From the NCBI GenBank assembly GCA_036507795.1, contig DATCIL010000401.1, forward strand, positions 1 to 42,822: DNA of 42,822 bases, in the 5' to 3' direction. Positions within the stretch are counted from its first letter, which is position 1. Each line of letters opens with the position of its first letter. Shown in pieces: positions 1 to 42,822 of the stretch. This DNA comes from Anaerolineales bacterium. Lineage in GTDB: Bacteria; Chloroflexota; Anaerolineae; Anaerolineales; UBA4823. Below the pieces are notes generated by a model, which saw nothing but the letters and a program-made list of their open reading frames with translations, did not search any database and was not told the origin of the DNA. A program made the translations under genes and the position numbers.

Positions 1-1
1 C

Positions 2-271
2 GATTTATCGCATGTGCCGTATATCAGTAGCTCCGGGCTGCGGGCGATCCATACGATTTTCAACCTTTTACGCAGCGGCAATCCCGAGGAAAGTGGTGCG
101 GCTACGCGGAAAGGCATTGCCGCCGGCACCTTTACCTCTCCGCACCTCAAGCTGCTCAATCCTTCAAAGAATGTCCTGGAGGTGCTCAAGACCGCCGGCT
201 ACGACATGTTCCTCGAGATCCACCATGACTATAAAAAGGCCATCGCATCTTTCAAACCCGCCGCACCGTAA
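2..271 (+). CDS. STAS-domain anti-sigma-factor antagonist (SpoIIAA/RsbV-like); 5' end lies outside the window
   Basis: The frame stays open back to base 2. DLSHVPYISSSGLRAI matches the conserved STAS phosphoserine motif (DxS-V-x-x-I-SSGL). The C-terminal LKLLNPSKNVLEVLKTAGYDMFLEI is a typical STAS end. Confidence 0.75.
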   Translation, partial: DLSHVPYISSSGLRAIHTIFNLLRSGNPEESGAATRKGIAAGTFTSPHLKLLNPSKNVLEVLKTAGYDMFLEIHHDYKKAIASFKPAAP

Positions 272-353
272 ACCCCCCGGCAGCCACCGCCATCCCTCGC
301 CATGAAATCCGGTCGCCTAACATCTGAATTGAACCGTCTTCTCTATACCTTGA

Positions 354-428
354 GTATCCGACCCTATCCCCTATCCCTTATCCCTTCAATCTTTAACTAA
401 TCTTCAACCTTTCACCCTTCAACCCTCT
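354..428. repeat. Degenerate heptanucleotide tract (CCCTATC / CTTCAAC type)
   Basis: Direct reading shows period 7: ccctatc ccctatc ccttatc ccttcaa ... tcaacct ttcaccc ttcaacc. Confidence 0.7.
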
Positions 429-429
429 T

Positions 430-1668
430 ATGGACAGAACCATTATCAGCCAGGTGCCCCTCTTCTCCACCTTAGCCTCCGGCGAGATCGACGCCCTCGC
501 CGCCGAATTGAAAGAGGTAGTGTATCCGGCTGGCACCGAGCTATTCTTGGAGGGCGATCGCGGGGACAAATTTTATATCGTTGTCGAGGGGCAAATCGAG
601 ATTGTCAAGGCTCTGGGCACGCCAAACGAACGGCTTTTGGCAAGTCGCGGTTCCGGAGAATTTATTGGCGAGATGAGCCTGCTCAATCGCGATGGCCTGC
701 GCACCGCCAGCGCCCGCACCCCGGCCGACACAAAAGTTTTGGAAATGTCGCGCATGGATTTCGATAACCTGCTGCACCGGGAACCCAGCATTGCGTATGA
801 AATGCTGCGGGTGTTGAGCACACGGCTGCGAGTAGCGCACAACGAATCGATCCGCGATTTAAAGGAAAAGAATCGCCGGTTGGAGGAAGCTTACGCCAAC
901 CTGAAGGCCGCGCAGCAACAGATCATCGAAAAAGAAATCCTGGAACGCGAGCTGATGCAGGCGCGCGAGATCCAGGAGAGTATGCTGCCCAGCGTGCTGC
1001 CCCGCTTTGAAGGTTATGACCTGGGTGCCCGCATGGTCCCGGCCCGCATGGTGGGTGGAGACTTCTTCGACCTGATCCCCCTGGCCTCGAACAAGTTGGG
1101 TCTGGTAATCGGCGATGTGTCCGGGAAAGGAGTCCCCGCAGCCCTCTTCATGGCCCTCACTCGCAGCCTGCTGCGCGCCGAAGCCAGCCCGTCCGCCTCT
1201 CCCGAGAAGGTCCTGCACCGCGTTAACCATCATCTGATGGGAATGAATGCCAGAGACATGTTCGTAACCATCTTGTATGGGATTTTGGACGGTGAGCGGC
1301 ACGAATTTGCTTATGTCCGCGCCGGGCACGAGCTGCCCCTCGTGTGGGAGGAAGATGGCCAGGTGATCACACCGCCGATCGGTGGGGGCCAGCTGGTGGG
1401 GATATTCCCCAATCCGGTCCTCGAGACGAAAACGTTAACGCTTAACCCAGGCAGTACGCTGCTGCTCTACACAGATGGCGTCACCGAGGCCAGAAACGAG
1501 CAGGGGGAATTCTTTGAGGATGACGGTCTCAAGGCGCTCGTCCCACAGCTGCTTGACCGCTCGGCCCAGGGGATTTGTGATGCCTTGGTCGAGATTCTGA
1601 CCGATTATCAGGGTGCCGCGCCCCAGGCCGACGATATCACCCTGCTCGCCGTCCGCGCTTTAGCCTGA
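430..1668 (+). CDS. Cyclic-nucleotide-binding domain fused to a PP2C/SpoIIE-type serine phosphatase (RsbU/RsbP-like)
   Basis: The N-terminus has a cNMP-binding signature (FLEGDRGDKFYIVVEG, GEFIGEMSLL, RTASARTP), followed by a coiled-coil linker. The C-terminus has SpoIIE motifs (AREIQESMLP, GGDFFDL, VIGDVSGKGVPAALFMA, YTDGVTEA, DDITLLAV). Confidence 0.9.
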   Translation: MDRTIISQVPLFSTLASGEIDALAAELKEVVYPAGTELFLEGDRGDKFYIVVEGQIEIVKALGTPNERLLASRGSGEFIGEMSLLNRDGLRTASARTPADTKVLEMSRMDFDNLLHREPSIAYEMLRVLSTRLRVAHNESIRDLKEKNRRLEEAYANLKAAQQQIIEKEILERELMQAREIQESMLPSVLPRFEGYDLGARMVPARMVGGDFFDLIPLASNKLGLVIGDVSGKGVPAALFMALTRSLLRAEASPSASPEKVLHRVNHHLMGMNARDMFVTILYGILDGERHEFAYVRAGHELPLVWEEDGQVITPPIGGGQLVGIFPNPVLETKTLTLNPGSTLLLYTDGVTEARNEQGEFFEDDGLKALVPQLLDRSAQGICDALVEILTDYQGAAPQADDITLLAVRALA

Positions 1669-1700
1669 GCAAAAGTATCCCTGTTCTAAAAACATGCCTT

Positions 1701-1735
1701 ACGTATTACGTATCACGTTTTACGTATTACGTTCG
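1701..1735. repeat. Heptamer tandem repeat, ACGNNNN x5
   Basis: acgtatt acgtatc acgtttt acgtatt acgttcg. It lies between convergent genes and overlaps the last codons and stop of the minus-strand CDS. Confidence 0.9.
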
Positions 1736-2280
1736 TATGGCATCAGCTTTCCGGTTGCTCCCTGCGCCCCCTTCACAAGATAATATCCCTCCGCGGCACC
1801 CGATTCGGTGTCATAAATCACCAGCGTCGGCGGGATATTTTTTCTCCCCACCGGCTCATAGCCCATAATAGTTCCAGGATTGATCAGTAGAGCATCCCCC
1901 CGGCTTTCAATCTTAAATATGTGATTGTGGCCATAGCAGACCACATCATAGGCTCCCGAATCGGCTAACGGCAGCGCAATATTGTTATAATGGTTAACGG
2001 CGAAACGCTTACCGCCCAGTTCTCCCTGGTAAAATTCGCCCTGGAGGGAAACGTTATCATAGCGCCCAGCAATATTGGTGATGCGGTACAAATCTCCGTC
2101 GTTGTTTCCGAAAACGATGTGAATGGGATTGCTGAAGCCTTCCGCCAGTTGGGCCACGATGAACGGAGAACACAGATCGCCGCAAACGACCATCGTTTTG
2201 GTGTTTTGCACTCCGATCAGGGCGTCTGCCAGGTTCCATACGTGGTCGTGGATATCTGATAGGATCGCAATTCTCATCAC
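1720..2280 (-). CDS. Metallophosphoesterase, YfcE/MJ0936-like
   Basis: Motifs ILSDIHD, CGDLCSP, GNNDGD, GHNH. An AAGGAGG RBS sits just upstream, so the true start may be the second ATG at 2277. Confidence 0.85.
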   Translation of the reverse strand: MMRIAILSDIHDHVWNLADALIGVQNTKTMVVCGDLCSPFIVAQLAEGFSNPIHIVFGNNDGDLYRITNIAGRYDNVSLQGEFYQGELGGKRFAVNHYNNIALPLADSGAYDVVCYGHNHIFKIESRGDALLINPGTIMGYEPVGRKNIPPTLVIYDTESGAAEGYYLVKGAQGATGKLMPYERNT

Positions 2281-2336
2281 TACCTCCTTTATCTTACGGG
2301 TTTGTTACCAATCATAATACGAAGGTTGAATATCAT

Positions 2337-3062
2337 ATGCAACTCTATTTTATCCGCCATGCCCAGTCTTTTAATAACGCTTTGACCGGTGAAGACGATT
2401 CTGCCGAGAATCGCCGTGAAGATCCTGAACTCACCGACCTGGGCCGGCAGCAAGCCGAAAGGCTTGCGGAATTCCTCAAATGCGGCAACCCGTTCGGCGG
2501 CCGGTTTTGCCAGGAATCTGCCCAGGAGGGTTTTCAGATCAGCCACCTGTACACGAGCCTGATGGTCCGTTCGGTGGCAACCGGCGCGGTCGTTGCCAAA
2601 GAACTGGGTCTGCCCCTGGTGGCCTGGGTGAATGTGCACGAACGCGGCGGCATATACCTGGAAGATCCAACCACCGGGGAAGTCACCGGGCTGCCCGGAA
2701 AGGACCGGGCGTATTTCGAGGAGCAATTTCCTGGCCTGAGGATACCAGAAGACGATATGCAAGACTCGGGTTGGTGGGATGGTCGCCCATTTGAGCAGCG
2801 CGAGCAGTGGCCGGAGCGAGCCCGCGGTTTCCTGAAAGACCTCCTGGAAAGACACGGCGGGACAGGTGACCGGGTCGCCCTGATCAGCCACGGGGGATTT
2901 TACAATGACTTCTTGCGCATCCTGCTGGGGCTGCCTGCCGGTACGGATATCTGGTTTACACTTTTTAACGCCGGCATTACCCGGATCGATTTTAACGAGG
3001 ACAGAACCAGTATCCTTTATCACAACCGGATGGACTATCTACCGCCAGAGCTCATAACGTAA
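2337..3062 (+). CDS. Histidine phosphatase family protein (phosphoglycerate-mutase-like)
   Basis: N-terminal LYFIRHAQS (RHG-type catalytic His) and a distal LISHGG motif. Length is 241 aa. Confidence 0.85.
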   Translation: MQLYFIRHAQSFNNALTGEDDSAENRREDPELTDLGRQQAERLAEFLKCGNPFGGRFCQESAQEGFQISHLYTSLMVRSVATGAVVAKELGLPLVAWVNVHERGGIYLEDPTTGEVTGLPGKDRAYFEEQFPGLRIPEDDMQDSGWWDGRPFEQREQWPERARGFLKDLLERHGGTGDRVALISHGGFYNDFLRILLGLPAGTDIWFTLFNAGITRIDFNEDRTSILYHNRMDYLPPELIT

Positions 3063-3091
3063 TACGCAATACGCAATACGTATTACGTAAG
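3057..3091. repeat. Heptamer tandem repeat, ACGNNNN x5
   Basis: acgtaat acgcaat acgcaat acgtatt acgtaag. It contains the TAA stop of the upstream CDS and lies between convergent genes. Confidence 0.9.
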
Positions 3092-3099
3092 GAAGTATG

Positions 3100-3855
3100 C
3101 TACTGCAATAGACTCAACCAGTAGCGGGCGACGGCGATCAGGAGGATCACTCCCAGCAGGCGGCGCAGATTCGAACCGGAGAGATAACGGGCGCCCAATT
3201 GGCTCCCGCCGAGGGCGCCCAAAAAGCCTACGGGCAGCAGGCTCAGGCCCAGCAGACCCAATTCCATGTTGTTGCCCACCACCCGCCCCAGTACGCCGCT
3301 AAGCGAGTTGACCAGGATGAACGCTGCGGCAGAGGCGGCGGCTTGCTTTGATGTGCCCCAACCGGTTATCACGATGAGCGGGGAAAGAAAGATGCCGCCC
3401 CCGATCCCCAGGATTCCGGAAAGTAGACCGATCACCGCTCCGCTGACCAGGGCTGCCGCCCGGGTCAGGCTAAGGGCCGCCGATGGGTTTTCCTTGAAAA
3501 AGAGCATACGGATGGCGATGTAGGTCAGCGTAATGTAGAGCAGGGCGAAGTAAACATCGGCCTGCACCTGGAGATAACCACCGATGAAGGCAGCCGGAAC
3601 CGAGGTTATCAAGAAAGGCCATAGCAGTTCCGGAACGAAGTGGCGTGCGCGGTAATAAGCTACCAGGGCGATGGCGGAGACCAATATGTTAAGCGCCAGA
3701 GCCGTGCTGGCCATCACCTCGGGCGAAATGGTAAACAGGCTCATGGCAGCCAGGTATCCCGAGGCCCCACCGAAACCGACGCTGGCATAGAGGAAGGCGA
3801 TGGCCAGGACGAACAAGGCCAGGGTGAGCGGGGGCAGATTTTGTGCTTCGATCAA
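3100..3855 (-). CDS. TauE/SafE-family anion (sulfite/sulfonate) exporter, polytopic membrane protein
   Basis: About 8 hydrophobic segments with duplicated G-rich motifs (GFGGASGYL, GIGGGIFLSPL) typical of TauE/SafE. Confidence 0.85.
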   Translation of the reverse strand: MIEAQNLPPLTLALFVLAIAFLYASVGFGGASGYLAAMSLFTISPEVMASTALALNILVSAIALVAYYRARHFVPELLWPFLITSVPAAFIGGYLQVQADVYFALLYITLTYIAIRMLFFKENPSAALSLTRAAALVSGAVIGLLSGILGIGGGIFLSPLIVITGWGTSKQAAASAAAFILVNSLSGVLGRVVGNNMELGLLGLSLLPVGFLGALGGSQLGARYLSGSNLRRLLGVILLIAVARYWLSLLQ

Positions 3856-4001
3856 AGTGTGGCCTCCTGGAAAGCCAGTTTTTTTGCTGCTGAGAAAGCT
3901 TTTGGATTGAACTCCCGCATTTCGCTAACTGCTATGATACCGCATAAGACCGGCGCAGATCGATGAATCCCAGCGAACGATCTAGCGCCGGTGTTTTCTA
4001 T

Positions 4002-4090
4002 AACCGCGAAGTCGCCAAGGAAAAAAGGTTACGCAAAGATTTTTTAGGTTATCCTTTGCGTAACTTGGCGATCTTCGCGTCTTCGCGGTT
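4002..4090. repeat. REP-like imperfect palindrome (AACCGCGAAG...CTTCGCGGTT hairpin)
   Basis: The left arm aaccgcgaagtcgccaagg..ttacgcaaag pairs with the right arm ctttgcgtaacttggcga..cttcgcggtt. It lies 82 nt upstream of the zincin gene. Confidence 0.6.
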
Positions 4091-4171
4091 AAGGGCTGGG
4101 TGTTGAGCGGGTTAACCTGGTTTCGCCAGGAGACAGGCGCGGTTAATCGAAGAATGAGTTAAAATTCGTCC

Positions 4172-6076
4172 ATGTCAATTCATATTTCCTCGCCACCCTT
4201 CAGGCGCCTGCGCGGGTATGCCTTCGATCCCAGTCTTTCCATCCAGCTCGAGACCGTCCCGATCAATGAGGTAGTATTCAAAGTGCCATGGGAGAGAATG
4301 GACATCCTTCAAAAAGGCCCGGTGGGAGAATACCTGGAGGTCGTGGATTATGACCCGGCGAGCCAGTGTTTCTACGAACCCATCGACCTTGATGATCCCT
4401 TAGTGATCGCGCAGGATGGATTATCTCCCTCGGAGGGCAACCCCCAGTTTCACCAGCAAATGGTTTATGCGGTCGCCATGACGACGATCAAGAATTTTGA
4501 ACGCGCCCTGGGGCGGCCGGCCCTATGGGCGCCACGATCGGCACCCGCTACGGCCGATCCGGCAGGCAGCTACGTACCACGACTGCGGATCTATCCCCAC
4601 GCCCTGCGCGAGGCCAACGCATATTACAGCCCGGCAAAAAAAGCGCTCTTGTTCGGTTATTTCCCGGCGACGACCGACCAGCCAGGGATCCAATTCCCTG
4701 GCGGCACAGTGTTTACCTGCCTTTCGCATGACATCGTCGCTCATGAGATCACCCACGCCCTGCTCGATGGCATGCACAGCGGCTTTCTGGAGCCTTCGCA
4801 TCCCGATGTATTCGCCTTCCACGAGGCCTTCGCTGACATTGTCGCCCTTTTCCAGCATTTCAGCTTCCCGGAAGTCCTGGGCCACCAGATCGCCAAGACA
4901 CGCGGCGACCTGGCCAGTCAAAGCCTGCTGGGAGAGCTGGCGCAACAGTTCGGTAAAGCCATCGGCAATTACGGGGCGCTGCGCAACGCCATCGGCCGGG
5001 TAAATCCTGACACTGGTCAGTGGCAGCCACTGCGGCCCGACCCCCAGGAATATCAAAGTGTGCTCGAACCACATGCCCGCGGGGCGATCCTGGTAGCCGC
5101 GGTGTTCGATGCCTTTATTTCTATTTATAAGACCCGCGTGGCCGATCTGCTGCGCATCGCCACCAGCGGAACCGGTGTTTTGCCGGAAGGCTCAATCCAC
5201 CCCGACCTGGTTAACCGCCTTTCGCAGGAGGCTGCCAAATCCGCCCAGCACGTCCTGACGATGTGCATCCGGGCATTGGATTACTGCCCGCCGTTTGATA
5301 TGACGTTCGGAGATTATTTGCGCGCCTTGATCACGGCAGACTCGGATATTGTCCCCAATGATGACCGGGGCTACCGGGTCTCCTTCATTGAATCCTTCCG
5401 CCGCCGAGGAATTTACCCGCGCGAAGTGCGCACTCTTTCTCTGGACAGCCTCCGCTGGCCGGGCGCGCCGATGCGCAGCGATTTGAGCGGTCTTGAAGCG
5501 CTGGCCATTGGACCGCTGATCGCCAGTATTGGGGAATTTGTCAGCAAAACCCGTTTGATTACAGGACGCCAGGAGCTGTCTGCCGAAACAGAGAAAACCA
5601 TGGCAGCGCTTCATAAGGTAATTGACGAAGGGCTCAGAGATTCCGCCTGGTTCGAGGAATTAAGCGGATTGGCGCTCAGCCGCGATACCCAGATCCCGGG
5701 ACTCGAGACGGATGCGGACGGCGACCCGTTGTTCAAGGTCCACGCCGTAAGGCCGGCGCAGCGAGTCGGTCCGGATGGGAACCTGGAAAACCAGATCATC
5801 ATGTCCCTTGTCCAGAAGCGCCGAGTTCCGCTTTATGAGAGCTCACCGGATTCCCAGAAGTTCCTGTTTAGGGGAGGCGGAACGCTGATCCTGGATCTCG
5901 ATGAACAGACGCTGCGCTACAGCATCACCAAGCCGATCAGTGATGAGCAGCGTTTACAGCGGCAGAGAATTTATCTGCGCGACCAGTCCGGGCGCTCCTT
6001 ACGGGCAACCTATTTCGGCGGGCGGATGTCGGGAGATCAGGCCGAGCCCTTCGCGCTGCTGCATAGGGAATTATGA
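4172..6076 (+). CDS. Cytoplasmic thermolysin-like (Glu-zincin) metallopeptidase with a ~300-aa C-terminal region of unknown function
   Basis: SHDIVAHEITHALLDG (HExxH) is followed about 20 aa later by FHEAFADIV, which parallels the thermolysin NEAxSD third-ligand Glu. I see no signal peptide or TM segment. Length is 634 aa. Confidence 0.8.
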   Translation: MSIHISSPPFRRLRGYAFDPSLSIQLETVPINEVVFKVPWERMDILQKGPVGEYLEVVDYDPASQCFYEPIDLDDPLVIAQDGLSPSEGNPQFHQQMVYAVAMTTIKNFERALGRPALWAPRSAPATADPAGSYVPRLRIYPHALREANAYYSPAKKALLFGYFPATTDQPGIQFPGGTVFTCLSHDIVAHEITHALLDGMHSGFLEPSHPDVFAFHEAFADIVALFQHFSFPEVLGHQIAKTRGDLASQSLLGELAQQFGKAIGNYGALRNAIGRVNPDTGQWQPLRPDPQEYQSVLEPHARGAILVAAVFDAFISIYKTRVADLLRIATSGTGVLPEGSIHPDLVNRLSQEAAKSAQHVLTMCIRALDYCPPFDMTFGDYLRALITADSDIVPNDDRGYRVSFIESFRRRGIYPREVRTLSLDSLRWPGAPMRSDLSGLEALAIGPLIASIGEFVSKTRLITGRQELSAETEKTMAALHKVIDEGLRDSAWFEELSGLALSRDTQIPGLETDADGDPLFKVHAVRPAQRVGPDGNLENQIIMSLVQKRRVPLYESSPDSQKFLFRGGGTLILDLDEQTLRYSITKPISDEQRLQRQRIYLRDQSGRSLRATYFGGRMSGDQAEPFALLHREL

Positions 6077-6161
6077 ATAGAAAATTCACTGGCGGTCAAT
6101 GTTCTTAAAACGTCTAAGACTTTGGTTATTACGGATCTTCGGGAAGTCACAGGAGTCGTTA

Positions 6162-7613
6162 ATGGTAGATCAGAATGAGGCCGGCAAGAAATCTGGCGTT
6201 GCGTCGGTTCGCGTGCGCATGTATCGTCCTGGGCTGGGAGATTGTTTTCTCATCACTTTTCAAACCGAGGAAAAGGATTTTCACATGCTTGTCGACTGCG
6301 GTGTCTTTCTGGGCACCAGCGGTGGGGCGGACCAGATACGAAAAATCGCCCGAGATTTGGCCGCGCAGACTAGCCAGCATCTCGATGTAACAGTTGCCAC
6401 GCACGAGCATTGGGACCACCTGGCAGGGTTTATCTATGCACAGGAAGTTTTTGATGAATTCGAGATCAGCCAGGTATGGCTTGCCTGGACCGAGGACCCG
6501 GCCAATCCACTCGCCCGGCAGCTGCGTGCCGAACAGGAAGCCCACCTGAACGCCCTGCACCTTGCCCTGCAAAACATTAAGGACCAGCTGGGCGATTACG
6601 GATCGGGAATTCAGGAGCTGCTCAATTTCTCCGGTGAGGCCCTGGCTGCCTCTGGAGGCAGATCGACCCGGGCCGCTTTGGAATATCTCGCAAAGCACAA
6701 AAGCGCCAGAATCAAGTATTGTTATCCGGGGAGAAAACCCCTGATCCTTGACGATCTGCCGGGCGTTCGTATCTACGTGCTCGGCCCTCCTGAGGATGAA
6801 ACCCTGATCAAGCACAGCGAGCCCGGCGCATCGGGCGATGAAGTCTATCACGAACTTACCCGCCTCAACCTTTCAAACAGTTTTTTTGCGGCTTTGCCGT
6901 TAGATGCGGAACGCGATCAATACAGCGCCATCCGGGATTTGTCCTTTCCGTTTGACGGGCAATACCGGATATCGCTGGAGGATGCCAGGCAAGATGCTTT
7001 CTTTGGCGAATATTATGGATTCGATGAGGCGAAAAAGAGCGAAAATGCCTGGCGGAGGATCGATACGGACTGGCTGGATCTGGTGGGTGAGCTTGCCTTG
7101 GCGCTCGACAACGACACCAACAACACCAGTCTGGTCCTGGCAATAGAACTGGTCGAGTCCGGCAAAGTTTTGCTCTTCCCCGCCGATGCGCAGGTTGGCA
7201 ACTGGCAGTCCTGGCAGAAGCTCGAGTGGGAAGTGGATTCAGGGAACGGGCAGACGAAAAGGATTCGAGCCAGGGATTTGCTGGAACGGGCGGTGCTGTA
7301 CAAAGTGGGCCATCACGGCAGCCATAACGCGACCCTGCGAGAACTCGGGCTGGAGATGATGACGAGCGATGAGCTGGTGGCAATGATCCCGGTGGATCAG
7401 GAATTCGCCGGGAAGAAGAAGTGGAACATGCCCTTCGATCCATTGCTGCGCCGTTTGAAGGAGAAAACCCGCGGCCGGGTGATCCGCTCAGATTTAGGAA
7501 TTCCTGATGAGCAAGAGCTTCTCTTATCTCCGGCAGAACGCGCCGCTTTTCGCAATACCACGCGAGAAACCGATCTTTTCATCGATTACATCATTTCCGG
7601 TCGGTCCCAATAA
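6162..7613 (+). CDS. Metallo-beta-lactamase-fold hydrolase, ComEC/Rec2-like subtype, with a large internal insertion
   Basis: Motifs ATHEHWDHLAG (HxHxDH), LLFPADAQ and YKVGHHGSHNAT (the HHGS motif of ComEC-type MBL domains). I place the start at 6162 (MVDQ), which follows AGGAG at good spacing. The ORF is open from 6099, so an alternative start exists. Confidence 0.8.
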   Translation: MVDQNEAGKKSGVASVRVRMYRPGLGDCFLITFQTEEKDFHMLVDCGVFLGTSGGADQIRKIARDLAAQTSQHLDVTVATHEHWDHLAGFIYAQEVFDEFEISQVWLAWTEDPANPLARQLRAEQEAHLNALHLALQNIKDQLGDYGSGIQELLNFSGEALAASGGRSTRAALEYLAKHKSARIKYCYPGRKPLILDDLPGVRIYVLGPPEDETLIKHSEPGASGDEVYHELTRLNLSNSFFAALPLDAERDQYSAIRDLSFPFDGQYRISLEDARQDAFFGEYYGFDEAKKSENAWRRIDTDWLDLVGELALALDNDTNNTSLVLAIELVESGKVLLFPADAQVGNWQSWQKLEWEVDSGNGQTKRIRARDLLERAVLYKVGHHGSHNATLRELGLEMMTSDELVAMIPVDQEFAGKKKWNMPFDPLLRRLKEKTRGRVIRSDLGIPDEQELLLSPAERAAFRNTTRETDLFIDYIISGRSQ

Positions 7614-7653
7614 GCGAATTATGCTCCTAAAATAATTACCGCCGCAGCGGTAG

Positions 7654-7740
7654 GGGCGGGTCTGGGCAGGCATATTACCTTTCAAAATCAGCCACTATGC
7701 CGGGCTCCGAAACATTGCTGATCAAGGCGAAGACCCGCCC
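7654..7740. repeat. GC-rich 10-bp inverted repeat enclosing 67 nt (possible terminator or REP)
   Basis: gggcgggtct (7654-7663) is the exact reverse complement of agacccgccc (7731-7740). It begins about 40 nt after the MBL stop. Confidence 0.5.
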
Positions 7741-7902
7741 GGTTCCGCCTGTTCAGAGATTATTTATGTAAATTTCATCATTCGCCGGATCTCTAAGTAT
7801 GCTGAACCATGGGAGGTCTTTTCGACATTGAGATTCTCGTTGCAACTTTCGCCCGAAATCTACGTATACCTGGATAGAAGAAAGCTGAACAGGAGGCGAA
7901 TT

Positions 7903-8088
7903 ATGGGATTGATAAAACTCATCTTGGGATTGATCGGCGGCTTGATTGGGCTGGTTGTTGGCCTGGTCGTCGGTGCTATCGGATTGGTTGTGGGATTGTT
8001 CGGCGCAGTTTTCGGCATTGGAATTGCCGTACTGGTCGGGCTGCTGTTGTTATCTCCGCTGGTTATCCTTTTTTTGTTGGTTTTTTAG
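7903..8088 (+). CDS. 61-aa glycine-zipper hydrophobic membrane micro-protein
   Basis: The ATG is preceded by AGGAGG at a 6-nt spacing. The protein MGLIKLILGLIGGLIGLVVGLVVGAIGLVVGLFGAVFGIGIAVLVG... is almost entirely G/L/V/I, consistent with 2 TM segments. Confidence 0.55.
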   Translation: MGLIKLILGLIGGLIGLVVGLVVGAIGLVVGLFGAVFGIGIAVLVGLLLLSPLVILFLLVF

Positions 8089-8129
8089 ACAGGGCATTCG
8101 CTTGAGTAATCAGGCTAATCTGTCAGCCT

Positions 8130-8170
8130 GAACCGCGAAGGGAAGATAGGCTCCTGAGCCCCTCGCGTTC
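8130..8170. repeat. Short AACCGCGAAG-type hairpin
   Basis: gaaccgcgaaggg ... ccctcgcgttc form imperfect inverted arms. It uses the same word as the element at 4002. Confidence 0.45.
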
Positions 8171-8182
8171 TGGATCGTTCTA

Positions 8183-8213
8183 ACCTTGCCGCCTTTCCCT
8201 ATGGCGGCAAGGT
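8183..8213 (+). terminator. Stem-loop, candidate intrinsic terminator after the micro-ORF
   Basis: A perfect 11-bp stem (accttgccgcc / ggcggcaaggt) with a 9-nt loop. The following T-tract is weak (attt). Confidence 0.4.
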
Positions 8214-8223
8214 ATTTAATGCC

Positions 8224-8332
8224 AGCAATTCTCATTTTGTCATTGCGAGCGCAGCGAAGCAATCTCCTGCATGGCTCGGACGAGATTGCTTCGGCACCGA
8301 CCGCCTCGCAGACACCATAATGAGAATATCTG
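8224..8332. mobile_element. 109-bp palindromic MITE/REP-like element (CATTGCGAGCG...GAAGCAATCTC family) flanked by a 10-bp direct repeat
   Basis: It has terminal inverted repeats (attctcatt / aatgagaat) and an internal hairpin (gcgaagcaatctc / gagattgcttcg). An identical atttaatgcc lies immediately on both sides (8214-8223 and 8333-8342), consistent with a target-site duplication. Confidence 0.6.
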
Positions 8333-8405
8333 ATTTAATGCCCCGTCCCTTGGTCCTGATATAATTTGCTTATTAGACCGATCCTGCTGTCGATAGGCCA
8401 TATTC

Positions 8406-9341
8406 ATGCCTCTTTCCCCTTCCCACCTCCGCGGTGTTGTCCCTGCCGTAGTCACCCCGCTCAACTCCAATGATATACCCGACCTTGAAGCTCTCTACCA
8501 GCACATCCGCGCCCTTATCGAGGAAGGCTGCCATGGAATCTTACTTTTAGGGACTACGGGCGAAGGCACTTCCATGGGGATGGCTGAACGCGAAGCGATC
8601 CTCGAGGCCGGACTGGCAGCTGTGGGTGATGAGTTTGTACTGGTCGGCACCGGCACGCCCAGCCTGACCGATACTATCACGCTCACCCGCCGGGCTTACG
8701 AGTTGGGCGCGGACGTGACGGTAATCCTGCCGCCTTTCTATTACAAGGACGTTGCTGGCCGCGGATTGCTGGATTATTACCGCCGGCTGTTCGCCGAAGC
8801 CGTTCCGGATGATGGTCTGGTGATGGTCTACCACATCCCGCAAGTCACCCAGGTGCCGATCTCTTTCAACCTGCTTGAGGATCTTGTCAGCGTCTCGGAT
8901 GGTCGCCTGGTCGGTGTTAAAGATAGCTCCGGCGATCCAGAACACGCCAAAGAACTGTGCCGCCGCTTCCCGGATATGAACGTCTTTGTGGGCAGCGATA
9001 GGCTGCTCCTGGCCGGCCTGGAGCTGGGGGCGGACGGCTGTATCACAGCCGGGGCTAACGTACTGGGACCGCTGGCCGTCGATGTGTACCGGGCCTACGC
9101 AACCGGCGACCCGGCCGATCCTCTGCAAGGACGCTTGACCGCGGCGCGGCTGGTCTTTGAGCGTTACCAGCCCTTTCCCGCCGCCCTGAAGAGCTTGCTC
9201 GCCCTGCGCTACGGTGGGGATAGCTGGAATGTGCGCCCGCCCCTCACTCCGCTTTCGGACAGCGATCGAGCCGAACTTCTTTCGGCACTACGAAGCCTTA
9301 ATCTCGAAAACAAACTTCCCTGGCTTGCAGACCTCGACTGA
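8406..9341 (+). CDS. DHDPS/NAL-family class I aldolase (DapA-like; possibly a 4-hydroxy-2-oxoglutarate or similar pyruvate aldolase)
   Basis: Motifs VVTPL, GTTGEG, YHIP (the YxxP Tyr) and GVKDSSGD (Schiff-base Lys). Confidence 0.88.
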   Translation: MPLSPSHLRGVVPAVVTPLNSNDIPDLEALYQHIRALIEEGCHGILLLGTTGEGTSMGMAEREAILEAGLAAVGDEFVLVGTGTPSLTDTITLTRRAYELGADVTVILPPFYYKDVAGRGLLDYYRRLFAEAVPDDGLVMVYHIPQVTQVPISFNLLEDLVSVSDGRLVGVKDSSGDPEHAKELCRRFPDMNVFVGSDRLLLAGLELGADGCITAGANVLGPLAVDVYRAYATGDPADPLQGRLTAARLVFERYQPFPAALKSLLALRYGGDSWNVRPPLTPLSDSDRAELLSALRSLNLENKLPWLADLD

Positions 9342-9348
9342 GTTCATT

Positions 9349-9404
9349 ACGTTTTACGCATCACGCACTACGCAATACGCAACACGCAATACGCATCACG
9401 TATT
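9349..9404. repeat. Heptamer tandem repeat, ACGNNNN x8 (longest tract in the window)
   Basis: acgtttt acgcatc acgcact acgcaat acgcaac acgcaat acgcatc acgtatt. It lies between two co-directional genes. Confidence 0.92.
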
Positions 9405-9432
9405 CATATCCCGAAAGGAGATCCCCCTCACC

Positions 9433-10566
9433 ATGTCTACCCATGCTGACCTTTCCAACTACCCTGAACTCGACGCTCCGGCCCGGGTTTTACTTGGTCC
9501 CGGCCCCAGCCTGGTGCATCCCAAAGTGCTGCGGGCAATGGCGACCCCGCTGGTAGGGCACCTGGATCCTTACTTTATTCAACTGATGGATCACATCCAG
9601 GACCAGCTGCGCTATGTATTTGAGACACAAAATGCACTTACCATCCCAATTTCCGGAACAGGCAGCGCCGCGATGGAGGCCGCCGTCGCCAATATGGTGG
9701 AGCCTGGCGATGCCGTGCTGGTGTGTATCAATGGTTATTTTGGCGGGCGAATTGCCGAAATGGCACGGCGTTACGGCGGGAGCGTAAAGACTATCCAACG
9801 TCCGTGGGGGGAAGTGTTTACAGCAGATGAAGTCAGGCGGGCCTTGAATGATCACCCCAGCAAAGTCGTGGCGATTGTGCACGCCGAAACCTCAACCGGC
9901 GCGCAGCAGCCTCTGGATGAAATCGCCAGGCTTGTGCATGATCAGGGCGGCGTTCTCATCGTCGATGCGGTCACCTCGCTGGGTGGCCTTCCCGTGCGCG
10001 TCGATGAAGTGGACATCGACGTTTGTTACAGTGGTTCGCAGAAATGCCTGAGCTGCCCGCCGGGGTTGGGCCCGATAACCCTGAACGCCCGCGCTGAGGA
10101 AGTCCTGCGCCGGAGGAAAACACCGGTGGCGAACTGGTATCTGGATCTCTCCATCGTGCAGAAATATTGGGGCTCAGAGCGGACTTACCATCACACGGCC
10201 CCGATATCCGCAAATTTTGCGCTTTATGAGGGATTGCGTTTGGTTGCAGAGGAAGGTCTGGAAAACCGCTGGGCGCGGCACCGCAAGAACGCCGAGCTGC
10301 TCTGGGAAGGTTTAGGGGATCTGGATCTCACCCTGCACGTGCCGGAAGCGAACCGTCTGACGACCCTGACCACCGTCCGCGTCCCTGAGGGTGTGGATGA
10401 ATTAACGATACGCCGGCGGCTGCTTGAGGAATATAATATTGAGATCGCAGGTGGCTTAGGGGAGCTTAAGGGCAAAATCTGGCGGATTGGATTGATGGGC
10501 TACTCCTCCCGCCCAGAAAATGTTCTCTTGTTATTGGCTGCCCTGGGGAGGCTGCTTTACCAATAA
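9433..10566 (+). CDS. Class V aminotransferase, alanine-glyoxylate / serine-pyruvate aminotransferase-like
   Basis: LLGPGPS...HP.VL.AM at the N-terminus, SGTGSAAMEA, and YSGSQKCL (PLP Lys). I place the start at 9433, after GAAAGGAG. The track ORF from 9214 merely reads through the heptamer tract. Confidence 0.9.
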   Translation: MSTHADLSNYPELDAPARVLLGPGPSLVHPKVLRAMATPLVGHLDPYFIQLMDHIQDQLRYVFETQNALTIPISGTGSAAMEAAVANMVEPGDAVLVCINGYFGGRIAEMARRYGGSVKTIQRPWGEVFTADEVRRALNDHPSKVVAIVHAETSTGAQQPLDEIARLVHDQGGVLIVDAVTSLGGLPVRVDEVDIDVCYSGSQKCLSCPPGLGPITLNARAEEVLRRRKTPVANWYLDLSIVQKYWGSERTYHHTAPISANFALYEGLRLVAEEGLENRWARHRKNAELLWEGLGDLDLTLHVPEANRLTTLTTVRVPEGVDELTIRRRLLEEYNIEIAGGLGELKGKIWRIGLMGYSSRPENVLLLLAALGRLLYQ

Positions 10567-10569
10567 AAA

Positions 10570-11103
10570 CTAAACCTCTTCCGAAACCGGCCAGTACTGC
10601 ATCAAGATGAGCTGAGTGAGCATGCCGAATATGGTCATGCCAAAGTAGGCGATGATGGCGCTGATTCCGCTCAGATTGACCGCCTGGATGATCAAGCTGG
10701 CGCCGGTCAAAGAGGATAGCAGGGTCAAGGAGAAATCAAACCAGGTCAGCACCATGCCGACGGCGACGATTCCGGCAGTCACCAAGAGGAACCAGGTAAC
10801 CCATTCATTCCCAAATCCCGTGATTGCTGGGAGGATGAAAAGCAGGTAGCCTCCTGCCGGGAAGAGAACTATGGCTATCATGATGCGACCCAACATCGAA
10901 GCCAGCAGAGCGACGATCACGCCGATTGCAAGGGAGAGTAAGAACAGGTCGTTGTTCTGCGCGAAGTTGAAAAGAAGCGGTCCGAGGACAACGGCGCTGA
11001 CAAAAGCTGTTCCACCGGCGTACAACCAGTAGAGCTGGCGGCCGGTTGTGAGCATGATAAAACCCAGGGAGAGCTGGAGCATTGTGGCGTACATGGGGTC
11101 CAT
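10570..11103 (-). CDS. Polytopic membrane protein of unknown function
   Basis: 177 aa with about 6 hydrophobic helices. I recognise no catalytic motif. Confidence 0.65.
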   Translation of the reverse strand: MDPMYATMLQLSLGFIMLTTGRQLYWLYAGGTAFVSAVVLGPLLFNFAQNNDLFLLSLAIGVIVALLASMLGRIMIAIVLFPAGGYLLFILPAITGFGNEWVTWFLLVTAGIVAVGMVLTWFDFSLTLLSSLTGASLIIQAVNLSGISAIIAYFGMTIFGMLTQLILMQYWPVSEEV

Positions 11104-11252
11104 CCTGTTATGAAAACATGAATCTGTTGGCTTCTTCCCATCAGGGAAGATGTCTAAATCGGAGCGCTTGTGTTTAAAATGATTATACAGAGGATCTTAG
11201 GCTGCGAAGGCAATCTGTAACAGATTTGGTGGGTGATTTTGTCAGGAATTTG

Positions 11253-11960
11253 TTAGAAACTTTCTGGATGCGTAAATCGATAACCAAAGGCGCGCACGTT
11301 TTGGATGTATTTGGGATCGGCCGGATCATCCTCGATTTTCAATCTCAACCAATGGATATGCACGAAAAGGGTGCGATAATCTTGGGAATATTCTTTCCCC
11401 CAAATTTCCTCAAGCAGCGCCTCGCGGCTGATGGCTTGCCCGGCCTGGTTCATTAGCAGGGCCAGCAGATCGTATTCCCGGGCAGAAAGTTCGATCTCCC
11501 TGTGGTCTTTATAGACCCTCCTGGAGATTGGGTCCAGCCGGATCCTGCCGATGCTGAAAGTCTGGCTTTTCCGCGTCTGGCGATCCAGTTCTACCCGGCG
11601 CAAAATAGCCCGGATACGGGCTAATAATTCGCGGAAGTAAAAGGGTTTGGTAAGATAATCATCGGCCCCCGCTTCCAGTCCCTGAATGCGCAAATCTTCT
11701 TCGTCACGCGCCGTCAGCAGGATAATCGGGACTGCGCTCTGAGCTCTCAGGCGCCGGCAAATCTCCAGTCCGTTCATTCCCGCTAGGACAATATCGAGTA
11801 AGATGGCGTCTGGCTGGAAGGCTTCGGCGGCTTCCAACGCCTGGCTTCCGTCATTGACGGTTTCAACTTCGAAGCCGTGATTCTGCAGGTTTGAGGCGAG
11901 CGATTTGGTGATCGCAGGATCGTCATCAATGAGCAGAATAAGAGGTAAGGGCGCGTCCAT
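11253..11960 (-). CDS. OmpR-family response regulator (receiver plus winged-helix DNA-binding domain)
   Basis: Receiver residues are intact: LLIDDD, ILLDIVL (phospho-Asp), LLTAR, KPF. The C-terminus REYDLLALL...FGYRF is a typical winged helix. Confidence 0.92.
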   Translation of the reverse strand: MDAPLPLILLIDDDPAITKSLASNLQNHGFEVETVNDGSQALEAAEAFQPDAILLDIVLAGMNGLEICRRLRAQSAVPIILLTARDEEDLRIQGLEAGADDYLTKPFYFRELLARIRAILRRVELDRQTRKSQTFSIGRIRLDPISRRVYKDHREIELSAREYDLLALLMNQAGQAISREALLEEIWGKEYSQDYRTLFVHIHWLRLKIEDDPADPKYIQNVRAFGYRFTHPESF

Positions 11961-12521
11961 TTATGTGATAAGCCGGCTTAACGCTTCCAACGCCCGGTGT
12001 TGCAGCACTCGAATGGAGCCCGGTGTTTTACCCATGATCTGAGCGATTTCCTTGGTTGATAACTCGCTCAAAAATCTGGAGACCAACACGATCTGGTAAT
12101 CATCTTTCAGCTTGTCCAACGCCTGGCGGACCTCCTTATGCTCAATGTTCCGAATTGCAGCTTCACTGGTGTCCGCCGGAGATTCGGCCACCACGGAATC
12201 CTCGATACCTGCTGACGTTTTTGAATTCTCAAAACGCCGATAATAATCGATGAGCAGATTGCGAGCGATAAGGAATAAATAAGCCAAAAAAGGGACACCC
12301 TGGTCTTCAAAGGTGGGCAAAGAACGCCAGACGCGAAAAAACGTCTCCTCGGTCAGGTCTTCGGCATCCTGCCGGTTATTAAGGCGAGCGAAAAAAAAGC
12401 GAAAGACGGCATTCATATGTCGAGTATATAATTCCCCAAAGGCCTCGGCGTCGCCGGCTTTGACACTCCTGATGAGCTGGCTCTCGTCGACTTCCTGGCT
12501 GTGCGAGTTGTATCCTGACAT
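11961..12521 (-). CDS. ECF-type sigma-70 family RNA polymerase sigma factor
   Basis: Region 2 (DAEDLTEETFFRVWRSL, FLAYLFLIARNLLIDYYR) and region 4 (LSTKEIAQIMGKTPGSIRVLQHRALEAL). Length is 186 aa. Confidence 0.9.
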   Translation of the reverse strand: MSGYNSHSQEVDESQLIRSVKAGDAEAFGELYTRHMNAVFRFFFARLNNRQDAEDLTEETFFRVWRSLPTFEDQGVPFLAYLFLIARNLLIDYYRRFENSKTSAGIEDSVVAESPADTSEAAIRNIEHKEVRQALDKLKDDYQIVLVSRFLSELSTKEIAQIMGKTPGSIRVLQHRALEALSRLIT

Positions 12522-12772
12522 GAATGTGAATGATCTGTCGATATCGAATGGCGTGATGTTAGAGTCGCTCGCTAACAGTTAACTCTCCGCAAGATTAGGG
12601 ATTAACCAGTATTTTTTAGGCAGTCTATTTTGATTATATGGAAATAGTACGCATCTGATGTCCCCCTGTAACACTTTTGGTTGGCGAATTCGGGTTAGGG
12701 CGCTACTCGAGCGTCGCCTGGATGAATCGAGGGGCGCAAGAGAAGAATCGGAATCTGAGCATGCGAGCGGGA

Positions 12773-13414
12773 TTAAGATCCGAGGGGGACCTCTTGATTT
12801 GAAGAGAGTCTTTGCTGGTATAGATAGCCGGTTCCCAATTGGAGGATTTCAATGTTGACGTCATCCACCATGGTTTCCAGCCAGGTCTTCAGAGATCTTG
12901 GGTTGTATTCATCGATGGTTCCGAGGATCTCGCGCTTGCCATCTCCCAGGTCGACGGCTACAACAATCCCGAGCCTGGGGCTGAAATTCAGGTAGAAGTC
13001 TGTATCCAGCGAGTATCGCCTGGATGAATCCGATTCTTGCTGGTTCTCCATGCAGCCCAGCAGTTTCTTCCGATCACGCCAGATGGTGGTGTGGCTGAGC
13101 TGGATGCCCATTCTTTCGAGGAAATCAGCAACGTCCCGGTAGCTGAGTCCCATGGCCCAGGCCAGCGCGGCGAGGGTGCGAATGCGGCGCGTCAACGTAG
13201 ACTGATCGACTCCCGACGGGTAGCGGCGGAAAGTGCGCCCGCACTCGTCGCAACGATAACGATGGACCTCGGCCGTGCGGTTGCGCTGATCGTAGACGCG
13301 GCGGGTTGTCCGGCCCCAGCGTTGGAGGACCTCACCACCGCAGTACGGGCACTGGTTGGGCCGGGTGAGCGGAGCGGTTTTTATACTGGGTAGTCGAAGC
13401 AAGATTACGGGCAT
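12773..13414 (-). mobile_element. Truncated Zn-finger/HTH DDE transposase (ISL3- or IS1-like N-terminal half), probably a defunct IS remnant
   Basis: CPYCGG-x25-RYRCDECGRTF zinc ribbon, an HTH (LSYRDVADFLERMGIQLSHTTIWR), then the start of a DDE fold (VVAVDLGDGK...TWLETMVDD). The ORF ends after about 214 aa with no distal catalytic region. An AT-rich promoter-like tract lies upstream. I found no clear terminal inverted repeats. Confidence 0.55.
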
Positions 13415-13900
13415 GGAAGCGTCCTGAAAAATGAGTGGAAAAGTTCGAATGAATAAAGGGTAGAGATGATTTTTCTGCTTGTTTCCTATTATATATAACG
13501 GATCCTTTAATATATTTGTTACAGTATTTAAGGAGATTTTTAATTGTTCAACGCTGTGAGCGTGAGGTGCTGTGAGCGCCCGCGCATGCTCAGCCGCGCT
13601 CCACGGCTCAGTCATCCCCGGCGGCTTCTTGCCGGCAGGTTGCGCCCTAACCCCGCGGCGACGGCGCTGTAAGCAAGCGGTTTGCATCGAGTTAGCCATA
13701 CTCTCGCCGGCAGTCAACTACGCTCTAGCCGCCGTCCTCGGCGGCGTTTGGTGTTTAGAGCCATTTCTGGACATCGTCCACCATGATGATGGGAATCTGA
13801 TCCCTAACGTAGAAGCAGGCGCTTGAGTACTTGAAATCTGCACTGTCCTCAACCATACAAACTATCCAGCGGGGCGACCGTTTCCCTGATCTATTTACTC

Positions 13901-16900
13901 TCATTCAGGTAGATCAAGAAAGAAATTTTGAAGCTTGTTATCAGCGAGCACATACAGGTCATTTTCTGTCCAGATGGCGTTCCGGAAGTCTATTCTGGGA
14001 ACTCCAGCAATCTCGACCTCCCACAGGGGCTGGTTCGAACCAGCCTTGAAAGCCGAGCACACAAGAATGCCGCCAATCTGCCATTTGCACTCGCTGACAA
14101 TCTGCGTCTCGGGATCGAACCTCTGCAGTGTGCTTGAACTGCCCGGAGAGCGCTGGATGGCCACCACTTCCCCTTTTGGATTAAGCCATACCTGACCAGC
14201 CCTATATACCAGGGAGACCAAGCCCTCCTCATCGATCCAGGCGAAGAATGGGGGCGAACTGCTGAACTGGCTATGGTTCCAGGAGATCGTGTTCAGGACT
14301 TCGAAACCGGCTTCACCATACTGCCATTGAACCACAGTATGGTCAGAGCGCAGATAGAGGTTGCCGTCCTCCCCCATAAGATACTCGTCTACCCTGAAGG
14401 GCACCTCCACGTCGAGCAGCGCTCCGGTTTCAGCATCAAAGACATCGTCTTTGAGGAAAACCAGCTTACCATCCGGGCTGACCTGGGGCGTATGGTAGAA
14501 GTTTCCAGTCCTGGCCTCGGTTGCCCACAACGCCGCTCCATCGGCAGAAACCGCCTGGACGAATCCTCTGCTGCTGGGTGTCACCGTGTAATAGATGTTT
14601 CCTTCCGGTCCTCTGACAGAACCGCTGGCCGAGCGCTGCCCCGCCGGGGACCTGAATTTCCACTTCAGACCCTGACTGGTAAAAACATACAGGCCAGCCG
14701 CAGTGTCGGTGAGATAAAGGCCTTTACTGTCGTAACTCCATCGATAGGGCTCTGCATCCAGGGTTTCTTCCCAGGCGACTTCACCCAACGGATCAAGGGC
14801 GTAAACCAGAGTCTCCTCAGCGACGATCACCACAGTGCCATCTGCAAAGATGAAGGGAGGCAAATAATCATCTTGACCGCGTTCGGCTGAGAAGAACCAG
14901 GCAGGCATATCCGTTGCGTAAATTAATTTTCCTGCAGAATTTACCGCGTAGGCGGTGTGATCTTCAGAGAACAGATAAATCTTCATCTCCGACAGATCGT
15001 CTAAAAAGGGATGAAAAGGACCTAATGTGATCTCTTCGTCGAATTCAACCGTCCACTGCAACCCGGGAGAGGCAGATTCACTGGCCCTGATGCTTTCAGT
15101 TGCTTCATCGATCGCGAATAATGTGCCGTCTAAGGTAGAGAGAATGAGCTTCCCATCTTTCCAGAAACCGCCCTGCACCGGTCCATGATTGCCCAGCTGG
15201 AGTTCCCAGAGCGGGTCGTGACCGTCTGGCGTCACGGCGCCGCAATGGGTGAATTCTTCATTGAAAGATTTTCCTCCACAAATGTAAGCAGTCAGATCAT
15301 CTCGCATGGCAATCATCTGCCCCCGGCTGGGCGCCAGGCGGTTGTTGCCCACAAACTCGTCTTCCAACGTAACCCATACGATGCTGCTGTTTCCGCCAGG
15401 TGTCGTGTAGAACAGCCAGGCAGTGCCATCCTGGCGGACGCCGACCTGGGATGGGGCGACTGCCTCGCTCCGGCTTCCCGTACCCCATTCTGCGATGTCT
15501 ACGACTTCGACCGTGTTTCCATTGAGCTGCCAGTTAATGACATTATTTCCAGCTAACAGGTAATCTCGACCATCCTGGCCGGGAAAATAGCGCAAGATTT
15601 TCAGATCGGATTCGAACTTTAACAGGTCTCCGGTTTGTGCGTCGAAAACATCATTCTTTAAAAATACAAAGCGTTCATCAGCACTCACGCGCGGGGCCTC
15701 ATAGAAGGAAGGCGTTTCCGCCTGGGTCACCCATAGTCCTTCACCTTGCGGGGAGACGGCCTGGACAAAGCCCTTGCTGCCAGAGATTACCGTGTAAAAA
15801 GCCCTGCCGTCGCGCGCCAGGACCGGTGCCGCGACGCCCTGGCTGCCCGCTTCGGATTGGAAGTGCCAGATCAGTCCGTCCCCGGGAGCGGCGGCAGCCA
15901 ACCCGCCGTCATTGTCGCTGATATAGAGCGTGCCGTCAGCGCTCAGGGCAGGGGCGCCAATGGCGCCGGCGGGCATCTCCGTTTGCCACTGCATCTCTCC
16001 CTCAAAATTGAAGGCATAAAACGTGCCGCCGGCGGAGGCAATAAAGAACTGATCCTCACCAGGCGCTAAGACAGGCCCGCCTTTAAACCCGGCTTCATCG
16101 ACGAACTCCCACGCCACCTGCGCTTCAAGCTGCTGTGCTTCTGGCGTTTGGATGGCCGGTTGAGTTTCGGAGCTGTCCGGAGTCGCACGACCTCCCGCCG
16201 TTGCCTGGTTTTGCCCAGAAGTTCCCGGGTTCTGGGCAACGAGCTGCGTTGGAACCCGCTCCTGGCCGGCCAGCTGGGACTGGATCTGCGGCCACAACCA
16301 TCTTCCGGCGGCGATACTGACGGCCAGCACAATCATGCCGCCGACCGCTGCCTTGACCGCCGGCTTTCTCGTGATTATGGATAGGGGATACCAGACATTC
16401 TGCTCCAGCCAGAAGTTTGCCCTTTGGCTCACTCGTGCCACCAGGCCGCGCCTTCTGACTGCTGCCAGGTTCATGGTCTGCCGGAAACCCTCGCCGAGCA
16501 GATTGAAACCCAGCACCGCCGTGAAAATGGTGGAGCCCACCGCGACCATTGCCCAGGGTTCGGTCAATCTGACCCAGGAGGTTGCCAGCATCTGGCCGAG
16601 TTCAGGGGTGCCGCTGATGCGCCGGGCGACGAAATCGGACACGTTCACCCAAACGTCGCCCCCGATGTAATAGCCCAGAAAACCGAGACCGGCAGTTGTC
16701 ATTAATGTGCTGCTTAGTTCAAAAGCGAACAGCATCACCATCATCGGCGTGATTTGCTTGAGGACGTGACCGGCAACGATCTGGTGGTTCGATGCGCCAA
16801 GAGCATGGGCAGCCTCCACGTAAATCTGGCCCTTGGTAATGCGGGTCTGTTCCCGCACCTGCTGGGCGGTTTCCACCCATCCTGTCACCGAAAGCCCGAT

Positions 16901-17734
16901 GATGAATGCCCAAACGCCCAGCTCCACTCCCACGACCGCAATGGCGCCCAGCGCGACCAGCAGCACTGGGATGGAGAGCGCGCCTTCGATTACGCTATCC
17001 AATGCGCGGCCTAGCTGTCCATTGGACCAACCCGCAGTCAAACCGATGATGCTGCCTAAGAACAGCCGGACGCCGGCGACGATCAAAACCATGATCATGG
17101 TCGGGCGAATGCCCCAGAGTAGCCGGCTTAACAGGTCCCGCCCGAATTCGTCAGAGCCCAGGGGAAAGCCGGGAGTAAAAATCTCAAAAGGCGGCACCTC
17201 CCATTTATCCTTCACCCGGATGATGAGGTTTTCTTCAAGCGGATCGCGGGGCGCCAGGCTGGGCCCGGCGATCCCCAGAAATACGATTATCAAGAACAGG
17301 AAGCTGCCCAAGATCAGGGGCCAATTGCGCCGTCTCTGCGGCAGCAGTTTCTCCATCTCGAACTCGCCCGCCAAAGGTTCAACTTGCTGTGCGGACGGTC
17401 CAGGAACCGGTTTTTCCTGACCTTCCCTGGATACCAGTGGCCGGGTGGGTTTGCTGGCTTGCCCAGGTTGGCGGCTCCCGCTCAATTCTATTTGCTCCAG
17501 GCTTTGCAGCCAGATGAGCGCAGACCGGTTGTCGGGATTTAATTTCAGCGTCCGGCGTAAACAATAAATGGTCTGGTCATCTCTTTCAACCACCTTTGCC
17601 AGCATAAACCAGGCCTGTTCGTTGGTAGGTTCGCCCTTGACCAGGCCGGCGAGGAGATTGCGCGCTCGCTCGATGTCATTCTGCCGGATCGCCTCGCGGG
17701 CTGCGGCAAGACCTGGTTCGCCGTGCTCAGACAT
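13901..17734 (-). CDS. 1277-aa fusion: N-terminal TPR, OppC/DppC-type ABC permease, extra TM anchor, and a large extracytoplasmic PQQ-like beta-propeller region (internally duplicated)
   Basis: TPR-like NEQAWFMLAKVVERDDQTIYCLRRTLKLNPDN. Permease core PLGSDEFGRDLLSRLLWG ... YVEAAHALGASNHQIVAGHVLKQI (EAA-type loop). After an anchor at about residues 460-480, repeated motifs appear, e.g. G-x-LYA-x-D and GFVQAVS..G..LW. Confidence 0.85.
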   Translation of the reverse strand: MSEHGEPGLAAAREAIRQNDIERARNLLAGLVKGEPTNEQAWFMLAKVVERDDQTIYCLRRTLKLNPDNRSALIWLQSLEQIELSGSRQPGQASKPTRPLVSREGQEKPVPGPSAQQVEPLAGEFEMEKLLPQRRRNWPLILGSFLFLIIVFLGIAGPSLAPRDPLEENLIIRVKDKWEVPPFEIFTPGFPLGSDEFGRDLLSRLLWGIRPTMIMVLIVAGVRLFLGSIIGLTAGWSNGQLGRALDSVIEGALSIPVLLVALGAIAVVGVELGVWAFIIGLSVTGWVETAQQVREQTRITKGQIYVEAAHALGASNHQIVAGHVLKQITPMMVMLFAFELSSTLMTTAGLGFLGYYIGGDVWVNVSDFVARRISGTPELGQMLATSWVRLTEPWAMVAVGSTIFTAVLGFNLLGEGFRQTMNLAAVRRRGLVARVSQRANFWLEQNVWYPLSIITRKPAVKAAVGGMIVLAVSIAAGRWLWPQIQSQLAGQERVPTQLVAQNPGTSGQNQATAGGRATPDSSETQPAIQTPEAQQLEAQVAWEFVDEAGFKGGPVLAPGEDQFFIASAGGTFYAFNFEGEMQWQTEMPAGAIGAPALSADGTLYISDNDGGLAAAAPGDGLIWHFQSEAGSQGVAAPVLARDGRAFYTVISGSKGFVQAVSPQGEGLWVTQAETPSFYEAPRVSADERFVFLKNDVFDAQTGDLLKFESDLKILRYFPGQDGRDYLLAGNNVINWQLNGNTVEVVDIAEWGTGSRSEAVAPSQVGVRQDGTAWLFYTTPGGNSSIVWVTLEDEFVGNNRLAPSRGQMIAMRDDLTAYICGGKSFNEEFTHCGAVTPDGHDPLWELQLGNHGPVQGGFWKDGKLILSTLDGTLFAIDEATESIRASESASPGLQWTVEFDEEITLGPFHPFLDDLSEMKIYLFSEDHTAYAVNSAGKLIYATDMPAWFFSAERGQDDYLPPFIFADGTVVIVAEETLVYALDPLGEVAWEETLDAEPYRWSYDSKGLYLTDTAAGLYVFTSQGLKWKFRSPAGQRSASGSVRGPEGNIYYTVTPSSRGFVQAVSADGAALWATEARTGNFYHTPQVSPDGKLVFLKDDVFDAETGALLDVEVPFRVDEYLMGEDGNLYLRSDHTVVQWQYGEAGFEVLNTISWNHSQFSSSPPFFAWIDEEGLVSLVYRAGQVWLNPKGEVVAIQRSPGSSSTLQRFDPETQIVSECKWQIGGILVCSAFKAGSNQPLWEVEIAGVPRIDFRNAIWTENDLYVLADNKLQNFFLDLPE

Positions 17735-18710
17735 TGAGCTCCTCCTGCCCGGCCTCGCGCAGGCGAGGATCGAAGATTCTGACCAGAATGGCAGCGCAGA
17801 AATCGGTGATTAAGAAAAGGGCGGCGATGACCGTCAGCACCAGGGACATCACCGGTGGGTTGAGGAACAGCGGGGAACCGGCGCTGCTGGTTAATTGCGG
17901 CGGCACCAGTGTCCAGGCCAGCAAGCGACCTAAGCCCGGCCACCTGAACAGCCACTCGATCAGCACCAGCTCTCCAACCAGCAAGCGCAGCATCCCGGCG
18001 AAAGTGAGGATGACCGGAGCAAGGACATTCCGCAGGGCAAAATTGTTGCGGATCGAACGCCAGGTATAACCCAAACTCCGGGCAGAGACCACATACTGTT
18101 TGCTGAGCTCACCGGAGAGTAACCCCGCGGTAATCTGGGCGATCTGAACGGTCGGCCTGGCCATCAGCGCCAGGGTTGGAAACACCAGGTGCGCATCCCA
18201 GCCAAATCCGTCCAACGGCAAGGGAAGCTGCGTGCCAGGTCCCCGCCAGAGCAGGTAGAAGATGGAGACCATGATGAATAAGCTGCCGATGTAAAAGCTG
18301 GGCATGGCCAGCCCGACCGTTGATAGAAAAGTGAGCCAGCGCGCCACACCAGGGGGGTCATTGTGAACGGCTCGATAACCGATCACGAGTCCAGCCAGAA
18401 GGCTGAGCAAAAAGGCGACTCCGAGTAGTCCGAGGCTCGCCTGGGTGGCGTTAAAGAGGGTCTTGCCCATCTCAACCGGGCCGGAACGGGCGCCAGGTAC
18501 GCTCAGCTGCAGGCCGAAGTCCAGGTTAAGCAGGGTTTGGACATAGTCGCCGTAGGACGGGAGCAGCGGACCGCCTTCGACAGCCTGCACGTAGGGAGTG
18601 CGGGCGGCTCGAATAGGGCGAGCATAGTGCGCATAGGCGAAACCCAAGAAGTTCACCAGGGTCAGCGCGATCGGGATGAGCGTCAGTCTGCGGAGGATAA
18701 ATCTGAGCAT
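17727..18710 (-). CDS. OppB/DppB-type ABC transporter permease
   Basis: The MLRFILRRLTLIPIAL N-terminus is typical of OppB, there are 6 TM segments, and YVVSARSLGYTWRSI is an EAA-like loop. It overlaps the downstream fusion gene by 8 nt (ATGTCTGA). The track ORF extends to 18728. Confidence 0.88.
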   Translation of the reverse strand: MLRFILRRLTLIPIALTLVNFLGFAYAHYARPIRAARTPYVQAVEGGPLLPSYGDYVQTLLNLDFGLQLSVPGARSGPVEMGKTLFNATQASLGLLGVAFLLSLLAGLVIGYRAVHNDPPGVARWLTFLSTVGLAMPSFYIGSLFIMVSIFYLLWRGPGTQLPLPLDGFGWDAHLVFPTLALMARPTVQIAQITAGLLSGELSKQYVVSARSLGYTWRSIRNNFALRNVLAPVILTFAGMLRLLVGELVLIEWLFRWPGLGRLLAWTLVPPQLTSSAGSPLFLNPPVMSLVLTVIAALFLITDFCAAILVRIFDPRLREAGQEELNV

Positions 18711-18758
18711 ATGAGAGCAGTTTACCAAAAAGATTTAAAGATTGTATGAAGAAATGTA

Positions 18759-18788
18759 GGGGCACGGCGCATTAATGCGCCGTGCCCC
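18759..18788. promoter_or_regulatory. Perfect 30-nt GC-rich palindrome (operator, attenuator or terminator candidate)
   Basis: ggggcacggcgcatt|aatgcgccgtgcccc is an exact reverse-complement pair. It lies 30-48 nt upstream of the OppB start. On the minus strand it is followed by a T-rich stretch. Confidence 0.45.
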
Positions 18789-18931
18789 CTGATCCACCGG
18801 CCCCCTTACAAATCTGCAAACTATATTGTGAAATACCCGTTTCCCGCACCGAATATGGTATAATTAAAGTAGAGGACAAACCCGATCACCACGTCACAGA
18901 CCACTGCAAATGTGCAAAATCAGCCTCGTCT

Positions 18932-18966
18932 ATCCTGTATCTTGCATCCTGCATCCTCCATCCGCC
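18932..18966. repeat. Heptamer tandem repeat, ATCCTGC type x5
   Basis: atcctgt atcttgc atcctgc atcctcc atccgcc. Confidence 0.85.
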
Positions 18967-19225
18967 CATTCGTTCCTCAAAAAAAGTGAATTCGAAAAAC
19001 GAACCAACCTCGACCAACCTTCAACCTTACGCCCATTCGTTCCTCGAAAAAAACGCAACAAATCTTTTTTTACCCAAAATCTTATGTAAACTCAACCTCG
19101 CGGACCTTTTTATCCTCCATCATCCATTCGTTCCCGGAAAAAAACGTTTCAAATCTTTTTTTACTCAAAATCTTATGTAAACCCAACCTCGCGGACCTTT
19201 GTATCCTCCGTCATCCATTCCCATC
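18966..19225. repeat. 91-bp tandem direct repeat: two full units (19033-19123 and 19124-19214, ~90% identical), a 67-nt partial unit before them and a short partial unit after
   Basis: Each unit starts ccattcgttcc and contains gaaaaaaacg..aaatcttttttt..aaaatcttatgtaaac..caacctcgcggaccttt. I count 9 mismatches in 91 between the full units. Confidence 0.9.
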
Positions 19226-19247
19226 TTCGACCTTCCAACCTTCAACT

Positions 19248-19287
19248 GATCGCCTGACCGCCTAATCGCCTAGTTGCCTAATTGCCT
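19248..19287. repeat. Octamer tandem repeat, NNNYGCCT x5
   Basis: gatcgcct gaccgcct aatcgcct agttgcct aattgcct. It ends 2 nt before the aldehyde dehydrogenase stop codon. Confidence 0.85.
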
Positions 19288-19289
19288 TT

Positions 19290-20684
19290 TCACTCCGTCT
19301 GGCTCTTCTCGCTGCCTCCATCTCCAATCCACACGGTTTTGATGTTGACGAATTCGCGGATGCCGAACTCGCCCAATTCCCGACCGTAGCCGGATTCCTT
19401 TACGCCGCCGAAGGGCAGCCGCGGGTCCGATGCGACCATGCCGTTGATGAACACCTGCCCTGCCTGGACATCATCGATAAAGCGCACCTGTTCACCTTCA
19501 TCTTCCGTCCAGGCCGCCGAACCCAGGCCATAGATCGTATCATTTGCAACGCGGATAGCTTCATCGATGTTCGCCGCCCGGAAAAGTGCGGCCACCGGCC
19601 CAAAAAGCTCTTCCCGGTAGGCCGGAGAGTCGGCCGGGATGTCTGCCAAAACCGTCGGCGGGTAGTAATAGCCCGGGCGGTCCAATGGCTCGCCGCCCAG
19701 CAGGACCCTGGCGCCCATCTCAACCGATCTGCGCACCTGTTCGTCCAGCCCCTCCAGGATATCCCTGGTCGCAAGCGGTCCGATTTCGACAGCGTCATCC
19801 ATCGGGTCACCCACGCTCAGAGATTGCATCCGTTCCACGAATTGGCTCTCGAACCGGTCATAAATATCCTCATGCACGATGAAGCGCTTGGCGGCGATGC
19901 AGGATTGGCCGTTGTTAATCGTCCGGGCGGTCACGGCGGTGCTCAACGCCCGGTTGAATTCAGCGCTGGGCATGATAATGAATGGGTCGCTGCCACCCAG
20001 CTCGAGGACGGATTTCTTGATCTGCTTACCCGCCTGGCTGGCAACGGCTTTGCCAGCGGGGGTGCTGCCGGTAAGCGTGACAGCCATTACGCGGTCATCC
20101 TCAATAACCTTCTCGACCTTATCCGAGCCAATCAGCAGAGTTTGGAAGGCGCTGTCCGGAAAACCGGCTTCCAGGAAGATATCCTCGATTGCCAGGGCGC
20201 ACTGGGGCACGTTGGAGGCATGTTTGAGCAGGCCAACGTTGCCTGCCATCAGCGCTGGGGCTGCGAAGCGGAATACCTGCCAGAATGGAAAGTTCCAAGG
20301 CATAATGGCCAGCACCGGACCGAGAGCCTGGTACTTGATGTAACTGCGCCGGGCATTGGTTTCCACTGGCTCATCAGCCAGGAAGCGTTCGGCGTTCTCG
20401 GCGTAGTAGCGACAAACCCAGGCGCACTTCTCGGCCTCGGCAATGGCCGCTTTAATCGGTTTACCCATCTCGCTGGTCATCAGCCGGGCAAACCTCCCTT
20501 TGTCCGTCTCTAAAATCCCCGCAGCGCGCTCCATCCACGTGGCACGGTTTAAGAACGTGGTTTTGTGATAGCTCTGAAAAGTCTCCAGCGCATCTTGTAG
20601 AGCCTGATCGATCTGGGAATCCGTAAATGCGTCAAACTCCTTGATCACTTCCTCGGTTGCAGGATTAATGCTCCTCAGAGTCAT
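19290..20684 (-). CDS. NAD(P)-dependent aldehyde dehydrogenase, succinate-semialdehyde dehydrogenase-like
   Basis: The SINPATEEVIKEF N-terminus, ELGGSDPFII (catalytic Glu) and GQSCIAAKRFIV (catalytic Cys). Length is 464 aa. Confidence 0.9.
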   Translation of the reverse strand: MTLRSINPATEEVIKEFDAFTDSQIDQALQDALETFQSYHKTTFLNRATWMERAAGILETDKGRFARLMTSEMGKPIKAAIAEAEKCAWVCRYYAENAERFLADEPVETNARRSYIKYQALGPVLAIMPWNFPFWQVFRFAAPALMAGNVGLLKHASNVPQCALAIEDIFLEAGFPDSAFQTLLIGSDKVEKVIEDDRVMAVTLTGSTPAGKAVASQAGKQIKKSVLELGGSDPFIIMPSAEFNRALSTAVTARTINNGQSCIAAKRFIVHEDIYDRFESQFVERMQSLSVGDPMDDAVEIGPLATRDILEGLDEQVRRSVEMGARVLLGGEPLDRPGYYYPPTVLADIPADSPAYREELFGPVAALFRAANIDEAIRVANDTIYGLGSAAWTEDEGEQVRFIDDVQAGQVFINGMVASDPRLPFGGVKESGYGRELGEFGIREFVNIKTVWIGDGGSEKSQTE

Positions 20685-20765
20685 GGTATTCTTCCTTTCC
20701 TATTAAGCTCCATTCACACGATCCGATACTGGATAAACATTGGCTCAATACTCGCTCTCGCCTGA

Positions 20766-20794
20766 GTCATTCTTATGACCGTCATTCTTATGAC
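20766..20794. promoter_or_regulatory. Two tandem copies of the palindrome GTCAT-TCTT-ATGAC (candidate operator)
   Basis: gtcattcttatgac c gtcattcttatgac. It lies 82-110 nt upstream of the aldehyde dehydrogenase start, in a 510-nt divergent intergenic region. Confidence 0.4.
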
Positions 20795-20986
20795 CGTCCT
20801 CGGCGGCGGATCCTGCACGCTTCGACGCAGCCGCGCGGGCACTGGGAGCAATCGGGCGCCAGAATTTAGATAATTCTTGTCAAGTTAATTCTATCACGGT
20901 CTTTCTGGCCTGCCGGCGGGCGCAATCTCCCTACACAATTTTGGGACTGCTTTGCCGCCCGCAAGGCCTGGGTGGCTCCCGAAAAA

Positions 20987-21170
20987 CTGTCATTGCGAGC
21001 GAAGCCCAGCAGCGCTCGTAAGCTGAATTCTCATCCAGCCGCTGCCGCAGTCTTCCTCCACGGAGGAGATTGCTTCAGTCGCTCCGCTCCTTCGCAATGA
21101 CAGTTTCCTCGGGGAGGAGGAGCGCTGGCGCAGTGGAGTTACTCGCAATGGCAAAAAGAGAATTGCTGGG
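20987..21170. repeat. Second, rearranged copy of the CATTGCGAGCG palindromic element family
   Basis: ctgtcattgcgagcgaag ... cttcgcaatgacag are inverted termini (20987-21103), with internal ggagattgcttc. A further actcgcaatgg..gagaattgctgg piece matches the reverse complement of the left end of the element at 8224. Confidence 0.55.
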
Positions 21171-21223
21171 TATTTGTTGGAGCTATTAGGCGAAAGTTGG
21201 TAAAATCGGTACAGAATACTGCT

Positions 21224-21868
21224 ATGAACGGTGGATTGGTGCTTGTGAGAGCGTTGAGTTATTCTCGAAACAGCAACGAAGATTGGTTAATCTGGGTGGT
21301 CGTAACCGGGATGAGCTGGGTGGTCGGCCTGTTGGCGGCGGCAGTTATCGCTCAGGGCGTCTCGATCGGGGTGCCTATTGTCGTTCGGTTGGCGGGCGGA
21401 TTTATTGTCGGCGGCGCTATGATCGGGTTGACGCAGTGGACGTTTCTTCAGCCAGAGGCGCGCACTGGACGGATTTGGATGCTGGCGACCATTACCGGTT
21501 GGACTCTGGGATTGCTGGTCACGCTTTTTGTCGCCAGGTTTGCCAACTTGTTGGTAGTAAGCCTGTTGGGCGGTGCTTCCGGCGGTCTCATATTTGGCCT
21601 TGCCCAGTGGCTGGTGATTATTCCCAAGGTGCGCGGGCGCGGCGACTGGCTACTGATGACCATCTCGTCGTGGACCGCGGCGCTTACTTTGGGATCGCTC
21701 ATCGTCCGGAAATCTCAGCCGCTCAACATCCGGCCCGATTTTGCAATTGTTGGTTCGTCTGGCGTCCTGGGATGGGTGTTTATCGTCCTGGTGAGTGGGA
21801 TATTCTTGATCTTCTTTTTTCCCAAGCCGGACAACCATCCTTTCAGCGGAGGCGATTGGTGGCCTTAA
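21224..21868 (+). CDS. Membrane protein with an internally repeated TM-hairpin unit (W-x7-W...G-x3-G-x2-QW motif)
   Basis: The repeats GFIVGGAMIGLTQWTFL and SGGLIFGLAQWLVI each follow a W-rich helix. The start is uncertain (TTG at 21197 or ATG at 21224). Confidence 0.6.
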   Translation: MNGGLVLVRALSYSRNSNEDWLIWVVVTGMSWVVGLLAAAVIAQGVSIGVPIVVRLAGGFIVGGAMIGLTQWTFLQPEARTGRIWMLATITGWTLGLLVTLFVARFANLLVVSLLGGASGGLIFGLAQWLVIIPKVRGRGDWLLMTISSWTAALTLGSLIVRKSQPLNIRPDFAIVGSSGVLGWVFIVLVSGIFLIFFFPKPDNHPFSGGDWWP

Positions 21869-21888
21869 TTGATGGAGGTTTTCAGTAA

Positions 21889-22122
21889 ATGGATGAGATG
21901 GCTTTTCCTCTACCCGCTCAGAACAATCCGCAACAGGTTCCCATGATTTATGTGCGCGAAGATCCCGAGTGGGAGTACAGGCGTGTTGTCCGCAATTTGG
22001 CCAAGGAGAACCCTCCCACTGAGGAGGAATTAAACGCACTGGGTAAAGACGGTTGGGAGATGGCTGCGGCCTTCAGCGATTCCCCCTTTGCTTACTTCTA
22101 TTTCAAGAGAATGGTTTCGTAA
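21889..22122 (+). CDS. Small soluble protein, DUF4177-like
   Basis: WEYRRVV ... LNALGKDGWEMAAAF ... YFYFKR resembles the DUF4177 pattern. This is from memory only. Confidence 0.55.
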   Translation: MDEMAFPLPAQNNPQQVPMIYVREDPEWEYRRVVRNLAKENPPTEEELNALGKDGWEMAAAFSDSPFAYFYFKRMVS

Positions 22123-22123
22123 T

Positions 22124-22390
22124 TTAGGCGTTGAACCGGTAGCTCAGAAACCCAACCAGGATGGAGAGCACCCCGACAAAAAGCGCCAATCCTGCGAAGG
22201 GATAAACCTGTGGGTAACCGGAGATGGATAACGCCCACAGCACCACCGCGCCAAAAATTGCGACTGCAAAACCAAACCAGGCCAGCTTCATTCCGGCAGT
22301 GATAGCCAGGCTGGTCAGCTGATGCCCGCAGCGGCTGCATGTCTCGGCTTCATCCGAATTCAATCCCCGGCAAATAATACACCTCTTCAT
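22124..22390 (-). CDS. Zinc-ribbon membrane protein
   Basis: MKRCIICRG-x9-CSRCGH is a CxxC..CxxC ribbon, followed by 2 TM helices. I place the start at 22390, after GAGGAGG. The track ORF extends to 22429. Confidence 0.6.
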   Translation of the reverse strand: MKRCIICRGLNSDEAETCSRCGHQLTSLAITAGMKLAWFGFAVAIFGAVVLWALSISGYPQVYPFAGLALFVGVLSILVGFLSYRFNA

Positions 22391-22473
22391 GACGACCTCC
22401 TCAATACATTGGTCACAATCGTTCTCCATTAACCATTATAGAGGAGTTCGTGAAGGATGTCACGTGATAAACA

Positions 22474-22968
22474 TCACAATTTTTGCAGAATCGTACGAAG
22501 CCTTTTGCGCGCTTCCTCGAGCTTAATTCCAAAACAAGCGGCCCATTCCGATAAGAGGCGGTCGGTAAACCGGTTCAGGGCGCGCTCTTCTGAATCGTTG
22601 AGCCTGGATTGCTTCTGGCGCGCGGTAAGATCCCGCACGATGCGAGCCATGGCGGCCAGAGTGCCGTCTTCCTTGACCCGGTTGATGCGGCTTTTGCGCT
22701 CGGTATGATCATCGCTCATCTGGCGCGGATTTCGCTTCAAGATATTCAACACTTCCTGAATCTCTTGCCGGCTGGCAATCCGGCGAATCCGCACGTTATC
22801 GACCTGCTTGACTGGCACCCAAAAGGTGCAATCTTTAGTTTTGACTTTGAAGTATGAAACGGTTTCCCCCTCCAGGTATTTCTTTTCTACGCCCACGATT
22901 TGCCCAACTCCATGATAAAGGTGGACAATCCAATCCCCTCTGGCGTACTCGAGGTTTTTGACTTTCAT
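22474..22968 (-). CDS. carD: CarD/CdnL-family RNA-polymerase-binding transcription regulator
   Basis: GDWIVHLYHGVGQIVGVE...YFKV... is a Tudor-like RNAP-interacting N-domain, followed by a helical C-domain. Length is 164 aa. Confidence 0.88.
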   Translation of the reverse strand: MKVKNLEYARGDWIVHLYHGVGQIVGVEKKYLEGETVSYFKVKTKDCTFWVPVKQVDNVRIRRIASRQEIQEVLNILKRNPRQMSDDHTERKSRINRVKEDGTLAAMARIVRDLTARQKQSRLNDSEERALNRFTDRLLSEWAACFGIKLEEARKRLRTILQKL

Positions 22969-23052
22969 TGTTGAACTCCTTACCGCTAGACCAGGAAGGA
23001 CCCGTCGTGTGCTGGAGGCGAACTGCTCATCCGCTCGCTGTGAATTACCCGT

Positions 23053-23400
23053 TCACGACCTCCTTTCCAGCTGTTCTTGACAGTGAATGCAAAGGGAAGC
23101 CTGCGGCATCGCTTTCAACCGGCCAGGCGAGATATCGCGGCCGCAGTTTGTGCACTTGCCGTAAGTACCCTGCTCCAACCGCTTGATTGCATTTTCAACC
23201 AGATTCAACTGATCCGCAAGCCGGTCAATCAACGCCGACCGGCGTTGGCCGAAATCGTAGGAGTGGGCCAGGTCGGTACGATCGGGGTTAATCGTCCCGG
23301 CGCGGGAGTTCTCTTCTGCCTCGGAAATCTGCGCCTGTAATTCCGCGCGCATGTTCTCCAGATCGCGGCGAATGTCCCCCAAGTCCAGATTCTCATTCAT
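23053..23400 (-). CDS. DksA/TraR-family C4 zinc-finger protein
   Basis: Coiled-coil N-terminal half, then GTYGKCTNCGRDISPGRLKAMPQASLCIHC (CxxC-x17-CxxC). I prefer the ATG at 23400 over the TTG at 23430. Confidence 0.82.
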   Translation of the reverse strand: MNENLDLGDIRRDLENMRAELQAQISEAEENSRAGTINPDRTDLAHSYDFGQRRSALIDRLADQLNLVENAIKRLEQGTYGKCTNCGRDISPGRLKAMPQASLCIHCQEQLERRS

Positions 23401-23588
23401 CGGACTAAATGCCTCCTTGCTACTTCTCAATAGGAAGGGGTTCCGTCCACTTATTGAGAAGGTACGCTCCTTTCGCTTCTACCCTAATTTTACCTCTTGG
23501 ACAGCAGTCCTCAGATTAATATTCGAGAGACTCTTGGGGATTTACCACGGCGATCCCCAACGAGCCATTCAAGAGCCGAAGGCCAGTA

Positions 23589-24404
23589 CTATTTCAGATA
23601 GGCAGGTAAATCCTTCAACCATTTGCGGACCTGCCGTGGAGAATCCAGGCGGCAATCAGCTCTAGAAATTCGGCTCTCAGGCGCAACCATCATGGCAAGG
23701 CCGCCTCGCTCTTGAATGATCTCAAAAGCCTCCTCGTCCTTATCGTCATCACCGATATAGATGTAAAGAGCGTCTTCCCATGCCTCTTTCTCCAGGATAT
23801 ATTTTACCGCTTTGCCTTTATTGGCGAGCCTTGGGCCGATCTCGAGGAATTTGTGCCCACCCAGGATGCGGAATATACTGCTTTTGAAGGCATCTTCTGC
23901 AACCTCGAGAGCCCTTGAGAGAACCTGCTCCGCTTCATCATCTGGCGCATCTTTGGCGTGGATTGCCAGCGACCAGCCCTTATCTTCCAGGAAGAATCCC
24001 TGCCGGCCGGAGAGCAAACTCTCCCATTGCGGCTTTATCTTCTCCAGGGTTGGGCGGATGGTCTCGTAATCCAGCCGGTTGAACTGCCCGCCTGAGGCAG
24101 GTAGGATTTCGACTCCATAGGTGCCTGTCAGGAGTATCCCATCTAAAGGAAGCAGAGCTCGGACGTGCTCAAGACGTCGCCCGCTGACTACGGCCACGCG
24201 GATATTTTTCTGTTGCTTCAATTTATCGAGCAGTTCCAGCACTTCCGGACTGGGTGCAACATAATCCGGGGTGGGTGCGAAATCGGCCAGTGTTCCGTCG
24301 TAATCCAGAAACAACCACACGCGCTCAGCCTGTCTCAGTTTACTGACAATGTGTTCAGCGGAACAATGTGGAACTGCTGCTAACTCCTGCTCCTCCGGGT
24401 TCAT
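23589..24404 (-). CDS. otsB: Trehalose-6-phosphate phosphatase (HAD family, OtsB-like)
   Basis: The FLDYDGTLADFAPTPD motif I, VSGR motif II, and KG/GDDDKDE motifs III/IV. Confidence 0.85.
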   Translation of the reverse strand: MNPEEQELAAVPHCSAEHIVSKLRQAERVWLFLDYDGTLADFAPTPDYVAPSPEVLELLDKLKQQKNIRVAVVSGRRLEHVRALLPLDGILLTGTYGVEILPASGGQFNRLDYETIRPTLEKIKPQWESLLSGRQGFFLEDKGWSLAIHAKDAPDDEAEQVLSRALEVAEDAFKSSIFRILGGHKFLEIGPRLANKGKAVKYILEKEAWEDALYIYIGDDDKDEEAFEIIQERGGLAMMVAPESRISRADCRLDSPRQVRKWLKDLPAYLK

Positions 24405-24420
24405 CTGAACTTCCTTCTCT

Positions 24421-24448
24421 CACGTTTCACGCTTCACGTTTCATTAAT
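24421..24448. repeat. Heptamer tandem repeat, CACGYTT x3-4
   Basis: cacgttt cacgctt cacgttt cattaat. It encodes the last residues (MKREA) and the stop of the GT4 gene inside an operon. Confidence 0.8.
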
Positions 24449-25683
24449 AACGGCTCGATATCCTTCTCAAAGATCGCGTCCCAGGTGTATTGCTGCCGGA
24501 CCTGCCGCCGGAGGTGATAGATTTTATCTGCATCCACCCACTCCAAAATTAGGGCGGCAATCTCGGCGGGATCAGCCTCGGCGTCGATAATTTTGACATT
24601 TTCACCGCCGATCTCCTCCGCTGCCGGAACCGGCGTGCTGACAACCGGGATGCCAACCAGACCGGCTTCCAACACCGGCATTCCGAATCCCTCACGGTGG
24701 CTGGGCATAAACATCAGGTCGCTTACTCGAAAGAGATCGCCCACCGTCTTCATCTCGATAAAAAAGGGCTTATCGGGATCAGGGCCGGATTCGAAGACGA
24801 AGTGCACTTCCCGGTCCACGCCCAGCTCATGGCGCAGCGCTTTCAAGGAATCAAAATACTTCATGTTTTCAGCATCATGGGGATCGGGCGGACCGGTCAG
24901 CACCAACTTGGGAGGGGTATTTTTTTCTTTTAAGGCCGCGACGACTTTTAGCGCCAGCTCGATATTCTTCGCATGGGTGACCCGTACCGGCATCAGCATG
25001 TTCAAATCGCTATCCAGCATGCCCAACCTCCTGATTAGCCTGTAGCCCGCCTCGGTGAGCCCAAGAGTCTCCTTGGGGTCGACGCCATTGTAAACAACCT
25101 TGATTTCCTCCAGCGGGCAGCCTAAAAGATCGGCCAGGGTTCGTTTCCTGCGCTCAGATACCACTACATAGGTTACGTCACGCCGGTAGGTTTTTAAAAG
25201 GTCCCACGGATAACGGTCGTAAACTTTGGAGCCCGAGCTGGGGCTGCTCCAGGTGAAATCATGGCACCAGGCGATACAGTTTTTGATGGTTCCGCGTTCC
25301 AAAAGGCGGAAGAGGGCTGCTGTCAGCGGCAAGTTGAAATGCTTGGTGAAGACATTATGGACAAAGCAACGGTCGTATCTTTCTAGATTCGGTTTCAGTG
25401 TTTCCGTAATCCTGGCGGTCATTTCTTCGAAACCGGAAGGCAACCTGCCCACTTCCAGGGATTTGTTCATTTCAATGATTTCCGGATGTTGGGAATCGAG
25501 TTCCGGGATCAACTGGAGATCAACCCCCTGCGGGAAATAGGCCTCTTCGCCCTGCCCGGCAATTACGCCGACGGGATAGCCGCGCATGACCAGTAGATTG
25601 ACATGCGCGGCGATGACATTCTCCACGCCACCGACAACGGGAGGCGCTGAATAATGGAGGATGCCGATCTTCGGTTTGTTCAT
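24427..25683 (-). CDS. GT4-family (GT-B fold) glycosyltransferase
   Basis: N-terminal G-rich HYSAPPVVGGVENVI, and a C-terminal E-x7-E type region (MPSHREGFGMPVLEAGLVGIPVV). Its ATGA start overlaps the otsA stop. Confidence 0.85.
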   Translation of the reverse strand: MNKPKIGILHYSAPPVVGGVENVIAAHVNLLVMRGYPVGVIAGQGEEAYFPQGVDLQLIPELDSQHPEIIEMNKSLEVGRLPSGFEEMTARITETLKPNLERYDRCFVHNVFTKHFNLPLTAALFRLLERGTIKNCIAWCHDFTWSSPSSGSKVYDRYPWDLLKTYRRDVTYVVVSERRKRTLADLLGCPLEEIKVVYNGVDPKETLGLTEAGYRLIRRLGMLDSDLNMLMPVRVTHAKNIELALKVVAALKEKNTPPKLVLTGPPDPHDAENMKYFDSLKALRHELGVDREVHFVFESGPDPDKPFFIEMKTVGDLFRVSDLMFMPSHREGFGMPVLEAGLVGIPVVSTPVPAAEEIGGENVKIIDAEADPAEIAALILEWVDADKIYHLRRQVRQQYTWDAIFEKDIEPLLMKREA

Positions 25684-27167
25684 TTAATCAACTCGCTAAC
25701 CGCCGCAAATTGGTTGCACATCCAATCCGTGATATCATCGCGTTCGATGATTTCTACCAGCTCCATGTGGCGCTCTTTCCTTTCCTCAAGGGGCATAGTC
25801 AGGGCTTCGTGCATGGCTTCAGCCGTGGCATAAACATCGCAGGGAGAGATCACGATAGCGCCTTCGCCGAGCTGTTGGGTGGCGCCGGCCCGTTCGGATA
25901 GGATGAGGACGCCGTCCTTGCGATTGACGATCGGACCTTCTTTAGCGACCAGGTTCATGCCATCGGCTATGGCGTTGATCAGGAGCACATCGTAAAGTTG
26001 CATCGCCGCGACTGCCCGGGGATAACTTTCGCTGGTGAACAGGCGCACGGGCTCCCATTCGCTATCGCCGAAGTTGGCGTTGATGCGCCCTGCTGCAGCC
26101 ATTAATTCATCCAGATAATCTTGATATTCGTCCACTTCCAGCCTCGAAGGCGCCAAAAAGGCCACGAACTTCACCTTTCCGCGGTGTTCTGGGTGCAGTT
26201 CCAGCAGCTCCTCGAAGGCGATAAATCCGCGGATGATATTCTTACTGGGTTCTATGCGGTCGATCCTCAGGATTAGTCTGCAATCTTCCAGGATATCCTC
26301 GACCTCGGCTTTGAAAGCTTTTGCTTCGCTGCTCTTGGCCATCTCTCGGAGGGCGTTAATATCAATCGAGATAGGAAAATCTCTCACGTGAGCGATGTGA
26401 TCCCGGTGCTCCACCCAACCTTCCTTGTAGTTAATTTCGGCTTTGGGGAGGTAGTTTTCACAGGTGCGCAGGAAGTTCAAACCGTCTTCGCGAGTCTGAA
26501 AACCAAGCAGGTCGACAGCGCACAAAGAGCCGATAATCGGCTGGCGCATGGCAGGCGGCAGGATGCCCCAATACTCCGGCCCGGGCCAGGGAATATGCAC
26601 GAAATGGATGGTGGTTGGGCGAGCCTCCGTGGGAATCAGATCGCTGAGGAAACGCCCGACCATGTAAAGATGATAATCCTGCAGCATAACCAGAGCGGGT
26701 TTTTGAATCGCCTGCAGATGTTCGGCGATCCGCTCCGCGAACTGGCGGTTAATCGTCAGGTATCCCTCTTCCCAGGCCTGCCATGTCGCCCGGCTGATGA
26801 TCGGCACGCGGGGAAGATCCCACATGGAATGTTGCAGGAACCATAATAACGGGTTTGCTATCACATTGTAGTAGCCTTCGTACGCCCGCGGGTCCGGAGA
26901 GATAAACTTCACCCGGATGGTGTGTTCATCCCCTGATAAGGGAATTACGCCCTCTTTCCATTCCCTGTCCTCCTCCGTTTGGGCAGAGGCGATCCAGGTG
27001 GCATCGATTTGCCGGGCTACACCGGTCAAGGCAGTCACCAGACCCCCGCTGCCCCGCTCATATTCTAAATCCCCTGCGTCATTTCGGTGAATAGTGATGG
27101 GTCCCCGGTTTGAAGCAATGATGAGAGCGCGCCGAGTTTGGATCAGGTCATCCAAACAATCAATCAT
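25680..27167 (-). CDS. otsA: Alpha,alpha-trehalose-phosphate synthase (GT20, OtsA-like)
   Basis: SNRGP, GSGGLVTAL, LQDYHLY, VHIPWP, IDRIEPSKNI and ADGMNLVAKEG are all canonical GT20 blocks. Confidence 0.9.
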   Translation of the reverse strand: MIDCLDDLIQTRRALIIASNRGPITIHRNDAGDLEYERGSGGLVTALTGVARQIDATWIASAQTEEDREWKEGVIPLSGDEHTIRVKFISPDPRAYEGYYNVIANPLLWFLQHSMWDLPRVPIISRATWQAWEEGYLTINRQFAERIAEHLQAIQKPALVMLQDYHLYMVGRFLSDLIPTEARPTTIHFVHIPWPGPEYWGILPPAMRQPIIGSLCAVDLLGFQTREDGLNFLRTCENYLPKAEINYKEGWVEHRDHIAHVRDFPISIDINALREMAKSSEAKAFKAEVEDILEDCRLILRIDRIEPSKNIIRGFIAFEELLELHPEHRGKVKFVAFLAPSRLEVDEYQDYLDELMAAAGRINANFGDSEWEPVRLFTSESYPRAVAAMQLYDVLLINAIADGMNLVAKEGPIVNRKDGVLILSERAGATQQLGEGAIVISPCDVYATAEAMHEALTMPLEERKERHMELVEIIERDDITDWMCNQFAAVSELIK

Positions 27168-27172
27168 TTGTC

Positions 27173-28948
27173 TTAGTTCTCCACGTCTCCCTTAAGGCTG
27201 GCCTGGATTGCCAGGTCAATGAAGACTGCGGCAGTCCAGCCGAAGATATCGGCCGCCTTGGGGGGAGGTTCGCCGGTCTCGGCGTTATAGTACTCGTAAA
27301 TGCTCGGGTGTTTCATGACTAAATTAAGCGTTTTTTCGGCTAGCTCATCGGCCAGATCTGGTCTGCCAACCTGGCGCAGCGCTTCGATAAAGAAATAATT
27401 GATGTTGGCCCAAACGGGGCCGCGCCACATCGTTTCCGGATCGTAGTGCGGGTCGTTGCGCGCTACCGATGGGATGGCGTAATTGCCCCAGAACTCCTCA
27501 GGATTGGTCAGATGGTCGATCAGGCGGTCGCGAATGTGGTCGGGAAGTTGACCGGTCCAGAGCGGGTACAGGTTGAACGGAGTGAGGACCGGAATGGGTT
27601 CTTCATTGTGCAATGCTCGAAAAACGCCCGCCTCTTCATCCCAGAAATCCTCGATCATGCGGCGCACCATGGCTGCTGCTCGGCGGCGCCACATGCCGCC
27701 TTCGACTTCCATCCCTAACGTTTCTGCGATAACGGCCAGCGAGCCCATTTGCACGCATAGATAAGTATTAAGATCGGGCGATTCCACCGGCATACCATAA
27801 TCCCAGAGAGGGTTATCGTCCAGACCGGAAGAATAGGGGTGGTTGTACTGGACCAGGCCGTCGGCATCGTCATCATTCATCGCAAACCACCAGGCATTCC
27901 AGCGCACCAAAGGGATGTAGATTTGCTCCAAGAACTTTGGATCCGGGTCGCTCTCCTGCAGTTTCAGCGCCGCCCAGGCAAGAATCGGTGGCTTGGTGAC
28001 CTCGGCGCGGATGGGGTGCTCGATCTCGGAAATGATTCCTTCGTCGTAAACGGCGTCGGGCAGCATGCCATCAGGTAACTGGCAATCAATCATCGACAGG
28101 ATTTGATTGCGGGCTAACTCGGGGTCGCAATGGCGGTAGGCCAGGGCGTGAATGGCGCTGTCCCACAGCCATAGGCCCACGTACTGGACCTTGGAGGGCA
28201 TCATGGCCTCATAAATAACCCGACCTTGCGGGCTGATCAGGTTGCTGGCCATGATCCACCAGGCGTAAGCATAGGTACGCGCGTACTTCTCGGCTACTGG
28301 CGGTACGCATTCGAACCACCTCTGCCAGCGCCCCTCGGCCAGCGCTGCCGATTCGGAGAACGGCTTGGCTTCAAACAACGGATCCAGCACCTCACCGATG
28401 GAGATTGTGATGGCGCTATCGTTGCTGGCCTTGACAATGAACTCCACCGTGTACCCTCCTTCATCGGGGATGATCTGGTTCAGGGTAGTCTCTCCGTTAG
28501 TATCATAGGCCAGGTTGCGGATCGCCTTGAATACGCCTCCGCTCTGAGTTTCCCGCCAGAACTGGGGAGAAACGTGAAAACGGAGGCCAGCGGTCTCGCC
28601 GGGCGGCAAGCCAAAAGACATCGTCCGGCGATCCTGGAAGACCAGACCAATCTCGCCGATTTTGGTTTTGAAATGGAGGATATGAGGATAGGAGGTGATC
28701 TCGAAATTGAGTGGATTGCCATCAGCGTCGAGGAAGGTAAGGTCCCGAATGTAGGGAGGTCTTTTCAGATAGGCCTCAATGTTGGGCTCGATGATCGTCA
28801 GCCTTTCCGCCAGCTTAACGTAGAGGCGCTGCTTGCCGGGGTGCTGGTGGATCAGCAACCGGGAGCCACGGTCACTGAAGGGGACCTTGGTAAGATCAAT
28901 TCGGTTTCTAAGCAAGTTAAGATTCGGTTTGGTTAGATTAGCTGCCAT
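27173..28948 (-). CDS. (alpha/alpha)6-barrel glycoside hydrolase, GH63/GH37-clan-like (trehalase or glucosyl/mannosyl-glycerate-hydrolase type)
   Basis: LWLWDSAIHA, GLDDNPLWD, RGPVWANINYF and YEYYNAETGEP...FGWTAAVF resemble GH63/trehalase-clan motifs. An N-terminal beta-domain of about 200 aa precedes them. I see no signal peptide. Confidence 0.75.
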   Translation of the reverse strand: MAANLTKPNLNLLRNRIDLTKVPFSDRGSRLLIHQHPGKQRLYVKLAERLTIIEPNIEAYLKRPPYIRDLTFLDADGNPLNFEITSYPHILHFKTKIGEIGLVFQDRRTMSFGLPPGETAGLRFHVSPQFWRETQSGGVFKAIRNLAYDTNGETTLNQIIPDEGGYTVEFIVKASNDSAITISIGEVLDPLFEAKPFSESAALAEGRWQRWFECVPPVAEKYARTYAYAWWIMASNLISPQGRVIYEAMMPSKVQYVGLWLWDSAIHALAYRHCDPELARNQILSMIDCQLPDGMLPDAVYDEGIISEIEHPIRAEVTKPPILAWAALKLQESDPDPKFLEQIYIPLVRWNAWWFAMNDDDADGLVQYNHPYSSGLDDNPLWDYGMPVESPDLNTYLCVQMGSLAVIAETLGMEVEGGMWRRRAAAMVRRMIEDFWDEEAGVFRALHNEEPIPVLTPFNLYPLWTGQLPDHIRDRLIDHLTNPEEFWGNYAIPSVARNDPHYDPETMWRGPVWANINYFFIEALRQVGRPDLADELAEKTLNLVMKHPSIYEYYNAETGEPPPKAADIFGWTAAVFIDLAIQASLKGDVEN

Positions 28949-29029
28949 TCACCTTCCGTTCATTTGTTTTTATAGGTTTTTTGAGGGGGTTGCAAAAATT
29001 TCCATTTGGATTGTACCATAATGCCCTTT

Positions 29030-30787
29030 TCACCTTGTGACCACGAATGCGGGTGAAGTCGCCTCGACGGCCGGAGCCTGGGTCGTGGCTATGACAGCCA
29101 CCCATCCTTGGTTGGTCTCGGCAGTTTCAGGAATGGATAATTGTGAGGATAAGGTGCCGTTAATGTCCGTCACTGTGCTTTCAACGACCTCCAGGCTCTC
29201 ACCTACCCTTCCCAACCTGATCTCCACCGGCGTGTATTCCGGGAAACCAGCGCCAACGATGAAGAAGGTCGAACCCGGCGGCCCTTCCTGCGGCCAAATC
29301 GTCACCAGCGCACCTTCGGCTGGCTCCTGGCTGGTGACCGTGAAAAATCCCGAGGTAGCTCTGATCTCAAACCGGCCGGGTCTGGCGATGGCCACGACCA
29401 ACCAGCGCTCATTAGGCCGGGCATTGATCGGGATGCTCACCTGGGTGGTGAAGTTGCCATTGTCGCCGGTGAGCCCGGTTTCGACCACTTCAAAATCCGT
29501 GCTGCTTTTCCCCACCCCGATCTCGATGCGTGTGTTGCCTGGAAAATTGGTCGCCTCTACCCTGAGTTCGGTACCCAGCGGGCCCGAGGTGGGCGTGATG
29601 GTCACCGCTTCTACCTGCCCGGGGATCCTCAAGCGTTGACCGACGATCAGCTGGTTCGGATTGGCAATATCGGGATTGGCAGCTAAGAGCGTCTGAGTTG
29701 ATACGCGAAAGCGGGCGGCGATGTCGATGAGCATGTCGCCGGGTTGCACAATGTAAGTGGTGGCTACACCAGCGCCCGCCGCCCTGCTTACGGTGAAGAT
29801 GTTTGAGGACGACCTGATTCGAGGTTCATCCACCGTCTCAACAATCACTACCCAGGGTTCGTTGCGCCGGGCGGTTTCCGGAATGGTTACTTCGGTTTCC
29901 AGTTGGCCCTGTCCATCGGTGATATCACGGGCGACGACCTCTTGTTCTCCCCGGAAGATACCGGCGCTGATGGTTACCCGAGCATTAGGTGGAAAATCGC
30001 TCACCACCACTTCGACCTCGCTGCCTGCCGGTCCGCAAGTGGGAGAAATGGCGACCGTTGGATCCCCCTCGGCCGGGGATGGTACGATCAACCTCTGCCC
30101 GACGTAGATCAGGCTAGGATCCGTGATTTCAGGGTTCGCTTCGATCAGGGCAGAGATGGTCGTATCCAGCCGAGAAGCAATACTCCGCAGAGTATCACCT
30201 GGCTGGACGATATAGGTCGTCGTAGCTCCCCGCGGCGCCTCGCTGGTAACAAAGAAGGGATTCGAGGCGACTTCCAGCCTGGGCCCACCTGTTCTGGCGA
30301 TCGCAACAATGATCCAGTTCTCGTTGGGCCGGGCAGTTCTCGGAATGGTTTCTACTGTCTCAAACCTTCCATTGGCATTGGCTCTCAGTCTCTCGACCTG
30401 GTCAAAGTCCACCGCCGGCGCGAACTGTTCGCCGATCTCCAGCTCAATGATGGCGTTCGAAGGGAAACTGCTCCCCACCACGCGCACTTCTGTGGCCGGC
30501 GAACCGCAATCAGGGAAGATTGAGACCAGAGGCTGTGCCGCTGGCTCTTCAGGCGAAGGGATATTCAGGCGCTGCCCAACAAAAAGCCTGGTTGGATCGG
30601 TGATTCCAGGATTTGCCGCCCGGAGGGCGTCAACGGTTGTCTCGCAGAAAGCTGCGATGCTGCCCAGGGTATCGCCTGGTTGGACGACGTAAGTTTCCCC
30701 ACAGGGTCCCTGGGCCGCGGCGCGGGGCGCTGTCCCGAACAAATACAACAGGATGGCGAGGAGCAGAATCGTTCTGGCGAGTCTCAT
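29030..30787 (-). CDS. Secreted modular wall-binding protein: 3 LysM domains alternating with 4 Ig-like/beta-sandwich modules
   Basis: Signal peptide MRLARTILLLAILLYLFGTAPRAAAQ. Three copies of Y(V/I)VQPGD(T/M)L..IA.......L..ANP.I.(D/N)P..(L/I).VGQRL.(I/V)P. Four modules of about 95 aa end in F(F/T)V(T/S). The track ORF extends to 30826. Confidence 0.88.
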   Translation of the reverse strand: MRLARTILLLAILLYLFGTAPRAAAQGPCGETYVVQPGDTLGSIAAFCETTVDALRAANPGITDPTRLFVGQRLNIPSPEEPAAQPLVSIFPDCGSPATEVRVVGSSFPSNAIIELEIGEQFAPAVDFDQVERLRANANGRFETVETIPRTARPNENWIIVAIARTGGPRLEVASNPFFVTSEAPRGATTTYIVQPGDTLRSIASRLDTTISALIEANPEITDPSLIYVGQRLIVPSPAEGDPTVAISPTCGPAGSEVEVVVSDFPPNARVTISAGIFRGEQEVVARDITDGQGQLETEVTIPETARRNEPWVVIVETVDEPRIRSSSNIFTVSRAAGAGVATTYIVQPGDMLIDIAARFRVSTQTLLAANPDIANPNQLIVGQRLRIPGQVEAVTITPTSGPLGTELRVEATNFPGNTRIEIGVGKSSTDFEVVETGLTGDNGNFTTQVSIPINARPNERWLVVAIARPGRFEIRATSGFFTVTSQEPAEGALVTIWPQEGPPGSTFFIVGAGFPEYTPVEIRLGRVGESLEVVESTVTDINGTLSSQLSIPETAETNQGWVAVIATTQAPAVEATSPAFVVTR

Positions 30788-30883
30788 ATGGGTCGGATCT
30801 CTGGTCGTCGTGTCTCGATAGCTCAATTTTATCTCTATTTCGCCCTTCCCGCTGTGTCATCCATGTCAACCGCACGGAAAAAT

Positions 30884-30904
30884 ACGGATTACGAGTTACG
30901 GATT
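30884..30904. repeat. Heptamer tandem repeat, ACGRNTT x3
   Basis: acggatt acgagtt acggatt. Confidence 0.75.
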
Positions 30905-31215
30905 ATGCTCTACTATGGAGTAAGAATCCGCCCAGCCCACCTTGATAAGGGGAGAGCAGAGCACTACGATCGAGAATTTGCCCGTACCAGATATCCAGAT
31001 ACAACTGGCAGATACAAGTTTCGATACATATTGTTTTGTTGGAGGTAATTTGCCCCAGGTTTGGTTAAAATACTCCGAAATTAGATCTATAGTGTATTAA
31101 TTGGGTATTTAGCATTAAGATATGGCTAAGGTTTTCCTTAAACAGTAACAAGATGGTCATTTCGTCGTATTAACTCATAGGGGAATTACCTGGTTTTCCA
31201 CGAAAGAGTTTCCTG

Positions 31216-32127
31216 ATGCTTGATCTAATTCTCCGATTTCGTAAATGGTTTGCCGATGTGCATCCTGGGCGGCTCACCCAGAGGTGGTTGAGGCCTGGGA
31301 GTATCATTGCATTTGTGGTGATTTTGATCGTCGGGATAAACGCGATCACCGGTTCCAGAGAGGAGACTCAGGCTGCCCCAGGTTCTGGCGCACTATCACC
31401 AGATATGTCGAATTTGCCTTATGATTTTCAATTTATCGGTCAAGGTCGCGTCACTGCAGGCTCAGAGGAAGTGTGGGTCATTGGTGGGATTCCAATCCAC
31501 GTGGAGGACCGTACCCAGCTGATGAGCACCTTCCACGTCGGGGATTTCGTCTCCCTCTCAGGTCGCATACTGGATAATGATGTCTGGCTTGCGGATAGAA
31601 TCGAGTTAAGTGAGGAGAAGAGTTCTCACTATACCTTCAACAGCCCGCTCGACTGGGTGCGAGGAAGCATCTGGCGCATCGGCGGTCATTCCCTTTTCGT
31701 TGATTTGCGGACTGAGCTGGGAACTAATCTCGCCTCCAGTGAGGTCCTCCTGGCAACTTTTACCGTTCATGAGAGTGGTGCCTGGCAAGCTTTGGAGATT
31801 AGAGCCTTTGATCCAGTCGTTTTTGAACCAACACCTACATCCAGCCCGACTTTAACACCCGCAGAATCGACGCGTAAAGTCAATCCTACGTCCACCATAA
31901 AGCCTGCTTCTGGTGAGCGCAACGATGGAGGGGACGATGGGTATGAATATAAAGACGGGGGTGACGATGGTGGAGATGAGCGTGGTGATGATAAACGTGA
32001 TGAAAAGGACAAAGGGGAACACGACGATGACGATGGTGAAGACGAGCAAGGTGATGACGAACATGATGATAAGGATGAAGGCGAAGACGATGATGACGAT
32101 GATGACGATGGTGACGACGACGATTAA
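31216..32127 (+). CDS. N-terminally anchored protein with two DUF5666-like beta domains and a ~65-aa poly-Asp/Glu tail
   Basis: TM segment IIAFVVILIVGINAI. Two repeats of the form W.IGG..(I/L).V...T.L......GD...... P/T linker. The tail is NDGGDDGYEYKDGGDDGGDERGDD...DDDDDDDDGDDDD. Confidence 0.8.
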   Translation: MLDLILRFRKWFADVHPGRLTQRWLRPGSIIAFVVILIVGINAITGSREETQAAPGSGALSPDMSNLPYDFQFIGQGRVTAGSEEVWVIGGIPIHVEDRTQLMSTFHVGDFVSLSGRILDNDVWLADRIELSEEKSSHYTFNSPLDWVRGSIWRIGGHSLFVDLRTELGTNLASSEVLLATFTVHESGAWQALEIRAFDPVVFEPTPTSSPTLTPAESTRKVNPTSTIKPASGERNDGGDDGYEYKDGGDDGGDERGDDKRDEKDKGEHDDDDGEDEQGDDEHDDKDEGEDDDDDDDDGDDDD

Positions 32128-32141
32128 CGACTAAAAAGTCT

Positions 32142-32996
32142 ATGTCTGGATTAATTTCTGCGATTTCAAATCGAATAAAAAACCGATTTCAGTCGGGCGG
32201 GATAAGACCAGGCTTGATATTTGCCGCAATCGTGATAATGGCATTCGTCATGGCCGCTTTTATCCAGAACGACCCGATAAATAGTCCAAATGACGCTCAA
32301 AACGTCGCTCTGGCACAGGATGATCCCACCCTGCGTCCAGATTTTCAGTTTATCGGTCAGGGACGGATCACTGGGGGCACAGAAAGCACCTGGATTATTG
32401 GCGGCATCCCAATCAATTTGGATGAGCACACCCAGCTGATGAGCGATTTGCATGCAGGTGATTTCGTCACTTTAACCGGTCGTATTGTGCAAGATGGCAC
32501 CTGGCTGGCAGATCGAATTGAGTTGACCCAGGAGAATGAATCCTTTTTTACATTTAATGGCCGGCTAGATTGGATGCGAGGAAGCGTCTGGCGTATCGGC
32601 GGTCACTCACTTTTGGTTAACTTAATAACCGAACTGGGTAGCAACCTCGGGATTGGGGATACACTCATGGCGACCTTTTCAGTGTTGGAGAACGGCGCCT
32701 GGTTAGCATACAAGATCGTTGCTTTTGATAAGTTCCCTCCAACCCCGACGCCAACGCCGATGCCAACCGCAACCCCTACCGAAGCCCCACAACCTACATC
32801 TATCCCTGAATCCCAACCAGAAATTAAACCTGCAAATAAGCCTGGGCCAGCCTCAAAACCGAAAAACTCAACTTCCGGCAGCGTTACAGTTTGCCATAAT
32901 CCGGGGAATAAAAAAGGCGGCAAGACGATTACCCTGGAACAATCAGCATTACAGGGTCATTTGAATCATGGTGATACCATGGGTCCCTGCCCCTGA
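32142..32996 (+). CDS. Paralog of the preceding gene, with a Pro/Thr linker and a C-terminal Cys/His motif instead of the acidic tail
   Basis: The core is collinear and roughly 60% identical by eye (DFQFIGQGR.T.G.E..W.IGGIPI....HTQLMS..H.GDFV.L.GRI..D..WLADRIEL). The tail is VTVCHNPGNKKGGKTITLEQSALQGHLNHGDTMGPCP. Confidence 0.8.
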   Translation: MSGLISAISNRIKNRFQSGGIRPGLIFAAIVIMAFVMAAFIQNDPINSPNDAQNVALAQDDPTLRPDFQFIGQGRITGGTESTWIIGGIPINLDEHTQLMSDLHAGDFVTLTGRIVQDGTWLADRIELTQENESFFTFNGRLDWMRGSVWRIGGHSLLVNLITELGSNLGIGDTLMATFSVLENGAWLAYKIVAFDKFPPTPTPTPMPTATPTEAPQPTSIPESQPEIKPANKPGPASKPKNSTSGSVTVCHNPGNKKGGKTITLEQSALQGHLNHGDTMGPCP

Positions 32997-33033
32997 TTTT
33001 GAGGCGCAAATTTATAACCTCCTGGCTTGAATT

Positions 33034-34569
33034 ATGATCGCAGACCAGCTTTTTAATCGCTTCGAAATGCGCGCTGAGATTGGATATGGGGGGATGGCGC
33101 GAGTGTATCAGGCTTACGATCCCCAAGCCGATCGCCTGGTTGCCATCAAGGTGCTGCCGCCTGAATATCTAAACGACCTGGGATTTCGAGCCCGATTCAT
33201 GCGCGAGGCGGAGCTGATTGCCGCTCTGGAGCATAAGGCCATCGTTCCAGTGTATGAATATGGCACCCATGAGGGCCAACCCTACATCGTCATGCAGTAT
33301 ATGCCCAGGGGTTCTCTGGCAGAAAGGCTTTTACAAGGTCCGTTTTCTCCTGAAGAGACCTTGCGCGTGCTGACCCGCGTCGCTGCCGCACTCGATTACG
33401 CTCATCATCAGGGCGTTATTCACCGCGATCTAAAAACCAGCAATATCCTTTTTGATCGGGAATTCGAGGCCTATCTCGCCGACTTTGGCATTGCGCTCCG
33501 GTCTGAATCGACCTGGCACAGGAATATAGCCATCAGCGGCACCCCGGCCTATATGAGCCCGGAACAAGGTCTACGCGAAGAGAATATTGATAGTCGTAGT
33601 GATATCTATTCTCTCGGGGTGATTGTGTTTGAAATGCTGACCGGTCAGCTACCATTCATTGGGGATATTCCCTTGTCAATCGTCCTCAAGCACATCCACG
33701 ATCCCTCCCCATCGATAGGATCTATTAACCCCGACCTGCCTGCTGCCCTCGATCCGGTCTTGCAGCGCGCCATGGCAAAAATACCTGATGAGCGCTATCC
33801 TTCAGCACAGGCGTTTGTGGATGATTACAATCGTGCCCTTCGAGGGGCAGCAGGTGGATCCCAGGTGGATGGCGTCCAAAATGAACCGGTTATACATAGG
33901 GAGTCAACCGGGGAGATTGAGGATGTTGAAGTGGAAGCGCAGTTTGAAACAGAACTTAACGCTGATCGGCCATATAAACCTGTATTTCCTGAACTGACTC
34001 TCCGGAAGGTTGGGGACCCGGTTGATTCTCCCGTACTGAGTTGGGAGGGAAGATATACTTTTGCGCTGGCTCTGGTCACATGGCTAGGGGTCTTTCTGGC
34101 AGCTGTCACCGTAGCATTCACACGCGGACCAGATTTGATGCCCCCCGCGAATATGCGGCTGGTCTATGACGAATCGGCGGTTGCTGTTACGAATATATCT
34201 GATGAATCAATCAGTTTTGCCAACCTTAATTTCGAACGGCTCTCCGATCAGGGAGAAGTCACCGCTGCATTTGGGGCCGAGCAGTGGGAGCAATTGAACT
34301 TATCCGTTGAAGGGCTTGCGAACGGCAACTGCTTGCAGTTGCTGCGTGCCGAGGCGACGGATCTTGAATTAATTCCAGGCAAAGCCCCTGCTAAACCGGC
34401 AGATTGTGATGTTTCCCAGGCATGGTTGATCGCTCAAAACCAGGCATGGTATTTTTGGTTGCCAGATCGCCGGAGCTCTCGATTCCGCGTTGTCCTGGAT
34501 GAGCAGGTAGTACGCACCTGCGACATCGCTGATGCCAGTTGCGAATTCTATTTGCCTCAGGATAAATAG
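33034..34569 (+). CDS. Hanks-type Ser/Thr protein kinase (predicted active) with one TM segment and a ~145-aa Cys-containing extracytoplasmic domain
   Basis: IGYGGMARVY (G-loop), VAIKVL, HRDLKTSNILF, DFGIA, GTPAYMSPEQ, and the TM segment FALALVTWLGVFLAAVTVAF. Confidence 0.92.
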   Translation: MIADQLFNRFEMRAEIGYGGMARVYQAYDPQADRLVAIKVLPPEYLNDLGFRARFMREAELIAALEHKAIVPVYEYGTHEGQPYIVMQYMPRGSLAERLLQGPFSPEETLRVLTRVAAALDYAHHQGVIHRDLKTSNILFDREFEAYLADFGIALRSESTWHRNIAISGTPAYMSPEQGLREENIDSRSDIYSLGVIVFEMLTGQLPFIGDIPLSIVLKHIHDPSPSIGSINPDLPAALDPVLQRAMAKIPDERYPSAQAFVDDYNRALRGAAGGSQVDGVQNEPVIHRESTGEIEDVEVEAQFETELNADRPYKPVFPELTLRKVGDPVDSPVLSWEGRYTFALALVTWLGVFLAAVTVAFTRGPDLMPPANMRLVYDESAVAVTNISDESISFANLNFERLSDQGEVTAAFGAEQWEQLNLSVEGLANGNCLQLLRAEATDLELIPGKAPAKPADCDVSQAWLIAQNQAWYFWLPDRRSSRFRVVLDEQVVRTCDIADASCEFYLPQDK

Positions 34570-34581
34570 AAGGGTAAACGT

Positions 34582-35064
34582 TTACAGGTTTTCGATGACC
34601 CAATCTTGGGGAAGGATGTAAGTCACCGTTGGGCTGGACGACCTTTTTTCGGGGTTAAGCGAAACTTCACCGGAGGTTGTGATTTCTAAACCCCTAGACG
34701 TCCGGATGACCTGCTCAGGGAGATCGAAAACGGCGAGGTCACATTCTCGTGATTGGAAAGCCTCCCCTTTGGTGATATCATCGATGACTTGAAACGTCAT
34801 TTCAAATGCCTGATTCTTAGCTTTGGCCTGCTCGATGGCGGCGTGGATGAAATCAGGTCCCTTATGGCGGAGGGTTTTATCAAATTCCATCAGATCAGAC
34901 ATGATCTCTGCCGCGATCTCTGGTTGGTAGATATCCGAGGCGATCAACAGTTCCCCTAAGTCGGCTGGATTGACTGAACAACCTGCCACTAACCGCAGTA
35001 AGGTCGCCTCATTGGTGAAGAAACTAATGGTTTGTTGAGTATCGATAATCGTGACTCGTATCAT
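34582..35064 (-). CDS. Hypothetical soluble protein (160 aa)
   Basis: Long ORF with protein-like composition. I recognise no motif. It is convergent with the kinase gene, with a 12-nt gap. Confidence 0.5.
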   Translation of the reverse strand: MIRVTIIDTQQTISFFTNEATLLRLVAGCSVNPADLGELLIASDIYQPEIAAEIMSDLMEFDKTLRHKGPDFIHAAIEQAKAKNQAFEMTFQVIDDITKGEAFQSRECDLAVFDLPEQVIRTSRGLEITTSGEVSLNPEKRSSSPTVTYILPQDWVIENL

Positions 35065-37036
35065 GGATAAATTTTATTTGAAATTAATGAATTCGTGGAC
35101 TTTAATTGCTCTTGTGGTATGGATCTTCGGGGTCCACCAGCCCGCACGAGCACAGAGCCACAACTATTTGCACACTGAAGACAATCGTATTTTGGATTCT
35201 AACGGCAACCAGGTTATCCTGACCGGGATCAACTGGTTCGGTCTCGAAACCGAAGCCTTCGCCCCGCACGGTCTGTGGGCGCGAAGTCTGGATAGTATTT
35301 TAGACCAGATTGTAGAATTGGGTTTCAACACCCTGCGCCTGCCCTATAGCAACCAGCTTTTTGATCCTTCCAGTGCTCCCAACGGCATCAATTATGACCT
35401 TAATCCGGATCTGGAGGGATTGAGCGGGCTTGAAATTATGGACAGGATTATCGACGGGGCCGGAGAACGCGGCTTAAAAGTGATCCTCGATCGCCACCGA
35501 CCGGATAGCCACGCCCAATCAGAACTCTGGTATACACCACAGTACGATGAGGAACGTTGGATCAGCGATTGGGTCATGTTGGTCGAGCGCTATGCTAAGG
35601 ATGATACCGTGATCGGAGTTGATTTGCACAACGAGCCTCACGGGCGCGCCACCTGGGGAAGCGGCGATCCTGAGACGGACTGGCACCTGGCTGCCGAGCG
35701 CGCCGGCAGTGCCATCCTGGAAGTAAATCCCAATCTCTTAATCATCGTTGAAGGTGTCGACCAGTACCAGGGAGACTGGTATTGGTGGGGAGGCAACCTA
35801 ATGGGGGCGCGGGATCGTCCAGTGCGTTTGGATGTCCCCAATCAACTCGTGTACAGCACCCACGAGTATGGTCCAGGCGTATACCCACAACCCTGGTTTT
35901 CAGCCCCCGATTTTCCCGAAAACTTAACCGAAATTTGGGATCGCCATTGGGGCTACTTGCATAATGAGGAGATTGCACCCGTTCTCGTAGGTGAGTTTGG
36001 TGGGCGTTCGGTAGGTGATGACAACGAGGGCATCTGGCAGCGCGAATTGGTTTCATATCTGCGGGCAAACAACCTGAGCTATACCTATTGGACCTTCAAC
36101 CCTAATTCGGGTGACACCGGCGGGATTCTGCTTGACGACTGGCAAACTGTCGACCCTGACAAGCAGGCATTGCTTTCCGGATACCAATTCCCATTGATTG
36201 GAATCGAGCAGCGCGATGCTGAACCTTCTAGTCGCCTACCTGAACCTGCCCTCACACCAGATCCCACCCCAACCCAGACTCCGATTCCCGCCGCATCTGT
36301 TCTTGGAGCGCTGTCCGTGCAGTATCGAACGGCCAACCCCGACAGTCAAACCCAAGATGCAAAACCCGAATTCATCATTCATAATACGGGTAAAATCTCC
36401 GTGCCTTTGGAACACCTTGATCTTTTCTACTGGTATGAAGAACAGCCTGAGCAAACGTTGGTTTTTCATTGTGATTGGGCAGCAGTCGGCTGTGCTAACG
36501 TGTTGGGAGATTTCCATACCTCGGAGACTGGTGGAAGCTATCTGCGCATCCACTTCCGTCCTGGCTTGAAATCTCTCGACCCCGGCGAGAACAGCGGGGA
36601 AATCAAGGTGCGTTTCAACCGTGCGGACTGGTCTGCATATGATCAGTCAGTTGATTATAGTTTCTCTCCGGAAACAGAATATAAGCATTGGGAAATGGTG
36701 ACCCTCTATCTAGATGGCGAGCTCGTCTGGGGACGCGAACCAGATTGGAATGCTGAGGTGCCTTCCAGTAATACGATTACGCCAATCCCACCGACCCCAA
36801 CCGTTACCAAACCGGTGCCGGTAGCATTAGAGTCAACACAACCCGCGCCAAAACCAACCCACGGGTCCACGCCATCGCCGCATACGATTGCTCAGCGGAC
36901 ACCGCCACCATCTCGTGTCTCTGACGCAGGCGTGAGCCGCTGGCTGGTCGTCGGCCTGGCCATCGCCTCCGGTTTGGGGCTATTCGGCCTGGGTTTCCTG
37001 CTGGCTGCTTTCTGGCTGGGTCGCAGAGGTACTTGA
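35063..37036 (+). CDS. GH5 endoglucanase (cellulase) with a CBM3 module, P/T linker and C-terminal TM anchor
   Basis: Signal peptide, DLHNEPH (acid/base Glu) and VGEFGG (nucleophile Glu). The CBM3 region FHCDWAAVGC...VRFNRADWSAYDQSVDYSF closely parallels clostridial CBM3. C-terminal WLVVGLAIASGLGLFGLGFLLAAFWLGRR. An alternative start exists at 35051. Confidence 0.9.
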   Translation: MDKFYLKLMNSWTLIALVVWIFGVHQPARAQSHNYLHTEDNRILDSNGNQVILTGINWFGLETEAFAPHGLWARSLDSILDQIVELGFNTLRLPYSNQLFDPSSAPNGINYDLNPDLEGLSGLEIMDRIIDGAGERGLKVILDRHRPDSHAQSELWYTPQYDEERWISDWVMLVERYAKDDTVIGVDLHNEPHGRATWGSGDPETDWHLAAERAGSAILEVNPNLLIIVEGVDQYQGDWYWWGGNLMGARDRPVRLDVPNQLVYSTHEYGPGVYPQPWFSAPDFPENLTEIWDRHWGYLHNEEIAPVLVGEFGGRSVGDDNEGIWQRELVSYLRANNLSYTYWTFNPNSGDTGGILLDDWQTVDPDKQALLSGYQFPLIGIEQRDAEPSSRLPEPALTPDPTPTQTPIPAASVLGALSVQYRTANPDSQTQDAKPEFIIHNTGKISVPLEHLDLFYWYEEQPEQTLVFHCDWAAVGCANVLGDFHTSETGGSYLRIHFRPGLKSLDPGENSGEIKVRFNRADWSAYDQSVDYSFSPETEYKHWEMVTLYLDGELVWGREPDWNAEVPSSNTITPIPPTPTVTKPVPVALESTQPAPKPTHGSTPSPHTIAQRTPPPSRVSDAGVSRWLVVGLAIASGLGLFGLGFLLAAFWLGRRGT

Positions 37037-37040
37037 AGTC

Positions 37041-38858
37041 ATGATGGAACCAATCCTTTATTATCTCGTCATGTCTACCCTGGTCAGCTTCGCATGGCTG
37101 CTGTGGAGCGGTCATCGCCCCGAGGGAGAACGCCAGCTGGCTGGTCTGCTGCATCTGGTTGGCATTTGGTCTACGACCGCGTTGCTTTACTTCCTGTGGC
37201 AGTCAGGTTCCTCGCTTACTTTGATATTTACTGGCGCATATGCATTCCTATCCCTCCTGTTCTGGAAGTTTCAGCCAGACTGGAACACCCGCGGTCATGC
37301 TTTCCTGGCCTCCTTTGCAGCTATCCAGCTGGTCTTCCTCGGAAGGATCCTTTGGGCGATATTGTTTGGCGGCCTGGAGCCGCTGGTGGTCCTGGGGTCG
37401 TTGGTTTTGTTCTCTGCTGAGATCATTGTGGTAGTGCTGACGATATACTTCGCCTATGAAGTCCTGGACGTACTCGCACGTTTGCACTGGCAGCGCTATT
37501 TCCGGCCGCATACCTTTCCCAATGATTATTGGCCTAAGGTTTCCATACACGTTCCTGCTCACGCCGAACCGCCAGAGATGGTTATCGAAACCCTGGATTC
37601 CTTGCGCAACCTGGATTACCCAACCTATGAAGTCATCATGGTGGATGACAATACCGACGATGACGAGCTCTGGCGACCGGTGGTGGACTATTGCCACCGT
37701 TACGGCATCAAGGTCTTTCACCTGCAGAATTATCCTGGATTCAAGTCCGGTGCTTTGAATTTCGCCCTCACCCAAACGGCTCCGGATGTTGAGGTTATTG
37801 CAGTAGTTGATTCCGATTACGTGGTCAAACCTAACTTTCTACGCGAGACGGTTCCCTATTTCCATAATCCCCGCGTGGCGTTCGTGCAAACGCCGCAGGC
37901 CTTCCGCAACAGCCACGAAAATCTGTTTGCTCATTACAGTACCCTGGCGCAGCGTTTTTTCTTCGAAATCAGCATGCGTTCCCGTAACGAGCAGAACGCA
38001 ATAATCTTCGCGGGGACAATGGGGCTGATCCGCAAGCGCGTCCTCGAGCGCATCGGCGGGTGGGACGAGTGGTGCATCACCGAGGACGCGGAAGCCAGCC
38101 TGCGCATGCTGCAAAAAGGATACCAAAGCATCTACATCAACCAGCCTTATGGGCATGGCTTACTACCGACCACTTTCGAGACCACTAAGAAACAGCGTTT
38201 TCGCTGGGCATTTGGGGGCATGCAAATCCTGAAACGTTATTGGCGGCAGCTGCTCCCCTGGTCACACCTGGAGGGCAGCGGGAAGCTCACCTTCCAACAG
38301 CGTCTGAGCTACCTGATGGGCCTGTTAGGCTGGCTAAATGACTTATTAGTCCTGATTTTCACGGCTTTCCTGCTCTTGACGACCGCTGCTTTTGCCTATG
38401 GATGGCAGCTGCCCGTCCGGCAGCTGGCTGAATGGATATTGCTCGTACCGGTGCTGTCCGTCGTCACCGGGATACTACGGGTCGCCTGGGCGTTGCGATT
38501 GAGCACCGGTTGCTCCTGGCGATCGGGACTCGGCGCCTTCATTACGATGTTAGCCTTGAGCTGGACGGTTGCGCGCGCTTGTCTGTCGGCTTTTTGGAAC
38601 GACAAAGGCGCGTTCTTGCGCACACCCAAGACTGGCCTGGAATCCGATCTAAGCCGCGCCTTGAAAGCTTCCTCCTGGGAAGCGGTTCTGGGGATACTTT
38701 TGATCGCTGCAATCCCTTTCGTCCTGAATGTACGCACCAACCGCGAAGGCGTTCTCCTGGCAGCATTGCTCGGCTGGCACGCGGTCGTCTACCTGTCTGC
38801 ACTGCGCTCTTCCCTGATCGAGACCTTATCCGTTGACGAAACGGGGAGCATGCTATGA
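37041..38858 (+). CDS. Processive family-2 glycosyltransferase, cellulose-synthase-like (no PilZ domain)
   Basis: 4 N-terminal TM segments. Motifs VDDNTDD, VVDSDY (DxD), QTPQAF, ITEDAE (TED) and QRFRWAFGG (QxxRW). C-terminal TM bundle. Length is 605 aa. Confidence 0.9.
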   Translation: MMEPILYYLVMSTLVSFAWLLWSGHRPEGERQLAGLLHLVGIWSTTALLYFLWQSGSSLTLIFTGAYAFLSLLFWKFQPDWNTRGHAFLASFAAIQLVFLGRILWAILFGGLEPLVVLGSLVLFSAEIIVVVLTIYFAYEVLDVLARLHWQRYFRPHTFPNDYWPKVSIHVPAHAEPPEMVIETLDSLRNLDYPTYEVIMVDDNTDDDELWRPVVDYCHRYGIKVFHLQNYPGFKSGALNFALTQTAPDVEVIAVVDSDYVVKPNFLRETVPYFHNPRVAFVQTPQAFRNSHENLFAHYSTLAQRFFFEISMRSRNEQNAIIFAGTMGLIRKRVLERIGGWDEWCITEDAEASLRMLQKGYQSIYINQPYGHGLLPTTFETTKKQRFRWAFGGMQILKRYWRQLLPWSHLEGSGKLTFQQRLSYLMGLLGWLNDLLVLIFTAFLLLTTAAFAYGWQLPVRQLAEWILLVPVLSVVTGILRVAWALRLSTGCSWRSGLGAFITMLALSWTVARACLSAFWNDKGAFLRTPKTGLESDLSRALKASSWEAVLGILLIAAIPFVLNVRTNREGVLLAALLGWHAVVYLSALRSSLIETLSVDETGSML

Positions 38859-40684
38859 ACCGCCAGGATGCCAAGAACGCAAAGGAGACGCTAAGAAATA
38901 TTATTAATTCCCACACCTTCCTCAGCGCGCTTGGCGACCGTGCTAAATCTTTTGATATGCACCGCGCCTTGCGTGGAATCGTGCGCGATTCGTTACAGGT
39001 AGCTCTGCACCGGAAGCTGCTCGCCGCTCTGGTCGTCATAGGCGCCGGTCTGCGCCTCTACTTGATGGCGGATAAGAGCATCTGGTTGGACGAGGCCTTC
39101 AGCATCATCATCAGCCAACGCGATCTTACCGGCGTCCTCCAGATGGTCGTGCGAACGGATACACACCCACCGCTTTACTATCTGCTTCTAAAAATGTGGC
39201 TCGTTTTTGGCGACGGCGAAGATTGGGTGCGTTTGCTCTCCACACTATTCAGCCTGGCGGCCATCCCTTTGATATATAAGGTGGCTGCGGAGTTATACGA
39301 AAATAAGTGGGTAGGATTAATTGGTGCGACCATCCTGACATTATCCCCCTTCCAGGTGTGGTATGCGCAAGAAACGCGGATGTATGCCATGCTGACTTTC
39401 TTCGTGCTGTCCTCAGCCTATTTCCTCCTTCGAGGGTTGCGCGATGGGGAGCGTAAGGATTGGACCGGTTATGTGCTTACCACTATACTGGCGTTGTATA
39501 CCGACAACGGCGCGATCTGGTACGTCGCCACGATCACGATTTTCTACCTGCTATCCATCAAGCGTTTTTCGGTGCGATTCAGGCAGTGGATTTTAAGCCA
39601 GAGTGCTATTGGGCTTCTCTATCTGCCCTGGCTGCCTTTCTTTTGGCGGCAAACTCGCCAGGTGACCGAAGATTTCTGGCTGCCGGCGCCATCCTTCCAC
39701 ACTGTTCTTGATACATTCCTGGATTTCCATAGTCTCAATTTTCCCCTGATCGAACTCAGCCTGATTTATATGGCAATGATCTTCGTTTGGGCCTATATCA
39801 TTCCCAGGAAAACCTGGCAGCGGCGGTTTGCCGGCCTATGGCTGTTCGTTCCTCTGGGAATCTCGTTGCTGCTCAGCTTACGCCAGCCTATCTTCCTCAG
39901 CCGCAACCTGATCGTCGCCTCGTTAGGCTATTATTTGCTCATTGCCGGAACCATCTGGCAGTTCAAAAGCCGAAAAGCCATCCTGGCGCTCTTGCTGCCT
40001 CTGGTTGCAATGAATGTCGTTTCGATTGGCCACAATGCCTGGTATGAGGAGAAAGAGGATTGGCGCACCATAGCCGGATATGTCGCCCAGGAAATCCAAA
40101 GCAAACCGGATGGGCTGGTGGTTTTTATCCCTGGATATGCAGAACTGCCCTTTAGTTATTATTTCAGGCAATATGATGTTTCCATCCGTACCCAGGGCTA
40201 TCCCGGTGACGAAATTCTCCTTCACCCTCAACCCAGGGAGGTCGAAGATGTAAGCGCATTAATGGAGGGGATACCATATGTATGGCTGGTGGTGCGGGAG
40301 ATCGAATCAGATGATCCTGACCAGACGGTCAAAGAGTGGCTGGATAACCATGGTTATGTCCGCCAGGAGGACTTTCTCAGGAAGGATTTGAGGGTGCTGA
40401 CCTATGATCGTTGGGACAAAGCTCCGGTGAGCGCTTCTCCCGCGCCTGCCAGGAGTGGGCTGCAAGCGTACTTGCCGATCATCCACCGGGATATACAGTT
40501 GGAAACTTATATCGTTAGACCGGGAGAAACACTTCTGGAGATTGCCTTGCGATTCGATACCACGGTTCAATTTTTAATGGATGCCAACCGGCTCCAGGAC
40601 CCGCACAGCATCACTGAGGGAACAGAATTGTACGTTCCCGAGGTAGAACCAGATGATTCCAGTGCGGGGAATGAAGGACCGTAA
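38855..40684 (+). CDS. GT-C fold glycosyltransferase (GT39/GT83, ArnT/PMT-like) with a C-terminal LysM domain
   Basis: WLDEAFS and THPPLYYLLLK motifs, about 11 TM segments, then a soluble domain and the LysM YIVRPGETLLEIALRFDTTVQFLMDANRLQDPHSITEGTELYVP. The ATGA start overlaps the GT2 stop. An alternative start at 38957 would skip a repeat-derived N-terminus. Confidence 0.85.
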   Translation: MNRQDAKNAKETLRNIINSHTFLSALGDRAKSFDMHRALRGIVRDSLQVALHRKLLAALVVIGAGLRLYLMADKSIWLDEAFSIIISQRDLTGVLQMVVRTDTHPPLYYLLLKMWLVFGDGEDWVRLLSTLFSLAAIPLIYKVAAELYENKWVGLIGATILTLSPFQVWYAQETRMYAMLTFFVLSSAYFLLRGLRDGERKDWTGYVLTTILALYTDNGAIWYVATITIFYLLSIKRFSVRFRQWILSQSAIGLLYLPWLPFFWRQTRQVTEDFWLPAPSFHTVLDTFLDFHSLNFPLIELSLIYMAMIFVWAYIIPRKTWQRRFAGLWLFVPLGISLLLSLRQPIFLSRNLIVASLGYYLLIAGTIWQFKSRKAILALLLPLVAMNVVSIGHNAWYEEKEDWRTIAGYVAQEIQSKPDGLVVFIPGYAELPFSYYFRQYDVSIRTQGYPGDEILLHPQPREVEDVSALMEGIPYVWLVVREIESDDPDQTVKEWLDNHGYVRQEDFLRKDLRVLTYDRWDKAPVSASPAPARSGLQAYLPIIHRDIQLETYIVRPGETLLEIALRFDTTVQFLMDANRLQDPHSITEGTELYVPEVEPDDSSAGNEGP

Positions 40685-40700
40685 GGATAAACATGAATAT

Positions 40701-41780
40701 ATGGTAACGACAACTCCAAAAATATCACTGGATAGAGGCATCGAATTCGGTCCTGGATATCAATTGGAAATGGAGATCAGTCGAAGCCCAAGGGCTTCCG
40801 TGTATCGCGCCGAGGACCTTAAACACGATCAACCCGTGGCTCTAAAAGTGTTTCACGGGCGCTATCTTGCCGATCCTCGCTTTGCAATTCGCTTTCGGGA
40901 GCACCTTCGCAAACTGGATGAATTTTCACATGATAATCTGGTTACCATCCGGGATTACGGCCTGGACCAGGGTCACTACTTCGTGGTGATGGAATGGATG
41001 GATGGGGTCGACCTGGGCACCTATATTGCCGAACACGGTCCACTATCACCTGCTTTGACGATATACATCGCCCGCCAGGTCTGTGCTGGCTTAGGCGCGG
41101 TGCATGCGCGCGGATTGATACATCGCGGCGTCAAGCCGCAAAACATTCTCCTGCAGCCGGATGGGCGCGTTAAAGTGTCAGACGTTGGCATGACCGGGCT
41201 GCTTTCGGAGACAGGTTTATCGAAGACCAACGTGATGTTGGAAGGTGTGGGATATATATCACCTGAACAGGCGCGCGGAAAAAGTCTCGATCCGCGGTCT
41301 GACATTTACAGCCTGGGCGTCACCTTATTCGAGATGCTCACCGGACGGCTGCCTTTCGTTTCTCACGAAGCCTGGTCCATGGTGCGAATGCATGCTGGCG
41401 AAATCCCGCCTTCTCCGCGACAGCTCAATCCGCAGGTGCCTGAAGATCTGGCGAATATCGTCACCCGCGCTCTACAGAAAGACGCCAAGGCGAGGTTTCC
41501 TGGCGTAGCTGAGGTCGACGCAGCCCTGTCTGACCTTGAAGACGATTTGGACATGACTTCGGATGCTGTCCGTCCGAGACAATGGAAGTCCGTCGAAGCC
41601 GGATTAATTCCGGTTTTGAAGGAAATGCTCGAACCCCAGACGCTGAATAGCCTGCTGCGGCGTCCTTCGGAATGGCATATCGCCGGTAGAAACCTGCCAG
41701 TTTGGGTGGTCTTAGCTCTTCAATTCTTGCTTACTTTTATCCTCACTTTTGGAATTATCCTTTTATTGGCGCAAATATAA
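40701..41780 (+). CDS. Tail-anchored Hanks-kinase homolog, predicted pseudokinase
   Basis: The kinase fold is recognisable (VALKVF, SDIYSLGVTLFEMLTG). The catalytic loop reads HRGVKPQN (HRD Asp replaced by Gly, codon GGC), DFG reads DVG, and the G-loop is degenerate (ISRSPRASVY). C-terminal TM segment VWVVLALQFLLTFILTFGIILLL. Confidence 0.85.
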   Translation: MVTTTPKISLDRGIEFGPGYQLEMEISRSPRASVYRAEDLKHDQPVALKVFHGRYLADPRFAIRFREHLRKLDEFSHDNLVTIRDYGLDQGHYFVVMEWMDGVDLGTYIAEHGPLSPALTIYIARQVCAGLGAVHARGLIHRGVKPQNILLQPDGRVKVSDVGMTGLLSETGLSKTNVMLEGVGYISPEQARGKSLDPRSDIYSLGVTLFEMLTGRLPFVSHEAWSMVRMHAGEIPPSPRQLNPQVPEDLANIVTRALQKDAKARFPGVAEVDAALSDLEDDLDMTSDAVRPRQWKSVEAGLIPVLKEMLEPQTLNSLLRRPSEWHIAGRNLPVWVVLALQFLLTFILTFGIILLLAQI

Positions 41781-41825
41781 GTAGGAAGAAAATGCTAATG
41801 TGAGCATAAGATCGGAAAATGAGAC

Positions 41826-41857
41826 CGCTCGGCTGGGAGGCCTTCCGCAGCCGAGCG
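41826..41857. terminator. GC-rich stem-loop between convergent genes
   Basis: cgctcggctg / cagccgagcg form a perfect 10-bp stem with a 12-nt loop. Confidence 0.5.
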
Positions 41858-41869
41858 ATTAGGTTTCAA

Positions 41870-41889
41870 AATCTCAGGGTTTTGAGATT
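41870..41889. terminator. Second, weaker stem-loop between convergent genes
   Basis: aatctca gggttt tgagatt gives a 7-bp stem in an A/T-rich context (ttt within the loop). Confidence 0.35.
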
Positions 41890-41893
41890 GCTG

Positions 41894-42658
41894 CTAGGAT
41901 GAAAAATATGCTACCAGCTGGTTAAGATGGAGCACACCATCAAAATCCAGACCTTCGCCGCCTTGCTTCAATGCCCCGAGCTCACCATCCGGATCACCCA
42001 GTGCCGTAACGACAATGTCCCCGTCGCCGACGTCTTCCCTTTCGGTATAGTGGTTCGTGGTGACAACGGCGGGCATCCCGGCGGCTTTTGCCGCAAGAAC
42101 CCCATTGCGAGAATCTTCGATGACCAGACATTCTGCCGGCTTCAGGCCGGTCCTTTCCAGCGCCAGGTTATAGATATCCGGGGCGGGTTTTTTGTTTTTG
42201 ACCACATCGCCCGCCAGGACGAAGTCGAAATTAATGTCCTTCAGGATCTTGTAAGCCACGGCGTGCGCCGAGCGCTCGTTAGATGTGGTGCACACGCCCA
42301 GGACCAGCCCGGCATCGTTGACTTCCTGCATAAAGCGCTTCACGCCAGGCCTGAGCGGCAGCTCGCCGCTCTCGATCATGTCCACGAAGATCGTGGTTTT
42401 GCGCTTATGCATCGACTTAATCAGGTCATCCTCTTCCTCAGGTTTGACCGGCACGCCAAAACCCTTACTGTGCAGGTGGTGCTTCATGCGCTCCTTGCCG
42501 CCGGCGACCTGGAGCAGCTCGTGGTAATATTCTACATCCCACTCGAAATCGTAACCAAACTCCTTGAAGGTTTTGTTGAATGCCACACGGTGCCCATCCC
42601 GTTCGGTGTCGATGATCACCCCGTCCTGGTCGAAGAATATTGCTTTAATTTGTGCCAT
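41894..42658 (-). CDS. HAD-superfamily hydrolase, CbbY/beta-phosphoglucomutase-like
   Basis: FFDQDGVIIDTE (DxD motif I), CTTSN (motif II) and IEDSRNGVLAAKAAGM (motif IV). Confidence 0.88.
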   Translation of the reverse strand: MAQIKAIFFDQDGVIIDTERDGHRVAFNKTFKEFGYDFEWDVEYYHELLQVAGGKERMKHHLHSKGFGVPVKPEEEDDLIKSMHKRKTTIFVDMIESGELPLRPGVKRFMQEVNDAGLVLGVCTTSNERSAHAVAYKILKDINFDFVLAGDVVKNKKPAPDIYNLALERTGLKPAECLVIEDSRNGVLAAKAAGMPAVVTTNHYTEREDVGDGDIVVTALGDPDGELGALKQGGEGLDFDGVLHLNQLVAYFSS

Positions 42659-42688
42659 AGTATGCCTCCTCGCTAACGCATAGATCCT

Positions 42689-42745
42689 CCCCCTTCAAGG
42701 GGGCCAGGGCCCCTGCTCCCCCCTTATCAAGGGGAGCTGGGGGGG
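42689..42745. repeat. C-run/G-run hairpin cluster (CCCCC-TTCAA-GGGGG; CCCC-TTATCAA-GGGG)
   Basis: Direct reading shows two or three short GC-only stems. It lies between the HAD start and the stop of a partial minus-strand ORF. Confidence 0.5.
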
Positions 42746-42763
42746 ATTCTTGTGCCTTGCCGT

Positions 42764-42822
42764 TCAGGCCCCGAAGAACTCCCGGATGATCTCTACGGCC
42801 ATGCGGTTTTCTTCGGCGTTGC
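42764..42822 (-). CDS. 3' end of an unidentified minus-strand gene that continues beyond the window
   Basis: The reverse frame reads ...NAEENRMAVEIIREFFGA-stop and is open to the window edge. It is too short to identify. Confidence 0.3.
   Translation of the reverse strand, partial: NAEENRMAVEIIREFFGA

Follow-up and report, generated by a model that had tools for sequence, protein, structure and literature searches.

A putative metalloprotease paired with a ComEC-like MBL hydrolase: a candidate protease-licensed abortive-infection module in an Anaerolineales genome

What is the function of two adjacent genes for predicted cytoplasmic metal hydrolases, here called A and B, in an Anaerolineales bacterium? 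The genes lie on contig DATCIL010000401.1 (assembly GCA_036507795.1), and the whole 42,822-nucleotide stretch that was analysed is referred to as the window. A preliminary description of this DNA had proposed that the pair is an undescribed conflict or defence module. Our analysis favors the reading that the two genes constitute a self-contained abortive-infection module in which a protease licenses a zymogen nuclease, and we assign this reading a probability of about 0.5. On this view, which is inferred, A would be an active protease and B both its substrate and an autoinhibited DNase, with the pair serving in phage defence.

Gene A and its metalloprotease motif

Gene A (4172..6076, forward strand) encodes 634 aa and was called as a predicted gluzincin-type metalloprotease from its ORF and motif. 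An in-frame TAA stop lies at 4160, shortly 5' of its ATG, and leaves no room for an upstream start. The peak 19-residue Kyte-Doolittle mean is 1.47 in A and likewise 1.47 in B, so neither protein has a transmembrane segment or signal peptide, in agreement with the preliminary description. A is a cytoplasmic protein, and the TAA and the hydropathy together exclude a secreted M4 protease with a missed start or signal peptide.

The predicted catalytic signature of A (4742..4837, forward strand) consists of H191-E-x-x-H195, a gap of 22 residues from H195 to E218, and E218-x-x-x-D222, with HEITH at nt 4742-4756 and EAFAD at nt 4823-4837. H191, E192, H195, E218 and D222 are invariant in the alignment of A homologues. 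The HExxH...ExxxD motif is kept in 120/120 homologues and in 92/92 loci, and its spacing is the same in 119 of the 120, a degree of conservation beyond chance. In the AF2 model of A (pLDDT 74, pTM 0.84), the motif is predicted to lie on two consecutive helices (186-201, 211-230) placed after a three-strand sheet (138-162). This strand-strand-strand-helix-helix layout is compatible with a zincin core, and A shows the signature of the zincins and gluzincins (MEROPS clan MA(E)), in which the HExxH helix is succeeded by a helix that bears the Glu ligand (ExxxD).

In gluzincins, which include the thermolysin (M4), neprilysin (M13) and ACE (M2) types, ExxxD stands on the next helix, 20-24 residues after HExxH. 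The "VAHEITHA...FHEAFADIV" of A resembles these signatures, but no profile, PDB-sequence or Foldseek match connects A to M4, M13 or M2. Neither A nor 40 of its homologues matched Pfam or NCBIfam, and A had no match among PADLOC models, among PDB sequences by phmmer or profile search, or, for its model, in PDB or BFVD by Foldseek at E<0.1. Since the HMM, PDB profile and Foldseek searches show no peptidase relationship, it is the short motif that makes A a putative protease. Of the earlier label "thermolysin-like", the HExxH...ExxxD motif therefore stands and a profile or fold link to any peptidase family does not. A also differs from the gluzincins in being cytoplasmic, in carrying no pro-peptide or signal peptide, and in that most of its 634 residues have no counterpart in them.

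About 300 residues of A are non-catalytic and have no fold match, and its N- and C-terminal domains are candidate sensor or regulatory parts. The C-terminal tail (SLRATYF...EPFALLHR; 5987..6073, forward strand) is modelled with low confidence (residues 606-634, pLDDT <50) and is conserved. Its invariant residues are A628 and H631, while T613, Y614, F615, E625, P626, F627 and L630 come close to invariance. The tail is possibly an autoinhibitory or docking peptide, and its EPFALLHR end could serve as an autoinhibitory switch.

Gene B and its homology to protease-gated MBL nucleases

Gene B, predicted to encode a 483-aa ComEC-type MBL-fold hydrolase and a latent (zymogen) DNase, occupies 6162..7613 on the forward strand within an ORF open from 6099. 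The start is most likely 6162, which has an AGGAG 7 nt before it and gives a product in the length range of the homologues (about 480-483 aa); a relative with 97% identity has 483 aa. MBL motif 2 (HEHWDH; 6402..6419, forward strand) comprises the invariant H81, H83, D85 and H86, and all 120 B homologues compared retain HxHxDH. The stretch from motif 4 (FPADAQ, with D342) to motif 5 (HHGS, with H384/H385, at nt 7311-7322) spans 7176..7322 on the forward strand, and D342 and HHGS are invariant among homologues. Both ORFs were thus found at the coordinates of the preliminary description, with AHEITHALLDG and FHEAFADIV in A and HEHWDH, FPADAQ and HHGS in B.

The best Foldseek match of B is the C-terminal MBL domain of ComEC/Rec2 (9ic4; E 5.9e-10, target-normalised TM 0.73), in agreement with the ComEC-type identity assigned earlier. 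B shares HxHxDH and HHGS with this domain but is a soluble stand-alone protein lacking the DUF4131 and Competence membrane domains. With no transmembrane segment and Lactamase_B as its only Pfam match, B is ruled out as a ComEC/Rec2 competence channel. It also carries about 175 additional residues between motif 2 and HHGS, a span of 303 residues compared to about 127 in 9ic4 and 238 in Avs1a.

That the MBL domain of B is split by inserted sequence had been recognized, but as a single insertion of ~250 aa, and we find two. Insertion 1 (residues about 112-200; 6495..6761, forward strand) is a candidate gating loop and cleavage site on the basis of pLDDT, conservation and a topological position shared with Avs1a, and its conserved loop L154-x-F156-x-G158 adjoins a segment with pLDDT <50. 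Insertion 2 (residues about 210-322; 6789..7127, forward strand), a candidate second gating loop on the same basis, is mostly of low confidence and has conserved islands at E227-V-Y229, P263-F264 and W297-R298. Across both insertions pLDDT ranges from 37 to 83.

B matched the PADLOC models LmuA-MBL (1.2e-14), Avs1a (3.6e-6), RTasMBL (5.5e-6) and PDC-M48B, and the NCBIfam models Avs1a and 6A-MBL. These scores are far under the curated full-length cut-offs, so B is a distant branch rather than an equivalog. Neither protein could be assigned to a system that PADLOC v2 or NCBIfam names, as A had no match and B had weak N-terminal matches only. By hhalign, B aligned to EpiAvs1a with 93.8% probability. 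The anchors GD, LIDGG, HxHxDH, VW, LGPP, TNNTS, DA and HHGS are common to B and the Avs1a and LmuA-like MBLs, and the two insertions occupy the same anchor positions in all of them. Judged by these alignments, B is homologous to the gated pro-nuclease MBLs HamM, Avs1a, LmuA-MBL and CanC. The nearest of its relatives to have been characterised are without exception immune effectors.

The MBL enzyme class of B was described in 2025, together with the way in which proteases switch it on (Tuck et al., Science 2025, PMC12799240; Evans et al., bioRxiv 2025.11.14.688446; Huang et al., bioRxiv 2025.09.03.673762). HamM, Avs1a and CanC are activated when a partner protease cleaves within the two insertions, and insertion 1 of Avs1a contains the mapped cut site I134 (PMC12799240). 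VcMBL and AtMBL become Zn-dependent dsDNA nucleases upon two-site cleavage (PMC12642450). Compared to B, Avs1a is about 90 aa shorter, and insertion 2 is much longer in B. As a point against the same gating in B, the published gating loops are shorter and less structured than its insertions and have no sequence in common with them. Nor could the conserved Ile cut sites be recognised in B.

Pairing of A with B and the proposed mechanism

B lies directly 3' of A on the same strand in 78/80 A-seeded reference-genome loci, which cover many phyla and include two archaea; the two loci without B are both cut by contig ends. A was likewise upstream of B in 4/4 B-seeded loci and in 8/8 plasmid loci, and the distances of A and B co-vary (Pearson 0.75, Mantel p<=0.001). 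Adjacency across phyla, which the preliminary description had named as a check, is thus strict synteny.

In the mechanism that we propose, B would be made as an inactive ComEC-like MBL DNase whose active site is presumably masked by the two insertions that interrupt its catalytic core. A would be a cytoplasmic zinc metalloprotease held latent by its non-catalytic N- and C-terminal domains until an infection cue. The cue would lead A to cut the insertion loops of B, and cut B would degrade DNA indiscriminately, killing or arresting the infected cell. The target of the module may be phage or mobile elements.

This arrangement has close parallels in HamMAB (HamM/protease-HamA), Avs1a/Avs1b, LmuA-MBL and DRT UG9-MBL. 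As in B, the MBL of these systems combines the ComEC-like core anchors with a pair of insertions at matching topological positions, and its gene adjoins that of a co-inherited protease (in A-B, a putative protease); defence-island or plasmid copies and a STAND-fused partner also occur in the A-B family. In contrast, their partner is a trypsin-like serine protease encoded downstream of the nuclease, whereas A is a zincin-motif protein encoded upstream of B. The known sensors (HamAB, STAND, LmuB, RT) are absent from most A-B loci, including this one. The order of genes is that of Canu (CanABC; Tuck et al. 2025), in which a stand-alone protease gene is upstream of an MBL pro-nuclease; Canu, like A-B, falls outside the earlier named defence systems and has variable loci with extra genes. 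However, the Canu protease is of the caspase/CHAT type with an Ig-like domain and requires CanB, while A is a putative metalloprotease with no conserved third gene.

Fusions raise the question of whether A itself is the licensing protease. S8 subtilase-A fusions with an intact S8 triad are found in 5/8 long representatives and in loci L082, L085 and L090. The C-terminal tail of A persists in the fused form, and in L082, L085 and L090 the fusions are followed by B-type MBLs 41-43% identical to that of the window. The fused S8 domain, apparently active, could be the real activating protease in many relatives. It is therefore conceivable, if rather unlikely, that within the same defence module A is a sensor, scaffold, adaptor or independent effector that cleaves host or phage proteins. 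B would then owe its activation to a different protease, namely the fused S8 domain in relatives that have it, or to binding or oligomerisation instead of cleavage. The abundance of S8-A fusions, the roughly 300 unmatched residues of A and the linking of MBL clades to S8 proteases in published surveys are in keeping with this alternative. Against it, the HExxH...ExxxD motif of A is invariant with or without S8 fusion, and no second protease was found near most loci, the window included. Thus, if B needs cleavage, A is the sole candidate there.

One relative has A fused to nSTAND1 just ahead of an MBL gene, which puts A in the protease slot of Avs1, where a STAND-trypsin is paired with an MBL. 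Returning to A as the licensing protease, the partners of defence MBLs named in two 2025 studies are trypsin, caspase and S8 proteases, with no metalloprotease among them. The Tuck and Evans surveys make no mention of the A domain or its HExxH motif, and note an S8/subtilase-linked MBL clade that is not characterised (Tuck fig. S2; Evans "Clade 3"). As S8-A fusions precede B-type MBLs, this clade, as far as it is described there, is probably the S8-fused subset of the A-B family; the A of the window has no S8 domain. The earlier word "undescribed" therefore holds for the A domain and the metalloprotease partner, but not for the class of B or its activation by proteolysis.

Among the proteases that activate latent MBL nucleases, A appears to represent a fourth type, as yet undescribed. 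More tentatively, and with somewhat less confidence than we place in the module itself, A may be the founding member of a class of intracellular zinc proteases whose structure has gone unrecognised and which sense infection and license a zymogen DNase in one polypeptide. A-B would then be the minimal, sensor-less-looking core of a widespread immune module, with the published S8-MBL clade built around A, and earlier work would have glimpsed this module solely through the minority of its members that carry S8.

In 2025, proteolytic licensing of latent death effectors came to the fore as a dominant logic of prokaryotic immunity, and the activators known so far are serine and cysteine proteases. 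A metalloprotease partner, if true, would add a fourth catalytic class and would show yet another protease lineage to have captured the MBL zymogen. Because A is unannotated in Pfam, NCBIfam and PADLOC and has no structural relative, it currently escapes defence-prediction pipelines. A family name would give meaning to thousands of gene pairs now listed as "hypothetical protein" and "MBL fold metallo-hydrolase" in bacteria of soil and rhizosphere, those on Rhizobium and Agrobacterium plasmids among them. The two-gene form without a recognisable sensor also raises the question of how a protease alone senses infection. Should B prove to be a tightly gated DNase that a defined metalloprotease triggers, the two genes would also be candidates for use as an orthogonal protease-to-nuclease switch.

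Genomic context

The pair is patchily distributed over phyla, archaea included, with variable flanking genes. A has more than 8000 homologues (4,444 clusters at 50% identity), and its identity across phyla is 50-65%, unusually high for an immune protein. Of the 64 plasmids that carry A, 35 are conjugative. The defence context is strong on plasmids, where 5/7 annotated loci have named defence genes, and weak in chromosomal and MAG loci, where about 4-5% of 238 immediate neighbours match PADLOC (both raw counts). Contexts elsewhere include CBASS with Hachiman, Hachiman, CBASS/SAVED with AAA-HNH, two SIR2 genes with IS5, IS630/IS110, and Septu-like genes. One locus has an adjacent integrase, PDC-M48B and E2-E1-JAB.

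These contexts bear on whether the pair is immune at all. The strong conservation of A, its absence from PADLOC and NCBIfam defence models, and the ordinary metabolic neighbours in the window and most MAG loci would suit an accessory pair with a physiological role (DNA or protein salvage, stress turnover or competence-related processing) carried on mobile DNA. We consider this improbable, as no metabolic or competence neighbourhood, which the preliminary description had listed as a counter-argument, is conserved across the examined loci. The patchy distribution reaching archaea, the copies on conjugative plasmids, beside integrases or IS and in CBASS, Hachiman, SIR2 and Septu-like islands, the STAND NTPase fused to A and the immune nature of the nearest characterised relatives of B also argue against it. 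The original inference of a conflict or defence function is strengthened by the matches of B to defence MBL models, the plasmid defence islands and the STAND-A fusion.

The only recurrent neighbour of the pair is a patatin phospholipase (17/80 loci), which is also found on Rhizobiaceae plasmids. Lipase genes (Lipase_3) also lie beside the pair in relatives, and GDPD occurs fused to S8-A. Together with the second-best Foldseek match of B, the pneumococcal phosphorylcholine esterase Pce, these lipid enzymes suggest another role for B, as a phosphodiesterase acting with lipid hydrolases on phospholipid or teichoic-acid-type head groups, either as death effectors or in lipid turnover. Of the explanations considered we regard this as the least probable. 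The best fold match of B is the ComEC nuclease domain, with CPSF73, INTS11 and RNase J also matched, and its Avs and Hachiman relatives are DNases by experiment. Moreover, 61/80 loci have no lipid enzyme adjoining the pair, and patatin and lipases often serve as parallel effectors in defence systems. Under the more tentative reading of A as founder of a sensing protease class, its licensing might extend in expanded loci to effectors of the patatin, lipase or GDPD kind.

In the window, all neighbours of the pair are housekeeping genes, with a TauE protein and a DHDPS-family aldolase beside it as first described. Both flanking inverted repeats that had been reported exist. The upstream one (4001..4091) is an imperfect hairpin with 38-nt arms (4001-4038/4054-4091, 76% complementary) that has a single copy in the window, which does not support its designation as "REP". 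The downstream one (7654..7740) is a perfect 10-nt inverted repeat with arms 67 nt apart (7654-7663/7731-7740).

The gene pair and its flanks

Gene A, which encodes a putative gluzincin-type metalloprotease of 634 aa, occupies 4172-6076 on the plus strand, and gene B, encoding a ComEC-type MBL protein, follows in the same direction within an open frame at 6099-7613. Both ORFs and their motifs are as the preliminary description had them: HEITH of A lies at nt 4742-4756, with EAFAD 22 residues on at nt 4823-4837, and HEHWDH, FPADAQ and HHGS are all found in B. The claim that neither protein carries an export signal or TM segment also holds. A KD19 scan detected no signal-peptide- or TM-compatible hydrophobic stretch in A or B (maximum 1.47 for each), and an in-frame TAA at 4160 directly precedes the ATG of A, so that a longer N-terminus is impossible; together these exclude both an overlooked start and a signal peptide for A. 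The probable start of B is 6162, judging from an AGGAG 7 nt upstream and from homologues of ~480-483 aa (483 aa in the closest, which is 97% identical). With this start, the A-B spacer is 85 nt.

All of the neighbours listed in the window are housekeeping genes: a cNMP-binding SpoIIE phosphatase, a metallophosphoesterase, a histidine phosphatase, a class-V aminotransferase, and the TauE exporter and DHDPS-family aldolase already named from the sequence. Inverted repeats do flank the pair, but the label "REP" for the upstream one is unsupported within the window, where it occurs as a single copy. This imperfect hairpin (4001-4091; 38-nt arms, 76% complementary, 15-nt loop) occupies part of the 316 nt that separate A from the divergent TauE gene. 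The reference set contains no near homologue of the adjacent DHDPS gene against which an insertion of the pair in this genome could be judged; the best match is 40% identical. A fusion of a cyclic-nucleotide-binding domain to a SpoIIE/PP2C phosphatase is encoded at 430-1668, beside the metallophosphoesterase and histidine phosphatase; no link between this cluster and the pair was seen. Just 3' of B, an 86-aa ORF (7828-8088) encodes an extremely G/L/V/I-rich hydrophobic peptide, which has no Pfam match and is absent among the neighbour families recurring across loci.

Linkage of A and B, and the relation of B to gated nucleases

A and B each have thousands of homologues, and the A family comprises 4,444 clusters at 50% identity (exhaustive search, E ≤ 1e-3). 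B lies directly downstream of A, on the same strand, in 78 of the 80 reference-genome loci found with A, with -66 to 308 nt between the genes; the other two loci stop at a contig edge. Conversely, A was upstream of B in all plasmid loci (8/8) and in all B-seeded loci, which number only four owing to poor back-translated patterns and include one Methanosarcinales archaeon. The A loci come from Acidobacteriota, Chloroflexota, Bacteroidota, several proteobacterial classes, Gemmatimonadota, Planctomycetota, Armatimonadota, Spirochaetota and one Methanotrichaceae archaeon, and this breadth of the family across bacteria and archaea is new. Pairwise distances of the two proteins co-vary (Pearson 0.75, Mantel p ≤ 0.001), with A more conserved than B (mean distance 0.44 vs 0.60). 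No third universally linked gene was found across the loci compared. At one locus (L083), the B match falls in two pieces ~1.9 kb apart (3224-4087 and 6001-6459), and its B gene may be interrupted; at the same locus an open frame resembling an Amidase_2/PGRP domain (349-1290) runs into the start of A.

Pfam gave B only a marginal N-terminal Lactamase_B match. Defence-specific models fit better, with PADLOC returning LmuA-MBL (1.2e-14), Avs1a, DRT RTasMBL and PDC-M48B, and NCBIfam returning Avs1a and 6A-MBL; all of these matches are N-terminal and far below equivalog cut-offs. For the AF2 model of B (pLDDT 81, pTM 0.81), the best fold match is the ComEC MBL nuclease domain 9ic4 (E 5.9e-10, TM 0.73 normalised to target), confirming the ComEC-type assignment, followed by Pce and then by beta-CASP and RNase J nucleases.

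The defence MBLs HamM, Avs1a and CanC are pro-nucleases: two insertions obstruct the active site until cleavage by a partner protease converts the protein into an indiscriminate DNase (Tuck et al., Science 2025, PMC12799240). Independently, cleavage at two sites was found to yield a Zn-dependent dsDNA nuclease (Evans et al., bioRxiv 2025.11.14.688446). Neither the type of enzyme that B represents nor protease licensing as such is new, both having been known since 2025. The partner proteases in the two surveys fall into exactly three classes, trypsin-like, caspase/CHAT and S8 subtilisin-like, and neither survey mentions a metalloprotease partner (PMC12799240; bioRxiv 2025.11.14.688446). Literature searches by protein accession and by metalloprotease/MBL terms found no prior description of the A-B pair. 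What is new, besides the breadth of the family, is a zincin-motif partner family without annotation or structural relative, and a stand-alone two-gene form without a recognisable sensor.

The B-family profile matched EpiAvs1a (sequence from the supplement of PMC12799240) with a probability of 93.8%, aligning up to the "VW" strand. When B was aligned by MAFFT to EpiAvs1a and to three neighbouring MBLs of the LmuA or PDC-M48B type, the anchors GD, LIDGG, HxHxDH, VW, LGPP/LSPS, TN(N/G)(T/S)S, DA and HHGS appeared in the same order, and the two insertions of B (residues ~112-200 and ~210-322) fell in the same places. The core of B is thus split as first described, but by two insertions rather than by a single one of ~250 aa. 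Both contain the lowest-confidence segments of the model, along with the conserved islands L154-x-F156-x-G158, E227-V-Y229, P263-F264 and W297-R298. In the alignment, the first of these immediately precedes a shared "(A/S)LAAS" segment, where Avs1a has the mapped cleavage site I134 (PMC12799240).

The initial conflict/defence interpretation is supported, and the pair can be tied to the gated-MBL effectors. The best-supported reading is that A and B form a latent metalloprotease and a zymogen DNase acting in abortive infection. Its demonstrated elements are the gene pair with its motifs, the fold of B and its homology, insertions at equivalent positions, obligate synteny with co-varying distances, surroundings of defence or mobile genes elsewhere, and fusion of A to STAND and S8 domains. 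B would be a zymogen with an occluded active site, and A a latent cytoplasmic metalloprotease that would cut the insertion loops of B after an infection cue; cleaved B would then degrade DNA, leading to abortive infection. In the two-gene form, sensing and autoinhibition would both come from the non-catalytic domains of A.

Protein A and its fused forms

Searches of Pfam, NCBIfam and PADLOC gave nothing significant for A, and Pfam gave no match to 40 A homologues even at E ≤ 10. There was no PDB match by phmmer or profile search, and Foldseek of the reasonably confident structure model (pLDDT 74, pTM 0.84) against PDB and BFVD returned no match. On these results, A is assigned to no peptidase family. 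Weak NTF2/SnoaL-like matches of the C-terminal sheet (probability <0.4) were not relied on.

The motif H191-E-x-x-H195-(22)-E218-x-x-x-D222 is invariant in the A alignment and has near-fixed spacing in 120 of 120 homologues and 92 of 92 loci. The model places it in two consecutive predicted helices after a three-strand sheet, a layout that corresponds, as modelled, to the generic zincin core topology. VAHEITHA...FHEAFADIV resembles the gluzincin signatures of thermolysin, neprilysin and ACE types, a lead only. "Thermolysin-like", as A was initially called, stands for the motif (HExxH-22-ExxxD) but not for family or fold. Because no profile or fold match was found, the designation of A as a putative protease rests on the motif. 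Outside the core, A has three unassigned regions, namely an N-terminal region of ~130 aa, a modelled C-terminal helical and four-strand-sheet domain (residues ~440-605), and a conserved tail, SLRATYF...EPFALLHR (residues 606-634; window 5987-6073), which is low-confidence or disordered. A628 and H631 are invariant in the tail, which may serve in autoinhibition or docking.

About one third of the top 150 A representatives are ~1,200 aa long and carry A in their C-terminal half. At the N-terminus, five of eight tested have Peptidase_S8 and one has an nSTAND1 NTPase. S8-A fusions, in which the subtilase retains its catalytic triad and A its HExxH...ExxxD, are found at L085 (6726-9824), L082 (2278-5859) and L090 (5168-8860) and in P0253, P0258, P0263, P0255 and P0317, the last with a C-terminal GDPD phosphodiesterase domain (S8-A-GDPD); the C-terminal tail is kept in these fusions. 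In one main rival reading, A would serve as sensor or scaffold, and the cutting would fall to another protease (S8). The S8-A fusion of M. extorquens retains both the S8 triad and HExxH...ExxxD; S8 is therefore an addition to the zincin motif, not a substitute for it, and such fusions may be a two-protease cascade. The MBLs beside S8-A are ordinary B-family proteins (41-43% identity), suggesting that the published "S8 clade" is probably a fused minority of the A-B family. In P0262 (JGI 3300047160 contig), an nSTAND1 NTPase-A fusion (4272-7610) precedes a Lactamase_B gene encoding 466 aa (7750-9150). This is the Avs1 arrangement of a sensor-protease and an MBL, A taking the position of the protease.

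An open frame of >120 aa upstream of A was present at 7 of 92 loci; at L082, L085 and L090 it belongs to an S8 fusion, at L050 it is a second, tandem copy of A (A'), and L026 and L044 look spurious. In the tandem duplications at L093 and L094, A' and A are ~44% identical to each other. L093 (6333-13601) carries patatin, A'-A, B and Lipase_3 (class-3 lipase), a Trypsin_2 gene lying on the other strand, and at L094 (1623-12991) tandem or fused A paralogues precede B. "A" proteins of 900-1100 aa are such tandem duplications or S8/STAND N-terminal fusions, which rules out an A-B fusion in these proteins.

Genomic contexts

A homologues occur on 64 PLSDB plasmids, 35 of them conjugative. On R. leguminosarum pRle248a, ImmA/HTH genes and a CBASS cyclase precede patatin-A-B, followed by Hachiman HamA/HamB, and patatin-A-B then HamA/HamB are also found on A. 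tumefaciens pAtH25_79a. In R. rhizogenes, patatin-A-B lies between CBASS with SAVED and an AAA ATPase with an HNH protein. The S8-A fusion and MBL of M. extorquens pCMU01 lie between SIR2 genes and IS5. Hymenobacter volaticus has an SMC-like ATPase directly upstream and JAB/MPN, WYL and another MBL downstream, and IS elements flank both sides in Mesorhizobium. Another main rival is that the pair has a non-immune accessory function. Among immediate MAG and chromosomal neighbours PADLOC matches are rare (~4-5% of 238 proteins, without a matched control). Defence-island enrichment therefore appears clear on plasmids, from annotated loci without a matched control, and is not demonstrated genome-wide.

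The sole recurrent neighbour is a patatin-like phospholipase, found at 17 of 80 loci, mostly directly upstream on the same strand, and absent from the window. It adjoins A-B, upstream or downstream, at L008, L010, L014, L032, L035, L036, L047, L048, L056, L058, L059, L066, L068, L072, L076 and L078, and at L086 (6815-7957), L088 (5815-6957) and L089 (5822-6955). It is co-oriented and adjacent in ~20% of loci and on Rhizobiaceae plasmids. A stray CBASS effector is unlikely, since the pRle248a patatin is 11 nt from A vs 263 nt from the CBASS genes and patatin recurs without cyclases. Patatin may instead be a second effector of the module. The links to patatin, lipase and GDPD, together with the Pce fold match of B, point towards a further main rival, in which the module targets lipids or the envelope.

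Other defence-type MBLs adjoin A-B at L048 (13509-17811), L058 (13832-14902), L059 (13831-14901), L087 (11360-17576) and L035 (3456-7658). These are PDC-M48B (up to E 1.6e-149) or LmuA-type (1.9e-58), accompanied by E2-E1-JAB/MPN proteins or a 991-aa protein; L048 (Flavisolibacter), for example, carries an integrase, patatin-A-B, a PDC-M48B/LmuA-type MBL and an E2-E1-JAB protein. At these loci, several MBL-based systems cluster together. It should also be noted that the zincin core of A (residues 133-320) has a 30%-identical match in a 595-kb, megaphage-sized uncultured phage (LR756511.1, 539335-539892), and that a 9.5-kb "Bacteriophage sp." contig (MT836994.1, 4312-5883) encodes a near full-length A homologue of 41% identity.
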